Shown here: piece after piece, positions 1-64,000 of the stretch
How the letters are laid out: every line of letters starts with the position of its first letter
Numbering within the stretch: position 1 is the stretch's first letter
DNA from: Rhizobiales bacterium UBA1912
GTDB lineage: Bacteria; Pseudomonadota; Alphaproteobacteria; Rhizobiales; Devosiaceae
Reading direction: 5' to 3'
Assembly: GCA_002337455.1 (NCBI GenBank)
Contig: DDGC01000006.1
Location: forward strand, 17,922-81,921
DNA: 64,000 nt
Made by a program: the position numbers and the translations under genes
The notes under the pieces: model-generated
Told to the model about the DNA's origin: nothing
Databases searched by the model: none
Seen by the model: only the letters and a program-made list of their open reading frames with translations

Positions 1-64
1 TCGCGTCTTCGAAAGCGCTGCCCGGCGCGCTTGCGCTTGTATTTCCGATTGCCGATAATGCGGC

Positions 65-415
65 ATGACTGCTTTTGCCGACCATGATGCCTATATCGCT
101 GCGGCACCAGAAGCGCTCCGGCCGCTGCTGATACATTTGCGCGCCCAGCTCAATCAAACGCTCCCTGACGTGGACGAGGTGATCCGATACGACATGCCGG
201 GGTTCGGTTCGCCGGTCATCGCGGGCTATGCGGCGTTCAGCAAGCAGTGCGGTCTGTACGTCAGCAAGGGCGCGATCAGCGCATATGCGAACGACATTGC
301 CGCAGCGGGGCTCAAGGCAACAAAGACCGGTGTCACATTCTCGCCCGGCAAGCCCATTCCTGATGAGCTCGTCGCTGCACTCGCTCTTTATTCGCGAAAA
401 GAGCTTGGGGTGTGA
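65..415 (+). CDS. DUF1801 (YdhG-like) domain protein
   Basis: 116-aa ORF. The translation has the small DUF1801 family pattern (N-terminal ..DAYIAAAPE..LRPLL..LR.., central MPGFG). Codon third positions are GC-rich. Confidence 0.65.
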   Translation: MTAFADHDAYIAAAPEALRPLLIHLRAQLNQTLPDVDEVIRYDMPGFGSPVIAGYAAFSKQCGLYVSKGAISAYANDIAAAGLKATKTGVTFSPGKPIPDELVAALALYSRKELGV

Positions 416-430
416 AGGGCCTGCGATGGC

Positions 431-799
431 CTAGAAAAACTCGACTTCACCCGAATTGGTGCGGGCGGCGATGCCGGAAAGGGATTCGTCGCGCAACTCG
501 TCAAGCGCGAGGGTAGACCATACGCCTTCGGCGGCTTGCGCATCGCCGCCGTCGGAAAGATCAGCGAGCTTGCGCGCGGCGTCGGCCATGTTGCGGCAGC
601 GCTGCTCGATGCGATCCTGCATCTGGAGGGCGACGACGATCTGGCGGATGGCGGTGGAACGAGCTGCGTTGCAATCGATCGAGGTGTCGCCGAGTGTGAG
701 AAGGCTGGCGGTGATGCCGTCGACCATTTCCGCCGTCTGGCGAGCGGTTTCTTCCAGCTCTCTGGCCAGTTTGTGCAAGCTCATGCACGTCATCCCCAA
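431..799 (-). CDS. small hypothetical protein adjacent to cheD, with a CheZ-like DxxxQ motif (possible CheT/CheZ-like accessory protein)
   Basis: 122-aa ORF divergent from cheD. It is acidic and helical and contains ..VALQMQDRIEQRCRNM.. (D-x3-Q). The start could instead be Met6 at 784. Confidence 0.55.
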   Translation of the reverse strand: MGMTCMSLHKLARELEETARQTAEMVDGITASLLTLGDTSIDCNAARSTAIRQIVVALQMQDRIEQRCRNMADAARKLADLSDGGDAQAAEGVWSTLALDELRDESLSGIAARTNSGEVEFF

Positions 800-1000
800 T
801 TCACAACAACAGCATCATAGTAGCAGACTTCTAAACCGATGCTTGCCGATTTCCGCTATCCGTAGTCATCGCCGGTTAGGGTTAGCAAATGGCTAACGAA
901 TGGCGCGATAGGTTTGGAAAAATGCCATTGGCGGGGCCGGTACGTTACGGCCCTGCACAAAAGATCCAGGGAAGCGGTCAATGCCGTTTAAAATATCTTG

Positions 1001-1570
1001 ATGCCCGACACTTTCACCCGCGGCGTGGTGACCACCGTCCACCAAGGGGATTGCGTCATATCCAACCAGCCTGAAGCGACGTTTTCGACGATTTTGGGAT
1101 CGTGTATTTCGGCCTGCGTGCGCGACACGGTGGCGCAAGTGGGGGGCATGAATCACTTCCTTCTGGCCAGCCAGTCGGGGTCGTCCAAAGACAGGTTCGG
1201 GGAATCGGCGCGCTATGGCGCGTTCGCCATGGAGCAGCTCATCAACATGGTCTTGAGCAAGGGCACGGGGCGGAAGGGCAATCTGGAATTCAAGGTGTTC
1301 GGGGGCGGCAACATCCATGCGGGCATGCATGACGTGGGCATGAAGAACATCGAATTCGTGCGTGAGTTCCTGGGCAATGAGGGCTATATCCTCGCCAGTC
1401 AGGACATGGGCGGCAGTTATGCCCGGCGGGTGATGTTCCAGCCGCATGCGGGCAGGGCCTTCGTCAAACGGCTCGACTCCACGGACAATGCCAAGCTGGT
1501 GCGCGAAGAACTGGCGATTGCCAACCGCCAGCCCGCCAAGCCGGTGCTCGACGACATCGAACTGTTCTAG
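1001..1570 (+). CDS. cheD: chemoreceptor glutamine deamidase CheD
   Basis: The translation has the CheD hallmarks ..TILGSCISACVRD..GGMNHFLL.. and ..FGGGN... ATG at 1001; the track ORF begins at TTG 998. Confidence 0.9.
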   Translation: MPDTFTRGVVTTVHQGDCVISNQPEATFSTILGSCISACVRDTVAQVGGMNHFLLASQSGSSKDRFGESARYGAFAMEQLINMVLSKGTGRKGNLEFKVFGGGNIHAGMHDVGMKNIEFVREFLGNEGYILASQDMGGSYARRVMFQPHAGRAFVKRLDSTDNAKLVREELAIANRQPAKPVLDDIELF

Positions 1571-1574
1571 ATCG

Positions 1575-1643
1575 TTTTTGTTTGTCGCGCTTCCAAAGTG
1601 GTACCCGATCCCCGATCGGGTCGAGGACATGCTTATCCTGGAA
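1575..1643 (+). repeat. dispersed intergenic repeat, tail module only (TTTGTTTGTCGCGCTTCC...CTTATCCTGG), interrupted by its own palindrome ACCCGATC-ccc-GATCGGGT (1603-1621)
   Basis: Aligns by eye with the copies at 21897-21950 and 51688-51726. Lies between the convergent cheD and EamA genes. Confidence 0.6.
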
Positions 1644-1657
1644 ACGCTCCAGGGCCG

Positions 1658-2518
1658 TCAGGCAAAGCGCCGGGCCAGAGCGACGCAAAAAACGATGATG
1701 GCGGTGGCGACCAGCATCGAGGCGGCGATGGGTTCGCCCAGCACGAGCCCCGAAAGCGTCAGCCCGAAAAACGGCTGGAGCAACTGGAGCTGGCCGACGC
1801 CGGCGATGCCGCCGAGCGCCAGGCCGCGATACCAGAAGACAAAGCCGACAAGCATTGAAAATACCGAAACGTAGGCGAGGCCGAGCCAGGCGGGGGTGCC
1901 GATAGCCTGCCATGAGGACGGCAACGTGGCGAGTGCCAGCGCTGCCATGAGCGGGGCCGAAAGCACCAGCGCCCAGCAGATGACCTGCCAGCCGCCCAGC
2001 CGCCGCGACAGCCTCGCGCCTTCGGCATAGCCTAGCCCGCAAACGATGATGGCGGCGATCATATAGAGATCGCCCTGCAGCGATCCTGAACCGCCGCTCG
2101 AGACGGCGAAGAAAACGACGATTGCGCTGCCCAGCCCGGAAAACAGCCAGAAGGCCGGACGGGGCCGTTCGCCGCCGCGCAGGACGGCAAAAGCGGCGGT
2201 GGCGAGCGGGAGGAGGCCGATAAAGACGATGGAGCGCGCCGAATTTATATGTTCGAGGGCCAATGCCGTGAGCAGCGGGAAGCCGATGACGACGCCGATG
2301 GCGACGATTGCCAACGAGATGAGATCGGCGGGCCTTGGGCGGGGCTGACCGAGCGCAAACAGGCACGCTGCGCCGAGCAGCGCGGCGAGGGCGGCGCGGG
2401 CCGATGTGAGGAACAGCGGGGTGAAATCGGCGACGGCAACGCGGGTGGCCGGTAGCGAACCGCTGAAAATGACGACGCCGAGCAGTCCGCTGCCCCAACC
2501 TTGAAGAGATGATTTCAC
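1658..2518 (-). CDS. EamA/DMT-family transporter
   Basis: 286-aa protein with ten hydrophobic helices in two EamA-like halves. Divergent from a MocR regulator, which is a common pairing. Confidence 0.85.
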   Translation of the reverse strand: MKSSLQGWGSGLLGVVIFSGSLPATRVAVADFTPLFLTSARAALAALLGAACLFALGQPRPRPADLISLAIVAIGVVIGFPLLTALALEHINSARSIVFIGLLPLATAAFAVLRGGERPRPAFWLFSGLGSAIVVFFAVSSGGSGSLQGDLYMIAAIIVCGLGYAEGARLSRRLGGWQVICWALVLSAPLMAALALATLPSSWQAIGTPAWLGLAYVSVFSMLVGFVFWYRGLALGGIAGVGQLQLLQPFFGLTLSGLVLGEPIAASMLVATAIIVFCVALARRFA

Positions 2519-2586
2519 TGTGTGCCAGCCTGTTGCATTGTTCGCGCGAAATTAGAGGGGTGGGGCTGGTCAGGACAGACACAGAT

Positions 2587-2612
2587 CAATACAATATTGA
2601 AAAATTGTATTG
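2587..2612. promoter_or_regulatory. AT-rich inverted repeat CAATACAAT-N8-ATTGTATTG, candidate MocR operator in the EamA/MocR divergent region
   Basis: Perfect 9-bp arms (2587-2595 / 2604-2612) inside the only AT-rich stretch between the two divergent genes. Confidence 0.5.
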
Positions 2613-2671
2613 GTGAGAGCAGGCACACATTGAACGCGATCGGGCAAATTGGCAGGCGGACGGAAACCGTG

Positions 2672-4036
2672 ATGCAGGCGATCAGGGGGCGGGTGGCCAG
2701 CCGGACGCTGGTGGCTGGCGACCGGTTGCCCTCGATCCGCGCGCTGGCCGCCGAGACGGGCGTTTCCCCATCGACGGTGGTCGAGGCCTATGACCGGCTG
2801 GTGGCCGAAGGTGTCATCCGGGCGCGGCGGGGATCGGGGTTTTATGTTTGCGCAACGGCATTGCCGCCCTTGGCGCTGGGTCAGGAGATCGCGCCGCAGG
2901 AGCGCGATATCGATCCGTTCTGGGTCTCGCGGCAATCGCTCGACGCGGACCCCCTGGCGCTCAAGCCCGGCTGCGGCTGGCTGCCGGCCGACTGGATGCC
3001 GGCGGAGGCGATCCGCAAAGGAATGCGGGCTTTGGCGCGGAGCGGCGATAGCGCGCTTGTCGATTATGGCTCGACCCGTGGATCGACGGCGCTGCGGCGG
3101 ATCATTGCGGGGCGCCTGGCGGCGGAAGGCGTGGAGCCCGCGCCCAACCAATTATTGCTGACGGCGTCGGGGACCGGCGCCATCGATCTGGTCTGCCGGT
3201 TCGTGTTGCGGCCAGGTGATAGGGTTGTGGTGGACGATCCGTGCTATTTCAATTTTCGCGCGTTGCTGCGCGCCCATCAGGTCAAAATCGTTGGCGTGCC
3301 GTATACGCCCAACGGTCCGGATGTTGAGCGCTTCGAGGCGGTGCTGGCGGCTGAGCGGCCCAAGCTCTATGTCACCAACAGCGCCTTGCACAATCCCACG
3401 GGGGCAGTGCTTTCGGCCCAGAGCGCACACCAGGTGCTTTCGGCTGCCACGGCTCATGACGTCACGATTATCGAAGACGATATCTTTGCCGATTTCGCGC
3501 CTGAGCCCGTACCGAACCTGGCGGGGCTCGACGGGTTGGATCGGGTGGTCCGCATCGGGAGCTTTTCGAAGACGGTTTCGGCATCGTTGCGCTGCGGCTA
3601 TATAGCGGCACGGGCCGACTGGATCGAGGGGCTCATCGATCTCCAGATCGCTGCGGGGTTTGGCGGGCCGAGCCCGGTTGCCGCCGAGATCGTGGCCAGC
3701 GTTCTGGCCGGAGGTGGCTATCGCAGACATATCGAAGAGGTACGGCGCCGGCTGGCGCGGGCGCAGACAGAGACGGCTGCAGCGCTGGGGCGCATGGGGA
3801 TAGCGCCTTGGATCGTGCCGCGGGGCGGGTTCAACCTCTGGGGGCAGTTGCCGCAAGGGGTGGATTCGGCGCGGGTGGCGCGCATGGCGCTGGCGGACTC
3901 TATCGTTCTGGCACCGGGCAACGTTTATAGCGCGTCGCGGACCGCCGAGCGGTTCATGCGGTTCAACGTGGCCCAATGCGCTGACCCGAAAATCATGGCG
4001 GTGCTCGAAAGGGCGATGAAGAGCCAGGGGCGGTAG
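2672..4036 (+). CDS. MocR-family regulator (GntR-type wHTH fused to a PLP-dependent aminotransferase-like domain)
   Basis: N-terminal ..[44 protein letters not shown].. followed by a fold-type-I aminotransferase body (..[15 protein letters not shown]..). The start is uncertain: ATG 2672, TTG 2630 or GTG 2669. The track start 2522 would leave no intergenic space and would overlap the palindrome. Confidence 0.85.
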
Positions 4037-4125
4037 GGAGAAAACCTTCCCATAATGTTACCGGGAAGGGGTCGCGCTCACAAAGCGTTAACCATAGGCT
4101 TTTAGGGTGGCGCGACGCATTCGAA

Positions 4126-5679
4126 TTGTCGGCAGACCCATTGGCTCGAACCCGCCTCGTTACCGCATTACTGGCGCTCTGGTCGGCGACCCTCGCGGTC
4201 TGCCTGTTTCTGGCCGTCAATTTTTCGGCCCTTTCGTGGTGGCCGCTGGCGGTTGCCGGGGTCTGGGTAACGGCGATTGCGGTGAGTTTTACCGTCGCAA
4301 TCCTTGCCGATCGGGCGCAGCGCCGCGTGCTATCGGCGCTGGGCGAGGCGGTGGGGAGCGGGCCGATCGGAAAGAGCCGCGAAATCGAGCATATGCGCGC
4401 TATCACCGCCAATCTGTGCGTGCGGCTTGAGCGTGCCATGACCTATTGCGCGGCGTTCGAGACGCTGGCGCGTCCGGTCATGCTGGTCGATGGGCAGGGC
4501 ACTATCGTCAAGATGAGCGCCGGGCTTACGGCGCTGGCACCCGAATGCGCCGAGACCGATACGGCTGCGGCGCTGCTGGGCATAACGATCGGGCTGGGCG
4601 AAGCATCGGAAAGCCACGCTGTGACGCTTTCGGGGCAACGCCATATCGCGACCGCCTCCCAGCTTGCGCCGGATCGCTGGCTGATCGAGTTCAACCGGCC
4701 GGGGCGGGTGGTTCCTGCTCCAGTGCTGGAAGAACTGGGACAGGCGCTGGCCGGAGGGCATACTGGCTATCGGATCGCGGCGGAAATCGCCGATGAGGTG
4801 CCCGAGCTCGAACTTGTCAACGCCGGGCTCGCAACGCTCGACATGGCAGCGGAAAGGCTCGATGCCTTGGCGCAAGGCGCGCCGATCACCGATGACGGGG
4901 CCAATGATGGTCTGGCGGCGCGGATCTCCGGGTTGGCGCGGCAGATTGAGGGCATCGATGCTGAACGCGAAACGGCGCTCGACATGCACCGGCGGGCCCG
5001 TGAGCGGCTCGAAAAGGTCGGAGCGCTTGTGGAGATCTGCCGCGAGGCCGCGCAGACGCTGACGCGTTCAGCCGACGATGCGCGCACCCATATGGAAACA
5101 GCACGAAGCGAACTCGATGCCGGCCAGTCGCTGGCCGGGCGCAGCGCCGAGGGCGCCAAAGGGCTGCGGGCTGATGTCGAGACGGCCAGGGCTACGGCCG
5201 AAGAGACAAGCGAACGGGTGGCGGCAGTGACCGGGTTGGTGGGCAAGATCGACAAACTGGTTGCCGGCATCGAAGAGGTGGCGTTCCGCACCAATCTTCT
5301 GGCTCTCAATGCCGCCGTGGAAGCGGCGCGGGCGGGGGAAAAGGGTGCAGGGTTTGCCGTGGTGGCCAGCGAAGTGCGCGAACTGGCGCAGGCGAGCGCC
5401 AAAACTTCCAAGGATATCAGAGCGTTGGTCAAAACCGGGCTGAGTGAAGTCGATGCCGGAGCGCAAGGCGCGCGCGCGCTGGCCGAGACCATGGGCACGG
5501 TTACCGCTCATTTACTGAATTTAAGTGAGGAAACAGCAATGATCGGGGCAAGTCTTGCAAGCGGCGAAGAAGCGCTTGCTGCAGCGCGCTCCGATGTCGA
5601 TCTGATCGGGGATCGGGCAAAACAACAGGCCGAGGCGCTTGACGCGCAGCCGGTGGGGCAATCAGCCGGCAGAGCCTAG
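4126..5679 (+). CDS. methyl-accepting chemotaxis protein (two adjacent TM helices, no obvious periplasmic domain)
   Basis: Contains the highly conserved MCP signalling hairpin ..[39 protein letters not shown]... TTG start in the track. Confidence 0.9.
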
Positions 5680-5718
5680 CTTGATGGGCGCGACCGGCAT
5701 TGGGGAGTCGGAACTGGA

Positions 5719-6579
5719 ATGGACAATGGTGAATTTCCGCTGAGCGAGAGAGAGTTTTCGCGAATCCGCGAGCGCGTTTATCGCGTGGCGGGCATTTCTC
5801 TTTCCGACGCCAAGCGCACGCTGGTGGTCTCCCGCCTGTCCAAGATCGTCCGCGGGCTCTCGCTGTCGGGGTTCGACGCCTATATCGACTTTCTCGAAAC
5901 GAGCGGCCGGGCCGAGGACGATCAGGATTTCGTCAACGCGCTGACCACCAACCTGACGCGGTTTTTCCGCGAGGATCATCATTTCGATCATCTGACAAGC
6001 TATGTGGCGGGGCTGATCGCCAAGCCGCAGCGCGTGGGCAAGGGGGCAAAACCGCGCTTGCGCATCTGGTCGGCGGGATGCTCGACCGGGCAGGAGCCCT
6101 ATACGATCGCGCTGAGCCTCCTTTCGGCGTTTCCCGAGCTCAAGCGCTGGGATTTCCGTATCCTGGCCACCGACATCGATTCCAACGTAGTGAACAAGGC
6201 GGCACGGGGCGTTTATCCGGCGAGCGAGCTCAATGGGCTTTCGAGCCAGCGCGCCGCGCTGTTTGAAAAGCTGGGAAGCGGGGAAATCGGTATTCCACGC
6301 GCTGCCCACGAACTGGTGACCTTCAAGCTTCTCAATCTTATCGAAGCCTGGCCGGTGAGCGGGCCTTTCGACGCCATTTTCTGCAGGAACGTGGCGATCT
6401 ATTTCGACAAGCCGACGCAAGGCATGCTGTTCGACCGGCTGGGCCAGGTGCTGGCGCCGGACGGCTTTCTCTATATCGGCCATTCGGAAAACCTGCAGGC
6501 CGTTTCCAAGGGTTTCAAGCTGGTCGGCAAGACCGTTTATCAACGCAAGGCGAATGCCGACGCAAAGGATGCAGCATGA
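5719..6579 (+). CDS. cheR: chemotaxis protein methyltransferase CheR
   Basis: Contains ..TNLTRFFRE..H.. and the SAM-binding ..RIWSAGCSTGQEPYTIA.. and ..FDAIFCRNVAIYFD.. motifs. Confidence 0.92.
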   Translation: MDNGEFPLSEREFSRIRERVYRVAGISLSDAKRTLVVSRLSKIVRGLSLSGFDAYIDFLETSGRAEDDQDFVNALTTNLTRFFREDHHFDHLTSYVAGLIAKPQRVGKGAKPRLRIWSAGCSTGQEPYTIALSLLSAFPELKRWDFRILATDIDSNVVNKAARGVYPASELNGLSSQRAALFEKLGSGEIGIPRAAHELVTFKLLNLIEAWPVSGPFDAIFCRNVAIYFDKPTQGMLFDRLGQVLAPDGFLYIGHSENLQAVSKGFKLVGKTVYQRKANADAKDAA

Positions 6580-7625
6580 GCAATATCAGGGTCCTCGTCG
6601 TCGACGATTCGGCGCTCATTCGGGACGTTCTCTCAAAGACGCTGGCTCAGGAGGGCGATATCACGGTGGTGGGCACCGCCCATGATCCACTGGATGCGCG
6701 CGACAAGATCAAGGCGCTCAATCCCGATGTGGTTACGCTCGATATCGAAATGCCCAACATGAACGGGCTGGCCTTCCTGCAAAAAATCATGCGGCTGCGG
6801 CCCTTGCCAGTGGTGATGGTGTCTACCCTCACCACAAAGGGAGCCTCGGAAACCATGCTGGCGCTTGAACTGGGGGCCGTCGATTTTGTCGCCAAACCCG
6901 GTGCCGATATGGTGGGCGGGCTCGAAACGTTCGGTGCGACGCTACGCGAGAAGGTGCGCTTTGCGGCGCAGTCGGACGTGCAGGCGCGGGCCCATCGTGC
7001 CCCAGCGCCAGATCTGCCGCTCAAGACCGCAGCGGCGCCCGAGGGCGCGCTAATCGCGATTGGCGCCTCGACCGGCGGTGTCGAGGCGATCCGCCAGGTG
7101 CTTTCGTCCATTCCTGCGGACTGTCCGCCTATCGTGATTGCCCAGCACATGCCCAAGGGATTTACCGCGCGGTTTGCCGCCCGGCTTAACGAACTGGTGC
7201 CGCTTAGAGTGATCGAGGCCGCCGACCGGATGGTGCTCGAGCGCGGCACAGCCTATGTCGCGCCGGGCGACTTTCATCTGCGGGTGGAAAAAACATCGGG
7301 CCAGCTCAAATGCCGGGTGACCCAGGACGAACAGACTTCGGGGCACCGGCCAAGCGTTGACGTGCTTTTCACGTCGGTTGCGCGGGTGGTGGGTCCCATG
7401 GCGGTCGGAGCGATCCTGACGGGCATGGGGCGCGACGGCGCCCAGGGCATGAAGGCCATGCGCGAGGCGGGCGCGTTCACAATCGGGCAATCGAAGGGTT
7501 CTGCTCTGATCTATGGCATGCCCAAGGCGGCGTTCGAATTGGGGGCGGTGATCGAAGAAGGGCCGGTGGAAAAAATCGCCGGGCGTCTGGTTGCGGCGCT
7601 TATGAAGCTCAAGGCTGCAGCTTGA
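6576..7625 (+). CDS. cheB: chemotaxis response regulator protein-glutamate methylesterase CheB
   Basis: REC domain (VLVVDDS..DVVTLDIEMPNMNG) plus esterase domain (..IGASTGG.., ..QHMP.GFT.., ..GMG.DGA..). ATGA overlap with the cheR stop. Confidence 0.92.
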   Translation: MSNIRVLVVDDSALIRDVLSKTLAQEGDITVVGTAHDPLDARDKIKALNPDVVTLDIEMPNMNGLAFLQKIMRLRPLPVVMVSTLTTKGASETMLALELGAVDFVAKPGADMVGGLETFGATLREKVRFAAQSDVQARAHRAPAPDLPLKTAAAPEGALIAIGASTGGVEAIRQVLSSIPADCPPIVIAQHMPKGFTARFAARLNELVPLRVIEAADRMVLERGTAYVAPGDFHLRVEKTSGQLKCRVTQDEQTSGHRPSVDVLFTSVARVVGPMAVGAILTGMGRDGAQGMKAMREAGAFTIGQSKGSALIYGMPKAAFELGAVIEEGPVEKIAGRLVAALMKLKAAA

Positions 7626-7715
7626 CGCTTTGCATTGAGATTATTGTAACGGTTGTCGCCTAGTTTCGAAGGCTGATCATTCCGGAAGAAGACCGGGTTT
7701 AAAGGCGGAGAATCC

Positions 7716-8105
7716 ATGCCAAAGGCCAGCGCAGTCAGCGTTCTCATCGTCGATGACCAGCAATCGATGCGGGGCATCTGCAAATACATTCTCACTCAGC
7801 TCGGGTTCAAGGACATCGTCGAGGCCAAATCTGGCCGTGATGCGCTGACCAAGCTTGAAAAGACCAGTGTCGACCTCATCATTTCCGACTGGAACATGGA
7901 CGATGTCGACGGGCTGACTCTGCTCAAGGTGATCCGCAAACACCCGCGCACCCAAGGCATGCCCTTTATCATGGCGACGGGCCGTTCCGACAAGGAGCAG
8001 GTCAAGGAAGCCATCGAAAGCGGCGTGAACAACTATATCATCAAGCCCTATGACGCCGGAACGATGAAGAAACGCATCGAAGCGGTTATCGGCGCGCTGA
8101 GCTGA
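7716..8105 (+). CDS. cheY: single-domain response regulator CheY
   Basis: 129 aa with ..VLIVDDQQSMR..DLIISDWNMDDVDG..NNYIIKPY... The GGAG-type RBS (GGCGGAGAA) ends 5 nt upstream of the ATG. Confidence 0.9.
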   Translation: MPKASAVSVLIVDDQQSMRGICKYILTQLGFKDIVEAKSGRDALTKLEKTSVDLIISDWNMDDVDGLTLLKVIRKHPRTQGMPFIMATGRSDKEQVKEAIESGVNNYIIKPYDAGTMKKRIEAVIGALS

Positions 8106-8127
8106 GCGACCTTCCCGTTGCGTTTGC

Positions 8128-8153
8128 AGGGGCGTCCATCGGGGCGCCCTTTT
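8128..8153 (+). terminator. possible intrinsic terminator after cheY
   Basis: AGGGGCG...CGCCCTT stem (7 bp including one G-U) followed by a TTTT run. Confidence 0.45.
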
Positions 8154-8221
8154 GCATGCCGGGCTTGGCAATGGGGCTATCGCATGGTTGAAAAGCAAAC
8201 CGGGTGATTGCGGAAAGAACC

Positions 8222-8590
8222 ATGGAAAAAAAGACCATCGGGCTGGTGGCCCATGACGAAAAAAAGGACGACATGGTCGCCTTCGCAAAGGCGCACAAGG
8301 ACCAGTTAAGCCAGTTCGCGCTGGTGGGCACTGGTACGACCGGCGGCCGCGTGGCGCAGGAAACCGGGCTCGATGTGCTGGCGCTGAAAAGCGGTCCGCT
8401 GGGCGGGGACTCCCAGATCGGGGCGATGATCGCCGAGGGGCGGCTGGACGCGCTGATCTTCTTTATCGACCCGATGAGCGCCCTGCCGCACGACGTGGAC
8501 GTCAAGGCGCTGACCCGGCTCGCGACGCTCTATGACATCCCTGTCGCCTATAACAAGTCCACAGCCGAAGCGGTGCTCAAAGCGCTTTGA
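8222..8590 (+). CDS. mgsA: methylglyoxal synthase
   Basis: [50 protein letters not shown].. is the classical MgsA pattern. Confidence 0.9.
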
Positions 8591-8638
8591 GTTGACCGAA
8601 GGGCGCTGTTGTGAACAGATGCCGCATTTCCGGGGCTT

Positions 8639-9466
8639 TTGACCCTAATACAACACGAAAATCAGGGGCTGAGCATAGGCGTGGCGTTTGACGCGGTAAT
8701 CGAGGTGCGTTCCGTTTCCAAACGGTTTGGCGGACTTCTGGCGGTTTCCAATTGCTCGCTCGAAGTCGAGCGCGGGTCGATCACCGGGCTGATCGGGCCC
8801 AACGGGGCGGGCAAGTCCACCCTGTTCAATATGGTGGCCGGCAATTTTGCGCCAACCAGCGGGCAGATCATCTTTGACGGGCAGGACATAACGGGGCTCA
8901 AGCCTCACGAGTTGTTCCGGCTTGGCATGTTGCGCACCTTCCAGATCGCGCATGAATTTTCCCAGATGACGGCGCTCGAAAACCTGATGATGGTGCCGGG
9001 CGACCAGCCGGGTGAGAGCCTGTCGACCCTATGGTTCCAGCCGGGCAAGGCAGCGGCCCGCGAAGCGGACGTGCGTCAGAAAGCGCTCGACGTCATCGAT
9101 TTTCTCAAACTCGGCCACGTCAAGAACGAGCTGGCAGGCAACCTTTCGGGCGGGCAGAAAAAGCTGCTCGAGTTGGGCCGCACCATGATGGTGGATGCCA
9201 AGATCGTGCTGCTCGATGAGGTGGCGGCGGGCGTCAACAAGACGTTGCTCAACGATCTGGCCGCCAATATCGAGCGTATGAACAAAGAGCTCGGCTACAC
9301 CTTTTTCGTCATCGAGCATGACATGGACCTGATCGCGCGGCTGTGCGACCCGGTGATCGTGATGGCGCAAGGCGAGGTGATCGCCAAGGGCAACATGGAA
9401 GAGTTGCGCGCCAATCCGATGATCGTCGAAGCCTATTTCGGCGGACCGGTGGAGACAGCGCAATGA
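8639..9466 (+). CDS. branched-chain amino acid (Liv/HAAT-type) ABC transporter ATP-binding protein (LivG-like)
   Basis: Walker A GPNGAGKST, signature LSGGQKKLLELGR, Walker B IVLLDE. The start codon is uncertain (TTG 8639 or GTG 8681). Confidence 0.88.
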   Translation: MTLIQHENQGLSIGVAFDAVIEVRSVSKRFGGLLAVSNCSLEVERGSITGLIGPNGAGKSTLFNMVAGNFAPTSGQIIFDGQDITGLKPHELFRLGMLRTFQIAHEFSQMTALENLMMVPGDQPGESLSTLWFQPGKAAAREADVRQKALDVIDFLKLGHVKNELAGNLSGGQKKLLELGRTMMVDAKIVLLDEVAAGVNKTLLNDLAANIERMNKELGYTFFVIEHDMDLIARLCDPVIVMAQGEVIAKGNMEELRANPMIVEAYFGGPVETAQ

Positions 9467-10167
9467 GCCTTATCGATCTCAAGGACATCGTGGCCGGCTA
9501 TGGCGGTGCGCCGATTTTGAATGGCGTCAACATGGCGATCGACGCGTCCGATATCGGGGTGATCGTTGGGCCGAACGGCGCAGGCAAATCGACGACGCTC
9601 AAGGCTATTTTCGGGCTTTTGGCGGTGACCGAGGGTACCGTCACGTTCGACGGGCAGGATGTGACCAATTTCGAGGCCGACCGGCTGGTGCCGATGGGGC
9701 TCTCGTTCGTGCCCCAGGAACACAACGTTTTTACCTCGATGTCGGTGCACGAGAATTTCGAGATGGGCGCGTTCGTGCGGCGCGACGACATCTCGGACAG
9801 TCTCGACATGGTCTATGAGATGTTTCCGGATTTGAAGGCCAAGCGCAAGCAGCCGGCGGGCGAACTTTCGGGCGGGCAACGCCAGATGGTGGCCATGGGC
9901 CGGGCGCTGATGAGCCGGCCGAAACTTTTGATGCTCGACGAGCCTTCAGCGGGGCTTTCGCCGCGCTACATGCTGGAAATCTTCGAACAGGTGGTCAAGA
10001 TCAACGCCGCGGGCGTGGGGATACTGATGGTTGAGCAGAATGCGCGCCAGGCGCTGGCATTTGCGACCAAGGGGTTCGTTTTGACCAGTGGACAGAACAG
10101 GTTCACCGGAACCGGGCAGGAATTGCTCGACGATCCGGATGTGGCCAAGAGCTTTCTTGGGGGGTAG
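9463..10167 (+). CDS. Liv/HAAT-type ABC transporter ATP-binding protein (LivF-like)
   Basis: MSLIDLKDIVAGYGG.., GPNGAGKST, LSGGQRQMVAMGR, LLMLDEP. ATGA overlap with the upstream gene; the track ORF is extended on the 5' side. Confidence 0.88.
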   Translation: MSLIDLKDIVAGYGGAPILNGVNMAIDASDIGVIVGPNGAGKSTTLKAIFGLLAVTEGTVTFDGQDVTNFEADRLVPMGLSFVPQEHNVFTSMSVHENFEMGAFVRRDDISDSLDMVYEMFPDLKAKRKQPAGELSGGQRQMVAMGRALMSRPKLLMLDEPSAGLSPRYMLEIFEQVVKINAAGVGILMVEQNARQALAFATKGFVLTSGQNRFTGTGQELLDDPDVAKSFLGG

Positions 10168-10188
10168 CCCGAGGGCTGGTGAAAAGAC

Positions 10189-11187
10189 ATGAACGATCTG
10201 ATCTTTTTCTTCAATCAGGCGGTGATCGGCGGGGTGGTTCTCGGCTCGATCTATGCGCTGGGCGCCGTCGGCGTGACGCTGATCTTCGGCATCTTGCGGT
10301 TTGCCCATTTCGCCCATGGAGACATGATGACCATGGGTGCGTTCATCACCTTCGTTCTGGCCGGCGTGCTGGCGGCGATGGGCATCGTGACGCCCATTCC
10401 GACAGGGGTGCTCGTGGTGCCATTGGCCATGGTGCTGGCGGCGGGGCTGGCGCTGGGGATCGACAAGGGCTTTTATGCGCCGCTTCGGGCGCGGGGCGCA
10501 AAGCCCGTGACGCTGCTGATCGCCTCAATCGGCGTCACCATGATGATCCAGGGGCTGATCCGGCTGTTTTTCGGGGTGGAAACACGCTCGTTCTTCGATA
10601 CCGAACCCAAGCAGATCTTCAGGCTCGAATTGCCCTTCGAGGGGGTGACGCGGCCCATTACCTTTACCGAGCCGCAGATATGGCTGGTGGCTTCGACCGC
10701 CATTGCGGTGATCGCGCTGCATTATTTCCTCACCCGCTCGCGTCTGGGCAAGGGGATGCGGGCTATGGCCGATAATTCCGACCTCGCCAAGGTTTCCGGC
10801 ATCAACACAAAACTCGTCGTGCGGGTGACATGGGTGATCGCGGGGGCTCTGGCGTGCCTTGCGGGGACCATGCTGGCGCTGGACGTGACGCTGAAGCCCG
10901 ATCTGGCGTTCAATATCGTCCTGCCGATCTTTGCCGCGGCTATCCTGGGCGGGCTGGGGCATGCCTATGGGGCGATTGCTGGTGGGTTCGTTCTGGGGTT
11001 TGCCGAAACGCTGGCCGTTTTCAACTGGTCGGTGCTGCTGCGCCCGTTCCGCGACGTCCTGTGGTTTGAAATTCCCAATTCGCTGACGCTGGTGCAGTCC
11101 GAATACAAACTCACAGTCGCCTTCCTGATCCTTGTCGTCGTGCTTCTGGTGCGGCCGACGGGCATCTTCAAGGGAGCCTCGACATGA
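10189..11187 (+). CDS. Liv/HAAT-type ABC transporter permease (LivH-like)
   Basis: 332-aa polytopic protein beginning MNDLIFFFNQAVIGGVVLGSIYALGAVGVTLIFG.., typical of LivH. Confidence 0.88.
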   Translation: MNDLIFFFNQAVIGGVVLGSIYALGAVGVTLIFGILRFAHFAHGDMMTMGAFITFVLAGVLAAMGIVTPIPTGVLVVPLAMVLAAGLALGIDKGFYAPLRARGAKPVTLLIASIGVTMMIQGLIRLFFGVETRSFFDTEPKQIFRLELPFEGVTRPITFTEPQIWLVASTAIAVIALHYFLTRSRLGKGMRAMADNSDLAKVSGINTKLVVRVTWVIAGALACLAGTMLALDVTLKPDLAFNIVLPIFAAAILGGLGHAYGAIAGGFVLGFAETLAVFNWSVLLRPFRDVLWFEIPNSLTLVQSEYKLTVAFLILVVVLLVRPTGIFKGAST

Positions 11188-12467
11188 CCGTGCGCTATAT
11201 CGGGCTGTTTGCGGCGCTGTTTGCGCTGATCGTTTTCGTTGGCGTGATGATGGGCACCCCGTTCACGGTGCGGCTGATGGTGGAAGCCTTCGCCTTTGCG
11301 CTGATCGCCATGGGGCTCAACATCCAGTGGGGCTTTGGCGGGCTGTTCAATTTCGGCATCCTGGGCATGCTGATGGTCGGCGGGTTCGCTGTCACCTTCG
11401 TCTCGTTTCCGGTCAACATGGCGTTCTGGGAATCCGAGGGTCCGGCGTTGCTCGGGCTCACGGCCGTGGCTGCGGGCATCGGGGCGGTGCTGATCTTTTT
11501 CGCCCATCGGGTGCAGCAGTTCGGGATCAAGGGCAAATGGCGCGGGGCGGTGATCGTTCTCGCCTGGTTTGCAGCCTATGTGATCTTTCGCACGCAGATG
11601 GACCCGGCGGCCAACTATATCACCTCGACTGCAGGTTGGGTCGGCGGGCTCGGGCTGCCAGTAATCCTTGGCTGGGCGTTCGGCGGGGTGCTTGCGGGGT
11701 TGATCGGGTTCCTGGTGGGCAAGGTCAGCCTTGGGCTTCGGGCCGATTATCTGGCCATCGCGACCATCGGGATTGCCGAAATCCTGCGCGCCGTGATCCG
11801 CAATATGGAATGGCTGACGCGCGGCACGCTGACGGTTTCGCCCATTCCCTGGCCGGTGCCCAATCCGCAATATTATCAGGAGTTGGGCGTTTCGATTTCC
11901 GACAGTTTTATTTACGCGCGGGGCGGGTTTCTGGTGCTGGTGGTGGCTATAGTCATCGTGGCACTGTTTTTGATCCACAGGGCCTATCAGGGCCCGTGGG
12001 GCCGCATGATGCGGGCCATCCGCGACAATCACATTTCCGCTGCCTCGATGGGCAAGGATGTGACCGGGCGGCAGCTGGAGATCTTTGTGTTCGGCTCGGT
12101 GCTCATGGGCATCGGCGGGGCGATCCTGGTTTCGTTCGTCGGCATCTACGATCCCTCCAGCTACCAGCCGATCAACCACACCTTCATCATCTGGGTGATG
12201 CTGATTGTTGGCGGGGCCGGCAACAATTTCGGGGCGCTGTTTGGCGGGTTGTTCATCTACATCGTGTGGATGCTGTCCGAGCAGTTGGCGACGGCCCTGT
12301 TCGGTACACTGAGCAACTGGTCTTCGGCCATGGGTTGGGGCGAAATTCCCGATATCGAAACCCGCGCCGTGCAGATGCGGATTTTCGTACTTGGGCTCGT
12401 GGTGACGATTGCGTTGCGGTTCGCGCCCAAGGGGCTGCTGCCGGAGAATATCAAGGCTCGAGACTGA
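11184..12467 (+). CDS. Liv/HAAT-type ABC transporter permease (LivM-like)
   Basis: 427-aa polytopic protein with ..GLNIQWGFGGLFNFG.. and ..IATIGIAEILR... 4-nt overlap with the LivH-like gene. Confidence 0.88.
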   Translation: MTVRYIGLFAALFALIVFVGVMMGTPFTVRLMVEAFAFALIAMGLNIQWGFGGLFNFGILGMLMVGGFAVTFVSFPVNMAFWESEGPALLGLTAVAAGIGAVLIFFAHRVQQFGIKGKWRGAVIVLAWFAAYVIFRTQMDPAANYITSTAGWVGGLGLPVILGWAFGGVLAGLIGFLVGKVSLGLRADYLAIATIGIAEILRAVIRNMEWLTRGTLTVSPIPWPVPNPQYYQELGVSISDSFIYARGGFLVLVVAIVIVALFLIHRAYQGPWGRMMRAIRDNHISAASMGKDVTGRQLEIFVFGSVLMGIGGAILVSFVGIYDPSSYQPINHTFIIWVMLIVGGAGNNFGALFGGLFIYIVWMLSEQLATALFGTLSNWSSAMGWGEIPDIETRAVQMRIFVLGLVVTIALRFAPKGLLPENIKARD

Positions 12468-12570
12468 GCCCTATCCTGTCCGTCTGTGCCCGCTACGACG
12501 CCACGAGATGGATTCCGGGAATAGATCCCTGAATGACACGCAGGGGTTGGCGAACGAGACGCCAGAGAAG

Positions 12571-12600
12571 AAAAAAGCCCGGGATCGCTCCCGGGCTTTT
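12571..12600. terminator. bidirectional intrinsic terminator between the convergent LivM-like permease and binding-protein genes
   Basis: AAAAAAGCCCGGGA-tcgc-TCCCGGGCTTTT: 9-bp perfect stem, 4-nt loop, an A-run on one side and a T-run on the other. Confidence 0.85.
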
Positions 12601-12620
12601 CGTATTGGATGGTCGTCGGG

Positions 12621-13829
12621 TTATTCGATGACGCCAACTTCGACGAACGAGCCGCCTTCGACGGTCAACTCGACGATCACGCCGTCAACATCGCCCGCGT
12701 CGTCGAAATCGAGATCGCCGCCGGCGCCCTGGTAGTCGATGTCGGTGCCGGCCGCGATGAGTTCCCTGGCCTTTTCCCATTCACCGGGAAGGATGGTTTC
12801 GCCCGGAGCCGAGGACACTTCGCGCAGGGCAGCCGAAACGCCTTCACGGTCAGCAGAGCCGTTCTTTTCGATGGCAAGAGCCAGAAGGAACGCGGCGTCA
12901 TAGGACTGGGGGGCGTAAACGTCGTTTGGCGTAAGCCCGGCAGCGGTGGCCAGTTCGGCGTAAACCGTTGCGCTATCGCCTTCGAACGCACCGGCGCGGG
13001 TGGCGATCATGCCTTCCACGCTTGCTGCGTCGATGCCGGTGAACAGATCGTCGCCGACCATGCCGTCACCACCCACGAAGGTGAGGAAGTTGCCCGATTC
13101 CAGCGCCTGGCGCAGGATGGTCTGGCCCGAGGAATTGGCATAAGCCAGAACGACGAGGGTTTCGGCGCCCGAGGAGGCGAGGTTGCCCAGCTCGGCGCGA
13201 TAATCGGCCTTGCCGTCTTCGTGGGCGAGGTTGGCCGCGATGGTGCCGCCGCCAGCTTCATAGGCCTCGGTTACAGCCGAAGCGAAGCCCGAGCCATAGT
13301 CGTTGTTGACGTAGGTCAGAGCGATTTCGGTGATGTCCTTGGACAGCAGCAGCTCGGCGAGCTTCTGGCCCTGGAAGGCATCGGAAGGGGTGGTGCGGAA
13401 GACGAGGTCGTTGTCTTCGAGCGTGGTCAGGGCCGGTGCGGTGGAGGCAGGCGAGACCATGACGACACCGCCGGGAATGGCAGCTGAATTGGCGCCGCCG
13501 ATGGTTTCACCGGTGCAGAGCCCGCCAACGATGGCGGTAACCTGATCTGTATTGACCAGACGGTCGGTGGCGTTTGCAGCAGCGGTTGCATCACAGGCGC
13601 CGTCGGCGGAAGTGATGGTGAGCGTGCCGCCATCAAGGATGCCGCCCTGCTCGTTGATATGCGCGACGGCCAGTTCAGCACCGGCAAAGATCGGTGGGGT
13701 CAGGCTTTCGATGGGGCCGGTGAAGCCGCCAACAAAGCCGAGCGTGACGTCCTGAGCGACGGCGGGGGCTGCGGTCGACAGAACACCCACAGCGACCGCA
13801 AGGGTCAGAGATTTTTTGATATGACGCAT
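12621..13829 (-). CDS. ABC transporter substrate-binding protein (LivJ/K-like, type-I periplasmic binding fold)
   Basis: Signal peptide MRHIKKSLTLAVAVGVLSTAAPAVAQ, then ..LGFVGGFTGPI..AELAV..IN..GG... The start is set at ATG 13829; the track ORF extends to 13949. Confidence 0.88.
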   Translation of the reverse strand: MRHIKKSLTLAVAVGVLSTAAPAVAQDVTLGFVGGFTGPIESLTPPIFAGAELAVAHINEQGGILDGGTLTITSADGACDATAAANATDRLVNTDQVTAIVGGLCTGETIGGANSAAIPGGVVMVSPASTAPALTTLEDNDLVFRTTPSDAFQGQKLAELLLSKDITEIALTYVNNDYGSGFASAVTEAYEAGGGTIAANLAHEDGKADYRAELGNLASSGAETLVVLAYANSSGQTILRQALESGNFLTFVGGDGMVGDDLFTGIDAASVEGMIATRAGAFEGDSATVYAELATAAGLTPNDVYAPQSYDAAFLLALAIEKNGSADREGVSAALREVSSAPGETILPGEWEKARELIAAGTDIDYQGAGGDLDFDDAGDVDGVIVELTVEGGSFVEVGVIE

Positions 13830-14054
13830 GATATCCCTCAAAAAGTTTGGTCGTGCCATGCCCCTCCCGTGCCGCTTGGCGATCTTTTCGGTCCGGACAG
13901 CCCAACTGGAAAAAGGCCCACTCGCTGGACCTGCTCCAGCCATTACCATTGCACAGTTGCGTTTATGGAGTCATCAGCTTTTGGCACGAATTTTCGTGAG
14001 CCTACAATTGCTTAACGGGCAGGGTTTTGCCAGTTATGATCCCTTTCCGATCCT

Positions 14055-14110
14055 GGAGCATTTCATACTGCAGGTCTTTGGTTTCCCGCGCTTCCGGACC
14101 AGATAAGTGG
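14055..14110 (+). repeat. degenerate copy of the dispersed two-hairpin repeat (GGAGCATTTCA...GCGCTTCCGGACCAGATAAGTGG)
   Basis: Aligns with 21858-21936. Most of the head hairpin and the 3' arm of the tail hairpin are missing. Confidence 0.5.
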
Positions 14111-14139
14111 CCGACAGCGCTCCAAGAGGTGGACGGCCG

Positions 14140-15198
14140 ATGCGCATGAAGATGGCCCTTGTGCTTGCTGCGGCGCTGAGTTTACCGGTGGCTGCGTTGG
14201 CGCAGATGCAGGTGCTCGATGCACCCGGCGGCGCGGCGGAACCGGCGGCAGAGGAAACCTCGCCCGCGCCGTGCGGCACGACCGAGATCACCATTGCCGA
14301 GATGGGTTGGCCTTCGGCGGCTATCCTGGCCAATATCCACGCCACGTTGCTGCGCGCCGAGTATGAGTGCGTGGTACGGCTGGTGCCCGGCGAACCCGAA
14401 GCGACGCTGTCCTCGATGGCGACCACACAGCAACCGGCCGTGGCGCCCGAATTGTGGGTGTCGCGGCAAGCCGAAGTGTGGAACGGCGCGATGCAGGCGC
14501 GCAGTGCCAGGGCCGCGGCACCGGCCTTCAGCGGCGGGCCGCTGGAAGCGTGGTTCGTGCCCTCCTATGTCATCGACAACAATCGGGGCTTGGCCGGGGC
14601 GAGCGATATCATGGATCACTGGCGGGTGTTCGTCCCGGAGGGAGACACGAGGGCAAAACTCTATTCCTGTCCCGCCGATTGGGCCTGCGCCATCATCAAC
14701 AAGAACATGGCGGCGGGGCTGGGGCTCAATGAGCGCTTCGATATCGTCGAACCGCTCGACAGGTTCGCCATGGACGGCGCGCTCACCGATGCGGTAAGCC
14801 AGCGCCGGCCGGTCCTGACCTATTATTGGCAGCCCAATGCGCTGATAGACCGGCTGGACCTCGTGCCGCTCGACATGGGCGGGTTCGATGCGGGTAACGC
14901 CCAGTGCATGGCGATCCGCGATTGTGTGCCGTTCGGGGGATCAGGCTTTGCGCCCGATGCGGTAGTGATCGCCGTGGCCGAATGGGTGTTTTCCGATACG
15001 CCCGATATTGCCGATTATTTCGCGCAGGCCTCAATGCCGCTCTCCGAAATGAACCGGCTTTTGGCCTGGCAGGCCGAAAACGAGGCGAGCCCGGACGCTG
15101 TGGCGCAGCACTTTCTGATCACGGGGCGGGACGTCTGGCAGGGCTGGGTGGCCGATGGCGGCGACGCGGATGCGGCGTCCCCGGACGCGGCACAATAA
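14140..15198 (+). CDS. glycine-betaine/OpuAC (ProX)-type substrate-binding protein, orphan
   Basis: Signal peptide MRMKMALVLAAALSLPVAALAQ. Shows the OpuAC-like pattern ..ITIAEMGWPSAAILANI.. and ..APELWVSRQ... No cognate permease or ATPase is adjacent. Confidence 0.7.
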   Translation: MRMKMALVLAAALSLPVAALAQMQVLDAPGGAAEPAAEETSPAPCGTTEITIAEMGWPSAAILANIHATLLRAEYECVVRLVPGEPEATLSSMATTQQPAVAPELWVSRQAEVWNGAMQARSARAAAPAFSGGPLEAWFVPSYVIDNNRGLAGASDIMDHWRVFVPEGDTRAKLYSCPADWACAIINKNMAAGLGLNERFDIVEPLDRFAMDGALTDAVSQRRPVLTYYWQPNALIDRLDLVPLDMGGFDAGNAQCMAIRDCVPFGGSGFAPDAVVIAVAEWVFSDTPDIADYFAQASMPLSEMNRLLAWQAENEASPDAVAQHFLITGRDVWQGWVADGGDADAASPDAAQ

Positions 15199-15397
15199 AA
15201 GTTTGCTAACCATAAAAACGACGTCTTGCGGCACTGTCGCAAGGTTGTAACAAAGTGGGTCGACACTAAAAGATTGGCGGCATCCCATTGCCATCTTTGT
15301 ACAAGTCGTTGATTTCATTGAAATATAGTTTGCCATGTTCACTTCGCGTTAAAGCGGACTTTGTAGGGTCTCGCAGAACAAGCGGACGTGGCATTGC

Positions 15398-16927
15398 ATG
15401 CGTACAGAACTCTCGCTCACAAATATTCTCGCTGTCTATCGCGGCACGGCTTTCGCTGCGGGCGTCGCTGGTTGCGTCATCGTTTTTGTATCCGTTGAGG
15501 CGCTGATTGCCGGCTGGCTTGGGCTGAGGCATGAAAATCTGGCGCTTCCGGTGGTGGCGATTGGCGGGTTGGGGCTGCTGGCGATCATAATCTGGGGCTA
15601 TTTCTCGCTGCGCAGGGCGCTGGTTCTCGCCGAGACGCGGCGGCGCGAATTGCTGGCCTCACTCAATCGCGATGCGCTGACGGGCGCGTTCAACCGGAAA
15701 TATTTCCTCGATCGGCTGCGCGAGATGGTTCGGGAGTCCGAGCGGATGCCCGTGGCCTATATCCAGATCGACATGGATCATCTCAAGGCCATCAATGACG
15801 GAACGGGTCACGCGGCCGGGGATCAGGCTCTGGTGCGGCTGGCGCGCACGCTCGAGGAACTGGTGCCCGGGGCGGTGATCGGCCGGTTGGGCGGAGATGA
15901 ATTCGCGCTGGCTCTGGCTGGGGTCAGCTCCAAGGCGGCGTTGAAGCGGCTGGGTGACCGGGTGCTCGAGGCACTCGACCGGCCCGAACCGCTGGCCGGA
16001 CGAGACGTAAGGCTTTCGGCGACAATGGGCATCGCCACGGCGCCCGGGGATGCGGGCGACACCGACACGCTGATCACGAAGGCCGATCTGGCGCTCTACA
16101 AAGGCAAGCATGGCGGGCGCGGCAGGGTAACCGTTTTCGAGCGGGAACTGTTGAGCGAAGAGCGTTATCAGCGGTTCATCGAGCGCGAATTGCGGGCGGC
16201 GATCCTGATGGACGAACTCGAGGTCCACTATCAGCCGGTTTTTGGCCGGGACGGCCAGCAGCGCTCGGTCGAGGCGCTGGTGCGCTGGCGCCATTCCGTG
16301 CGTGGGATGATTTCGCCCGGGGCGTTCGTGCCGATCGCCGAACAGTCCGATCTGATCGCCAAACTCGGGCAATGGGTGCTGCGGCGGGTGTGCGCCGATG
16401 TGCACAGGCTGCCAACAAGAAGGGTGGCGATCAACGTTTCGGCGGCTGAACTGCGTCATCCCGACTATGCGGCGCGCTTCGCTGAGGAGATTGCCGCCAA
16501 CGGACTGATGGGGGACCGGTTCATCGTCGAGATCACCGAGACCGCGCCGTTGCAAAAGAACTCGGCCGAACGCACCAATCTGGAATTCCTGCGGGCGCTG
16601 GGCGTGCGTATTGCCGTCGACGATTTCGGGGCCGGTCATGCCAGCCTTGGGTATCTGCGAGATCTGTCCTTCGATATCCTAAAGATCGACCGGGCCTATG
16701 TCTCGGAGATTACCTCGCGGCCCGTGGATTCGATGATCGTTGAATCGATCTGCAAGATCGCCCAGGGGTTGGGGGTCGAGGTGATTGCCGAGGGCGTGGA
16801 AACGCCCGAGCAGCATGCGGCGCTGGCCGAACTGGGGTGTACCGGCTTCCAGGGCTTTCTTTTGGGCCGACCGCAACCGCTTCGCGCCGAAGTCGAACCC
16901 GAAGACGCGGCGGTCAAAGCGGCCTGA
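15398..16927 (+). CDS. membrane-anchored GGDEF-EAL protein (diguanylate cyclase/phosphodiesterase)
   Basis: Two N-terminal TM helices. GGDEF motif (..RLGGDEFALAL..) and EAL motif (..VEALVRW.., ..DDFGAGHASL.., ..KIDR..). Confidence 0.9.
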   Translation: MRTELSLTNILAVYRGTAFAAGVAGCVIVFVSVEALIAGWLGLRHENLALPVVAIGGLGLLAIIIWGYFSLRRALVLAETRRRELLASLNRDALTGAFNRKYFLDRLREMVRESERMPVAYIQIDMDHLKAINDGTGHAAGDQALVRLARTLEELVPGAVIGRLGGDEFALALAGVSSKAALKRLGDRVLEALDRPEPLAGRDVRLSATMGIATAPGDAGDTDTLITKADLALYKGKHGGRGRVTVFERELLSEERYQRFIERELRAAILMDELEVHYQPVFGRDGQQRSVEALVRWRHSVRGMISPGAFVPIAEQSDLIAKLGQWVLRRVCADVHRLPTRRVAINVSAAELRHPDYAARFAEEIAANGLMGDRFIVEITETAPLQKNSAERTNLEFLRALGVRIAVDDFGAGHASLGYLRDLSFDILKIDRAYVSEITSRPVDSMIVESICKIAQGLGVEVIAEGVETPEQHAALAELGCTGFQGFLLGRPQPLRAEVEPEDAAVKAA

Positions 16928-16930
16928 ACC

Positions 16931-17036
16931 TTAGAGCTTGATCCCTCCCGATTGTATCGGGCCGGCCGCTCCAAGTCCTTATTCGGTCGCGAGATCGAAC
17001 CGGAAAAGTCTGCAACTTTCCCTGATCTCACTCTAG
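16931..17036 (+). repeat. dispersed two-hairpin intergenic repeat, complete copy
   Basis: Head GAGCTTGATCCCTCCCGAT-tgt-ATCGGGCCGGCCGCTC, linker GGTCGCG, tail CGAACCGGAAAAGT-ctgca-ACTTTCCCTG. Confidence 0.65.
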
Positions 17037-17118
17037 CGGCTCTGTTGCGCACCGGTGGCCATGATGGCTATAAGAGCGGTGAGTGATGGGAACTTTTCCG
17101 CGTCAGGGAGAACGGGTT

Positions 17119-17541
17119 TTGGATATCAGAAAGATAAATGACCGCATGAGCGTTTCGGGGCAGATCCTGCCTTCCGATATCGAGACGATCAAACAAGCGG
17201 GCTTTGTCTCGATCATCAACAACCGTCCCGACGGCGAGGCGCCAGACCAACCGGCAAGCGCCCAGATCGCGGAAGCCGCGCAGGCTGCGGGCCTTGGCTA
17301 TTACGAAATTCCCATGGGCCGGGAAGGTGTGACCCCCGATATGGTGGCTGCCACCCGGACGGCGCTCGAAGAGAGCGACGGACCCGTGTTTGCGTTTTGC
17401 CGTTCGGGCACGCGCTCGACGACACTTTGGGCGCTCAGCCAGGCGGGCACCGACACGTCGGATGCGATCATCGATTCCGCTGCCAAGGCAGGCTACGACA
17501 TGAGCCACCTGACCGCGCATCTGGACAAGCCGATCTCCTGA
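17119..17541 (+). CDS. TIGR01244-family (DUF442, Blh N-terminal-like) sulfur-transferase/phosphatase-fold protein
   Basis: ..DIRKINDRMSVSGQILPSDIETIKQAGFVSIINNRPDGE..FCRSGTRS... The proposed TTG start at 17119 has GGGAGA 8 nt upstream; the track start is 17083. Confidence 0.75.
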   Translation: MDIRKINDRMSVSGQILPSDIETIKQAGFVSIINNRPDGEAPDQPASAQIAEAAQAAGLGYYEIPMGREGVTPDMVAATRTALEESDGPVFAFCRSGTRSTTLWALSQAGTDTSDAIIDSAAKAGYDMSHLTAHLDKPIS

Positions 17542-17683
17542 CCGCACCGGTCGGGGAGGGGCTTTCCCTTTTGGCATAGTATCTTGTCCGGCCGTGCACC
17601 GGCCGGTCTCAGTGACGGCAACACGATCTGCGGGCGCGTACTCCCATGCGTCCCGACACGCTCTAGCAGGGGGTTTCCAATCC

Positions 17684-20600
17684 ATGGCCATCAAGAAAAT
17701 TCTCGTCGCCAACCGCTCCGAGATTGCGATCCGGGTGTTCCGGGCTGCCAATGAGCTGGGGCTGAAAACGGTCGCTGTGTTTGCCGAAGAGGACAAACTG
17801 GCGCTGCACCGGTTCAAGGCAGACGAGGCCTATCTGATCGGGCAAGGCAAAGGGCCGGTGGAAGCCTATCTCCAGATCGATGAATACATTCGCGTGGCGC
17901 GGATTTCGGGGGCCGATGCGATCCATCCCGGCTACGGGCTGTTGTCGGAAAGCCCCGAATTTGCCGATGCATGCGAAGATGCTGGGATCATCTTTATCGG
18001 CCCCAAGGCGCAGACGATGCGCGATCTGGGCAACAAGGTTGCCGCCCGCAACATGGCGATCAAGGCGGGTGTGCCCGTGGTGCCAGCCACCGAGCCACTG
18101 CCCGACGATCTCGACGAGGTCGCGAAAATGGCGGACGCTATCGGCTATCCGCTGATGCTCAAGGCGAGCTGGGGTGGCGGCGGGCGCGGCATGCGGCGCA
18201 TAACCGACCCCAAGCAGTTGCGGTCCGAAGTGTCGGAAGGCAAGCGCGAGGCCAAGGCCGCGTTCGGCAAGGACGAGATGTATCTCGAAAAGCTCGTCGA
18301 AAAGGCGCGTCACGTCGAGGTGCAGTTGCTCGGTGACGATCACGGCAATCTCGTGCATCTGTTCGAGCGCGACTGCTCGGTGCAGCGGCGCAATCAGAAG
18401 GTGGTCGAGCGCGCGCCCGCGCCCTACCTCTCCGAAGAAACACGCAAGGCGCTGACCGATGCGGCGCTAAAACTGGGCAATGAAGCCAGCTATCGTTGCG
18501 CAGGCACTGTCGAGTTCCTGATGGATGCCGAGACTGATGATTTCTACTTCATAGAGGTCAATCCGCGCATTCAGGTCGAGCATACGGTGACCGAAGAGGT
18601 CACCGGCATCGATATCGTCAAAGCGCAGATCAAGGTGATGGACGGGGCAGTGATTGGCACGCCTGCATCGGGGGTGCCTGAGCAGAAAGACATCGTTTTG
18701 CACGGTCATGCCCTGCAATGCCGCGTGACCACAGAAGACCCTGAAGAAAACTTCATTCCCGATTACGGGCGGATCACCGCGTACCGTGGTGCAACCGGGT
18801 TTGGGGTGCGACTCGATGGCGGCACTGCCTATTCTGGCGCGATCATCACGCGGTTCTACGATCCGTTGCTGGAAAAAGTGACCTGCTGGGCGCCGACGCC
18901 CGAAGAAGCAATTGCGCGGATGGACCGGGCGCTGCGCGAGTTCCGCATTCGCGGCGTATCGACAAATCTGGCGTTTCTCGAAAACATCATCTCGCACCCC
19001 AAATTCCGCGACAATACCTATACGACGCGGTTCATCGACACGACGCCCGAGCTGTTCGATATCGAAAAGCGCAAGGACCGGGCGACCAAGCTTCTGACCT
19101 ATATTGCCGATGTGACGGTGAATGGTCATCCCGAAGTGCGCGACCGGCCAAGGCCGCCGGCCAACGCCGCAGCGCCGGTGGTTCCCGAATACCCCCCGCT
19201 CCCCGTGGTCGAGGGCAGCCGGCAGGTTCTTGAGCGCGATGGCGCCAGGGGGTTGGCCGACTGGATGAAGGCGCAATCTCGCGTGCTGTTTACCGATACG
19301 ACGATGCGCGACGGGCACCAGAGCCTTCTGGCGACCCGCATGCGCACGTTTGATATGGAAAAGATTGCCAAGGCCTACTCGCGGGGCCTGCCGGATCTGT
19401 TCTCGCTCGAATGCTGGGGTGGGGCGACGTTCGACGTTTCCATGCGGTTCTTGAACGAAGATCCCTGGGAGCGGCTGAAAAAGATCCGCGAGGGCGCACC
19501 GAACATTCTGACCCAGATGCTGCTGCGCGGCGCCAATGGGGTGGGCTACACCAATTATCCCGATAACGTCGTGCAGTTCTTCGTCAAGAAGGCGGCCGAA
19601 GGCGGGATCGATATTTTTCGGGTGTTCGATTGCCTCAACTGGGTCGAGAACATGCGGGTCGCCATGGATGCGGTGATCGAGAGCGGCAAGGTGTGCGAGG
19701 GTGTTGTCTGCTATACAGGCGATATGCTCGACCCCGACCGGGCCAAGTATGATCTCAAATATTATGTCGGGCTGGCCAAGGAGCTCGAAGCGGCGGGCGC
19801 GCATGTGCTGGGCATCAAGGACATGGCCGGAGTGATGAAAGCCCCGGCGGCAAAGAAGCTGTTCGCGACGCTAAAGCAAGAGATCGGGCTGCCGATCCAT
19901 TTCCACACACACGATACGTCGGGCGCTTCGGCGGCGACGGTGCTGGCGGCCTGCGAGGCCGGTGTCGATGCGGTGGATGCAGCGATGGATTCGTTTTCGG
20001 GCACGACAAGCCAGCCCACGCTGGGGTCGCTTGTTGCGGCGCTCGAGGGGACCGAGCGCGATGCGCAGCTTTCGCCCAAGGCGATCCGGGAAATCTCGTT
20101 TTATTGGGAAGCCGTGCGCACGCAGTACCGGGCCTTCGAGAGCGATCTCAAGGGTGGGGCGTCAGAAGTTTATCTGCACGAAATGCCCGGCGGGCAGTTC
20201 ACCAACCTGAAAGAACAAGCCCGCTCGATGGGACTGGAAACCCGCTGGCATGAGGTCGCGCAGACCTATGCCGACGTCAACCAGATGTTCGGCGATATCG
20301 TCAAGGTGACGCCGAGCTCCAAGGTGGTGGGCGATATGGCGCTGGCCATGGTGTCTTCGGGCCTCAAGCGGGCCGACGTCGAAAATCCCGATAAGGACGT
20401 ATCGTTTCCAGATTCGGTTATCGGGTTCTTTGCCGGCGATCTGGGCCAGCCAACGGGCGGTTTCCCCGAGGCGCTGCAAAAGAAGGTCCTGAAGGGCAAG
20501 AAGGCGCTGACCGAGCGGCCTGGCAAGGGCCTTGCGCCGGCCGACCTCGAAGACGAGCGCAAGAAAGCCGAAGAGGTGTCGGGCATGGAAATCGATGATT

Positions 20601-21124
20601 TCCGGCTCGCCTCGTATCTGATGTACCCGAAAGTGTTCGCCGAGTTCGCCAAGGCCCAGGACCTTTACGGACCGACCGAAGTGCTGCCTACGCCTGTCTA
20701 TTTTTATGGGCTCAATCCGGCCGATGAAATTCTCGTCGATCTGGAAAAGGGCAAGACCATGGTGGTCCAGTTCCTCGGCCAGTCGGAAACCAATGAAAAG
20801 GGCATGGTGCGGGTGTTCTTCGACCTCAACGGTCAGCCCCGCGCCGTGGCGGTACCGGACCGGCTAAAGGCCGGGGATATCGTTGCCCGCCCCAAAGCGG
20901 CCGCTGGCGACGCCAAGCAGGTGGGCGCACCCATGCCGGGGGTCATCTCGGCACTGGCCGTCAAGGCGGGCCAGAAAGTTGCAGCGGGCGACGTGTTGCT
21001 TTCGATCGAGGCGATGAAGATGGAAACGGCACTGCACGCTGAAGCGGACGGCACGGTGGCCGAAGTTCTCGTCAAGCCGGGCGATCAGATCGATGCCAAG
21101 GACTTGTTGATCCGCCTCGAATAG
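17684..21124 (+). CDS. pyc: pyruvate carboxylase
   Basis: 1146 aa with a biotin carboxylase domain (MAIKKILVANRSEIAIRVFRAA..), a carboxyltransferase domain (..DTTMRDGHQS..) and the C-terminal biotinyl motif (..EAMKME..). Start at ATG 17684. Confidence 0.95.
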   Translation: MAIKKILVANRSEIAIRVFRAANELGLKTVAVFAEEDKLALHRFKADEAYLIGQGKGPVEAYLQIDEYIRVARISGADAIHPGYGLLSESPEFADACEDAGIIFIGPKAQTMRDLGNKVAARNMAIKAGVPVVPATEPLPDDLDEVAKMADAIGYPLMLKASWGGGGRGMRRITDPKQLRSEVSEGKREAKAAFGKDEMYLEKLVEKARHVEVQLLGDDHGNLVHLFERDCSVQRRNQKVVERAPAPYLSEETRKALTDAALKLGNEASYRCAGTVEFLMDAETDDFYFIEVNPRIQVEHTVTEEVTGIDIVKAQIKVMDGAVIGTPASGVPEQKDIVLHGHALQCRVTTEDPEENFIPDYGRITAYRGATGFGVRLDGGTAYSGAIITRFYDPLLEKVTCWAPTPEEAIARMDRALREFRIRGVSTNLAFLENIISHPKFRDNTYTTRFIDTTPELFDIEKRKDRATKLLTYIADVTVNGHPEVRDRPRPPANAAAPVVPEYPPLPVVEGSRQVLERDGARGLADWMKAQSRVLFTDTTMRDGHQSLLATRMRTFDMEKIAKAYSRGLPDLFSLECWGGATFDVSMRFLNEDPWERLKKIREGAPNILTQMLLRGANGVGYTNYPDNVVQFFVKKAAEGGIDIFRVFDCLNWVENMRVAMDAVIESGKVCEGVVCYTGDMLDPDRAKYDLKYYVGLAKELEAAGAHVLGIKDMAGVMKAPAAKKLFATLKQEIGLPIHFHTHDTSGASAATVLAACEAGVDAVDAAMDSFSGTTSQPTLGSLVAALEGTERDAQLSPKAIREISFYWEAVRTQYRAFESDLKGGASEVYLHEMPGGQFTNLKEQARSMGLETRWHEVAQTYADVNQMFGDIVKVTPSSKVVGDMALAMVSSGLKRADVENPDKDVSFPDSVIGFFAGDLGQPTGGFPEALQKKVLKGKKALTERPGKGLAPADLEDERKKAEEVSGMEIDDFRLASYLMYPKVFAEFAKAQDLYGPTEVLPTPVYFYGLNPADEILVDLEKGKTMVVQFLGQSETNEKGMVRVFFDLNGQPRAVAVPDRLKAGDIVARPKAAAGDAKQVGAPMPGVISALAVKAGQKVAAGDVLLSIEAMKMETALHAEADGTVAEVLVKPGDQIDAKDLLIRLE

Positions 21125-21203
21125 GCACGCACGCTCCCGGCCAAGAAAAAAGACGGCGCGGAAGATCCGGGCCGTCCGAGGCAAAGGGGAGGAGATCAAT
21201 CAT

Positions 21204-21261
21204 AAAAGTCCGGGGAGTCCCGGAAGGGGCGGCCCGCACCGGAAAGGATGCGCGGGCCGCC
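21204..21261 (-). terminator. tandem hairpins downstream of the DUF3309 gene
   Basis: GGCGGCCCGC/GCGGGCCGCC 10-bp stem (21228-21261), then on the minus strand CCGGG-actc-CCCGG followed by ACTTTTAT. Confidence 0.45.
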
Positions 21262-21267
21262 AAAGAG

Positions 21268-21426
21268 CTAGATCGTGCCCATCAACATCAAGATGAGGAC
21301 AACAACCAGAATGACACCAAGAATACCGGTGGGGCCATAGCCCCAGGCACGCGAATACCCCCAAGTGGGCAGGGCGCCAATCAAAAGCAAAATCAAAATG
21401 ATAATCAGAATTGTCGAGAGGCCCAT
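21268..21426 (-). CDS. DUF3309-family small membrane protein (52 aa; not in the ORF track)
   Basis: Own translation: MGLSTILIIILILLLIGALPTWGYSRAWGYGPTGILGVILVVVLILMLMGTI. The ..LP.W.YSR.WGY.P.G.. pattern is typical of DUF3309. Confidence 0.7.
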   Translation of the reverse strand: MGLSTILIIILILLLIGALPTWGYSRAWGYGPTGILGVILVVVLILMLMGTI

Positions 21427-21504
21427 TTTCAAATTCCCTCACTGTGACCATTATGGCGTGTAAAACTTACGTGAGGGGCAAATGGTTCCCGCAGACAATT
21501 TCTT

Positions 21505-21816
21505 TCACATCCGGCGGGCCGTTCCATCGATAATCGGGGCGTCGCGACGGGCACGAGCCGGCGCCGTCACCGGCAGGCGCGAAACGATCCAGCTTACGAT
21601 CAGCGGCACCAGAATGATGTCGTCGATCCAACCCAATACCGGGATGAAATCGGCGATCAAATCGACGGGCCAGACCAGATAGGCCGCGGCCGCTACGGTC
21701 GCGAACTTGAGATAGAGCGGGGTGCCCGGTGACCAGAAGGCCTTCCAGAGCAAGAACGCTTCCTTGCGAAACCGCAGGAAGCGAGGCAGCAGGAGGGAAG
21801 CGAGCATCTTTATCAT
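21505..21816 (-). CDS. DUF1232 (YkvA-like) membrane protein
   Basis: ..YLVWPVDLIADFIPVLGWIDDIILVPL.. is the DUF1232 signature. Confidence 0.75.
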   Translation of the reverse strand: MIKMLASLLLPRFLRFRKEAFLLWKAFWSPGTPLYLKFATVAAAAYLVWPVDLIADFIPVLGWIDDIILVPLIVSWIVSRLPVTAPARARRDAPIIDGTARRM

Positions 21817-21858
21817 GGATTTTAGATAGGGATTGGTAGCAACCTTTCAAGGCTGCTG

Positions 21859-21950
21859 GAGCATTTCAGCGCTTCTTCGAATCGCTTCAATTGCTCGCAG
21901 TCGTGGCTTGGTCGCGCTTCCGAACCGGATAAGTGGTGCCACTTATCCTG
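21859..21950 (+). repeat. dispersed two-hairpin intergenic repeat, complete copy
   Basis: Head GAGCATTTCAGCGCTTC-ttc-GAATCGCTTCAATTGCTC, linker GGTCGCGCTTCCGAACC, tail GGATAAGTGG-tg-CCACTTATCC (21927-21948, perfect 10-bp arms). Confidence 0.7.
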
Positions 21951-22035
21951 GAAGCCCTCTTGGTCGCACGGGGGCAACATTGCGCTGATCTTTGTGAAGG
22001 CTTATGTGTTCGGCGAGAACAAAAGAGTACGGTTC

Positions 22036-23280
22036 ATGGCAGGTCCAGCACAGCGCAAAACCACAGTCGGGGTCGACGTCGGTGGGGTGATGGTCGGGGG
22101 CGGACACCCCATCGTCGTCCAGTCGATGACCAATACCGACACCGCCGATATTGATTCCACAGTAAGGCAGGTCGCGGCGCTGGCGCGGGCCGGCTCGGAG
22201 ATCGTGCGCATCACGGTTGACCGCGACGAGGCCGCCGCTGCGGTGCCCCATATCCGCGACCGGCTGATGGTGCGCGGTGTCAACGTGCCGCTGGTGGGGG
22301 ATTTCCACTATATCGGCCACAAGCTGTTGTCCGATCATCCGGCCTGCGCCGAGGCGTTGGCCAAATACCGGATCAATCCGGGTAATGTGGGGTTCAAGGA
22401 CAAACGCGACAAACAGTTTTCCCAGATGATCGAGATTGCCAACCGACATGAAAAGCCGGTGCGGATCGGGGTCAACTGGGGGTCGCTCGACCAGGAATTG
22501 CTGACGGTTCTGATGGATGAGAACGCGGGTCGCACCGAGCCCTGGAGCGCAGCGCATGTGCAGCGTGAGGCGATTATCCGCTCGGCGATCCTTTCGGCCG
22601 AGAGGGCCGAAGATCTGGGCATGGGGCGCGACAAGATCATTCTTTCGACCAAAGTGTCGGACGTCCAGCAGCTAATCTCGGTCTATCAGGAACTGGCGGC
22701 GCGCTGCGATTATGCGCTCCATCTTGGGCTAACCGAAGCGGGGATGGGGTCCAAGGGTATCGTTGCGTCTTCGGCGGCGCTGGGCATTCTGCTGCAGCAG
22801 GGGATTGGCGACACGATCCGCATTTCGCTGACGCCCGAGCCGGGCGGCGACCGGACGCTGGAGGTCAAGGTGGCGCAGGAACTGCTCCAGACCATGGGGT
22901 TCCGCCAGTTCGTGCCGGTGGTTGCCGCGTGTCCGGGCTGTGGGCGGACCACATCGACGACGTTCCAGACGCTGGCCAAGGACATTCAGGACCATCTCTC
23001 GACCTCGATGCCTGAATGGCGCGAGAAATATCCTGGTGTCGAGGCGATGAGCGTTGCCGTGATGGGCTGCATCGTCAACGGGCCGGGGGAATCCAAACAC
23101 GCCGATATCGGCATTTCGCTGCCCGGGACCGGGGAAACACCATCGGCGCCGGTGTTTATCGAGGGCCAGAAGGTCACGACGCTCAAAGGGGCGGACGTGG
23201 CCGACCAGTTCAAGCGCATGGTCGCCGACTATATCGAGAACCGCTTTGGGGCGGGACGGGCCAAGCCGGCGGCGGAATGA
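22036..23280 (+). CDS. ispG: 4-hydroxy-3-methylbut-2-en-1-yl diphosphate synthase (IspG/GcpE)
   Basis: ..[21 protein letters not shown].. and the C-terminal cluster cysteines ..[17 protein letters not shown]... Start set at ATG 22036. Confidence 0.92.
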
Positions 23281-23298
23281 AGGCTATTGGAGGATGAG

Positions 23299-23799
23299 AT
23301 GAGGATAGTTTTTTCCACGGTATTGATTACAGCGTTGTCTGCCACCTCTGTCGCCGCCCAAACTGACGTTTCTAGTCGCGCGACCGTGTTTTCTGGGCCT
23401 TACGTAGCCGAGGTCGTACGGGTAATCGATGGCGATACGATAGAAGTCAGCGTGGCCCTGTGGCCCGGGCTCAGGGCAGAATATGCAGTTAGAGTTGCGG
23501 GAATCGATGCCCCGGAACTTCTACGTCCAGATTGTGAGGATGAGCGCCAATGGGCGGAGCGAGCGCAAGCGCAAGCCGCGAGCCTATATTCGGTAGGTCT
23601 TGAGGTGCGCCTAGAGAATGTTCGCTACGACTCATTTGCAGGACGCGTCATAGCAGATGTAAGGCGTTTCCGATCGGATCGCTGGCTGCAGTTTTCGGAT
23701 GAGATGCTTGAACGGCAGATGGCTGTGGAATGGCATCCCGGTCAGGATACGGTTGCCTGGTGTCTCCTGGCGCAGGAAAATGGCGCTCCGGGTACTTAG
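23299..23799 (+). CDS. secreted thermonuclease (SNase-like) family protein
   Basis: Signal peptide MRIVFSTVLITALSATSVAAQ, then ..VIDGDTIEV..RVAGIDAPE... GGAGGA RBS upstream of the ATG. Low G+C (about 53% over 23299-23418). Confidence 0.75.
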   Translation: MRIVFSTVLITALSATSVAAQTDVSSRATVFSGPYVAEVVRVIDGDTIEVSVALWPGLRAEYAVRVAGIDAPELLRPDCEDERQWAERAQAQAASLYSVGLEVRLENVRYDSFAGRVIADVRRFRSDRWLQFSDEMLERQMAVEWHPGQDTVAWCLLAQENGAPGT

Positions 23800-24686
23800 C
23801 TCTTTCGCTCGGCAAAGTGCCCGATCAGCCTGCGCAGAAGGTTGGCCTCGCCGCCGAAATCCTCAAGTGCTTCGAGCCCGTCAGCGACGGCCCTGTTGAG
23901 TACGGCTCGCGCCTCCTCGACTCCACGTCGGGCAACGATCGTCGATTTGTTTTGCGCCACATCCTTGCCGGCGGTCTTGCCCAGCGCGTCGGAGGTGGCG
24001 GTGACGTCGAGGATGTCGTCGGCGATCTGGAAGGCGAGGCCGGCGGCGGTGCCGAAGCGGATCAGTTCGGCCCGCTGGGCGGGGGTGGCGTTGGCGAGGA
24101 TGGCCCCCATTTCCACGCCCGCCCGGATCAGCGCGCCGGTCTTTTTGGCCTGCATCTGGAAGATGGCGTCCTCATCGAGCACCGTGGTTTCGCCCTCGAT
24201 ATCGAGGACCTGGCCACCCACCATGCCCGTGGGGCCGGCGGCATTGGCCAGGGTCAAAACCAGTTCGGCGCGGATGGCGGGGTCGGGATGGGTGCGCGGA
24301 TCGGACAACAGCGCGAAGGCCTCGGTCAGGAGCGCGTCACCGGCAAGGATAGCCAGGGCCGGATCGAAGGCCTTCCAGACAGTGGGTTTGCCGCGGCGCA
24401 GCTCGTCATTGTCCATGTCGGGCAGATCGTCATGGACGAGGGAATAGGAGTGGACCATTTCGAGCGCCGCGCCCGCCGCCAGGCTCTTTTCATGCGGCAC
24501 ATCAAGCAGCGAAGCGGAAAGACGCACGAGGAACGGACGCAGCCGCTTGCCGCCGTCCAGCGCGCCATGCGCCATGGCGGCCAAAAGGCGCTCGGGGGCG
24601 GCGAGCGTTGCAATATGGGCGGCCAGAAACGTTTGGGTTTCGACGGCGCAATCGGCAAGCTGAGAATCGAATTGATCATCGGTCAT
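23796..24686 (-). CDS. ispA: polyprenyl (farnesyl/geranylgeranyl) diphosphate synthase
   Basis: Both aspartate-rich motifs are present (..LVHDDLPDMDNDELRRGKPT.. and ..FQIADDILD..). The start is set at MTDDQF (24686); the 518-aa track ORF is an upstream run-on. Confidence 0.88.
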   Translation of the reverse strand: MTDDQFDSQLADCAVETQTFLAAHIATLAAPERLLAAMAHGALDGGKRLRPFLVRLSASLLDVPHEKSLAAGAALEMVHSYSLVHDDLPDMDNDELRRGKPTVWKAFDPALAILAGDALLTEAFALLSDPRTHPDPAIRAELVLTLANAAGPTGMVGGQVLDIEGETTVLDEDAIFQMQAKKTGALIRAGVEMGAILANATPAQRAELIRFGTAAGLAFQIADDILDVTATSDALGKTAGKDVAQNKSTIVARRGVEEARAVLNRAVADGLEALEDFGGEANLLRRLIGHFAERKS

Positions 24687-24758
24687 GGCAAGATTTGCTA
24701 AAGCCTCCCTGTCCATTCTACAAGCGCGCTCGTTTGCGATTGAACCAGGAGGCGACAT

Positions 24759-25472
24759 TTGGCCAGACGGCGGAAAAAGCGGGGCTGGAAATCCTGGGTG
24801 GCGGTGCCGCTGATGCTGGCCGCGGCGCTGGTCGCCATTCCGCTGGTGCTGGTGCCGCTCTATTGGGTGGTGCCGCCGGTTTCGACCTTGATGATCGGAC
24901 GCTATGTCACAGGGCAGCCTGTAACGCGGATATGGCGCGATCTCGACGAGATTTCCGATCGGCTCAAGACGGCGGTGGTGCTTTCGGAAGACTGGCAGTT
25001 CTGCAACCATCACGGAGTCAATGTCGCAGCGCTGCAGACTGAGATCGACAATTTCTTTGCGGGACGCGAGACGCGGGGCGCCTCTACCATCACCATGCAG
25101 GTGGCGCGGAACCTGTTTCTGACCAATTCGCGCTCGGTGGTGCGCAAGGCGATCGAAGTGCCGCTGGCCATGTACATCGATCTTGTGTTGCCCAAGCAGA
25201 GGATCATGGAGATCTATCTCAACATTGCCGAATGGGGCCCCAACGGGGAGTTCGGCGTGGAGGCGGGTGCGCAGGCGGCGTTCGGGACGAGCGCTGAGAG
25301 CTTTCCATGGCAGCGCGCGACGCTGATGGCGGTGACGCTGCCCAATCCGCATGTGCGGCGGCCCGGCAACCCGACATCGGGGCTGGTTCGGGCGGCTGGA
25401 ATCGTCGAGGCGAGGGTGCGGCAGTTTTCATCGAGCGCCGGGTGCCTGTTCGACGGGGCACCGGAGCTATGA
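24759..25472 (+). CDS. mtgA: monofunctional biosynthetic peptidoglycan transglycosylase
   Basis: N-terminal TM helix and GT51 motifs ..SEDWQFCNHHGV.., ..GASTITMQVARNLFL.., ..KQRIMEIYLNIAEWG... Confidence 0.9.
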   Translation: MARRRKKRGWKSWVAVPLMLAAALVAIPLVLVPLYWVVPPVSTLMIGRYVTGQPVTRIWRDLDEISDRLKTAVVLSEDWQFCNHHGVNVAALQTEIDNFFAGRETRGASTITMQVARNLFLTNSRSVVRKAIEVPLAMYIDLVLPKQRIMEIYLNIAEWGPNGEFGVEAGAQAAFGTSAESFPWQRATLMAVTLPNPHVRRPGNPTSGLVRAAGIVEARVRQFSSSAGCLFDGAPEL

Positions 25473-25628
25473 ATGCGTGCGATTTTCCTGATCGACGGAC
25501 TAGCCAAGGCCCCGGTGATCCTGTATAGAGCGCCACGATCCCGATAGGGTAAAACGGTTTTGGCGTGACCGGCGCGGCAGAGTTCTATTGCCTGGGCAGG
25601 TTGCGCAGCATGAAAATGGAGTAGTCAA

Positions 25629-25811
25629 ATGGCAGTCCCCAAAAGGAAGACGACGCCGATGAAGCGCGGGTTCCGCCGTTCGGCCGATGCGCTTCAAGGC
25701 GCAGCATATGTTGAAGACAAGGACAGCGGCGAGCTTCGCCGTCCGCATCATGTCGATCTCAAATCCGGCATGTATCGCGGCCGTCAGATTATCGAGCCCA
25801 AGGGCAACTGA
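25629..25811 (+). CDS. rpmF: 50S ribosomal protein L32
   Basis: [18 protein letters not shown].. is the canonical L32 N-terminus. The RBS is AATGGAG. Confidence 0.92.
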
Positions 25812-25874
25812 TTGCTTAAAGCTCTGGTGCTTTAGACCAAAGCGCCATTGACGGGCTTGCCCGTCCAGATTACG

Positions 25875-25904
25875 GCCAGTCCTTGAAAAAGGGCTGGCTT
25901 TTTT
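25875..25904 (+). terminator. intrinsic terminator after rpmF
   Basis: GCCAGTCC-ttgaaaaa-GGGCTGGC (8 bp, one G-U) followed by TTTTTT. Confidence 0.75.
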
Positions 25905-25937
25905 ATTGGCCTGCATCCCAGCCACTGGAGGATTGTG

Positions 25938-27338
25938 ATGAGCACGCGGACCGAAACCGACTCGATGGGCCCGATCGAGGTTCCTGACGATAAATATTAC
26001 GGGGCACAGACCGCGCGTTCGCTGATGAATTTCGATATCGGGGGCGAAAAGATGCCGCTCGAGATCGTCCATGCCTTCGGCATCCTCAAAAAGGCAGCGG
26101 CGATCACCAACACCAAGCTCGGTCTTATGGATGAGGCCACACGCGATCTTGTGGTCGGCGCGGCTGACGAGGTGATCGCGGGCACGCTCGACGATCATTT
26201 CCCGCTGGTGGTGTGGCAGACCGGGTCGGGCACCCAGTCGAACATGAACGTCAATGAGGTCATTTCCAACCGCGCCATCGAAATAGCCGGCGGGGAGATG
26301 GGCAGCAAAAAGCCCGTCCATCCCAATGACCACGTCAATATGAGCCAGTCGTCCAACGACACCTATCCCACCGCCATGCACATTGCCGCCGTGACGATTG
26401 TCGAGGACAAGCTGTTTGCCAAGGTCAAGCTGCTGCGCGACACGCTGGCGAAAAAGTCCGAAGAATTCATGGATGTGGTCAAGATCGGCCGCACCCATCT
26501 CCAGGACGCGACGCCGCTAACGCTGGGGCAGGAAATCTCGGGCTGGGTGGCGCAGATCGATCTGGCGCTCAAAGCCGTCGAAGTAACGCTGCCGCAGCTG
26601 CGCGAACTGGCGCTGGGCGGAACCGCCGTCGGGACGGGGCTCAACACCCATCCCGATTATGCGCGCATGGTGGCCGATGAAATCTCGAGCCTTTCCGGGC
26701 ATCAGTTCGTGACGGCACCGAACAAGTTTGCTGTCCTGGCCGGGCACGACGCATTCGTTGGTGCGTCGGGTGCGCTCAAGCAACTTGCCGTTGCATTCAT
26801 GAAGATCGCTAACGACGTGCGCTGGCTGGCCTCGGGGCCGCGGTCGGGGTTGGGCGAAATCACCATTCCGGAAAACGAGCCGGGCTCCTCGATCATGCCG
26901 GGCAAGGTCAACCCGACCCAGTCGGAAGCCATGACCATGGTGGTGGCGCAGGTGATGGGCAATGATGCGACCATCGGCTTTGCGGCGAGCCAGGGCAATT
27001 TCGAACTCAATGTCTATAAGCCGGTCATCGCTTTCAACTTCATCCAATCGGTGCGGCTTCTGGCCGATGCGGCCAAATCGTTCAACGACAATTGCGCGGT
27101 GGGGATCGAGCCGGACCGGAAAAAGATCAACGAGCATCTGAACAATTCGCTGATGCTGGTCACCGCGCTCAACCGCAAGATCGGCTATGACAACGCCGCC
27201 AAGATCGCCAAGACGGCACACAAGAACGGTACGACGTTGCGCGAAGAGGCCATCGCTCTGGGGCTCCTCACCGGCGAAGAGTTCGATGCCGAGGTGCGGC
27301 CCGAACAGATGGTGGGGCCGATCGCGGTCAAGACGTAA
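25938..27338 (+). CDS. fumC: class II fumarate hydratase
   Basis: ..[21 protein letters not shown].., ..[12 protein letters not shown].., ..[16 protein letters not shown].. (the GSSxMPxKxN signature). Confidence 0.95.
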
Positions 27339-27342
27339 ATCA

Positions 27343-27370
27343 GGGCCGGTCATTGACCGGCCTTTCTTCT
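27343..27370 (+). terminator. intrinsic terminator after fumC
   Basis: GGGCCGGTCA-t-TGACCGGCCT palindrome followed by TTTCTTCT. Confidence 0.8.
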
Positions 27371-27405
27371 GGCCAAAAACGGGGTTTTGAGGCAGTGTCG
27401 CGGCT

Positions 27406-27840
27406 ATGAGACCTCCTGTTCGACGGAACCCATCGATGTTCGTACCGCCGCTTCTGGCCCTGCCTTTGATTGTCTACAACGTCATGGCACTGTTCGGCTT
27501 TGCCGATGGCGCGGCCTGGATGTCACCGCTGGCGAGCATCTCCATGGTTTCGGGTGGCGTGTGGGTGCTCAGCGTCGGAGACGTCTTTGTTCTGGTCTCG
27601 TTGCTGCTGTTGTTCGGGGAAATCCTGAAGTCGACGAGGTTCGGCAACGCATCGGTAGTCGATCACATGCTGTCGACTGCAGTGTTTGTCATCTGCCTCG
27701 TGGAATTTCTGCTGGTGGGTTATGCCGCGACATCGGTGTTTTTCATCCTGATGATCATGGCGCTGATCGATGTGATCGCCGGATTTACCGTTTCGATCCG
27801 CGCCGCGGCGCGCGACGTGCAGTTTGGCGGGGTTGAATAG
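27406..27840 (+). CDS. conserved-looking hypothetical membrane protein (4 predicted TM helices)
   Basis: 144-aa hydrophobic ORF with good GC3 bias. The start could be Met11 (27436). I recognise no family. Confidence 0.6.
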   Translation: MRPPVRRNPSMFVPPLLALPLIVYNVMALFGFADGAAWMSPLASISMVSGGVWVLSVGDVFVLVSLLLLFGEILKSTRFGNASVVDHMLSTAVFVICLVEFLLVGYAATSVFFILMIMALIDVIAGFTVSIRAAARDVQFGGVE

Positions 27841-27841
27841 G

Positions 27842-28099
27842 TCAGGCTGAAACCGACTTCCGATAACCCATCGGGACGCGCTTGAGATCGCTGGCTTCGG
27901 TCGAGCGGTAGAACTGGCTGGCCTGGGTTTCCTGCACTGTCGAAGCAGGAGCGCCGGTACGGGTGGATTCGATCAATTGCGCGAGGAAGGCGGCCGGGGG
28001 CGCCGAGCGGGAGAGGGATGGCCTTGCGCGCGGCACGGAGAGGCTGACCGGGAGGTGATGTCCCGAAATCGTCCGTTTCTCTGAGTTGCTCGTGTCCAC
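27842..28099 (-). CDS. hypothetical small protein
   Basis: 85-aa ORF with moderately GC-rich third positions. Its stop is 1 nt from the stop of the convergent gene. No recognisable motif. Confidence 0.35.
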   Translation of the reverse strand: MDTSNSEKRTISGHHLPVSLSVPRARPSLSRSAPPAAFLAQLIESTRTGAPASTVQETQASQFYRSTEASDLKRVPMGYRKSVSA

Positions 28100-28390
28100 T
28101 CGCGCGGTTCCGTTTCAAAGTGGGACATGTGTCCCGTTCTGGCACGCATCCGGTGCCCTTCTCCTCCAGACGTCGCAATCGCCGTGCCAGTTGGCAATGT
28201 TTCGTTAACGATTGCCACAGGCAATCGGGCACATGGTTAACGCGAGGGGCCGTTATTTGGTTCGGTGCGGCGGGAGGTGGAGCGGGCGCGGTTAATGAAG
28301 CGGTAAGGGATACGCCGCAATTTTGCGGCTTTGTTGCGCTTTTAGAGCCTCAAGACATTTTTGATGGACGAGACCCGAGAGGCCGAACCG

Positions 28391-28873
28391 ATGACCCTTG
28401 CAGCCCCCGCCCGCCTCAGCGCCATTGCGCTGGCCCTTTTCTGCGCCGGTGGGCTTGCCGCCTGCTCGGGCGCGCCCTCCACCGGGGGTGGGTTGGCGCC
28501 CGGTCTGGTAAGCCAGATCAATGCGCCGGGTGCTCAGATGGACCGGCAGGCGGCGTTGGGGATCATCAATCAGTACCGCGCGACGCGCGGAGTTGCCCCT
28601 CTCACGGCCGACCCGGCCCTCGATGCGCAGGCCCAGACGGTGGCGGCTCAATATGCCAGCACGGGCAATCCTCCGGCACGTCCGGCTGGGGCAACCAATA
28701 TGCGGCTTTCGGCTGGCTATACCAATTTCGCCGAAACCTTTTCAGGCTGGCGCAACAGCCCGGCCGACGCCGACGTCCTGGCCCAGGGCGACGCACGCCG
28801 TGCCGGCTTTGCGGCAGTCTACGAGCCCAATTCAGCCTATGGGGCGCATTGGGTCATGTTGCTGGGACAGTAG
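28391..28873 (+). CDS. CAP/SCP (YkwD-like) domain lipoprotein
   Basis: Lipobox ..FCAGGLAAC|SG.., then a CAP-domain pattern ..IINQYRATRGVAPLTADPALDAQAQ..GYTNFAETFSGWRNSPADADVL..HWVMLLG. Confidence 0.8.
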   Translation: MTLAAPARLSAIALALFCAGGLAACSGAPSTGGGLAPGLVSQINAPGAQMDRQAALGIINQYRATRGVAPLTADPALDAQAQTVAAQYASTGNPPARPAGATNMRLSAGYTNFAETFSGWRNSPADADVLAQGDARRAGFAAVYEPNSAYGAHWVMLLGQ

Positions 28874-28904
28874 GGCGGCAGCTCTGCGGCGGCCTTCGGC
28901 GCTT

Positions 28905-29600
28905 CTAACTCTCGGTCGACGCAACTTCCCCGTCTTCCAGCAACCGCTTGCGCAGTTCGGTGCGGGGACAGATGAGTTTGTGCTCGAGGTTGTCGAAATC
29001 GACGCGGGTCATAAATTCGATGGCAAAGCCCGGGTCTAGTATGCGCACGACGCGGCCGACGACGGTTCCCAGCGCCATGGCCATGCCGATTTCGACCTCA
29101 AGATCGGCGGATACGGCAGCGCCGGTCATTGAGATATCGATCACGAAGCAATCGATCATCGAACCATCGGCCACAATCAGGGTCGATTGAGGGTTCTTTG
29201 GCGTGATGCGCCGATAGCGGCGGTGGTCGGAGACTTCGTAATTCTTGTGCTGTTCGAGCCACTGGACATGGGAGGCGAGGCGCTCGCGCTCCTCCTCGGT
29301 CATGTCCAGCGACATCGTGAAGCCAAAACCCATCGGCCGGGTGATCTGGCCGCGCAGCACGCCGAATTCATCGAAATGGGCCGTCACCCAGTCGCCCACT
29401 TCACCACCAATTGGAGCGGCGAGGGACATGGTCATGGGCGAAATGCGTTGCACGCGGCAGGCGAAATAGGATGTCTTGCTATTTGTGCTCGGCCACTTTT
29501 CGAGGTGATACCGCCCAGGCATATTGGTCATCAGCCTCAGGCGGTCGTCCATGCGAGGCCGCTCGGCGTTGCGGGCTCTGGCCCGGGTCCCCTGTGTCAT
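28905..29600 (-). CDS. PilZ domain protein (apparently two PilZ-like halves)
   Basis: C-terminal half has ..DHRRYRRITP..(N)..CFVIDISMTGAAV.. (RxxxR ... D/NxSxxG). The N-terminal half resembles a degenerate second copy. Confidence 0.75.
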   Translation of the reverse strand: MTQGTRARARNAERPRMDDRLRLMTNMPGRYHLEKWPSTNSKTSYFACRVQRISPMTMSLAAPIGGEVGDWVTAHFDEFGVLRGQITRPMGFGFTMSLDMTEEERERLASHVQWLEQHKNYEVSDHRRYRRITPKNPQSTLIVADGSMIDCFVIDISMTGAAVSADLEVEIGMAMALGTVVGRVVRILDPGFAIEFMTRVDFDNLEHKLICPRTELRKRLLEDGEVASTES

Positions 29601-29726
29601 GGTACTGCGCTCCCAACAGTACCTTACCTTATAGTATTAATCCTTAATAAATGTTGTTTTTCAAAATTGACCGATTGTTGGCCGGAGCTGAATTGTCCTT
29701 CATCGGGCCCCTGAGCGAGTAAAATC

Positions 29727-29948
29727 ATGAGCGATACTGTTGTCGATGCGCGAGGACTTAAATGTCCGCTGCCTGTGCTCAAACTCGAAAAGGCGTTGGC
29801 GGGTGCCAGGGCCGGGGACACGATTGCGGTGCTCGCGACCGATCCGGTCGCCCGTATCGACATCCCGCTTTACTGCCGGCAACAAGGACATTTGCTGGAC
29901 ATGAACGACGAGGGCGCCGCGATCCGGTTCCTGGTGACGAAGGCCTGA
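29727..29948 (+). CDS. TusA/SirA-family sulfurtransferase-like protein
   Basis: 73 aa with ..DARGLKCPLPVLKLEKAL.. (CPxP motif). Confidence 0.85.
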   Translation: MSDTVVDARGLKCPLPVLKLEKALAGARAGDTIAVLATDPVARIDIPLYCRQQGHLLDMNDEGAAIRFLVTKA

Positions 29949-29952
29949 ACCG

Positions 29953-31131
29953 TCAGGGGCCCGGAGCCGAAATTGCTGCCTGCCCGCCATTGGGCATCAG
30001 CGATACGATCGAGGAGTCGCCAAAATCGGTTGAAAACGTCTGGTCGACAAGGTTGCCCGTGCCCATCGCCGGCACGCCCGAGCCGGGCCTTGGGCGAGGG
30101 AGGGGCACGTCGGCCAGTCGGCCCAGTGTGGCAATGGTGTGGGTGGGCGGAACGATCGTGTCGTTGAGATAGGAAATCTGGCCATCAAGGCCAGCGGAAA
30201 AGACCTCGGCGCGCTGCTCGGAATAATCTGCAGCGCCGGCGCCGCAGACATTGGGCCGCATGTCGGTGGGCAGGAGGCCGGGCTGGTTGACGACTGAATT
30301 GACTGTACGGCCCGTGCCGCGATAGCCACCGGCAAAGCCCGAAAACAGCATCTGGGCGGTCATTTCGCCGCGCTCGCGCGATGAATTGGCGCCGAAGGTC
30401 ACGGCCATCAACTGCCGCCCGCCGCGGGTTACGGTGGCGATGATATTGAGGCCCGAAGCGCAGATATAGCCAGTTTTCATGCCGTCGGTACCCGCAAAGC
30501 TGGTCAGAAGCTCGTTGTTGGCATGCGAGCGGGAATCGCCGAATGCGACGGTGCGGGTGGAAAACAGCGCATCGTACTGAGGAAAGCGCGCCCGGATGGT
30601 CAAGGCGATCATGGCAATGTCGCGCGCCGTGGTGACCTGGGCAGGATCGTGCAGGCCGTGGGGATTGACGAAATGGGTGCCCGAGAGCCCCATGATCGCG
30701 GCGCGCGCGTTCATCATATCGACAAAGGCCGGTTCGCTGCCCGCTATGGTTTCGCCAATGGCGACGGCAATGTCGTTGGCCGATTTGACGATCAGAACGT
30801 AAAGCGCGTCCTCGAGCGTGATCGCCGTGCCTTCGGGCAAACCCAGCTTGGAGGGCGGGACCGAGAGGGCGTTGGCAGAGGTGATGACGGGGGTGGACAG
30901 CGTCGCCTGCCCGGTTTCAATAGCTTCGAAAGCGATGAGTGCGGTCATCAGCTTGGTGAGCGAGGCCGGGTGCCAGGGAATGCCGGCCTCGTTTTCGTAG
31001 AGCACCTCGTTGGTGCGCATGTCGATGAGCAGCTGGGGCAGCGCGAAAGCCTGCGAAATGGCGACCGCGAAGGCGCCCAGAACCAGGATACAAATGGATA
31101 GCAATCGCCGGACAGACTGCACCGCGCTCAC
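29953..31131 (-). CDS. D-alanyl-D-alanine carboxypeptidase (S11 penicillin-binding protein)
   Basis: Signal peptide, SxxK (..PASLTKLMT..), SxN (..VKSANDIA..) and KTG (..DGMKTGYI..) motifs. Confidence 0.9.
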   Translation of the reverse strand: MSAVQSVRRLLSICILVLGAFAVAISQAFALPQLLIDMRTNEVLYENEAGIPWHPASLTKLMTALIAFEAIETGQATLSTPVITSANALSVPPSKLGLPEGTAITLEDALYVLIVKSANDIAVAIGETIAGSEPAFVDMMNARAAIMGLSGTHFVNPHGLHDPAQVTTARDIAMIALTIRARFPQYDALFSTRTVAFGDSRSHANNELLTSFAGTDGMKTGYICASGLNIIATVTRGGRQLMAVTFGANSSRERGEMTAQMLFSGFAGGYRGTGRTVNSVVNQPGLLPTDMRPNVCGAGAADYSEQRAEVFSAGLDGQISYLNDTIVPPTHTIATLGRLADVPLPRPRPGSGVPAMGTGNLVDQTFSTDFGDSSIVSLMPNGGQAAISAPGP

Positions 31132-31149
31132 TCCGTTATCGTTTCGTTA

Positions 31150-31186
31150 GAGCATGATCCGGCCCGATTGAATCGGTCCGGCGCTC
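31150..31186 (+). repeat. dispersed repeat, head hairpin (split copy)
   Basis: GAGCATGATCCGGCCCGAT-tga-ATCGGTCCGGCGCTC. Closely resembles 16934-16971. Confidence 0.65.
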
Positions 31187-31335
31187 CAGGTTGCATGGAA
31201 AGTTAGGTGATGGTGGCCTGCAAATGGCAATCTTCTGCGCTTCCGGTGCTCACGTACCAAATGTACGCTCCGCTCCGGTTCTCAAAGACTACCATTTTCG
31301 GCTCACCCTGGCCTAACTGTTCACACAACCTAAGG

Positions 31336-31392
31336 TTTTGCTTTGTCGCGCGGCCGAACCGAAAAAGTCTGGAACTTTTTCTGGCCGCACTC
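31336..31392 (+). repeat. dispersed repeat, linker plus tail hairpin (split copy, 149 nt downstream of its head)
   Basis: TTTTGCTTTGTCGCGCGGCCGAACCGAAAAAGT-ctgga-ACTTTTTCTGG. The 8-bp arms GAAAAAGT/ACTTTTTC are perfect. Confidence 0.65.
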
Positions 31393-31548
31393 CGGTGATC
31401 AGTCGAATGCTTAACAGGGCAAATTTGGCTAAACAATGCCCGCAGGGCGTTGTCCAACAACTTGGCGCGTGTGTGGTCTTTTGGCCAAGGGTTCCCTTTC
31501 GTAACCATGGACACTATATGTACCCAATCAACGCAAGGAATTTTGGCC

Positions 31549-31947
31549 ATGGCCAGTATTGAGCCTGATGAAGCGACCGTATGTACGGCGATGGGGGATA
31601 TCCTCAACCGGATCGGCGACAAATGGAGCGTGATGGTGGTGGGCCGGCTCAAGGGCGGCACCATGCGGTTTTCCGAGCTGCGCCGGGCCATCGACGGGGT
31701 CTCGCAGCGCATGTTGACGCTCACCTTGCGCAACCTGGAGCGCGACGGGTTGGTGACACGCACCGTTTATGCCGAGATTCCCCCGCGGGTCGAATACACG
31801 CTGACCGAAATGGGGAACACCCTGACGGGTCCTATCGGCGCGCTGTGGGACTGGGCCGCCGCGCATCAGGACCAGGTGGCGCGGGCACGAATGGTTTACG
31901 ACCGCGCGCAGGCCAACGCGGACGAGCCGGTGCGCAGGCGCGCCTGA
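31549..31947 (+). CDS. HxlR-family transcriptional regulator
   Basis: ..ILNRIGDKWSVMVVGRLKGGTMRFSELRRAIDGVSQRMLTLTLRNLERDGLVTRTVYAEIPPRVEYTLTEMG... The start is uncertain (31549, 31507 or 31450). Confidence 0.88.
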   Translation: MASIEPDEATVCTAMGDILNRIGDKWSVMVVGRLKGGTMRFSELRRAIDGVSQRMLTLTLRNLERDGLVTRTVYAEIPPRVEYTLTEMGNTLTGPIGALWDWAAAHQDQVARARMVYDRAQANADEPVRRRA

Positions 31948-32061
31948 GCGCTTGGCGCTTGCTGTGTCGTTCGGGTTGGTTCGAGGCACGCCGTTCCCCG
32001 ATTGCCCTTGCCGCCGTTTCATGATGGGGTATGCGGCTTTTCCGATCCGGTGGATTTTGTG

Positions 32062-33516
32062 ATGGGCAAGGAAATCGAACTCAAACTGCAGATTGCGCCG
32101 CAGGCGGCAGGACTGGCCGTTCAGTGGGGCGAGGCGCAGGGGGAGATGAACCTGCGGCCGTTGCGCTCGGTTTATTTCGACACGCCCGGCCGCTCGCTGG
32201 CCATGGCGGGCCTGTCACTGCGGACGCGCTATGACGGCGCGGGGTTCATCCAGACCGTGAAGGCGGCAAAGGGCAAGGCGGCGGGGCTTTTCACGCGCGA
32301 GGAGTGGGAAAAAGAGGTGGTGTCGGAGCGGCCCGAATTGGGCACGGACACGCCGCTGGCAGGGTTGCCCCGCCAGACCCTTGATGCGCTGGCGCCGCTT
32401 TTCTCAGTGGAGGTGGAGCGGGGAAGTCTCGATATAGCGCGTGGGAACAGTGTTATCGAGATGGCGATCGATACCGGCGTTGTCGCTGCTGATGACCGTC
32501 GGGCCGATTTCTGCGAGATCGAACTCGAACTCAAATCGGGCGAGCCGCACGCACTGTTCGAACTGACACGGGAACTCGATGCGCTGGTCAGCCTCCGGCT
32601 GGGCGTCATGACAAAGTCCGAGCGCGGCTATCGCCTGCTCGATGCAGTTGCCGAAAGCGCCAAGGCGGGGTCCATCGCCCTCTCGGCCGATCTGAGCGTC
32701 GAGGACGGCTTTGCGGCGATAGCGAGCGCCTGCATTCGGCAATACCGGATCAACGAAGACATCCTGCTTCGGCGCCGTTCGCCTGACGCCCTGCATCAGG
32801 CGCGTGTGGGGCTGCGGCGGCTGCGTTCGGCCCTCACGCTGTTCAAGCCGGTGGTTGCCGACGACAGGCACTCTCATTTTGGCGACGAGCTCAAATGGTT
32901 GGCGGCAGAATTGGGTGATGCGCGCGATCTCGATGTGCTCTACGACCGGGCACGATCCAACGAATTGCGGATCGCCATTGCCCGGCTGCGCGAGAGCGCC
33001 TATGGGGCGCTCGAGGATACGCTGGGTTCGGCGCGGGCGCGGGCGCTGATGATCGATCTCGCCGAATGGATTGCGGTCGGGGCATGGCGCGACGCCGAAG
33101 ACCGTGCGGAAGGCCAGACTTCGACCGGCGAGTTTGCCGCTCACGCGCTGGAAAAATCGTTCCGGAAATTTAAAAAGCACAGCGAAGGGCTGGCCGGGTT
33201 GAGCGATGAGGACCGGCACGAGGTGCGCAAGCTGGCCAAAAAGCTGCGCTATGGCAGCGATTTCTTTGCCGCCCTCTATGACGACAAGAAGCGGGCCAAG
33301 CGTCACCACCGTTTCATCGACCATCTGCAATCGGTGCAGGACCATCTCGGCAAGCTCAATGATATGGCGGCGGCGCCCGGCCTTTTGGCGCGGAACGGGC
33401 TCGATGAGACCGACGGCGCCGAGGGCGTCCTGTCGGGCGCCGACACTGCGGACACGCTCAGGAAAGCCGAAACGTCGCGTGATGCTCTTGTCGAGCTCAA
33501 GCCGTTCTGGGTCTAG
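32062..33516 (+). CDS. CYTH plus CHAD domain protein (triphosphate tunnel / polyphosphate-associated)
   Basis: MGKEIELKLQI.. (CYTH ExExK) and a C-terminal CHAD-type helical region with ..ALHQARVGLRRLRSAL.. and ..HEVRKLAKKLRYG... Confidence 0.85.
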   Translation: MGKEIELKLQIAPQAAGLAVQWGEAQGEMNLRPLRSVYFDTPGRSLAMAGLSLRTRYDGAGFIQTVKAAKGKAAGLFTREEWEKEVVSERPELGTDTPLAGLPRQTLDALAPLFSVEVERGSLDIARGNSVIEMAIDTGVVAADDRRADFCEIELELKSGEPHALFELTRELDALVSLRLGVMTKSERGYRLLDAVAESAKAGSIALSADLSVEDGFAAIASACIRQYRINEDILLRRRSPDALHQARVGLRRLRSALTLFKPVVADDRHSHFGDELKWLAAELGDARDLDVLYDRARSNELRIAIARLRESAYGALEDTLGSARARALMIDLAEWIAVGAWRDAEDRAEGQTSTGEFAAHALEKSFRKFKKHSEGLAGLSDEDRHEVRKLAKKLRYGSDFFAALYDDKKRAKRHHRFIDHLQSVQDHLGKLNDMAAAPGLLARNGLDETDGAEGVLSGADTADTLRKAETSRDALVELKPFWV

Positions 33517-33560
33517 CTCAGCGCGACCCGATAGCGCGCTAATGCGCCTGCAATTGAGAA

Positions 33561-33645
33561 TGGTGCGGGTGGCCGGAATCGAACCGGCACTCCTTTCGGA
33601 ACTGGATTTTGAGTCCAGCGCGTCTACCAATTCCACCACACCCGC
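33561..33645 (-). tRNA. tRNA-Leu (anticodon CAA)
   Basis: Reverse complement GCGGGTGTGGTGGAATTGGTAGACGCGCTGGACTCAAAATCCAG..GGTTCGATTCCGGCCACCCGCACCA. Long variable arm, anticodon loop CTCAAAA, encoded CCA. Confidence 0.95.
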
Positions 33646-33749
33646 AGCAGATTTGTCGCGGCGGACTATAGGCAAACATCACGCGGCGTCAATTGCCCCA
33701 AGGCGCCCTTTTTGAGCCGGATGGTGATTTTATTGCCGGCAATGACCGA

Positions 33750-34373
33750 TCAGCGTGAGAGGGATCGGGTTACTTTGGCGATGCGCTTTAGCTTTGCCGG
33801 CTGGGAGATAGATGTCACTCGCCGGTCAAGGATGGCAATAAGCCGCGCGCGTTCCGGGCCGGTAACGACAGAGGCGGCGATCTCGGCATAAGCGGGCAAT
33901 TGATTGACGGGGGCCGTTTCGATCTGATCGAGTATGATCGGGGCCACTTCCTTGTAGTGGCCGGAACGGGCCAGACCCGCGAGAACCCCCATTGTTGCGT
34001 CTTTGGCAATGACCGATCCGGCGTCAGCGGCAGCCAGAATGGAATCGAGATGTTCGGACAGCAATCGCGGTTCGAGCGGTGCCAGTGTTTCGAGGGCCTT
34101 TAAAGCTCCCCAGACCTGACGATTGGCGCTCGCATCAAGGCGGGAAAGAAATGCATCGGCGTGCGGCGCGATGAGCTCGGGTGCTCGGTAGCCGATTTCG
34201 TAAAGTACCTTGATGGCGTCGTTCGCGACGGCCTTGCTGGTTTTCTGCAGCGCATCGGCCAGCGTGGCGATTGCCGTGTGGTCCCTTTGCGCCACGAGCT
34301 GCTCGGCAAGAGCAATATTGGGTTGCTCGTCATTGCGGCCCAACGCACAGGCGAGCTGATCGAGAATGCCCAA
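33750..34373 (-). CDS. hypothetical all-alpha (HEAT/ARM-like repeat?) protein
   Basis: Leucine/alanine-rich helical ORF. The proposed TTG start at 34373 lies 2 nt after the upstream Zn-ribbon stop and has a GGAG 6 nt upstream; the track start 34424 would overlap that gene by 49 nt. Confidence 0.55.
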   Translation of the reverse strand: MGILDQLACALGRNDEQPNIALAEQLVAQRDHTAIATLADALQKTSKAVANDAIKVLYEIGYRAPELIAPHADAFLSRLDASANRQVWGALKALETLAPLEPRLLSEHLDSILAAADAGSVIAKDATMGVLAGLARSGHYKEVAPIILDQIETAPVNQLPAYAEIAASVVTGPERARLIAILDRRVTSISQPAKLKRIAKVTRSLSR

Positions 34374-34375
34374 GG

Positions 34376-34630
34376 CTAGCTCCGCCAGCGCTGCAGACGC
34401 GGCAGGGACCGGGTAAATGCCCACGCCATCACACTTGGCATGCCCTGCTTGCGCAATTGGTCAATGCAATATTGTTGCATCTGCGCGACCGTAAAACCGG
34501 GTTGTCTGAACGCACCAGCCTGGAAGCACAGTGAGCAATAGAGAGACGAGCGGCTGCCATCGGCATTGGTGCCTCCGCCTTCGGGATCCTTGCTCATGGG
34601 CATTGAGCAGCTCTGACAAATCGGTCCCAC
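34376..34630 (-). CDS. small zinc-ribbon protein (Zn_ribbon_2-like)
   Basis: ..ICQSCSMPMSKDPEGGGTNADGSRSSLYCSLCFQAGAF.. contains two CxxC pairs. The proposed GTG start at 34630 (MGPICQSC..) has GGAG upstream; the track start 34762 would run through the merR promoter region. Confidence 0.65.
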   Translation of the reverse strand: MGPICQSCSMPMSKDPEGGGTNADGSRSSLYCSLCFQAGAFRQPGFTVAQMQQYCIDQLRKQGMPSVMAWAFTRSLPRLQRWRS

Positions 34631-34663
34631 AGCGGCTCCATTGTTTTGGCCCGATCGGCCATC

Positions 34664-34718
34664 TTGACACCGTTGGGTGTGAACCATAGTAAAACCATGG
34701 AGTGTGGTCAATGGTTTT
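34664..34718. promoter_or_regulatory. compact divergent promoter/operator region between the Zn-ribbon operon and merR
   Basis: Plus strand: TTGACA (34664-69), 17-nt spacer, TAGTAA (34687-92). Minus strand: TTGACC (34711-06), 17-nt spacer, TATGGT (34688-83). Dyads ACACC-gttg-GGTGT (34667-80) and AAAACCAT-N12-ATGGTTTT (34691-718). Confidence 0.45.
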
Positions 34719-34727
34719 GGAGACATG

Positions 34728-35087
34728 ATGCGAGTCGGGGCCCTGGCAAAGCAAGCAGGCATGACGCGGGATACGATCCGGTTTTATGAGCGCAGGGGGC
34801 TGATTTCTTCCCGGCCGTCCGAGGATTCATCCAACAGCTACCGCGACTACCCCGACGACACTGTGGAACGGCTCGACATGATCGCGCAGGCCCGGGCTGC
34901 CGGGATGAGTATCGCCGAGCTTGAGGTGCTGGTTCAGGTGATGGAAACCGGCGATCTCGAGGCGTTTGATGCCGACAGCTTTCTCGCGGAAAAAATCGGG
35001 GAGATCGAAGCCTCGATTGCCCGATCGCGGCGTTTTGCGGCGCTTCTCAAGGCAACCCGAACGGCGCTGGCTCGCGCGGTGCGATAA
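34728..35087 (+). CDS. MerR-family transcriptional regulator
   Basis: MRVGALAKQAGMTRDTIRFYERRGLI..YRDY.. is the canonical MerR wHTH. GGAGAC precedes the ATG pair 34725/34728. Confidence 0.88.
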   Translation: MRVGALAKQAGMTRDTIRFYERRGLISSRPSEDSSNSYRDYPDDTVERLDMIAQARAAGMSIAELEVLVQVMETGDLEAFDADSFLAEKIGEIEASIARSRRFAALLKATRTALARAVR

Positions 35088-35233
35088 GTAAGCTTTGGCG
35101 CTTTTTGAACCTTTTGCCGATAATGGTACCGAAGTGCTCGAGTGCTGCGCCGTAAATCCGGCGTGATCATGATTGAAAAGTTGGTGCGGATGGAGCATGG
35201 CTTGCCCGCCCGATAGTTGGGGACGACCAATAC

Positions 35234-35815
35234 ATGCTTCGCCGCCTTTATGACTGGGCCATGAGAATGGCTGTGAGCCGACAGGCTCCCTATGCCCTGG
35301 CCGGGGTGAGTTTTGCCGAAAGCTCGTTCTTTCCGCTGCCGCCCGACGTGATGCTGATCCCCATGGTGGTGGCGGACCGGAAATCGGCCTGGTGGAACGC
35401 GACGATCTGTACTGTGGCTTCAGTGCTGGGGGGGATTTTCGGATACGTGATCGGGGCATTCCTGTTCGAGCCTCTGGCGCGGCCGATCATCGACTTCTAC
35501 CATTACGGACCAGCCTTCGAGCAGCTCCAGCAGTGGTTTGCCGATTATGGATTGCTGATCGTCTTTGTCGCCGGGTTCACGCCGGTTCCCTACAAGGTCT
35601 TTACCATCGCGTCGGGGTTTGCCGGGCTGTCGTTGCCGGTTTTCATCCTCGGCTCGGTCATTTCACGCGGCGCGCGGTTCTTTCTGGTTGCGACGCTCTT
35701 GTATTTCTTCGGCCCACCGGTCCGCGACTTCATCGAAAAACGGCTCGGTCTGGTCACAATCGTCTTTACAGTGCTTTTGATCAGCGGCTTCGTCGCTATC
35801 CGCTATTTACGCTAG
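35234..35815 (+). CDS. YqaA/DedA-related (SNARE-associated) membrane protein
   Basis: ..FAESSFFPLPPDVMLIPM.. and a polytopic profile typical of YqaA. Confidence 0.8.
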   Translation: MLRRLYDWAMRMAVSRQAPYALAGVSFAESSFFPLPPDVMLIPMVVADRKSAWWNATICTVASVLGGIFGYVIGAFLFEPLARPIIDFYHYGPAFEQLQQWFADYGLLIVFVAGFTPVPYKVFTIASGFAGLSLPVFILGSVISRGARFFLVATLLYFFGPPVRDFIEKRLGLVTIVFTVLLISGFVAIRYLR

Positions 35816-35828
35816 GATCTCCCCACTC

Positions 35829-36341
35829 ATGTCGCAGACTTCACCATCTTCATCGGACCGGACCCTGGCCGGTGTGGCTTTTGTTCTGGGGCTCGCCGCC
35901 ATTCTCGGGGCGCTGGCGTTTCAGTTCATCGGCGGGCTCTATCCGTGCGAATTGTGCCTGACCCAGCGCTGGCCGTACTATATTGGCTTGCCGCTGCTGG
36001 CTCTGGCGCTGACCGTCTGGACAAAGCTTACAACGGCAATTCGGGTCGGGCTGATGGGGATCGTTGCTGTGCTGTTTGCGTGGGGCGCCTGGGTCGGTGG
36101 TTATCATGCGGGCGTGGAATGGGGCTGGTGGCCCGGGCCGCAGAGCTGCACCGGGGTCGGAGATGACGCGATCAGCCTCGACATGCTTTCGGACATGAGC
36201 GATGTGCGCATCGTGCCGTGTGACGCGATCCAGTGGGAGTTGCTGGGCATCTCGCTGGCCGGGTTCAACGCGCTGATTTCGGCAGCCATCGTGGTGCTGC
36301 TGGTGTTGGCGATTATCGGGCAGCTGCGGCGCAAAGCCTAG
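35829..36341 (+). CDS. dsbB: disulfide bond formation protein B family
   Basis: Four TM helices with ..LYPCELCLTQRWPYY.. (CxxC) and a second Cys pair in the later loop. Confidence 0.8.
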   Translation: MSQTSPSSSDRTLAGVAFVLGLAAILGALAFQFIGGLYPCELCLTQRWPYYIGLPLLALALTVWTKLTTAIRVGLMGIVAVLFAWGAWVGGYHAGVEWGWWPGPQSCTGVGDDAISLDMLSDMSDVRIVPCDAIQWELLGISLAGFNALISAAIVVLLVLAIIGQLRRKA

Positions 36342-36895
36342 GGCTCCAGTTCGATATCCCAATAGAGGTAATCGAGCCAGCTATCGTGGAGATAGTTGGG
36401 TGGGAAGGCCCGGCCATTGTTGTGCAGATCGTGCACGGTGGGCTGGAAGGGCTTCTGGCGCGGGATCATGCCGATTTCGCGCGGGGTGCGATTGGCCTTG
36501 CGCAGATTGCAGGGCGAACAGGCCGCCACGATGTTTTCCCAAGTTGTGCGGCCACCCTTGGAGCGCGGCAGGACGTGATCGAAGGTCAGATCGTGGCGCG
36601 AGCCGCAATATTGGCACTGGAAACGATCTCGCAGGAAAACGTTGAAGCGGGTAAAGGCGGGGTATTTGGCGGGCTGGACGTAGTCTTTGAGCGAAATGAC
36701 GCTCGGAAGGCGCATCTCGAAGCTCGGACTTCGGACCACCTTGTCATATTCGGAGACGATATGAACGCGGTCCAGGCACACGGCCTTTATGGCATCCTGC
36801 CAGTTCCACAAGGACAATGGATAATAGCTGAGCGGCCTGAAATCGGCGTTCAGGACGAGAGCGGGACAGGCCTGAGGTGACACATGGATTGTCAC
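36338..36895 (-). CDS. HNH endonuclease
   Basis: ..CQYCGSRHDLTFDHVLPRSKGGRTTWENIVAACSPCNLRK.. (HNH/Cys4). Its stop overlaps the dsbB stop by 4 nt. Confidence 0.85.
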   Translation of the reverse strand: MTIHVSPQACPALVLNADFRPLSYYPLSLWNWQDAIKAVCLDRVHIVSEYDKVVRSPSFEMRLPSVISLKDYVQPAKYPAFTRFNVFLRDRFQCQYCGSRHDLTFDHVLPRSKGGRTTWENIVAACSPCNLRKANRTPREIGMIPRQKPFQPTVHDLHNNGRAFPPNYLHDSWLDYLYWDIELEP

Positions 36896-37081
36896 AAAAT
36901 CCTCCGGGGCATGGACTTAACCTCCCCGCAACGCTTCCAATCCTGAATGCGCTCTGACCGCTGCCGGAAGCGCTCCGGCGATTCCATTGCTATATTCTAC
37001 GCCTCTTGTGACAGAGCTGTGAAGAACTTTGTTGAAAAGGTGTGGAGAATCCAACCGGCTAGAGGACTTTCTGTCACGCGC

Positions 37082-37741
37082 CTAAATGTGCTGGCGCAGG
37101 AATTCAGTGGCGGTCTCAAGGCCGTCCTGCGCGATGGTATGGCCTGAACCCGCCGAAATGTGCAGCCGTGCGTCGATCCCCAGATCGAGGAGTTTGGGTA
37201 ACGCTGTCTCGCTGCCGATGACTGGTACCACATCGTCGATATCGCCATGAATCAATAGAACAGGGGGCTTTGCGGCGATCTCGACTTCGAGCTTTTCGGG
37301 AGCGACGATGAGGCCGGAAAAGGAGATGATGGCCTTGAGAGGGTCAGCCAGGCGCAGGCCGGTATGGAGCGCCATCATGGCGCCTTGGGAAAAGCCGGCG
37401 AGGATGGTGTCGGCGGGGCCAAGGCCCGTCTGGGTCCAAAGGTCCGCAAGGAAGCTGTCGATGACCGGACGGGCAGTGTCGGCGCCCGCGAGGCGCGACA
37501 GAGTGCGGTCGCCTTCGAGGTCGAGGGGAAACCATTCATAGCCGAAGGGATTGCCGCTGCAGACATGAGGTGCGTTGGGCGCGACGAAGATCGTGTCGGG
37601 GAAGCTGTCGCGCCAGAACTGGCCCAGCGCGATGAGGTCGCGGCCGTCCGAGCCGTAGCCGTGCAGCAGGACGACGAGGCTTTTCGCCGTGCCCGAAGCA
37701 GCGGGCAGCATGGGGCCGGAGAGCTTTACGGGTTCTGTCAT
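37082..37741 (-). CDS. alpha/beta hydrolase (phospholipase/carboxylesterase family)
   Basis: ..LVVLLHGYGSDG.., nucleophile elbow ..GFSQGAMM.., ..LIHGDIDDVVP.. and ..GHTI... ATG 37741 is preceded by AAGGA. Confidence 0.85.
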   Translation of the reverse strand: MTEPVKLSGPMLPAASGTAKSLVVLLHGYGSDGRDLIALGQFWRDSFPDTIFVAPNAPHVCSGNPFGYEWFPLDLEGDRTLSRLAGADTARPVIDSFLADLWTQTGLGPADTILAGFSQGAMMALHTGLRLADPLKAIISFSGLIVAPEKLEVEIAAKPPVLLIHGDIDDVVPVIGSETALPKLLDLGIDARLHISAGSGHTIAQDGLETATEFLRQHI

Positions 37742-37765
37742 GGATGGTCCTTGCACTTTTAAGAA

Positions 37766-38461
37766 TCAGAGCGCGTCCCAAGCGTCTGAATTCTTCATAG
37801 CGGAGAAATAGCGCCAGAACATCAGGGCGGCGGCGCCCCTGTGTGGCGACCACTGGGCGGCAAGCGGGATCAGATCTTTCGGCAGCGGGCGGCCGGGCAG
37901 GTCGAAGGCGTGCTCGACGGCTTTCTGCAGCGCGAGGTCCCCGGCCGGGAAAATGTCGGGGTGGCCGGCGCAGAACAGGAGGTAGATCTCGGCGGTCCAG
38001 GGGCCGATGCCCTTGAGGCGGGTGAGGGTTTCGATGGCGGTGTCGGGCTCCATCACGTCGATGCTGGGAAAGTCCAATCCCTGTTCGGTGATGGCGAGGG
38101 CGACGCCGCGGATGGTCTCGAACTTTCCGCGCGAAAGCCCGGTTTTCCTCAAGGTTTCCTCGTCGAACCCCAGATAGGCTTCCGGCGTAATCGCGCCCAG
38201 CGCTTCGACCCGGCCCCAGATGGCGCGGGCCGAAGCGACCGAGAGTTGCTGGCCGCAGACGATGCGGGCCATGCCCTCAAAGCCGGATGGCGAGAGGCGC
38301 AGTGTGACCTCGCCAGCCCGAAGGATCGCGGCGGCAAGGCGTTGATCGCGCTGGCTTAATCCCTCCAGATGGGTGGCCAGCGCTTCGGCGCTGTCGAGCC
38401 GGGCTGGAGTGGCGAGGGCGCTCATGGTAGGGGCTTTCAAAGAGGATCTGCTGTTGGTCAT
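37766..38461 (-). CDS. DNA-3-methyladenine glycosylase II-like (HhH-GPD) protein
   Basis: ..QQLSVASARAIWGR.., ..LKGIGPWTAEIYLLF..PDIFPAGDLAL... The start could instead be Met13 (38425). Confidence 0.8.
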   Translation of the reverse strand: MTNSRSSLKAPTMSALATPARLDSAEALATHLEGLSQRDQRLAAAILRAGEVTLRLSPSGFEGMARIVCGQQLSVASARAIWGRVEALGAITPEAYLGFDEETLRKTGLSRGKFETIRGVALAITEQGLDFPSIDVMEPDTAIETLTRLKGIGPWTAEIYLLFCAGHPDIFPAGDLALQKAVEHAFDLPGRPLPKDLIPLAAQWSPHRGAAALMFWRYFSAMKNSDAWDAL

Positions 38462-39317
38462 GTCATTCCCATCTCAACGTATTTTCCGCTTCGCGCCAAG
38501 CCCGAACGGGCTTTTGCATCTGGGGCACGCCTATTCGGCGCTCTATACCGATCATTGGGCCAAGGCTCTGGGCGGAGCGTTTGTGCTGCGGATCGAAGAC
38601 ATCGATACCGTGCGGTGTCGACCCGAATTTGTCACAGCGGTTTTTGAGGATTTACAATGGCTTGGGCTGGAATGGCCCGAGCCGGTGCGTGTCCAGTCAC
38701 ATCATTTCGATGACTATCGGGCCGCGGCGGATCGGTTGAAAAGCAAGGGTTTGCTCTATCCGTGTTTTTGCACGCGGGCCGAAATCAGGGCGGCGAGCGA
38801 TGGGCGGGCCGATCCGGATGGGGCGCCGATCTATCCGGGGACCTGCCGGCATCTTTCGGGGGCTGAGCGGATGGAAAAACTGCGGGCGGGAGCACCGGTG
38901 CAGTGGCGATTCGATATGGGGCAAGTAATTGAAGGAAAAAAGCAATTTTCGATCCGCGAGGCTATGCCCGACCCGTCCTGTGAGGTGGTCGAGCGCGGGG
39001 CCGAGCCGGAGCGATGGGGGGACGTGGTGATCGTGCGCAAGGATACGCCGACCAGCTATCACCTCTCGGTGGTGGTCGATGATGCCATCCAGGGGGTAAC
39101 GCATGTGACCCGGGGGATGGACCTTTATGCGTCGACAGATATTCATGTTGTTTTACAAGAGCTTATGGATTTACCGAGCCCGGTTTATACCCATCATTCG
39201 CTGATCGTTGGCGAGGATGCGGAGAAGCTTTCCAAGTCACGTGGGTCGGAAAGCCTGGCCGGGCTGCGGGCGCTGGGGATTACGCCGGACGATATCAGGG
39301 CGCAGCTGGGGTTTTGA
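38460..39317 (+). CDS. gluQ: tRNA glutamyl-Q(34) synthetase
   Basis: ..FRFAPSPNGLLHLGHAYSAL.. (HIGH-like), ..IEDID..R.. and ..KLSKS.. (KMSKS-like); a truncated GluRS-type length. Confidence 0.85.
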   Translation: MSFPSQRIFRFAPSPNGLLHLGHAYSALYTDHWAKALGGAFVLRIEDIDTVRCRPEFVTAVFEDLQWLGLEWPEPVRVQSHHFDDYRAAADRLKSKGLLYPCFCTRAEIRAASDGRADPDGAPIYPGTCRHLSGAERMEKLRAGAPVQWRFDMGQVIEGKKQFSIREAMPDPSCEVVERGAEPERWGDVVIVRKDTPTSYHLSVVVDDAIQGVTHVTRGMDLYASTDIHVVLQELMDLPSPVYTHHSLIVGEDAEKLSKSRGSESLAGLRALGITPDDIRAQLGF

Positions 39318-39507
39318 ATTCTGGCGCCAACAATGGCGGGAAAAGGTGTGGACTTGTGCGTTCGGGACCACAACATTTGCGCAAGATTGGCGTTTCGGTG
39401 AATCGGGTGTTCCGGCGCCTCTGGCGCGGGGTGACAAAATGGGGCATGACCCGATGGCGATGCCGTGTCGTATACATTTGTATCGAGACATTTGAGAAAG
39501 CGATCCC

Positions 39508-39705
39508 ATGGAAACCTCCCTCAATATCCTGATCGTTCTGGCGGTGGCCGCCGTGGCGATCATTCTGGGCATGGGGCTCTACAACATGTTCAAGGGCGGG
39601 TCGGGCAACACCAGCCAGAAGCTGATGCGAGCCCGCGTCATCATGCAGGCCATTGCGGTGGCTCTTTTAATGGCAGCTCTCTATTTCTTCGGTCCGCAGA
39701 GATAG
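39508..39705 (+). CDS. twin-transmembrane-helix small protein (HIG1 domain)
   Basis: 65 aa with two TM helices and ..SQKLMRARVIMQ.. typical of bacterial HIG1-like proteins. Confidence 0.75.
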   Translation: METSLNILIVLAVAAVAIILGMGLYNMFKGGSGNTSQKLMRARVIMQAIAVALLMAALYFFGPQR

Positions 39706-39726
39706 GCGCGTAGGGGGGACATACGC

Positions 39727-40317
39727 ATGGTCAAGCTCAACAAGATCTATACCAAGACCGGCGATGACGGGACGACGGGGCTGGTGGACGGGCCGCGGCG
39801 GCAAAAGGACGATCTGCGGGTCGAAGCCTATGGCACCGTGGACGAAGCCAATGCGGCGATCGGGCTGGCCCGGCTCTATACAAAGGACATGGCGCGGGTC
39901 GACCATGCGCTGGGGCGCGTCCAGAACGACCTGTTCGATCTGGGGTCGGACCTTGCAACGCCCGGTTCGGACGAGGGTCGAGCCTATACAGCATTGCGGG
40001 TGACGGCGCGGCAGGTCGAATGGCTCGAGGGCCAGATCGATGCGTTCAACGAAGCGCTGGCCCCGCTGACATCGTTCGTCCTGCCGGGAGGAACGTCGCT
40101 TTCGGCGGCGCTGCACCTGGCGCGCACCATAACGCGGCGGGCCGAACGGGTATGCGTTTCGACCCGGCGGGAAGAACCCGATCTGAACCCCGAAGCGATC
40201 CGCTACCTCAACCGGCTTTCGGACCTGCTGTTCGTTCTGGGCCGGGTTGCCAATGGCAATGGCAGCAAGGACGTGCTGTGGGAGCCGGGGCGCAACACGG
40301 GGACTGCCAAGGAGTGA
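39727..40317 (+). CDS. ATP:cob(I)alamin adenosyltransferase (PduO type)
   Basis: MVKLNKIYTKTGDDGTTGL.. and ..VQNDLFDLGSDLA..FVLPGG.. are signature segments. Confidence 0.9.
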   Translation: MVKLNKIYTKTGDDGTTGLVDGPRRQKDDLRVEAYGTVDEANAAIGLARLYTKDMARVDHALGRVQNDLFDLGSDLATPGSDEGRAYTALRVTARQVEWLEGQIDAFNEALAPLTSFVLPGGTSLSAALHLARTITRRAERVCVSTRREEPDLNPEAIRYLNRLSDLLFVLGRVANGNGSKDVLWEPGRNTGTAKE

Positions 40318-40412
40318 ATGCCCGCCATGCATCTGAAGGGATGGATGCTGCCACGCTGTTGCCGTATAGACTTACCAAAATTTGAGCAGGTAACGAAGAC
40401 GGACGCCGGACT

Positions 40413-41285
40413 TTGAAAATCTATTCGTTTATGGCGTCCTTGAAATGGCCTGCAAGCTTTCAGGGCAAGATCTTTCTCGTCTGCTTTGTGTCGACCCATG
40501 TGCCGCTGCTTTCGCTGCTGGCGTTTTTTGTGGTCCGATCCGAACTGGGCGCGAGCCTTCCCGTGCTTGGCGTCGCGACGCTGGCCACGCTTTTGGGCAC
40601 GGGCCTCGCCTTTGCGGCCATGGCGGCGATGATGGAGCCGATCCGGCGATCGGGCCGCGCGCTGTCGGACTATCTGGCGCAGGGTGATTTCCCAGACCTG
40701 CCGACCGACTATACCGACGAGGCGGGGCAATTGATGTCGAACGTGCAACGCGCGGTCGCGACCATCGATCGTCAGGTGGGGCGGCTGGCCGATGTGGCGC
40801 TTTCAGACGACATGACAGGGGTGCGCAACCGGCGCTGGCTCAACGAGTACGGCATTCCCATGTTCGAGGATTACAGGAAGGCCGGAAAGGGCTTTGGCCT
40901 GCTGGTCATCGATCTCGACCAGTTCAAATCCATCAACGACACCTATGGCCACGCGGTGGGCGACCAGGTGATCCTGGCGACCGCTGATGTCATCGGCGAA
41001 AACATCCGCGCCACCGACCATCTTGTGCGGACCGGGGGCGACGAGTTCTGCGTGCTCATGCCATCGGCCAGCAGCAGCGAGGTGGCGATGGTGGCCGAAC
41101 GGCTGCGCCGGGCGGCCGGGCAAAGCTCGGGCGCGGCGGGGCTGGATCATCAGGTCACCGTGAGCATCGGTGCGGCCAACCTGCGGCGGCAGGACCAGGG
41201 GTTCCTCGACACCTACAGACGGGCGGATACCTTTCTTTACAAGGCCAAGCAGGGCGGCAGGAACAACGCGGCCATCGCTTCTTAG
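40413..41285 (+). CDS. membrane-anchored diguanylate cyclase (GGDEF)
   Basis: Two TM helices followed by a GGDEF domain (..DDMTGVRNRR.., ..DLDQFKSINDTYGH.., ..RTGGDEFCVLM..). TTG start in the track; ATG at 40431 is an alternative. Confidence 0.88.
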   Translation: MKIYSFMASLKWPASFQGKIFLVCFVSTHVPLLSLLAFFVVRSELGASLPVLGVATLATLLGTGLAFAAMAAMMEPIRRSGRALSDYLAQGDFPDLPTDYTDEAGQLMSNVQRAVATIDRQVGRLADVALSDDMTGVRNRRWLNEYGIPMFEDYRKAGKGFGLLVIDLDQFKSINDTYGHAVGDQVILATADVIGENIRATDHLVRTGGDEFCVLMPSASSSEVAMVAERLRRAAGQSSGAAGLDHQVTVSIGAANLRRQDQGFLDTYRRADTFLYKAKQGGRNNAAIAS

Positions 41286-41415
41286 AAAGCCCCGGATTTC
41301 CGGCGATGTGCGTGATATTTCCCCGCTGTTCGGGGGCCGTTTTCAGGCGTATTATCGCCACCAGGGCGGCGGAGACTTCAAGGGGAGGTCGGGCTCGCCC
41401 GTCAGGGTTTGAAAA

Positions 41416-41820
41416 ATGCCCAAGGTCTCACATCTCTTTTTCCAGAGTGGCATCGTCTTTCTCATCGTCGGCATCGGGATGGGGCTGCAGATGTCGATTT
41501 CCGGCGTCCATAACGTCACCGGCGCCCACGCGCATCTCAACCTGCTCGGCTGGGTGACCAGTGCCCTGTTCGGCGGCTATTACGCACTCAACCCGGCCAA
41601 GGCGGCATCGCGTCTCGCCATGATCCATTACGGCGTCTATACGCTGGGCGTGGCCGGCATGATCGTGGGGCTCTATTTCCTGTTGCAGGGCAATGCCAGC
41701 TTTGAGCCCCTGGTGGTGATCGGCTCGCTCGTGACGTTCGCCGGGGTCCTGATCTTTGCCTACACGGTCTTTGCACCGGCCAGAACGGTTGCGCCTGCCC
41801 GGCCAATGGCAGCGGAGTAG
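41416..41820 (+). CDS. hypothetical 4-TM membrane protein with an HxH..GW motif
   Basis: 134-aa hydrophobic ORF containing ..GAHAHLNLLGW... I cannot name the family. Confidence 0.6.
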   Translation: MPKVSHLFFQSGIVFLIVGIGMGLQMSISGVHNVTGAHAHLNLLGWVTSALFGGYYALNPAKAASRLAMIHYGVYTLGVAGMIVGLYFLLQGNASFEPLVVIGSLVTFAGVLIFAYTVFAPARTVAPARPMAAE

Positions 41821-42004
41821 CATAACCTCGGGCGAGGGCTGAGGGCTCCCGCCCGGCGCAAGGATCGATGGTTTTGTGCGTCGCTCCGATGGAGGCGGGC
41901 CGACGCACCGGGTTTTCTTTTGGCGCGCGTCCGGGCGGCAGAAATGCTAATTGAGTTGGCCGAACGCTTCGATACGCCAAGCGCCAAAACGGGGGACCCG
42001 GCCG

Positions 42005-42685
42005 ATGTTTCTGCCGCTCTATGACAGCAACAAGATCGCCCATATCGAGCGGCCGTTCGTCAATTACGCGCTGATCGGGTTCAATATCGTCGTGTTCCTC
42101 CTCCAATGGCTGGGCGGACAGGACGGGCTTTTCATGGGCCAGATCACCTATGGGATGATCCCGGCTGTGGTGAGCGGAGCGGTGGAGGGACCGGCGCCGT
42201 GGCTGCCCGATCACGCAACGATCCTCACCTACATGTTCCTGCATGCCGACTGGCTGCATCTTTTATCCAACATGCTGTTCCTGTGGGTGTTCGGCGACAA
42301 TGTCGAAGACGCCATGGGGCATGTGAAATACCTGGTGTTCTATCTTGCCTGCGGGGTGTTGAGCGGGCTGGCGCATCTGCTGATCTTTCCCGGTGCCATG
42401 GGCCCGCTGGTCGGCGCATCCGGGGCAGTGGCGGGGATCATCGGGGCTTATCTCGTGCTCTATCCCAAGGTTCGGGTGTTCGTTCTCAACAGGCTGATTA
42501 TCACCTTTCCGCTGGCGCTTCCCGCCTGGGTGGTGCTGGGGCTGTGGGTGGCGACCCAACTGTTTTATGTCTTTATCTGGGGCAATGACGGGGTTGCCTG
42601 GTGGGTGCATGTCGGCGGCGTTTTGGCGGGGGCGGTGCTGGTCGTTGTGTTCAAGCGGCGGCAGGTGCCGCTTTGGGGCGGGTAG
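42005..42685 (+). CDS. rhomboid-family intramembrane serine protease
   Basis: ..HADWLHLLSNMLFLWVFG.. and the catalytic ..GASGAVAGIIGAY... ATG at 42005. Confidence 0.88.
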   Translation: MFLPLYDSNKIAHIERPFVNYALIGFNIVVFLLQWLGGQDGLFMGQITYGMIPAVVSGAVEGPAPWLPDHATILTYMFLHADWLHLLSNMLFLWVFGDNVEDAMGHVKYLVFYLACGVLSGLAHLLIFPGAMGPLVGASGAVAGIIGAYLVLYPKVRVFVLNRLIITFPLALPAWVVLGLWVATQLFYVFIWGNDGVAWWVHVGGVLAGAVLVVVFKRRQVPLWGG

Positions 42686-42744
42686 GGGCGAAACGAGGGT
42701 GCTTTTGGTGTACGCTCAAGGCCCCCTCACCGGCCTGCCGGCCA

Positions 42745-42775
42745 CCCTCTCCCCCTAGGGGCGAGGGTTTTTCTT
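42745..42775 (+). terminator. intrinsic terminator after the rhomboid gene
   Basis: CCCTCTCCCC-cta-GGGGCGAGGG followed by TTTTT. Confidence 0.6.
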
Positions 42776-42863
42776 GCGGAGGCGGCTGGTATGAACGGCA
42801 GCGCCGTAGAGGCGGACCCTCCCTGGTCTGGGCGAGAGGCGCCATGCATGCCTGTGCTCCGCT

Positions 42864-42889
42864 GTCATCCCGGGCGAAGACCCGGGATC
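42864..42889 (+). repeat. short GC-rich hairpin repeat GTCATCCCGGGC-N5-CCCGGGATC
   Basis: TCCCGGG/CCCGGGA 7-bp stem. Related copies at 42934-42959 (inverted) and 57783-57807 (inverted). Confidence 0.6.
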
Positions 42890-42933
42890 GAGTAGCCGGC
42901 GGCGTGGTGTTCCTTTTGGGCTCCGGGTGTACT

Positions 42934-42959
42934 GGGCCCCGGCGCAAGGCCGGGGTGAC
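42934..42959 (-). repeat. diverged inverted copy of the GTCAYCCCGG hairpin repeat
   Basis: The reverse complement GTCACCCCGGCCTTGCGCCGGGGCCC has the same architecture as 42864-42889. Confidence 0.45.
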
Positions 42960-43110
42960 GGTGGTGGATTGGGGAAAGCGCAATCAGAAGATCGCGGACA
43001 AATGCCCTGGGATCGGCTTTCGGGCCAATGGTTAATCGGGGGTAAGGGTTTCTTAGGCGTGAGCCGCTAAGACTGGCAAACAAACGCAGAAGCGACAAGG
43101 AACGGGCACG

Positions 43111-43299
43111 ATGAGCGATATTGCTGCGACGGCGGTGGCCATGAAACAGGCGCAGACCGTTCAGACCGCCCAGATGCTGATGGTCAAAAAGCAGCACGAA
43201 ATGGAAATGAGCATGATCTCCATGCTGGCCGAAGCCGTCGAGAACGTTCCTGCGCCGGCGCCCGCCGGGATGGGCGCGAAGGTCGACAAGCGGGCTTAA
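43111..43299 (+). CDS. YjfB-like putative motility protein
   Basis: 62 aa with ..AMKQAQTVQTAQMLMVKKQHEMEMSMISML.. and a C-terminal ..GAKVDKRA, matching the YjfB_motility pattern. Confidence 0.65.
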   Translation: MSDIAATAVAMKQAQTVQTAQMLMVKKQHEMEMSMISMLAEAVENVPAPAPAGMGAKVDKRA

Positions 43300-43341
43300 G
43301 GCGTCGCTACCTCTTTGTTGATGAGGACGAAGAACGTCAAA

Positions 43342-43626
43342 TCATTCATCAGCCGTCGTTTTTTTGTCCGAGGCCGGCAAATACTTCTTCGTGAAAACAG
43401 CGGATGCCAACCTGAAGGTCGATATTAACGGCCAAGCATAAACAATGGCGGCCATAACCTGGTTGCCTGCACCTTTCGACAAGGCAGAGAAACCACTGGC
43501 GTACAGAAATACCGCGAGCAGCCAAACATACCAATCAAGCTGGTGAACTCTCCAGGCGGCCCAAAATGAGGCTTTCATGGTCCTGTCATGCGTTGCCATA
43601 TCATGCCGCTGGTCAGAGTTGCTCAT
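43342..43626 (-). CDS. hypothetical small membrane protein, low GC
   Basis: 94-aa ORF with two hydrophobic helices. Hand count of 43381-43440 gives 45% G+C. No recognisable family; the start is uncertain. Confidence 0.45.
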   Translation of the reverse strand: MSNSDQRHDMATHDRTMKASFWAAWRVHQLDWYVWLLAVFLYASGFSALSKGAGNQVMAAIVYAWPLISTFRLASAVFTKKYLPASDKKTTADE

Positions 43627-43731
43627 GCCTCAGGCTCGGATGGGGATGAGATCAACAGTGTGGCACAATAGGAGCGGGTAATGAACTCCTGTTCGTCCCG
43701 CGCCGATCATCCTGCCCATGCTCGATAGGCT

Positions 43732-44793
43732 CTACGCTGCTTCCACGGCCTCGCGCAGGGCGCGGACCAGGGCGGCTTCGATCTTGCCGGCGGCGCTCAT
43801 GCCCTCAAGAATGGTCAGCGCTTCGGATGAGGGCATGGCGGGCTTATAGGCGCGGCGCTCGCTCAATGCGCCGTAGATATCGCAGATGGTGACGATACGG
43901 GTGAGATCGTTGATCTGCGAGGACATAAGGCCATCGGGGTAGCCGCTGCCATCGAGATATTCGTGGTGTCCCCTTACGGCGGCCAGGATGTCGGTGCCGA
44001 GATTGGCGTGGGCCTTGAGGTAATCATAGCCTTCGACCGGATGGCGGGCGATCTGGTCAAATTCCTCGGGGGTGAGCTTGCCGGGCTTTTCGAGGATGGC
44101 AACGGGGATGGCGGCCTTGCCGATGTCGTGGAGCAGGCCGGCGGTGGTGAGTTTTGAGATGTCGGCGCGGCTCATTCCGACCTTCTGGGCGAAATTGGTG
44201 AGAACGCCGGTGACCAGCAGGCAATGCTGGTAGGTGCCATGGTGATGGGTGCGGACCGTATCGAGCCATTGGTCGAGCCCGACCGCCCCGAGGCTGACGA
44301 CGATGTCGTCACTGGCGCCCGACAGGATGACGGAATTGAGCGCGGTGCTGGAGCGCAGGGCGTCAAAGGCGCTGCCGAGCGCTTTCGAGGCCGTGTGGGC
44401 CGCGGCTGCGGTCGCCGGAATATCGGGCAGATCGGCCAGCGGCTGGCTGGCCGAGAGCAGGCGCTTGAGCCCTTCGGGGGTCAGGGGGCGCGTTTCGGTG
44501 GCGTGGGCGCCCAGAACGTTGGCCTGAACCATTTCCACGCGGCGGCCCTCGGTGACGAGGAAATAGCGGGGAATTTGCCGTTCGAGGGCGTGCAGGCTCT
44601 TTTTGAGGCGGTCGATGGTTTTGGTGCTGGACAGATCGGCATCGACAAGGATTGCCGAATAGGCCGAGAGGTCGATGTTATCGATTGCATTGAGGGGCTC
44701 GACACGGGCAATCGGGGGCCAGTGGGCAGCCGGGATCTGCTCCCCTAAAGGACTGTCTGTGACGATCAAGACGGCGTCGCTCGAACCGGTCAA
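43732..44793 (-). CDS. RpfG-like HD-GYP phosphodiesterase with a degenerate N-terminal receiver-like domain
   Basis: ..LLHDIGKAAIP.., ..HHEYLDGSGYPDGL.. (HD-GYP). The N-terminus ..AVLIVTDSP..ILVDADL..TRPLTPEGLKRLL resembles REC. The only upstream ATG (44991) overlaps tlpA by 92 nt, so TTG 44793 is proposed; the start is uncertain. Confidence 0.8.
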   Translation of the reverse strand: MTGSSDAVLIVTDSPLGEQIPAAHWPPIARVEPLNAIDNIDLSAYSAILVDADLSSTKTIDRLKKSLHALERQIPRYFLVTEGRRVEMVQANVLGAHATETRPLTPEGLKRLLSASQPLADLPDIPATAAAAHTASKALGSAFDALRSSTALNSVILSGASDDIVVSLGAVGLDQWLDTVRTHHHGTYQHCLLVTGVLTNFAQKVGMSRADISKLTTAGLLHDIGKAAIPVAILEKPGKLTPEEFDQIARHPVEGYDYLKAHANLGTDILAAVRGHHEYLDGSGYPDGLMSSQINDLTRIVTICDIYGALSERRAYKPAMPSSEALTILEGMSAAGKIEAALVRALREAVEAA

Positions 44794-44899
44794 GCTGGTG
44801 ATCCGCTGTTCAGCCGCCGTGGGTGGCGGCTCCTCCGCTATCCACTTTGCGCTCCAACCGTCAATTTTTGGTAAGTGGAAATACGGGGCCCGGGTCGGC

Positions 44900-45547
44900 T
44901 CAGACTTCCAGCAGCGTTTCGATGACCCGGTGGCCGTCGGGGGTGTTCCAATGGGCGGGGCCCTGGAGCACGGCCAGTTCGCACCCTTCATCGTCGACGA
45001 GGATGGTGGCGGGCAGGCCGAGCGTCACGGCCTCGTTGCGCAGGCGCTCGAAGAGCTTGTAGCTGGGGTCGGCGAAGAGCTTTAGATTTTCCGCGCCGAT
45101 CTCTTCGAGAAACAGCGCAGCGGCGGTGGGGCCATCGGCGCCGATATCGAGGCTGATGGCGACGACTTCGAAGTCCTCGCCGCCATATTGCGCTTCGAGC
45201 GCGTCGAGGAAGGGCATTTCCTCGCGGCAGGGGGCGCACCATGTGGCCCAGAAATTGATGAGCAGCTTCTTGCCGGCGAAATCGGAGAGGATAACGGGGT
45301 TTCCGTTTTCGTCCTCGAACGCCATGTCGGCGTAATTGCGCCATTGGGACGAGGGCAGAAGGGCGGCGAGTTCGCCGGTTGCGGCGTCGTCGATGGCCTG
45401 GGCGGCCTCGGCGCGCACGGGGCAGGTCGCGGCGGTTGCGGTGCCATTGCTAACCCAGACGGCCACGGCTATACCTACCGCCGCTGCGAAAAGGCCCGTG
45501 CCAAGTATGATGGGGCGGGGTGATTTTCGCTTTTCGTCCTGATCCAT
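44900..45547 (-). CDS. TlpA-family thiol:disulfide oxidoreductase (thioredoxin fold)
   Basis: TM anchor plus ..LLINFWATWCAPCREEMP.. (CxxC). Start at MDQDEKRK (45547), divergent from argH. Confidence 0.85.
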   Translation of the reverse strand: MDQDEKRKSPRPIILGTGLFAAAVGIAVAVWVSNGTATAATCPVRAEAAQAIDDAATGELAALLPSSQWRNYADMAFEDENGNPVILSDFAGKKLLINFWATWCAPCREEMPFLDALEAQYGGEDFEVVAISLDIGADGPTAAALFLEEIGAENLKLFADPSYKLFERLRNEAVTLGLPATILVDDEGCELAVLQGPAHWNTPDGHRVIETLLEV

Positions 45548-45586
45548 AAAACCATCACTCGCAAATTTTTCAAATAAGAGGCGCCG

Positions 45587-46969
45587 ATGAGCAATCGCAT
45601 GTGGGGAGGCCGCTTTTCGTCCGGCCCCGACGCCATCATGGAAGAGATCAACGCTTCTATCGGCTTCGACAAGCGCCTTTACAAGCACGACATCGCCGGA
45701 TCGATAGCGCATGCAACGATGCTGGAGACAGCCGGCATTCTGACGCGCGACGATAAGGACGCCATCATCTCCGGTCTAGAGACTGTTCGGGGGGAAATCG
45801 AGGCGGGGGACTTCACCTTCTCGCGAGCGCTCGAAGACATCCACATGAACGTGGAATCGCGCCTGAAAGAGCTGGTGGGCGAGCCGGCCGGGAGATTGCA
45901 CACGGCGCGCTCGCGCAACGATCAGGTGGCGACCGATTTCAAGCTCTATGTGCGCGACGGGCTCGATATGCTGGCGGCGCAGGTCGAGACGCTGCAAAAG
46001 GTGCTGGTCGAGAAGGCCGAGGCCGAAGCGGGCACCGTGATGCCGGGGTTTACCCATCTGCAGAGCGCCCAGCCGGTGACCTTCGGGCACCATATGCTGG
46101 CCTATGTGGAAATGCTCGAGCGCGACAAGGGGCGGTTGCTCGACGCGCGGCGGCGGCTGAATGAAAGCCCGCTGGGAGCAGCGGCGCTTGCCGGGACGTC
46201 GTTTCCGATCGACCGGGAGATGACGGCAGAGGCGCTGGGGTTTGACCGGCCGATGGCCAATTCGCTCGATGCGGTGTCGGATCGTGATTTTATTCTGGAA
46301 ACGCTTTCGGCGGCTTCGATCTGCGCTATGCATCTGTCGCGGCTTTCCGAAGAGCTGGTGATCTGGTCGTCGGCGCAGTTTTCGTTTGTGCGGTTGTCGG
46401 ACAAGTTTTCGACCGGCTCCTCGATCATGCCGCAAAAGCGCAATCCGGACGCGGCGGAATTGATCCGGGCCAAGGTGGGGCGGATCTTTGCGGCGTTCAC
46501 ATCGCTTTTGATGGTGATGAAGGGGCTGCCGCTGGCCTATTCCAAGGACATGCAGGAAGACAAGGAAATCGCGTTTGACGCGCTGGACAATTTCTCGCTG
46601 GCCCTGGCGGCGATGACCGGGATGATGGGCGACCTGAGCGTCAACCGCGAGAAGATGGCGGCGGCGGCGGGCGCAGGGTTTTCGACGGCGACCGATCTTG
46701 CCGACTGGCTGGTGCGGGCGGCCAACGTTCCGTTCCGCGATGCGCACCACATCACAGGGCGCGCGGTGGCTGCGGCCGAGGCCAAGGGCTGCGGGCTGGA
46801 GGGGCTGACGATTGAGGATTTCAAGGGGATCGACGAGCGGATCACCTCACAGGTGTTCAAGGTGCTCGGGGTCGAGAATTCGGTCAAGTCGCGGACGAGT
46901 TTTGGCGGGACTTCGCCGGCCAATGTGAAGGCGCAGGTTGCAGCCTGGCACGAGCGGCTGGGGAATTAA
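45587..46969 (+). CDS. argH: argininosuccinate lyase
   Basis: [11 protein letters not shown].., ..[12 protein letters not shown].. and ..[12 protein letters not shown].. signatures. Confidence 0.95.
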
Positions 46970-46972
46970 TCG

Positions 46973-48250
46973 GTGCATCATTTTACCTATCGCGGCGGCT
47001 GGATGTTTGCCGAGGACGTCGATCTGACGGCGGTGGCCGAGGAGATCGGCACGCCGTTCTATTGCTATTCGCAGGCGACGTTCACCCGCCATATCGAGGT
47101 GATGATGGGGGCGTTTGCGGGCACCGATACGCTCGTCGCCTATGCCATGAAGGCCAATTCCAACCAGGCCATGCTGGCGATTGCCGCAAAGCAGGGCATC
47201 GGGGCGGACGTGGTGTCGGTGGGGGAACTGGAGCGGGCACTGCGGGCCGGGATACCGGCCGACAAGATCATCTTTTCGGGCGTCGCCAAGAGCCGGGCCG
47301 AGATGCGGCGCGGGCTCGATGTGGGGATATTGTGCTTTAACGTCGAATCCGAGCCCGAGCTTGAGCGGCTGAATGCGGTGGCTGCCGAGATGGACAAGAT
47401 CGCGCCGGTTTCGGTGCGGATCAACCCCGATGTGGACGCGAAAACCCACGCCAAGATTTCGACTGGCAAGTCTGAGAACAAGTTCGGCATCCCCTTCGGG
47501 CGGGCCGAGGCGGTTTATGCGCGGATCGCTGCGTGCAAGAATCTGAAGGCGGTGGGCGTCGATATGCATATCGGTAGCCAGATCACCGATCTCGAACCGT
47601 TCGACAATGCGCTTGCCGTGATGGCCGAACTTGTCGGTCGGCTGCGGGCCGCCGGGCACCCGATCGAGCATGTCGATGTGGGGGGCGGGCTGGGCATACC
47701 CTACCAGCGCGACAACACCCCGCCGCCCGACCCAGTTGAATACGCCAAGCTGATGCGCCGCCATGTCGATCCGCTGGGCTGCCGGCTGATCCTTGAGCCG
47801 GGGCGGCTGATTGCCGGCAATGCGGGGGTGATGGTGACGCGGGTCGAATACGTCAAGCGGACCGACAAGAAGAGTTTTGTGATCGTCGATGCGGGCATGA
47901 ACGATCTGATCCGGCCAACGCTTTACGAGGCCCATCACGACATTTTGCCGGTGCAGGAAGCGGGCGCGGGGGCCAGGACCATCCACGCCGATATCGTGGG
48001 GCCGGTGTGCGAGACGGGCGATTATCTGGGGCTGGACCGGGAAATCGCCGATGTGGCCGAGGGTGATCTTCTGGTGGTGATGAGTGCGGGGGCTTATGGC
48101 GCGGTGATGAGCTCAACCTATAATACGCGCCCGCTGGTGGCCGAAGTGCTTGTCGATGGCGGCAAGTGGCACACGATCAGACCGCGGCAGACGCTGGATG
48201 AGTTGATTGGGCTGGATAGTGTGCCTGAGTGGGTGACGGCGGGCGATTGA
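46973..48250 (+). CDS. lysA: diaminopimelate decarboxylase
   Basis: ..YAMKANSN.. (PLP lysine), ..HIGSQI.., ..DVGGGLGIPY.., ..EPGR.., ..CETGD... GTG start. Confidence 0.93.
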   Translation: MHHFTYRGGWMFAEDVDLTAVAEEIGTPFYCYSQATFTRHIEVMMGAFAGTDTLVAYAMKANSNQAMLAIAAKQGIGADVVSVGELERALRAGIPADKIIFSGVAKSRAEMRRGLDVGILCFNVESEPELERLNAVAAEMDKIAPVSVRINPDVDAKTHAKISTGKSENKFGIPFGRAEAVYARIAACKNLKAVGVDMHIGSQITDLEPFDNALAVMAELVGRLRAAGHPIEHVDVGGGLGIPYQRDNTPPPDPVEYAKLMRRHVDPLGCRLILEPGRLIAGNAGVMVTRVEYVKRTDKKSFVIVDAGMNDLIRPTLYEAHHDILPVQEAGAGARTIHADIVGPVCETGDYLGLDREIADVAEGDLLVVMSAGAYGAVMSSTYNTRPLVAEVLVDGGKWHTIRPRQTLDELIGLDSVPEWVTAGD

Positions 48251-48312
48251 GGGCGCGCGTTGGCGATGCCCGCTCGCACCGGTAGGTCAATGTTCATGTC
48301 GGGCGCAGGCTG

Positions 48313-51030
48313 TCACGAGCCCTCGAGCCAACCCTGAACGATTGCCTCGTGCTCGGCGATCCATTGCGCGGCGACGGCCTCTGGTGCCTCGCCGCTTTGG
48401 GCGGTTGCGCTGAGCCATGCGTTCAAGTCCTGCGCGCGAAACCGGATGCGTGAAAGTAGTTGCGACACAGAGGGCATGTCGTCTTCAAGCGCCGCGCTGT
48501 AGGCCACGTGAACATCGACGCTGGCCAATTCGCAGTCGCCGCCTCCATTGGGTTCATCACCGGGGCAATCTGAATCGAGTTCGATCGTATCGTATATGGC
48601 GTGCACCCAATCGGGTTCATAACCGTAAAACACAAGCGACTCCCCGCGTGCCTGGAAGCTGGCAAGCTTGGCCCTGAAGATGCTTTCTCCGTAGACCTCA
48701 AAGTCCCAGAACTGGTCCAGCCCGAACCGCTCCAGATGCTGCCTTACAATCGCCGTGGAGAGCCAGTCTCCAGCGCCGATCCATATTTCACCCCTTCCAT
48801 TGCCGTTCGTATCGTATTGGGCCGACACGGCAGCGCTGGCAAGGTCTGAAATTTGCGTCACGCCTTCGGCGAGGGGCGCGGCGACATATATGCCCTGGGT
48901 TCCTTCGTAACTTTGCGCGTTCAGGGAAACGCTGCCTTCGTTTCTGACATAGCGTATCAGGTTCTCGGGCTGGTTCTGCAGCCAGAAATCGGGATGGACG
49001 TCGATCCGGCCATTGGGGTCGGCCATCGCGGCAAAGACATCGTTCAGGTTTGCCTCCTGGACCGCAGCCGAATAGCCGAGCCTGTCGCTGATGGTCTGCC
49101 TGATGACTTCAGCGATCACCTTGCTGGCGTCCCAGGCGAAGCTGGCAATTACGATGTCGCTCTCATCGGAAAAGAATGGCAGTTGAAGCGCTGTGTTGCC
49201 TACGCCGGGTCTTATGATGCGGTCGAGCTGATTGCCGGAATAATCGCTGGACGACAAGGGAAGTGCAAACAGTGCGCCGAGCATGAGCAGAGCCGTGCCC
49301 GAATAGACTATGCGAAAGCCGGACCGGTCGCGTCCGGTCGATATGGTTTCTATATCTCCTGAAAGATTGCGGAAGCGGAGGGTATCGATGCCGTCGAGGC
49401 TGCTGATCTCACGGGTTTCGACGACCGAGCGTGGTACGAAAAGTGTCCGTCCAAGCTCCGAAAATCCCTCCTGAAGCCGCAGAAACTGTTTTCTAAAGCC
49501 CTGAACATTGCTCTTTTCATAATCGCTGATCGTGAAGAGCACCAGCAAGATGCCCGCTGAAAGAATGAACACGCCAATCTGGCTGAGCACGTCGTCGCCG
49601 CGCACCAGGACCAGAAACAGGATGCTGCCGCCTCCGGTGAGCCAAATGGCTGCCTTCTCTCCAAGGGACAGGCGGTCACGATGAATGTTGTACCATTGGT
49701 CGAAATTTGCCCTCGTCTGGCGGAGCCGCTCGGACGGCTCTATTTGCTTCAGCCCGGTTCGAAACGCGACAGCGCTTTCCTGCTTCTCGGCAAGAATTGC
49801 GGTGAATTCTATTTCGATGAGTAATTGGAGCAGGGTATCGATCATATCATCCCTGTCCTGCTCGCCATTGCGCAGCTCAAGCAGGCTGCGCACCAGATCG
49901 GACCGCACATCGACCTCCTGCGCCCTTCGGCCGCTAACCCGGCTCAGAATGAAACCGGCCAGAATGGCGAAGACACCCGACAGGAAGTAGAGCAGGTCGG
50001 TAAGAAATCGCGTGTCGGTCGGCACCACAAAGAACGAGCACAAGGCCACGAAAAGTGTACCGATCAGGGCGGAAAACAGCGCGTTGTTCAACTGGTATCG
50101 CCCATGGAGGGTCATGTTGGCGAACAGGATCAGGACTAGGCCGAACACAGAGAGCGACGATACGGGGACGTCAAAGAACACATAGAGATACACGACCGAG
50201 AGCGCGGGAGAAAAATAGACGAGCGAGGAAAGGGTGAGCGACTTGAACTCCGTAAAGGCCCAGTTCCATGTCATCTCGGCCAAAAGATAGGTGCCGATCC
50301 CGATAAGCGCGCAAATGGCCCAGACCGTCGGATCAAACGCGTAGAAATACAGCCGCTGTCCCGTCGCGCCGAAATAGCAGAGCACGAAAGCGAGCGCCGC
50401 GGCATTGGCGAGCGAAACACTGAAGAAGGTCGCTTTGACCTTGGAGCCGATAATGTCCTCGAATGCGATGAGCGCCTTGAGGCTGAACGGCAAGTAGACG
50501 CCGGACCCGAACGCAGCGAGAAATGCGAACAATATCTCGCTGTTGCTCGTGAGATCGAGGCTCGTCAGTCGGCCTAGACCGATGGCAACGGCCCCAAAGA
50601 ACGCGACCAGAACAAGTGACAATTCCATGCGCGAAAGACGCCGGGCCAGGTTCGGCGCGAAAATCTGCATTGCGAATATGGCGATCAGCGGCCACGTAAA
50701 CGCAATGATGGTGACGTCGGCCTTCTGCGAGTTGTAGAGACCGCGATAAAATCCATAATACCAAAGCGCCAGAAAGAAACCGGCCGTAACGGCGTTCGCC
50801 GCCCCATAGAACACGGCTCGAGTGCGAACCAGCTTGAGCGTGTCGCGCCACATGATGGCGGCGCCCGCGAGGCTGCATGCCAGAGCGATTGCTCCGGCGA
50901 TAACGAAAATCTCGGCAAAGGTCGCGCGATCACCAATTGTCGCGACGAATACCGGCTTCAAGCTCCAAAACAGAATTGCGGTCATCGCGGCAATAACGAT
51001 GACTGGCATAGGCGGCGACTTCAAAGTCAT
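48313..51030 (-). CDS. 905-aa polytopic protein: DMT/EamA-like N-terminal body, extra TM helices and a helical linker, C-terminal OpuAC-type substrate-binding-like domain
   Basis: Architecture read from the translation (about 15 hydrophobic helices). The C-terminal roughly 300 aa parallels the binding protein at 14140-15198 (..FAWDASKVIAEVI.., ..IDVHPDFWLQNQ.., ..AIVQGWL). Lower G+C (55% over 49681-49800). Confidence 0.75.
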   Translation of the reverse strand: MTLKSPPMPVIVIAAMTAILFWSLKPVFVATIGDRATFAEIFVIAGAIALACSLAGAAIMWRDTLKLVRTRAVFYGAANAVTAGFFLALWYYGFYRGLYNSQKADVTIIAFTWPLIAIFAMQIFAPNLARRLSRMELSLVLVAFFGAVAIGLGRLTSLDLTSNSEILFAFLAAFGSGVYLPFSLKALIAFEDIIGSKVKATFFSVSLANAAALAFVLCYFGATGQRLYFYAFDPTVWAICALIGIGTYLLAEMTWNWAFTEFKSLTLSSLVYFSPALSVVYLYVFFDVPVSSLSVFGLVLILFANMTLHGRYQLNNALFSALIGTLFVALCSFFVVPTDTRFLTDLLYFLSGVFAILAGFILSRVSGRRAQEVDVRSDLVRSLLELRNGEQDRDDMIDTLLQLLIEIEFTAILAEKQESAVAFRTGLKQIEPSERLRQTRANFDQWYNIHRDRLSLGEKAAIWLTGGGSILFLVLVRGDDVLSQIGVFILSAGILLVLFTISDYEKSNVQGFRKQFLRLQEGFSELGRTLFVPRSVVETREISSLDGIDTLRFRNLSGDIETISTGRDRSGFRIVYSGTALLMLGALFALPLSSSDYSGNQLDRIIRPGVGNTALQLPFFSDESDIVIASFAWDASKVIAEVIRQTISDRLGYSAAVQEANLNDVFAAMADPNGRIDVHPDFWLQNQPENLIRYVRNEGSVSLNAQSYEGTQGIYVAAPLAEGVTQISDLASAAVSAQYDTNGNGRGEIWIGAGDWLSTAIVRQHLERFGLDQFWDFEVYGESIFRAKLASFQARGESLVFYGYEPDWVHAIYDTIELDSDCPGDEPNGGGDCELASVDVHVAYSAALEDDMPSVSQLLSRIRFRAQDLNAWLSATAQSGEAPEAVAAQWIAEHEAIVQGWLEGS

Positions 51031-51224
51031 TCCAATCAGAAATCGGGCTCGAACTGGCCATGCGCGGGACGAAATTGATTCTGGGCCATTCTGCCATATT
51101 CGGCCCTTCGATCAATGCGGACTGCATGCGCGCCGCTTTCTCAGAAAGAACAACGCGCAGGGGTCGGCAATCATTCTTGCGACAATGCAGAGAGGGCGCG
51201 CGCGATTCCGTTCGATCGGATCGC

Positions 51225-51629
51225 TTAAAGCGCCGAGCGTGCCAGCGGGATGATTTCGGCCGGCTTGCCCGCCAGCGCGTCTTCGACTTTTTCGATCAGT
51301 TGGGCGAGGGAGAAGGGTTTGCCGAGGACGTCGTAGATCAGGGCGTCGAGGCCGTGGGCGCGTTCGCGTTGGTCGGCGAAGCCGGTCATCAAGAGAATGG
51401 TCATGGCGGGGTATTGGGCGCCGATGGCGAGGGCCAGGCCGATGCCGTCCATGACGGGCATCTTGATGTCGGAGACCAGAAGGTCGAAATTTCCGTTGTG
51501 CTCGTTGGCGATTTCGAGGGCGAGGCCGCCGTCGGACGCGTCGATCACTTCGTGGCCGCTCATTTCGAGCGCGCGCGTGACGAAGGCGCGGACATTTTCA
51601 TCGTCTTCGGCCACCAGTATGCGTGCCAT
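51225..51629 (-). CDS. cpdR: single-domain response regulator, CpdR-like
   Basis: MARILVAEDDENVRAFV..LLVSDIKMPVMDG..ILLMTGFA.. resembles the Caulobacter/Rhizobiales CpdR pattern. Confidence 0.75.
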   Translation of the reverse strand: MARILVAEDDENVRAFVTRALEMSGHEVIDASDGGLALEIANEHNGNFDLLVSDIKMPVMDGIGLALAIGAQYPAMTILLMTGFADQRERAHGLDALIYDVLGKPFSLAQLIEKVEDALAGKPAEIIPLARSAL

Positions 51630-51650
51630 GGGGCTCTACCCTTATCTCTT

Positions 51651-51726
51651 GAGCATTTCAGCGCTTCGGTGAATCGCTTCAATGCTCTCAGTCTTTGTTT
51701 GTCGCGTTGCCGAAACGCTCTTGTTC
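51651..51726 (+). repeat. dispersed two-hairpin repeat (head plus linker; tail degenerate)
   Basis: GAGCATTTCAGCGCTTC-ggtg-GAATCGCTTCAATGCTC followed by TCAGTCTTTGTTTGTCGCGTTGCCGAAACG... Confidence 0.65.
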
Positions 51727-51727
51727 T

Positions 51728-52591
51728 TTATTGCCCCGCCGCCGATCCGTTGCGGCCGTCGACAAAGCTCAGTCGTATATTTGTAACGCCTTGCGGCGGA
51801 CCGATCAGTTGCGCGTCGATTGCCAATGTATCGCCGGGCAGAACGTTCCGTGTGGCGGGCGTTACCGTCCATTCATAAACAATGGTGCCGGCGGAATCGA
51901 GCAGGCTCACCAGCACCGACGGCACGAAGGTTATGCGATTCGTTATGTTGGAAATCTTAGCGTTTACGACAATGGCCGGGTTTCCATTCTGCGTGGTTCG
52001 CAAAGTCTTAATTTCGGTGAAATCAAGTCCGATGACATTGGTCTTGAGACCGGCAAGACGATAGAGGCCGTCGAGCTGGGGAACTGCCGAGACGATCTCG
52101 GTGCGCAGCGCGAAGGTCGCCGCCACCCCGGCAATGAGCAGGGCAATGATCGCAATGCGGAAAATGCGGCGGAAGCGTGCGATCGGCTGCGCGGCGAGCA
52201 TGCCGTTGCGGCGGCGGGCCAGGGCCTCGATACGGGCACGGTTGCCGGCACTGTCGATGGACGGGCGCGGATCGTGCGGGGTGGGGGCCGGCTCGGGCTC
52301 GGCGGGCGGATGATCTGGGGCGGGTTTGGCGGCCGGTGGCTGTGTGCGCAGGAAGGAGGCGTCGAGCATCTCTTCGTCGGCCGCGGAAAACAGAGTATCG
52401 GAATCGGCCCGGAAGATCAGTTCATCGTCGCTGGGATCGGGATCGCGCCGCGCGGCGGCGGGCTCGGGAAAGCCCGGGGTTGCGTACCAGAGTTCTGAAC
52501 ACGCGGCGCACTGAACCTGCCGGCCGGCCGCGTTGAGCGCATCGGAGCCGAGCTTGTAGCGTGTCTGGCAATTTGGGCAGGTGATGATCAC
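51728..52591 (-). CDS. MJ0042-type zinc-ribbon protein with a proline-rich linker, TM helix and DUF3426-like C-terminal domain
   Basis: (M)IITCPNCQTRYKL..QVQCAACSELW.. followed by a TM helix (..IIALLIAGVAATF..). A GTG start at 52591 is proposed; ATG 52684 is an alternative. The 433-aa track ORF is over-extended. Confidence 0.75.
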   Translation of the reverse strand: MIITCPNCQTRYKLGSDALNAAGRQVQCAACSELWYATPGFPEPAAARRDPDPSDDELIFRADSDTLFSAADEEMLDASFLRTQPPAAKPAPDHPPAEPEPAPTPHDPRPSIDSAGNRARIEALARRRNGMLAAQPIARFRRIFRIAIIALLIAGVAATFALRTEIVSAVPQLDGLYRLAGLKTNVIGLDFTEIKTLRTTQNGNPAIVVNAKISNITNRITFVPSVLVSLLDSAGTIVYEWTVTPATRNVLPGDTLAIDAQLIGPPQGVTNIRLSFVDGRNGSAAGQ

Positions 52592-52742
52592 ACGCGAGGG
52601 ACCGGTGGCAATTAAGCGAAAATGTTGGCCCAACCCTATGCGGGTGGGGTTAAAACTCTTGAAACGCCGCCTTGATGCGGCCATTGGGAGCTGATGGCTG
52701 GTAGGGTAGTGTCCAGCCAGATGATTCGCGGAGAAAAGCGGT

Positions 52743-53402
52743 TTGATCGCGTTCGAAAATGTGGGCCTTCGATACGGACACGGGCCGGAAATTCTCAAAG
52801 ACCTGACCTTTGCGATCTCGCCGGGCTCGTTCCATTTTCTCACCGGACCGTCGGGGTCGGGCAAGACCTCGCTGCTGCGGCTGTTGCTGCTTTCGCTCAA
52901 GCCGACGCGCGGGTCGGTCTCGATGTTCGGGGAAGACGTTACGGCGCTCGACCGCGACAGGCTGTTGCAAATGCGGCGCCATATCGGGATCGTGTTCCAG
53001 GAATTTCGGCTGCTCGACCATCTGACCACATTCGAAAATGTCGCGCTGCCGTTGCGGGTGCGCGGGCAGGCCGAGGCAAGCTATCGCGGCAACGTCGAAG
53101 AACTGCTCGACTGGGTGGGGCTGGGCGACCGCATGGACGCGCACCCGGCGGTGCTTTCGGGCGGGGAAAAGCAGCGTGCGGCGATTGCCCGGGCGGTGAT
53201 CGGCAACCCCGACATCCTGCTGGCCGACGAGCCGACGGGCAATGTGGACCCCGAACTCTCCGAGCGGCTGCTGCATCTGTTCGAACAGCTCAACAAGATG
53301 GGCACGACGATCATCCTGGCCACCCACGAGGTGGCGCTGCTGGAAAAGTTCGGCTATCCGCGCATGCTGTTAAACGATGGGGAGCTCGCCATCCATGAGT
53401 GA
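52743..53402 (+). CDS. ftsE: cell division ATP-binding protein FtsE
   Basis: ..MIAFENVGLRY.., GPSGSGKTS, LSGGEKQRAAIARA, ILLADEPTGNVD. TTG start. Confidence 0.9.
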   Translation: MIAFENVGLRYGHGPEILKDLTFAISPGSFHFLTGPSGSGKTSLLRLLLLSLKPTRGSVSMFGEDVTALDRDRLLQMRRHIGIVFQEFRLLDHLTTFENVALPLRVRGQAEASYRGNVEELLDWVGLGDRMDAHPAVLSGGEKQRAAIARAVIGNPDILLADEPTGNVDPELSERLLHLFEQLNKMGTTIILATHEVALLEKFGYPRMLLNDGELAIHE

Positions 53403-54315
53403 GGGGATCAGGCTCAATTTTTCCCGTCCCAACCCGATCGTTCCGGCCCAGTCGGTGGCCGGGCGCACGCTGATGCTGCTGATCGGGATCATGACGTTCC
53501 TGTCCTGCGTGACATTCGGTGGCGTGCTGCTGGTGCAGAAATCGGCGATGGGCTGGTCGGCCGATGTGGGGCGCGAGTTGACCATCCAGGTGCGCCCGCT
53601 CGATGGGGAAGTGATCGACTCCAACCTGCGGCTGGCTGTGTCGCTGTCCGAGGCGGTGCCGGGTGTGGCGAGCGCGCGGGTGGTAACGATCGAAGAGAGC
53701 GAAGAGTTGCTACAGCCCTGGCTGGGTGAGGGGCTGGACCTTTCCGATCTGGCCATCCCCCGGCTGGTGATCGTGCAGCTTGGCGATCCCAATGCCGCAG
53801 ATATCGCGCGGCTGGAGAGCGAGATTTCGGCCATTCCCGGGGCGACGCTGGAAACCCATGCCGCCTGGCGGGTGCAGCTCAACACGATGGCCGGGACGAT
53901 CGTTGTTTCGGGGATACTGGTGCTGGCGCTGATCCTTGTGGCGACCGCGCTGGCGATTGTCTTTGCGACGCGCGGGACGATGTCGACCAACCGCGAGATC
54001 GTCGACGTGCTCCACTTCATCGGGGCGTCCAACAAGTTCATCGCCGGGGAATTCCAGGGGCGGTTCCTGTTGCTTGGGCTCAAGGGCGGGCTGGTCGGCG
54101 GGCTGGCGGCAATCGTCTTTTTCATCGTGGCGGGCACTGCAATGAGTACCGTGGTGCCCGAGCAATCGAGCGCGCAGCTCGGGGTTTTGTTCGGGCAATT
54201 CGCGCTGGGGATCAGCGGGATATTGGGCATTATCGGCGTCGTTTTGGTGATTGCCGGGCTGACGGCGATCACCTCACGCTTGACGGTGAGGCGCTTCCTC
54301 TCTCAAATCTCCTGA
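53395..54315 (+). CDS. ftsX: cell division permease-like protein FtsX
   Basis: Four TM helices with a large first periplasmic loop. 8-nt overlap with the ftsE 3' end (the ATG at 53395 precedes the ftsE stop at 53400-53402). Confidence 0.85.
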   Translation: MSEGIRLNFSRPNPIVPAQSVAGRTLMLLIGIMTFLSCVTFGGVLLVQKSAMGWSADVGRELTIQVRPLDGEVIDSNLRLAVSLSEAVPGVASARVVTIEESEELLQPWLGEGLDLSDLAIPRLVIVQLGDPNAADIARLESEISAIPGATLETHAAWRVQLNTMAGTIVVSGILVLALILVATALAIVFATRGTMSTNREIVDVLHFIGASNKFIAGEFQGRFLLLGLKGGLVGGLAAIVFFIVAGTAMSTVVPEQSSAQLGVLFGQFALGISGILGIIGVVLVIAGLTAITSRLTVRRFLSQIS

Positions 54316-54343
54316 CGTTCCTGCATCAAGGATATCGGCGCTC

Positions 54344-55153
54344 ATGATCGTTCAGGCCATCCGCTCGGCGGTGTTTTATCTGTTCTTTTTCGTCCACACG
54401 ATCGTCATGGCGGTCATTATCGGGCTGATGGCCAAGCTGACGCCGAACCTGAAATCGGCTGGGTGGAGCCTCGCGCAGTACTGGAACAATGCGGTTCTGT
54501 TTTTCCTGCGCTGGCTGGTGGGCATCCGGACGGAGGTAACGGGGGCGGAAAATATTCCCGAGGGCGGGTGCATAATCGGCGCCAAGCACCAGTCGGACTG
54601 GGACATCTTTGCCGTGCTGCCCTATGTGGGGCGCCCCGCGTTCATCGCCAAAAAGGAACTGCTCGACATCCCGCTGTTTGGCTGGGCGGCGCGGTGGATG
54701 GATACGATCTCGGTTGACCGCAAGAAGGGCAAGGATGCGCTGCCGGCCATGACGCTCGAAGCGCGCGAGGCGCTGGACAAGGGCTGCAGGGTCATCATCT
54801 TTCCCGAAGGCACGCGGCGGCCACCGCTCGATGTTCCGGCCTATCGCTCGGGGATCGTGCGGATGTACCTGGCCATGGGCGTGCCGGTGGTGCCCGTGGC
54901 GCTGACCTCGGGGCTTTATTGGGGGCGCAACAGTCTCGTTTTGTGGCCCGGAACGGCGCGGGCCAAATTTCTCGAACCGATCAAGCCCGGGTTGTCGGGC
55001 GAGCAATTCTTGAAGACGCTGATCGAACGCATCGAGACCGAGACCAACGCCATGGTGCTCGCGGACGCGCAAAAGGGCCTCGCGCGGCCGATTTCGCCCC
55101 GGCTGCGGGCCCGTCTCAACGAACTCGAAGCCCAATCGGGCACCTCGTCCTGA
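54344..55153 (+). CDS. plsC: 1-acyl-sn-glycerol-3-phosphate acyltransferase
   Basis: HxxxxD motif (..AKHQSDWD..) and ..IFPEGTR... Confidence 0.88.
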   Translation: MIVQAIRSAVFYLFFFVHTIVMAVIIGLMAKLTPNLKSAGWSLAQYWNNAVLFFLRWLVGIRTEVTGAENIPEGGCIIGAKHQSDWDIFAVLPYVGRPAFIAKKELLDIPLFGWAARWMDTISVDRKKGKDALPAMTLEAREALDKGCRVIIFPEGTRRPPLDVPAYRSGIVRMYLAMGVPVVPVALTSGLYWGRNSLVLWPGTARAKFLEPIKPGLSGEQFLKTLIERIETETNAMVLADAQKGLARPISPRLRARLNELEAQSGTSS

Positions 55154-55291
55154 CCTGTCACGCCTTTGGTGATTTTGATCGTCGAAAAGCGATAGATTGT
55201 GTTTTGCCGTAATCGAGACACAATATCTTGACATCGATTGCGAGGGAAGGGACGATTCGGACGTGCATGGGATTGACGCTTCTTTCAATTT

Positions 55292-55306
55292 GTTCTAATT
55301 TTGTTC
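55292..55306. promoter_or_regulatory. alphaproteobacterial LexA (SOS) box GTTC-N7-GTTC
   Basis: GTTCTAATTTTGTTC (reverse complement GAACAAAATTAGAAC, followed by A) in an AT-rich intergenic region 97 nt upstream of the 55403 start codon. Confidence 0.6.
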
Positions 55307-55402
55307 TTATTGGATCGGCTCGATCTTGCTGCCGGTCGCCAAATCAATTTTTCGCCCTTTTTCGGGCGGGACAGCGCGGGGCCGTTTTCGAGGGTGGCCA
55401 TG

Positions 55403-55744
55403 ATCAGATTTAAAGACAGCGTGGAAGCGGGCATCGGCGAGACGACGGCGAGTGTCCTTTGGGCCGGACGGTCCGGCCGGCGCTACCTTATGGAGCGCGA
55501 GAGAGAAGCCGGCGTCGCCATGGCGCCGAGCCGTCTTTATGCGCTCGAGGACAATGGGGTGATCGGCTGGGCCGGCACCGCCGAGGATCTTATCGGCGAT
55601 CACCGGGCGCGCGAGAAATTCCGCAGACTGAGTTCCGGTGGCGCGCGCATGCTGTCGCTTGCCGCTCCGAGCGATCCGTTGGCGGTGATGACGCTGGTCT
55701 GGGATCTCGAAGGCAGCCGCCGGGCGTTGGGCCGGGCGGCGTGA
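55403..55744 (+). CDS. hypothetical 113-aa protein downstream of an SOS box
   Basis: ATG preceded by GAGG. The composition is protein-like (MIRFKDSVEAGIGETTASVLWAGRSGRRYLMERE..). The overlapping antisense ORF is Arg-rich and was rejected. No recognised family. Confidence 0.55.
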   Translation: MRFKDSVEAGIGETTASVLWAGRSGRRYLMEREREAGVAMAPSRLYALEDNGVIGWAGTAEDLIGDHRAREKFRRLSSGGARMLSLAAPSDPLAVMTLVWDLEGSRRALGRAA

Positions 55745-56019
55745 CGGGTCAGATCGCCCGGCTGCGTCAGGTGGCGTGAATTTGGGCCGGCGGATTTTCA
55801 GGCGGTAGGTGTCGGTGGTGGGCCGCGCCGTGTGATCGAAGGCGATGCTTAGCCGGTTCATGACGGCTATTGAGCACACGTGTGGCAATTGGCGATCGAG
55901 AGAGGCTCTTTTTGCCCTGCGTGCCACCACATGTCGCGCCGGACCGTGGCCGGGCTGTCGGCATCAACACAAGAAGCCTGCATCGCGGACTGTTTCGACA
56001 CTATGGGACAGCTTGGCCA

Positions 56020-57054
56020 TTATTGTATGGTGCGGGCCTGAAGATCCAAGGCGATCGCAGGACCCGATCGATCATCGGCCAACGTTTGGTTCGGATCGGT
56101 TGAGAGAGAGACCGGCATCGCACGGAATCGCGTATTGCATTCGGTGTGGGCCGATGGGCCGGAAATAAGAAGACACCCCGACATTAGAAACGGTATTGGG
56201 CTGAGCAACGAGGTCCTTGCAGTTATGGCCGACCCTATAAACTCGCCATCTGCAGTCGCCAAAAATTCCGTTGCTTGGAAATCATATCCCACGCCGTCCA
56301 TGTCGTGGCTGGTCTCTCGCACCTCAATCACGTCAGAGCCTGCTTCCTGTATGGAAACCTGGACACAAAAACCAAACCGTTTGCCCTCTATGAATACGTC
56401 TTCGAGCGTCACGAGATGGTCGGTCTGAGGCAGGAGCCAATCGCTTGCACTGTCGCGGGCAAAATGGTCGCCTCTGTTGCATGGCAGGTTTCGCGTCTCG
56501 CGCCCGTACGGAGCCCTTTGTTCAATGATCGGCGTCCAGCGCGATGTCACATCGGCGGTGGGGCCAAGATAAGGTTCCGCATAGACTCCTTCGAGTTCAT
56601 ATTGCGCTGCCAGCATGCGATACCGGTACGGGACCATGACAGGACGGTCGCCCATGTCAGATGGTCGGGCTGTTTGCGCGTTTTCCGATTGCAGCCGTTG
56701 CTCAGTGGCCTGGAACTCCCAGCGTTCGGTTATCAGCACTGCGTAGTAGCCGCCGAAATAGAGAACCGGAAGGGCAATAAGCCAGCGCGGTATCCGGCCA
56801 AGCAAGGCCTCCAAGCCTATCGACAAGGCCAGAATATTGATGAGGGCGGCGCTCAACACGAATGCGCCCAGTATGGCTGCAATGGTTCCGATCAACGGAA
56901 ACCACAGAAGCCCCAACAGCAGAATAACGGCGATGCCAATCCAAAACGAGGCCGATTCACGTATCGGTTTTCTCGCTTTTTTGGTCACTTCGGTTTTGTC
57001 CGGAAGCTCCCAAGGTCTTTGGTGCCGGCCTTCGTTGCCCGGGTTAATACGCAT
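56020..57054 (-). CDS. hypothetical membrane protein (3-4 N-terminal TM helices plus a roughly 220-aa C-terminal domain)
   Basis: 344-aa ORF with no motif I recognise. G+C is slightly below the flanks (58-60% in two 60-nt samples). Confidence 0.6.
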   Translation of the reverse strand: MRINPGNEGRHQRPWELPDKTEVTKKARKPIRESASFWIGIAVILLLGLLWFPLIGTIAAILGAFVLSAALINILALSIGLEALLGRIPRWLIALPVLYFGGYYAVLITERWEFQATEQRLQSENAQTARPSDMGDRPVMVPYRYRMLAAQYELEGVYAEPYLGPTADVTSRWTPIIEQRAPYGRETRNLPCNRGDHFARDSASDWLLPQTDHLVTLEDVFIEGKRFGFCVQVSIQEAGSDVIEVRETSHDMDGVGYDFQATEFLATADGEFIGSAITARTSLLSPIPFLMSGCLLISGPSAHTECNTRFRAMPVSLSTDPNQTLADDRSGPAIALDLQARTIQ

Positions 57055-57296
57055 GTGTCACCGTGCTGAATACAACAGGCAGATTGCAAGGGCACAACGA
57101 ATGGGGGAAGCGCATATGACGGTAATGGTTAAGGGTGCAACGCGCCGAGATTGCCCACTGGCCCAGTTTCAACCCGAAGCCGACCTGATCGAGTCTCGCA
57201 GCGGCGCTGCAAGCAGCCGCACACGTGCAGTTTTGAGGCCCTTCGAATGATTGGCAGGTTCCCATTGACCTCCGATTTTGCTAAGCGACGTGCCGT

Positions 57297-57373
57297 GGTC
57301 CCGTAGCTCAGCAGGATAGAGCATCAGATTCCTAATCTGAGGGTCAGTGGTTCGAATCCACTCGGGATCACCA
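57297..57373 (+). tRNA. tRNA-Arg (anticodon CCT)
   Basis: GGTCCCGTAGCTCAGCAGGATAGAGCATCAGATTCCTAATCTGAGGGTCAGTGGTTCGAATCCACTCGGGATCACCA. Cloverleaf with anticodon loop TTCCTAA and encoded CCA. Confidence 0.95.
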
Positions 57374-57475
57374 TTTTCTGCCTCGCGGCCGCGGTCGCGG
57401 CCTTTAGCCGACTTGTCCGGGTTTTGCGGGTTCTCCGCTTGCCGTCATCACTTGCTCTGTCTTTGGAGACGCCCC

Positions 57476-57631
57476 ATGTCCGCCCCGGCCCTCGCCAAAC
57501 TGACCCGCGCCATTGAGGAGCTCGAGCGTACGGTGGCGGTCAACAGCTATACCGCCGCCCAGCGCATCGCGCTCAAATCCGAGCTTGAAACCCATATCCA
57601 GCGGATCGACGAGTTGCGGCAGGGGCTTTAG
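57476..57631 (+). CDS. hypothetical 51-aa coiled-coil-like protein
   Basis: MSAPALAKLTRAIEELERTVAVNSYTAAQRIALKSELETHIQRIDELRQGL. GGAGAC lies 5 nt upstream of the ATG, and the heptad-like pattern is clear. Confidence 0.5.
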   Translation: MSAPALAKLTRAIEELERTVAVNSYTAAQRIALKSELETHIQRIDELRQGL

Positions 57632-57782
57632 CACCCGCGCGCGAGCCGTCTGGCTTAGGGGCGCGCTTGGAAGTCGACATCTGCATAAGGTGGTGCCCAA
57701 GCAACCTCCGCCACACCGGCCTTGAGCCGGGGGACCAGTACACTGGGTATCTGGGATGGAGCCGCGGCGCTGCCGGCTACTG

Positions 57783-57807
57783 GATCCCGGGTCGAGCCCG
57801 GGATGAC
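57783..57807 (-). repeat. inverted copy of the GTCATCCCGGGC...CCCGGGATC hairpin repeat
   Basis: The reverse complement GTCATCCCGGGCTCGACCCGGGATC matches 42864-42889 at 21 of about 25 positions. Confidence 0.6.
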
Positions 57808-57815
57808 GATGGTGA

Positions 57816-57841
57816 GGGGCCGCTTTGCGGCCCCTTTTTTT
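57816..57841 (+). terminator. strong intrinsic terminator (plus-strand polarity)
   Basis: GGGGCCGC-ttt-GCGGCCCC followed by TTTTTTT. Confidence 0.8.
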
Positions 57842-57868
57842 CGCATGCAGGTCAAATGTCGATTTGGA

Positions 57869-58324
57869 TTAGGGCGCGACGACTTCAAACTCGAAGCTTT
57901 CGCGGAGCCAGTCTTTGACTGAGATGTCGATCCGGTGCTGACCGAGGGGATCGCCTTCGACGAGGCACCAGCGGGAGCCGACCCGGCCGTCGTCGGGCGT
58001 CAGGATGCGGTCGGTCTTTGCCGCTGTGCTGTCTGGCGAAACTGTGCTGCCGGGCGCGCCCCAGCTTCCGGCCGGGCCGGGGAGCTGCAGGGTTTCGCGC
58101 AGCGCCAGGAAATCGGGTGCGTTCTCGATCTCGAGGATCCAGCCGAAACAGGCCCGGCCCGGAAGATACGGCACCGTCGTTGTGGACCGCGAAAGTTCGG
58201 TTCCGTCCTTCTGCGCGATCCAGACGACGAAATCGGTGCCGATGACGCGCGGCTCGCCGGCTGCCAATGCCGGGGCCGACGCCGCCAGCAGGAGAAGGGC
58301 GGCAAGGGAGAGTTTTGGACCCAT
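57869..58324 (-). CDS. hypothetical secreted protein
   Basis: MGPKLSLAALLLLAASAPALAAGEP.. signal peptide. RBS GGAAGGAAAAG. The 283-aa track ORF is an upstream run-on into gloB. Confidence 0.6.
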   Translation of the reverse strand: MGPKLSLAALLLLAASAPALAAGEPRVIGTDFVVWIAQKDGTELSRSTTTVPYLPGRACFGWILEIENAPDFLALRETLQLPGPAGSWGAPGSTVSPDSTAAKTDRILTPDDGRVGSRWCLVEGDPLGQHRIDISVKDWLRESFEFEVVAP

Positions 58325-58367
58325 TGGTGCTTTTCCTTCCGGCGCGTGGCGGCGAGCCGATCGCCGC

Positions 58368-59135
58368 CTAGAAGTTATCCTTGGCCTTGCGGATGGCGCC
58401 GAAGATCTGCCAGGCGGGCGCATCTTCGTGATCCATGGCACGGGCCATCTCGGGCGTATCGGCGCGCAGGAAGGGGTTGGCGGCGAAATCTTCGCCCAGA
58501 TTGAAGGGAATGGTGGGCTGACCCGCATCGATCTGGGCCTGGGCCTGTTCGGCGCGGGCCTTGAGTGCAGCGTTGTCCGGGTCGATCGAGAGGGCGAATT
58601 TGGCATTGGCGAGGGTATATTCATGGCCGCAATAAACCATGGTTTCCGGCGGTAGTGCCTTGAGGCGTTCAAGGCCCGCCCACATCGAATGGGCATCGCC
58701 CTCGAACATGCGGCCAACACCCATCGAGAACAGGGCGTCGGCGGAAAACAGCACTTTTTCCTCGGGCGCGAAAAACGCTATGTGGCCCAGCGTGTGGCCG
58801 GGCACGTCGATAACTTCGAAAACCGTTTCACCCAGGGTTACCGTATCGCCGCCGCCCACAAGCGTATCGAGACCGGCGATCTTGCCGGCTTCGTCTTTGG
58901 GGCCGATGACGTTGCAATCGAAGCGGCGTTTGAGCGGCGCTATGGCGTCGGTGTGGTCGGGGTGATGGTGGGTAATGAAAATGTCTGTCAGCGCCCAGCC
59001 GCGCTTGTCGAGCTCGGCGATTATGGGGGCTTCTTCGGGGGCATCGATGGCGGCGACGCGGCCTGACGCGTCATCGCGGACGAGATAGCCGAAATTGTCA
59101 CTTCGGGCAGGGAAGACGGCGATTTCGAGGGACAT
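58368..59135 (-). CDS. gloB: hydroxyacylglutathione hydrolase (glyoxalase II)
   Basis: MSLEIAVFPARSDNFGYLV.., metal motif ..THHHPDHTD.., ..VPGHTLGHI... Length 255 aa. Confidence 0.92.
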   Translation of the reverse strand: MSLEIAVFPARSDNFGYLVRDDASGRVAAIDAPEEAPIIAELDKRGWALTDIFITHHHPDHTDAIAPLKRRFDCNVIGPKDEAGKIAGLDTLVGGGDTVTLGETVFEVIDVPGHTLGHIAFFAPEEKVLFSADALFSMGVGRMFEGDAHSMWAGLERLKALPPETMVYCGHEYTLANAKFALSIDPDNAALKARAEQAQAQIDAGQPTIPFNLGEDFAANPFLRADTPEMARAMDHEDAPAWQIFGAIRKAKDNF

Positions 59136-59293
59136 GAGCGAGGCCTCCGGTTTTGATTTTGCGGCGAGGGTAGGGCGGGTGCCAGTCACATGCAAGACAA
59201 CATCGGGGGTTTGCCATGCCGTGTTTGACCTGGACGGGCAAACCGCCCACATAGGACAATTGTGTTTGCATGTGGCGCGAGTGAACAAAACCG

Positions 59294-60028
59294 ATGACAC
59301 CTGACGTTGACGGTCTGATCCGCTTTTACAAATCGCCGTTGGGCCGGCTGACACGGCAATCGATCCGCCAGCAGGTGAGCGCGCTTGCGGGCGACGTCAC
59401 GGGCTTGCGGCTGTTGGGGCTGGGGTTTGCCACGCCCTATCTGCGCGGTGCCCTTAAAGGGGCCGAGCGGGTTCTGGCCTTCATGCCGGCGCGGCAGGGG
59501 GCTTCGAGCTGGCCGCGCGAGGGGCCTTCGCACACTGTGCTGTGCGATCCGCTGGAAATGCCGCTGACCGATGCGGCAATGGATATGGTGATCGTCATTC
59601 ACGGGTTCGAGCACGTTGTGGACCCCGAAGACATGATGCGCGAGTTGTGGCGGATCTGCGCGCCCAATGCGCAGGTGATCATCGTCGTGCCGCGGCGCCG
59701 CGGGCTGTGGGCGGGGCTGGACACCAACCCGTTCGGCTATGGCCAGCCCTATTCGCGCGGGCAGATGGACAAGCTGTTGCGCGATCATTCGTTTACGCCC
59801 GAGGTCTGGCGCGACGAGCTGTTTTTCCCGCCCATTCATTCGGGGCCAATCCTGCGCTCGGCGCGGATGATCGAAAAGGCATCGAAAATGTTCGGGCCGA
59901 CCTTTGCCGGGGCGATGTGCGTGCGCGCGAAAAAGGAACAGTTTCCCGCCATCGCGCGCCGCAGACGGGTGGAAAAGGCGCTCGGGGCGCCCGAGCTCAG
60001 CCCGCAGACGGCGCGCGAGGGGTTTTAG
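59294..60028 (+). CDS. class I SAM-dependent methyltransferase
   Basis: ..LRLLGLGFATPYL.. and ..MDMVIVIHGFEHVVDPEDMMRELWRICAPNAQVIIVVP... Divergent from gloB, as in many Rhizobiales. Confidence 0.75.
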   Translation: MTPDVDGLIRFYKSPLGRLTRQSIRQQVSALAGDVTGLRLLGLGFATPYLRGALKGAERVLAFMPARQGASSWPREGPSHTVLCDPLEMPLTDAAMDMVIVIHGFEHVVDPEDMMRELWRICAPNAQVIIVVPRRRGLWAGLDTNPFGYGQPYSRGQMDKLLRDHSFTPEVWRDELFFPPIHSGPILRSARMIEKASKMFGPTFAGAMCVRAKKEQFPAIARRRRVEKALGAPELSPQTAREGF

Positions 60029-60029
60029 A

Positions 60030-61280
60030 TCATTTCATCGTTTCACGGAAACGGCGCTGCAAGAACCGTTTCTCGGCCTCTGACGACGACAGCCCGATGG
60101 CGCGCTGGTAGGACAGACAGGCGGCGGCGCGATCGCCCAGCCGGGACAAAATATCGGCTCGGACGGCGTGATAGGGCTGGTAGCCGGCCAGAGGCTGCGC
60201 CAATGCATCCAGGGTCATCATCGCGATGTCTGCGCCCTGGCTGTAGGAGATCGCCACGATCCGGTTGAGTTCGAAGACCGGGTTGGGCCGAAAGGCGAAC
60301 AGGCCCTGATAGAGAAGGGCGATCTGCGCCCAGTCGGTTTGCATAAAGGTCGGGCTTTCGGCATGAAGGGCAGCAATGGAAGCCTGCAACTGATACGGAC
60401 CCACAGCCTTGCGGGCCAGGGCCTGCTGAACCAGTTTCAGTCCTTGCGCGATCCGCTCGCGGTCCCATCCAGAGCGATCCTGATCCTCAAGCGAGACCAT
60501 TTCGCCGGCTTTGGTAAGGCGCGTGCCGGTGCGGGCGGCGTGCAAAAGCATGAGGGCCGCAAGGCCTTCAATTTCCGGCTGGTCGGGCAGCAGGTTCGCC
60601 AGGATCGCGGCGAGGCGAATGGCCTCCTCGCAGAGGTCGGCCCGGAACAATTGTCCATCATTGGCCGAGTGACCCTCGGTGAAGATCAGGTAGATGACAG
60701 CCAGCACCGCATCGAGGCGTTCCGCCATGGCGTCGGGCTGCGGCACCTCGAAAGGGATTTTCGACTGGGCAATCTTGTGCCGGGCCCTGACTAGTCTTTG
60801 AGCCATGGCGTCGTTGGAGACAATGAAGGCCCGGGCGATCTCTGGCGTGGTCAGTCCGGCCACCGAGCGCAGCGTCAACGCGACGCTGGTCATGGCATCG
60901 AGGGAGGGATGGCAGCAGGTAAAGATCAGCCGAAGCCGGTCGTCGGAAATGGCGTCGTCTTCAGCAATATTGTCATCGGCGCGGATGATCTGCTCGACGA
61001 GTGCGATCTGTGGTGCCTTGGCCCGAAAATTGGCGTCGCGGCGCAGCCTGTCCAGGGCCTTGCGCCGCGCCGTCTGCATCAGCCATGCAGCAGGGGTGGT
61101 GGGCAGTCCGTTGCGCGTCCAGTGAACCAGCGCCGATTCCAGAGCGTCCTGCAGGCTGTCCTGGGCAAGCTGGAAGTCACCCAGATTGGCGACGAGGCCG
61201 GAGAGCAGCCGTCCGCCATCGTCGCGCATGAGCGCGGCGATGGCGTTCCGGATAGCGGCCTCGTCGACACCACTCGTCAT
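60030..61280 (-). CDS. ECF-type RNA polymerase sigma factor with a long C-terminal TPR-like extension (ECF42-like)
   Basis: Sigma-2/sigma-4 regions (..DALESALVHW.., ..LTLRSVAGLTTPEIARAFIVSNDAMAQRLVRARHKI..) plus about 200 extra C-terminal residues. Translationally coupled to an upstream YciI-like gene. Confidence 0.8.
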   Translation of the reverse strand: MTSGVDEAAIRNAIAALMRDDGGRLLSGLVANLGDFQLAQDSLQDALESALVHWTRNGLPTTPAAWLMQTARRKALDRLRRDANFRAKAPQIALVEQIIRADDNIAEDDAISDDRLRLIFTCCHPSLDAMTSVALTLRSVAGLTTPEIARAFIVSNDAMAQRLVRARHKIAQSKIPFEVPQPDAMAERLDAVLAVIYLIFTEGHSANDGQLFRADLCEEAIRLAAILANLLPDQPEIEGLAALMLLHAARTGTRLTKAGEMVSLEDQDRSGWDRERIAQGLKLVQQALARKAVGPYQLQASIAALHAESPTFMQTDWAQIALLYQGLFAFRPNPVFELNRIVAISYSQGADIAMMTLDALAQPLAGYQPYHAVRADILSRLGDRAAACLSYQRAIGLSSSEAEKRFLQRRFRETMK

Positions 61281-61633
61281 CAGCGGCCATAGTCCTCAAT
61301 GGGACGAATTTCGACGGCTCCGTGCTGTGCCGCCGGAATGAGCGCTGCATATTTGAGCGCCTCGTCCAGGTTTTCACAGTCGAACACATAGAACCCGCCG
61401 AGCTGCTCCTTGGATTCAACGAAAGGGCCGTCCATCGTTTCGGCCTTGCCGCCGCGGACGCGCAACGTTGTTGCGGTGGATGTCGACTTCAGCGCTTCGC
61501 CGATCACCAGGACGCCGTCTTTGGCGTAGCGTTCATTGGCGGTCTGGTAGGATGCCATGAAGGCGCCGAACTCGGGCGAGGTGAAGGCCGGCGCGGCGGC
61601 GGGATCAGAATAGATCAGGGCAATGTACTTCAT
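61280..61633 (-). CDS. YciI/DGPF-family protein
   Basis: MKYIALIYSD.. and ..DGPFVESKEQLGGFYVFDCENLDEALKYA.. are the YCII-related signature. RBS AAAGGAGAAA. Confidence 0.85.
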   Translation of the reverse strand: MKYIALIYSDPAAAPAFTSPEFGAFMASYQTANERYAKDGVLVIGEALKSTSTATTLRVRGGKAETMDGPFVESKEQLGGFYVFDCENLDEALKYAALIPAAQHGAVEIRPIEDYGR

Positions 61634-61684
61634 TGGGGTTTCTCCTTTGGGATGAGTTTGGACGGAATTGGCCCTGCCGCAAGT

Positions 61685-62071
61685 CTATAATTGCGACCAG
61701 AGCAGGTAGGTGGCTGAGGCCAAAAGCATGAGTTGGGTGCCCACGCCGCCGGCAATGCGCAACGGCTGCATGGGGTTTGCTGCATCAAGGCCGATGGCAT
61801 GAACGATGCGCGATGCCACGAGCACCAGTCCGAGAGCGTGAAGCCCCCAGCCTGGCATGCCCCTGGCCTCGCAAAGTGCAAGCAGGAGGAGGGCCAGAGC
61901 GGCATTTTCGACAAGGTTGCCGTGCCGCCGAATGGCGAGCGCGAGACGCTGGTCGTCGCCGTGATGAACCGAGATGCCCGTTCGTCCGCGGTTCGCGCTG
62001 ACGATATTGCTCAGAACGAGCACGCCGACCGCGATGATGGCGGCGTAAATGGCAGAAATCTGGAAAAGCAT
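61685..62071 (-). CDS. MAPEG-family membrane protein
   Basis: 128 aa with ..RRHGNLVENAALALLLL.. and ..SRIVHAIG... Start at MLFQISAIY (62071). Confidence 0.75.
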   Translation of the reverse strand: MLFQISAIYAAIIAVGVLVLSNIVSANRGRTGISVHHGDDQRLALAIRRHGNLVENAALALLLLALCEARGMPGWGLHALGLVLVASRIVHAIGLDAANPMQPLRIAGGVGTQLMLLASATYLLWSQL

Positions 62072-62264
62072 GATGCCCTCGCTGTTGATGGTGCGAGGCA
62101 TTGACGAACGGAAGACGGCAAATCGACTCCGCTTTGAAAAAAATTCCTGGAATTGCAGATTTCGAGCGCGGGTTGCCGGCCATGGCGAGTTCCGCACACA
62201 TCAGGGGCGAATGCGGACGGGAGTGGTGCTGGGTAGAGCCAGTACCAGAAAGCTACGAAAATAC

Positions 62265-62293
62265 TTGCTGACCGATCGATCGGTCAGTATAAG
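62265..62293 (+). promoter_or_regulatory. tetR promoter with an embedded perfect 20-bp palindromic operator
   Basis: TTGCTG (-35, 62265-70), 17-nt spacer, TATAAG (-10, 62288-93). The palindrome CTGACCGATC|GATCGGTCAG (62268-62287) fills the spacer. AAGGAGGA/GAGGA RBS precedes ATG 62315. Confidence 0.65.
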
Positions 62294-62314
62294 GAGGAAA
62301 AGAGGACGTGGAAG

Positions 62315-62884
62315 ATGGCAAGGGCCAGCAAGCGGGATGAGATTGTTGCGGCGGCGGTGCGTGTTTTGGCGCGCGAGGGGGCTGCGGGGCTGACGGCGGC
62401 GGGGCTGGCGCGGGAGGCGGGGGTGAGCAAGGCCAATGTCTTCCACCATTTCGAAACGCTCAACGCCGTGGTGCTGGCGGCGTTCGAGGTGTTTTTGCTG
62501 GGCATGGACACCATGGCGCCCGAGCCTGGGACGGGCCTGCGTGACTGGCTGCTGGCGCTGGGCGCAGAAACCATAGCGCAGATGGATGAGGACCCGGCGC
62601 TGGCGGGGGCCTATTTCGCCTTTGCGGCGCGGGCCCAGGCCGATCCCGACCTGCGCGAGCGGCTGGCGCAACTGGCGCAGACCGTTGAGGATCATTTCGT
62701 GGCGAGCCTCGAGATGCTGGCGCCTGACGATTTTACCGCCACCGAGCGGCGCGACCTTGCGGCGCTCATCCTGATGACCGGGGACGGGCTGGCCATGCAC
62801 AGGCAGCTTTTTCCCGAGCGGGGCGAAAGCCAGGCGGCCGGATGGCGCGCCTTTGTCGACAGTATCGTACCGAAAGGACAGTGA
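62315..62884 (+). CDS. TetR-family transcriptional regulator
   Basis: ..RDEIVAAAVRVLAREGAAGLTAAGLAREAGVSKANVFHHFET.. (TetR HTH). Confidence 0.9.
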   Translation: MARASKRDEIVAAAVRVLAREGAAGLTAAGLAREAGVSKANVFHHFETLNAVVLAAFEVFLLGMDTMAPEPGTGLRDWLLALGAETIAQMDEDPALAGAYFAFAARAQADPDLRERLAQLAQTVEDHFVASLEMLAPDDFTATERRDLAALILMTGDGLAMHRQLFPERGESQAAGWRAFVDSIVPKGQ

Positions 62885-62887
62885 GCG

Positions 62888-64000
62888 ATGAAAGCCATCA
62901 TTTCAGGCGCGGGCATTGCCGGGCTCGCCACCGCCATCGCGCTGAGCCGCGCGGGATGGGCTGTTACGGTGCTCGAAAAGGCCGCCGGGCTGCGGGAAGG
63001 GGGCTATATGCTCGACTTTTACGGGCCGGGCTACGAGGCGGCCGAGGATCTGGGGGTGATCGCTGCGTTGAAATCGCACGCGCGCGGCGTGGGGCAGGTC
63101 GATTTCGTCAACGGCGACGGGCGCGTCGGATCGCAGATGAGCTACGCGCAAATGCGCGACGCGGCGGATGGGAAGCTCTTCCCGATCCTGCGCGGGGAGA
63201 TCGAAAAAGAACTGCATGACGCGCTTCCCGATCATGTGGAGCTGCACTATTCGAGCGAGATCGCGGCGGTCGACAACGGGGCAACCGGGGTCGGCCTGAC
63301 GCTTGCCGACGGGCGCAGCATGGAGGCCGATCTGCTGGTTGGCGCCGACGGCATTCACTCCAAAACCCGCAAGCTGGTTTTCGGCCCCGACCGGGCGTTC
63401 GTGCGCTATCTCGGCTATCACACGGCCGCCTATTTCCTTGAGAGCCCGGAGGTCGCCAAGGCGCTGGCCGACGACTTCAAGATGCTGGCGATCAAGGACC
63501 GCATGGCGGGGCTCTATGAGGTCGATGCGGCGCGTATCATGGCGTTCTTCGTGCTCCGCGAGGAGAGCATCGAGCGGCCGGCCGATCCGTTGGCGCGGCT
63601 CAAGGCGGGTTTTGGCGATCTGGGCTGGGTCATGCCCGAAACGCTGGCGGCGGCACCGGCGGCCGAGGACATCTATTATGATGTGCTGGCGCAGGTCGAG
63701 ATGGATCGCTGGTACAGCAACCGCACGGTTCTGGTCGGGGACGCTGCCTATGCGGTGTCGCTGCTGGCGGGGCAGGGCGCTTCCCTGGCGCTGGCCGGGG
63801 GCCGCGCGCTCGGGCAGGTTCTGGGGGGCGATGGGGATATCGATGCAGGCCTGGCGCAGTTTGACAGCCACTTGCGGCCGCTGGTGCTGGACAAGCAGAA
63901 GGCCGGCCGGAGGATGGCCAACTGGTTCGTTCCGGCAAGCCCGGTGCATGGGATGGTGCGTGACTTGGCGCTCAACGCCATGAACTGGCCGCCGCTTTCG
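62888..64000 (+). CDS. FAD-dependent monooxygenase (partial; runs off the window end; not in the ORF track)
   Basis: Own translation from ATG 62888: MKAIISGAGIAGLATAIALSRAGWAVTVLEK.. (GxGxxG), ..LLVGADGIHSKTR.., ..LVGDAAYAVSLLAGQGASLAL... The frame stays open to position 64000. Confidence 0.85.
   Translation, partial: MKAIISGAGIAGLATAIALSRAGWAVTVLEKAAGLREGGYMLDFYGPGYEAAEDLGVIAALKSHARGVGQVDFVNGDGRVGSQMSYAQMRDAADGKLFPILRGEIEKELHDALPDHVELHYSSEIAAVDNGATGVGLTLADGRSMEADLLVGADGIHSKTRKLVFGPDRAFVRYLGYHTAAYFLESPEVAKALADDFKMLAIKDRMAGLYEVDAARIMAFFVLREESIERPADPLARLKAGFGDLGWVMPETLAAAPAAEDIYYDVLAQVEMDRWYSNRTVLVGDAAYAVSLLAGQGASLALAGGRALGQVLGGDGDIDAGLAQFDSHLRPLVLDKQKAGRRMANWFVPASPVHGMVRDLALNAMNWPPLS

What the first reader, a model, noticed from the sequence alone, without database searches (positions are those of the whole stretch)
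48313..51030. 905-aa fusion of a DMT/EamA-like transporter body with a periplasmic OpuAC-type binding domain
The translation reads as follows. Residues about 1-300 form ten hydrophobic helices in two halves that look like a duplicated EamA domain (compare the plain EamA protein at 1658-2518). Four more helices bracket a charged helical segment of about 100 aa (RRAQEVDVRSDLVRSLLELRNGEQDRDDMIDTLLQLL..). A last TM helix (IVYSGTALLMLGALFALPL) leads into a soluble C-terminal domain of about 300 aa. That domain parallels the stand-alone betaine-type binding protein at 14140-15198: IVIASFAWDASKVIAEVI vs ITIAEMGWPSAAILANI; IDVHPDFWLQNQ vs VAPELWVSRQ; AIVQGWL vs DVWQGWV. An odd helix count would place this domain in the periplasm. 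Binding-protein domains fused to ABC permeases, kinases and chemoreceptors are familiar; I do not know of one tethered to a DMT-type carrier. It could be a binding-protein-assisted secondary transporter or a transceptor. The gene sits next to cpdR and has atypically low G+C.
Basis: partly seen in the sequence, partly recalled or inferred. Interest (0 to 1): 0.75.

Follow-up and report, generated by a model that had tools for sequence, protein, structure and literature searches.

The report
Osmolyte-binding domain fused to unusual transporter
A marine Pelagibacterium gene encodes one 905-residue membrane protein joining a DMT-type carrier, a bestrophin-like channel-type module and an outward-facing betaine/choline-type binding domain normally seen with ABC pumps; the family is rare and unstudied and may be a new kind of binding-protein-assisted transporter.

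Summary
ORF 48313-51030 (-) is one intact 905-aa gene. Full-length homologues of 38-51% identity occur in Alphaproteobacteria and Actinobacteria, so it is not a frameshift artefact.

The C-terminal domain is a solid OpuAC binding domain (Pfam 9e-36; Foldseek ChoX, TmoX, OpuAC). Its aromatic ligand cage is conserved (W633, W683, Y804).

The N-terminal 10 helices are a true DMT/EamA domain. The single-sequence match is weak (19.5 bits, below cut-off), but a profile hits YddG at 2e-18 and Foldseek agrees.

The "four helices bracketing a charged segment" belong to the Pfam PF14023 bestrophin-like family (hhalign 97.7%). Their best fold matches are bacterial bestrophin channels, at E-values of only 0.09-0.3.

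About 70 representative proteins carry DMT, the bestrophin-like module and a final helix without the binding domain. OpuAC is therefore a late addition at an outward-facing C-terminus.

No conserved neighbour and no ABC partner exists. No paper was found, and databases name the protein an "ABC transporter substrate-binding protein".

My best reading is a self-contained, binding-domain-assisted secondary transporter for a quaternary-amine-type osmolyte (confidence about 0.4). The main rival is a ligand-regulated efflux or channel device. The function is untested.

The parts
48313..51030 (-). Whole ORF, 905 aa plus stop. An alternative start at M8 (ATG at 51007-51009) gives 898 aa, as annotated in RefSeq for P. 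halotolerans.
50098..51009 (-). DMT/EamA carrier domain, residues 8-311, ten TM helices. It is the most conserved module: 59% mean pairwise identity and 65 invariant residues, including the membrane-embedded E252.
49315..50082 (-). Bestrophin-like module (PF14023-related), residues 317-572. It comprises the TM11-TM12 hairpin, with TM12 continuing as a 44-residue helix into the cytoplasm. Three cytoplasmic helices follow (365-458), then the TM13-TM14 hairpin, then a cytoplasmic helix and beta-hairpin (505-572).
49252..49314 (-). TM15, residues 573-593. This helix carries the chain to the outside. It is native to the SBP-less core family.
49159..49251 (-). Tether, residues 594-624. It has low pLDDT and about 20% identity, but nearly constant length and a conserved R607-P608 motif.
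48352..49158 (-). OpuAC-type substrate-binding domain, residues 625-893 (the fold continues to 905). It faces the periplasm.
49132..49134 (-). W633 codon, aromatic-cage residue 1. It aligns with W330 of L. lactis OpuA and is invariant in the family.
48982..48984 (-). W683 codon, aromatic-cage residue 2. It aligns with OpuA W377 and is invariant.
48619..48621 (-). Y804 codon, aromatic-cage residue 3. It aligns with OpuA W484 and the ChoX Trp in the GWEPH motif, and is invariant.
51031..51224 (-). 194-bp spacer between the upstream cpdR-like gene (51225-51629, same strand) and this gene. No sigma-70-like promoter match was found.

Best explanation
The gene encodes a self-contained, single-polypeptide, binding-domain-assisted secondary transporter for a trimethylammonium- or dimethylsulfonium-type solute. 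Candidate substrates are glycine betaine, choline, carnitine, TMAO or DMSP.

Proposed mechanism, with shown and inferred steps marked:
1. The C-terminal OpuAC domain sits in the periplasm on a tether of about 30 residues after TM15. The topology is supported by the positive-inside count (predicted, not measured).
2. The domain captures the solute in a conserved W633/W683/Y804 aromatic cage. The cage is shown by alignment; the ligand is inferred.
3. The closed domain docks on the outer face of the 10-TM DMT domain and hands over the solute. This step is inferred. The candidate docking loops are G33-D34-R35 and F229-Y230-A231-x-D233. They are conserved only in the fused family.
4. The DMT domain moves the solute by alternating access, probably coupled to H+ or the membrane potential. 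This is inferred by analogy with the DMT choline importer LicB. E252 in TM8 is a candidate coupling residue.
5. The bestrophin-like module is an ancestral partner of this DMT clade. It most likely supplies oligomerisation and/or a regulated ion path or regulatory cytoplasmic domain. This is inferred and is the least certain step.

The gene was probably acquired horizontally. It stands alone and needs no ABC ATPase or permease.
For: - OpuAC domain: Pfam 9.2e-36. Foldseek gives ChoX, TmoX, OpuAC, ProX and DmpX at E 1e-10 to 7e-9 with target TM-scores of 0.70-0.82.
- The cage residues align with OpuA W330/W377/W484 and are invariant in 24 sequences.
- DMT domain: a profile hits YddG at 2e-18 and the choline importer LicB at 8e-5. 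Foldseek gives YddG a TM-score of 0.61-0.64.
- The DMT domain is the most conserved module, which argues against a mere anchor.
- Topology is N-in and SBD-out.
- All 69 SBP-less relatives end in a C-terminal TM helix with a tail of 0-28 aa. OpuAC was therefore appended at an outward-facing end.
- No neighbour is conserved across 17 loci and no ABC genes are adjacent.
- Residues conserved only in the fused family are enriched in the outer loops of the DMT domain: 7 of 37 positions against 15 of 267, one-sided Fisher p 0.0097.
- Most members are Actinobacteria, which lack a periplasm. Tethering makes sense there, the same rationale given for TAXI-GltS fusions in PMC12344293.
- LicB shows that a DMT carrier can import choline with proton coupling (PMC8890701).
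Against: - No experiment exists on any member of the family.
- The closest solved DMT relative, YddG, is an exporter, and many EamA proteins are exporters.
- All accepted SBP-dependent secondary transporters (TRAP, TTT, TAXI-GltS) use elevator-type membrane parts. DMT carriers do not (and my own knowledge).
- The core family works without any binding domain, so the SBD could be regulatory rather than a substrate donor.
- The role of the bestrophin-like module is unexplained by a simple carrier model.
- The outer-loop enrichment is post hoc, rests on approximate helix boundaries, and loses significance when outer TM halves are included (p 0.10).
- Ligand identity is not resolved. NCBIfam ProX and choline-SBP scores are far below their cut-offs.
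- AF2 inter-domain geometry could not be inspected, because no coordinates or PAE were available.
Confidence: 0.4

Rival explanations
1. Ligand-regulated release valve or channel. The SBD acts as an external sensor. Its liganded state gates either the bestrophin-like pore (if the module pentamerises like bestrophins) or a DMT exporter. Ion or osmolyte efflux would thus be tuned to the external supply of compatible solute.
For: - The middle module is homologous to PF14023 'Bestrophin-like' (hhalign 97.7%, E 2e-12).
- Its best fold matches are KpBest, VCCN1 and Best2 channels.
- The closest solved DMT relative is the exporter YddG.
- The DMT plus bestrophin-like core functions without an SBD in about 70 representative proteins, so the SBD looks like an added control element.
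- From my own knowledge: some eukaryotic bestrophins act in cell-volume regulation and release organic solutes. This is a lead only.
Against: - The SBD hangs on a single, poorly conserved tether of about 30 residues. That cannot transmit clamshell closure mechanically as in iGluRs, so gating would need docking.
- The bestrophin fold matches are weak: E 0.09-0.3, TM-score 0.42-0.50, rmsd above 8 A.
- No sequence hit to solved bestrophins was found.
- Pentamer and pore could not be tested.
- The DMT domain, not the bestrophin-like module, is the most conserved part.
Confidence: 0.25
2. Transceptor or pure sensor. Ligand binding outside is relayed through the membrane body to the cytoplasmic helical domain, which signals to an unknown partner. 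Transport is vestigial.
For: - SBP domains do serve as sensor inputs elsewhere (my own knowledge: TorT/TorS, LuxP/LuxQ, chemoreceptors).
- A conserved cytoplasmic helical domain is present, with invariant R368, R369, E372, R376, W446, D452, S455 and E458.
- In the window the gene lies downstream of a CpdR-like response regulator.
Against: - No kinase, MCP, GGDEF or other output domain appears in Pfam or NCBIfam at E<=1.
- The cpdR adjacency is absent from every other locus examined.
- The strong conservation of the DMT domain (65 invariant residues) is hard to explain for a vestigial carrier.
Confidence: 0.12
3. Anchored orphan binding protein. The SBD delivers substrate to an unlinked ABC (or other) betaine or choline transporter encoded elsewhere. 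The 15-TM body acts only as its membrane anchor, or does an unrelated job.
For: - Databases name the protein 'glycine betaine ABC transporter substrate-binding protein'.
- From my own knowledge, orphan and membrane-anchored SBPs exist in Gram-positive bacteria.
- The window encodes at least one further OpuAC-type protein.
Against: - A 600-residue, highly conserved 15-TM body is an implausible anchor when a lipid or a single helix suffices.
- The fusion is maintained at full length across two phyla at 38-51% identity.
- No ABC genes are adjacent in any locus.
- The database names are automatic transfers from the OpuAC hit.
Confidence: 0.1
4. Assembly or annotation artefact: two or three separate genes joined by a frameshift or a misassembly.
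For: None was found. The only truncated forms seen are fragments or disrupted copies (P0004, P0046-P0048, L021).
Against: - 45 near-full-length clusters of 814-938 aa, covering 89-100% of the query, come from independent genomes and metagenomes.
- 16 species genomes carry a full-length match.
- RefSeq complete genomes of P. halotolerans carry the same ORF at 95% identity.
- The reading frame is continuous, with conserved residues across all junctions.
Confidence: 0.02

Closest known systems
OpuA of Lactococcus lactis (OpuABC: OpuAC binding domain fused to the ABC permease; PDB 7ahc/7ahd/7ahh, 3l6g/3l6h)
   Same: - The binding-domain family and fold are the same (Foldseek 3e-10, target TM-score 0.82).
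- The domain is tethered to the C-terminal end of a membrane domain and faces outward.
- The aromatic cage positions are conserved: W330, W377 and W484 correspond to W633, W683 and Y804.
   Different: - The membrane body here is not an ABC permease. There is no BPD_transp_1 hit, no ATPase and no ABC genes nearby.
- The third cage residue is Tyr, not Trp.
- The energy source must be ion- or potential-driven, if the protein is a transporter at all.
SBP-dependent secondary transporters: TRAP (DctPQM/SiaPQM), TTT (TctABC) and the TAXI-GltS class proposed in 2025 (PMC12344293)
   Same: - The concept is the same: a substrate-binding protein coupled to a non-ABC membrane transporter.
- As in TAXI-GltS, rare natural fusions occur, mostly in bacteria without a periplasm.
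   Different: - The binding domain is OpuAC type, not DctP, TAXI or TctC type.
- The membrane part is a DMT fold plus a bestrophin-like module, not an elevator-type DASS or GltS-like fold.
- No split (two-gene) version was found.
- Function is untested.
DMT superfamily 10-TM carriers: YddG (5i20, amino-acid exporter) and LicB (7b0k, proton-coupled choline importer; PMC8890701)
   Same: - The N-terminal 10 helices match YddG by profile (2e-18, full length) and by fold (TM-score 0.61-0.64), and match LicB at 8e-5.
- N-in/C-in topology is shared.
- LicB is a precedent for quaternary-amine import by this fold.
   Different: - Identity to YddG is only about 20%.
- The domain is fused to a further 600 residues.
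- Direction of transport and substrate are unknown.
- The W in TM1 that aligns with the symmetry mate of LicB W167 is a general EamA motif. It is also present in YddG, so it does not indicate choline.
Bestrophin channels and the Pfam PF14023 'Bestrophin-like domain' family (ex-DUF4239); KpBest 4wd7/6ivo, VCCN1 7ek1
   Same: - The middle-module profile aligns with a bona fide PF14023 protein at 97.7% probability over 233 columns.
- 12 of 69 SBP-less relatives hit PF14023, best 1e-6.
- Topology is shared: a TM hairpin, a long helix into the cytoplasm, a helical cytoplasmic domain, a second TM hairpin, and both ends inside.
- The best PDB fold matches are bestrophins.
   Different: - The window protein itself has no PF14023 hit at E<=1.
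- The fold match is marginal (E about 0.1, TM-score at most 0.50).
- No sequence match to solved bestrophins was found.
- Pentameric assembly, pore-lining residues and conductance are untested.
- PF14023 itself has no characterised member that I could find.
Ionotropic glutamate receptors / bacterial GluR0 (periplasmic-binding-protein fold joined to a channel); comparison from my own knowledge
   Same: An extracellular type-II binding-protein fold sits in the same polypeptide as a channel-like membrane module.
   Different: - In iGluRs the binding domain is split by and tightly linked to the pore helices.
- Here it hangs from one flexible C-terminal tether after an extra helix.
- The channel family and the binding-domain family are both different.

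Membership tests
OpuAC / PF04069 betaine-choline-type substrate-binding domain | Profile match above the curated threshold | tested here: met
   124.2 bits against a cut-off of 21.2, E 9.2e-36, residues 625-893 covering profile positions 2-257 of 257. All 24 family members match.
OpuAC / PF04069 betaine-choline-type substrate-binding domain | Two-lobe type-II binding-protein fold | tested here: met
   The AF2 domain has pLDDT of mostly 80-95. Foldseek gives ChoX 1.1e-10, TmoX 2e-10, OpuAC 3e-10, ProX and DmpX, with target TM-scores of 0.70-0.82.
OpuAC / PF04069 betaine-choline-type substrate-binding domain | Aromatic cage for the onium head group | tested here: met
   W633, W683 and Y804 align with OpuA W330, W377 and W484 (the cage identity of those OpuA residues is from my own knowledge). 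All three are invariant in alignment A1.
ABC-type betaine/choline importer (OpuA/ProU/ChoVWX) | Partner ABC permease and ATPase, fused or encoded adjacently | tested here: not met
   There is no permease or ATPase domain in the protein. There are no ABC genes next to the gene in the window or in three homologue loci. No neighbour is conserved in 17 loci.
DMT superfamily, EamA family (PF00892) | Profile match above the curated threshold | tested here: inconclusive
   The window protein scores 19.5 bits, below the 28.2 cut-off. However, 22 of 24 family members match at E<=0.01, best 1.3e-10, and 68 of 69 SBP-less relatives match, best 3e-23.
DMT superfamily, EamA family (PF00892) | 10-TM fold of two inverted 5-TM repeats, as in YddG | tested here: met
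   The model has ten helices. The profile hits YddG 5i20 at E 2e-18 over residues 8-311 against 4-286. Foldseek gives 5i20 at E 5e-4 with a target TM-score of 0.61-0.64. The cross-repeat alignment to LicB shows the internal duplication.
DMT superfamily, EamA family (PF00892) | Transport activity and substrate | not testable with these tools
   This needs uptake or efflux assays.
PF14023 Bestrophin-like domain (ex-DUF4239) | Profile match | tested here: inconclusive
   The window protein has no hit at E<=1. SBP-less homologues do: P0081 at 1.2e-6 with 28.7 bits (cut-off 32), covering profile positions 34-218 of 232. In all, 12 of 69 match at E<=0.1, and every other family hits only one member.
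PF14023 Bestrophin-like domain (ex-DUF4239) | Homology to a bona fide member by profile comparison | tested here: met
   hhalign of A3 (which includes the window sequence) against P0204 gives 97.7% probability, E 2.2e-12, over 233 columns. P0204 scores 47 bits on PF14023, above the cut-off of 32. The window-family middle-module HMM alone hits P0081 at 2.3e-27 with the database size set to 1.8e9.
Bestrophin channels (KpBest/BEST1) | Same fold as solved bestrophins | tested here: inconclusive
   The top Foldseek hits are KpBest, VCCN1 and Best2. Their E-values are only 0.09-0.97, TM-scores 0.42-0.50 and rmsd about 8-9 A. The profile against PDB sequences gives no bestrophin hit.
Bestrophin channels (KpBest/BEST1) | Pentameric assembly with a central ion pore | not testable with these tools
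   No multimer prediction or coordinates were available.
SBP-dependent secondary transporters (TRAP / TTT / TAXI-GltS) | Family-specific binding protein (DctP, TAXI or TctC) and an elevator-type membrane component | tested here: not met
   The binding domain is OpuAC type. The membrane part is DMT plus a bestrophin-like module. The protein may work like these systems, but it is not a member.

The most novel reading that the evidence does not exclude
[quoted passage not shown] The SBD-fused proteins would be the first case in which an ABC-type OpuAC domain feeds, or gates, a non-ABC, non-elevator membrane machine. A sharper variant is that the bestrophin-like module forms a pentameric pore controlled by the liganded SBD. 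That would make it a bacterial osmolyte-gated bestrophin-type channel coupled to a carrier.
Probability: 0.3. Interest if true: 0.85.

Novelty: new variant of a known kind. Interest (0 to 1): 0.65.

Why it matters
Until 2025 only TRAP and TTT systems were known to pair a binding protein with a secondary transporter. A third class, TAXI-GltS, was proposed in 2025, largely from gene linkage, rare natural fusions and modelling (PMC12344293). All three use elevator-type carriers.

An OpuAC domain hard-wired to a DMT carrier would show that binding-protein assistance is not restricted to ABC or elevator mechanisms. It would also add an ATP-independent route for compatible-solute or quaternary-amine acquisition in marine Alphaproteobacteria and soil Actinobacteria.

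The wider DMT plus bestrophin-like family found here has at least about 70 representatives at 50% identity and has no described function. It links two families whose bacterial biology is poorly known. PF14023 has no characterised member that I could find.

In practice, the current database name ("glycine betaine ABC transporter substrate-binding protein") is misleading and inflates counts of ABC systems.

Tried and rejected
- **Frameshift or misassembly fusion.** Rejected, because full-length homologues occur in two phyla and in RefSeq complete genomes.
- **Pairwise comparison of the DMT part with the window's plain EamA protein.** It shows nothing (E 6.4).
- **Middle-module profile (A3) against PDB sequences.** It returned only de novo helical bundles and coiled coils, and no bestrophin.
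- **The search for homologous proteins with the A3 alignment.** It returned nothing at E<=0.01, so the search was wasted. A single-sequence search with the P0081 middle module gave one weak hit, P0204, which proved useful for hhalign.
- **Conserved operon partner.** None was found in three annotated contexts or in an all-against-all ORF comparison of 17 loci. Only within-genus Promicromonospora synteny appeared.
- **Anti-phage defence or phage origin.** I considered this because stand-alone DMT relatives lie in mobile-element-like regions. PADLOC gave nothing meaningful. PHROGs gave only a weak hit to an unknown-function family for two SBP-less relatives.
- **Natural SBD-less 'DMT only' version in Microlunatus (L021).** It is a copy truncated by an insertion, not a variant architecture.
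- **Ligand assignment from NCBIfam.** The ProX score (54 bits against a 215 cut-off) and the choline-SBP score (50 against 379) are both far below threshold, so they do not discriminate.
- **Literature searches.** Searches for EamA with OpuAC, PF04069 with PF00892, DUF4239, bestrophin-like with EamA, and Pelagibacterium with betaine found no description of the architecture.
- **Promoter scan of the 194-bp upstream spacer.** No sigma-70-like match was found. This is uninformative for an alphaproteobacterium.


Full report
**The ORF and its source**

Window 48313..51030 (minus strand) is a single ATG-initiated ORF of 905 aa. Its product is 95% identical over 898 residues to WP_050811727.1 of Pelagibacterium halotolerans (Devosiaceae, Hyphomicrobiales). 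RefSeq starts that protein at the position of M8. The window therefore comes from a Pelagibacterium. RefSeq names the protein "glycine betaine ABC transporter substrate-binding protein".

The flanking genes are argH and lysA, both above NCBIfam cut-offs and convergent with this gene. A CpdR-like single-domain response regulator lies upstream on the same strand, 194 bp away. Its best hit is CpdR, at 96 bits against a cut-off of 180. ftsE and ftsX lie further on.

The gene is compositionally atypical. Its G+C is 57.2% against 61.4% for the window, which ranks 3rd lowest of 307 windows of 2.7 kb. Its GC3 is 70% against 78-83% in neighbouring genes.

**Is it one real gene?**

Yes. A search of 5.8 billion clustered proteins returned 48 clusters. 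Of these, 45 are near full length (814-938 aa, covering 89-100% of the query) at 39-51% identity. They come from Rhodobacterales MAGs and from many Actinobacteria: Promicromonospora, Nocardioides, Brevibacterium, Microlunatus, Glutamicibacter and Gordonia.

A pattern scan of one genome per species (185,579 species) confirmed 17 loci, 16 of them full length. An alignment of 24 members is collinear from end to end, with invariant residues in every segment. The only truncated forms are contig fragments or a copy disrupted by an insertion (L021).

The architecture is therefore real, rare, and shared between two phyla. Together with the low G+C, this points to horizontal transfer.

**Module 3: the OpuAC domain**

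- Pfam PF04069 matches residues 625-893 at 9.2e-36.
- A family profile hits ProX, OpuAC, ChoX, TmoX and the SBD of full-length OpuA in the PDB.
- The AF2 model (pLDDT 77.8, pTM 0.69) matches ChoX, TmoX, OpuAC, ProX and DmpX at E 1e-10 to 7e-9, with target TM-scores of 0.70-0.82.

In the residue-level alignment to full-length L. lactis OpuA (7ahc numbering), W633, W683 and Y804 align with W330, W377 and W484. From my own knowledge, those three Trp form the cage around the trimethylammonium group. All three positions are invariant in the family.

The binding site is thus intact. The ligand class (onium head group) is inferred. The exact ligand is not resolved, because the NCBIfam ProX and choline-SBP scores are far below their cut-offs.

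The similarity to the window's stand-alone OpuAC-type protein (14107-15198) is real but remote: 20% identity, E 5e-6.

**Module 1: the DMT/EamA domain**

For this sequence alone the EamA hit is sub-threshold at 19.5 bits (cut-off 28.2). The window's own EamA protein shows no pairwise similarity. The wider evidence is firm:

- 22 of 24 family members hit EamA, best 1.3e-10.
- A profile of the domain plus 31 stand-alone relatives hits YddG (5i20) at 2e-18 over its whole length. It hits the choline importer LicB (7b0k) at 8e-5, with the repeat-swapped alignment typical of the 5+5 duplication.
- Foldseek gives YddG at E 5e-4 with a target TM-score of 0.61-0.64.

This is the most conserved module, at 59% mean pairwise identity with 65 invariant residues. 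That argues that it is a working carrier and not an anchor.

Residues about 317-572 are not a spacer. They comprise TM11-12, a 94-residue charged cytoplasmic helical segment, TM13-14, and a further cytoplasmic helix plus hairpin. Five lines of evidence identify the module.

1. An exhaustive HMMER search with residues 1-600 against 1.84 billion representatives found 144 relatives in three tiers:
   - a handful of proteins of about 915 aa, which are the fused family;
   - about 30 proteins of 300-345 aa that match only the DMT part;
   - about 70 proteins of 550-690 aa that match residues about 12-570/590, that is DMT plus middle module, with no binding domain.
2. All 69 proteins of the third tier end in a strongly hydrophobic helix with a tail of 0-28 residues. 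TM15 therefore belongs to the ancestral core, and the core's C-terminus already faced outward.
3. In those proteins EamA is strong (68 of 69). The only other recurring Pfam family is PF14023 "Bestrophin-like domain" (ex-DUF4239). It matches 12 of 69, best 1e-6, covering profile positions 34-218 of 232.
4. An HMM of the fused family's middle module alone hits P0081 at 2.3e-27, scaled to the whole library. hhalign of a middle-module alignment containing the window sequence against a bona fide stand-alone PF14023 protein gives 97.7% probability, E 2.2e-12, over 233 columns. That protein, P0204, scores 47 bits against a cut-off of 32.
5. An AF2 model of residues 305-625 (pLDDT 75, pTM 0.68) has bacterial bestrophin KpBest, plant VCCN1 and Best2 as its best PDB matches. 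These matches are marginal: E 0.09-0.97 and TM-score 0.42-0.50. A sequence profile does not reach solved bestrophins.

I conclude that the module belongs to the PF14023 family. Its bestrophin-type fold is probable. Channel activity is unproven.

**Topology**

There are fifteen helices. K+R in short loops is 9 on the predicted inside against 3 outside, with family means of 10.8 and 3.1. Both long charged segments also fall inside.

The DMT domain is N-in/C-in, the bestrophin-like module is N-in/C-in, and TM15 exports the chain. The SBD therefore lies outside. It hangs on a tether of about 30 residues with low confidence and low conservation (20% identity). The tether has nearly constant length and a conserved R607-P608 motif.

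**Genomic context**

Homologues sit between unrelated housekeeping genes. Examples are DUF192 and nuoG, PCMT and rplU, and YceI and an FAA hydrolase. An all-against-all ORF comparison of 17 loci finds no gene family shared across genera other than the gene itself. There is no ABC permease or ATPase, no catabolic operon, and no conserved regulator. The cpdR adjacency is specific to this genome.

**Mechanism**

The best-supported reading is a self-sufficient, binding-domain-assisted secondary transporter for an onium-type osmolyte or nutrient. Four things support it:

- an intact cage;
- an outward tether;
- a highly conserved carrier domain of a fold that is known to import choline with proton coupling (LicB; PMC8890701);
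- the predominance of hosts without a periplasm, where tethering is needed. This is the same rationale given for TAXI-GltS fusions (PMC12344293).

A suggestive extra comes from positions conserved in the fused family but not in stand-alone DMT or SBP-less relatives. These are enriched in outer loops of the DMT domain (G33-D34-R35 and F229-Y230-A231-x-D233). The count is 7 of 37 against 15 of 267, p 0.0097. Such a pattern is expected for a docking surface. The test is post hoc and depends on approximate helix boundaries.

Several points weigh against this reading:

- The nearest solved relative is an exporter.
- Known SBP-dependent secondary systems all use elevator-type carriers.
- The core family works without an SBD.
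- The bestrophin-like module has no role in a simple carrier model.

Hence the main rival is that the SBD is a regulatory sensor gating efflux or a bestrophin-type pore. A pure sensor, an anchored orphan SBP and an artefact are less likely.

**Novelty**

No paper in the searchable library describes an EamA-OpuAC protein, a DMT-bestrophin-like fusion, or any function for DUF4239/PF14023. Databases carry the proteins under a transferred ABC name.

I class this as a new variant of a known kind, namely transporters with tethered binding domains. There is a real chance that it represents a further class of SBP-dependent secondary transport, or a ligand-controlled channel-carrier hybrid. Everything functional is inference, and the decisive experiments are straightforward.

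Noticed in passing
L024-L028 (loci of P0052 and P0051); L022 (locus of P0081): The closest stand-alone relatives of the DMT domain (327-338 aa, 45-46% identity) lie in regions that look like mobile elements or prophages. These regions carry DUF6011, DUF6927, DUF3846, an N6 methyltransferase, YAcAr and many small ORFs without Pfam hits. An SBP-less 612-aa relative sits among four resolvase genes. Why this DMT clade travels with mobile elements is unexplained. PADLOC and PHROGs gave nothing useful.
   Followed up: partly
L021 5935-6942 (Microlunatus sp. GCM10028923): This homologue is cut off right after the DMT domain (it ends ...TLHANQARC*). An 857-aa ATPase-like ORF follows on the other strand. 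It is a disrupted copy, not a natural DMT-only variant.
   Followed up: partly
window 14107-15198 (+): This is a stand-alone OpuAC/ProX-like binding protein with a signal-peptide-like N-terminus. It is only weakly ProX-like (NCBIfam 33 bits against a 215 cut-off). It is 20% identical to the fused domain over the C-terminal half. I did not examine its neighbours or whether it has an ABC partner.
   Followed up: no
window 51728-53029 (-): This ORF contains an MJ0042-type zinc-ribbon domain (residues 148-183). As listed, with a GTG start, it overlaps the start of ftsE (52743) on the opposite strand by about 290 bp. The true start is probably further downstream.
   Followed up: no
window 51007-51030 (-): The start codon is ambiguous. 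The ORF's first ATG gives 905 aa, while RefSeq homologues start at the second ATG (M8, 898 aa). Neither has a convincing Shine-Dalgarno sequence.
   Followed up: partly
window 49207-49212 (-), residues R607-P608: The tether between TM15 and the binding domain is otherwise unconserved. It carries an invariant Pro and a near-invariant Arg at a fixed distance (about 14 residues) from the membrane in all 24 homologues. This hints at a specific contact rather than a passive leash.
   Followed up: no
window 48313-51030 versus flanks: The gene's G+C (57.2%) and GC3 (70%) are well below those of its neighbours (62-64% and 78-83%). The family is split between Actinobacteria and a few marine Alphaproteobacteria. 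This is consistent with horizontal acquisition, here between lysA and cpdR. I saw no integrase, tRNA or repeat boundary, but I did not search for them systematically.
   Followed up: partly
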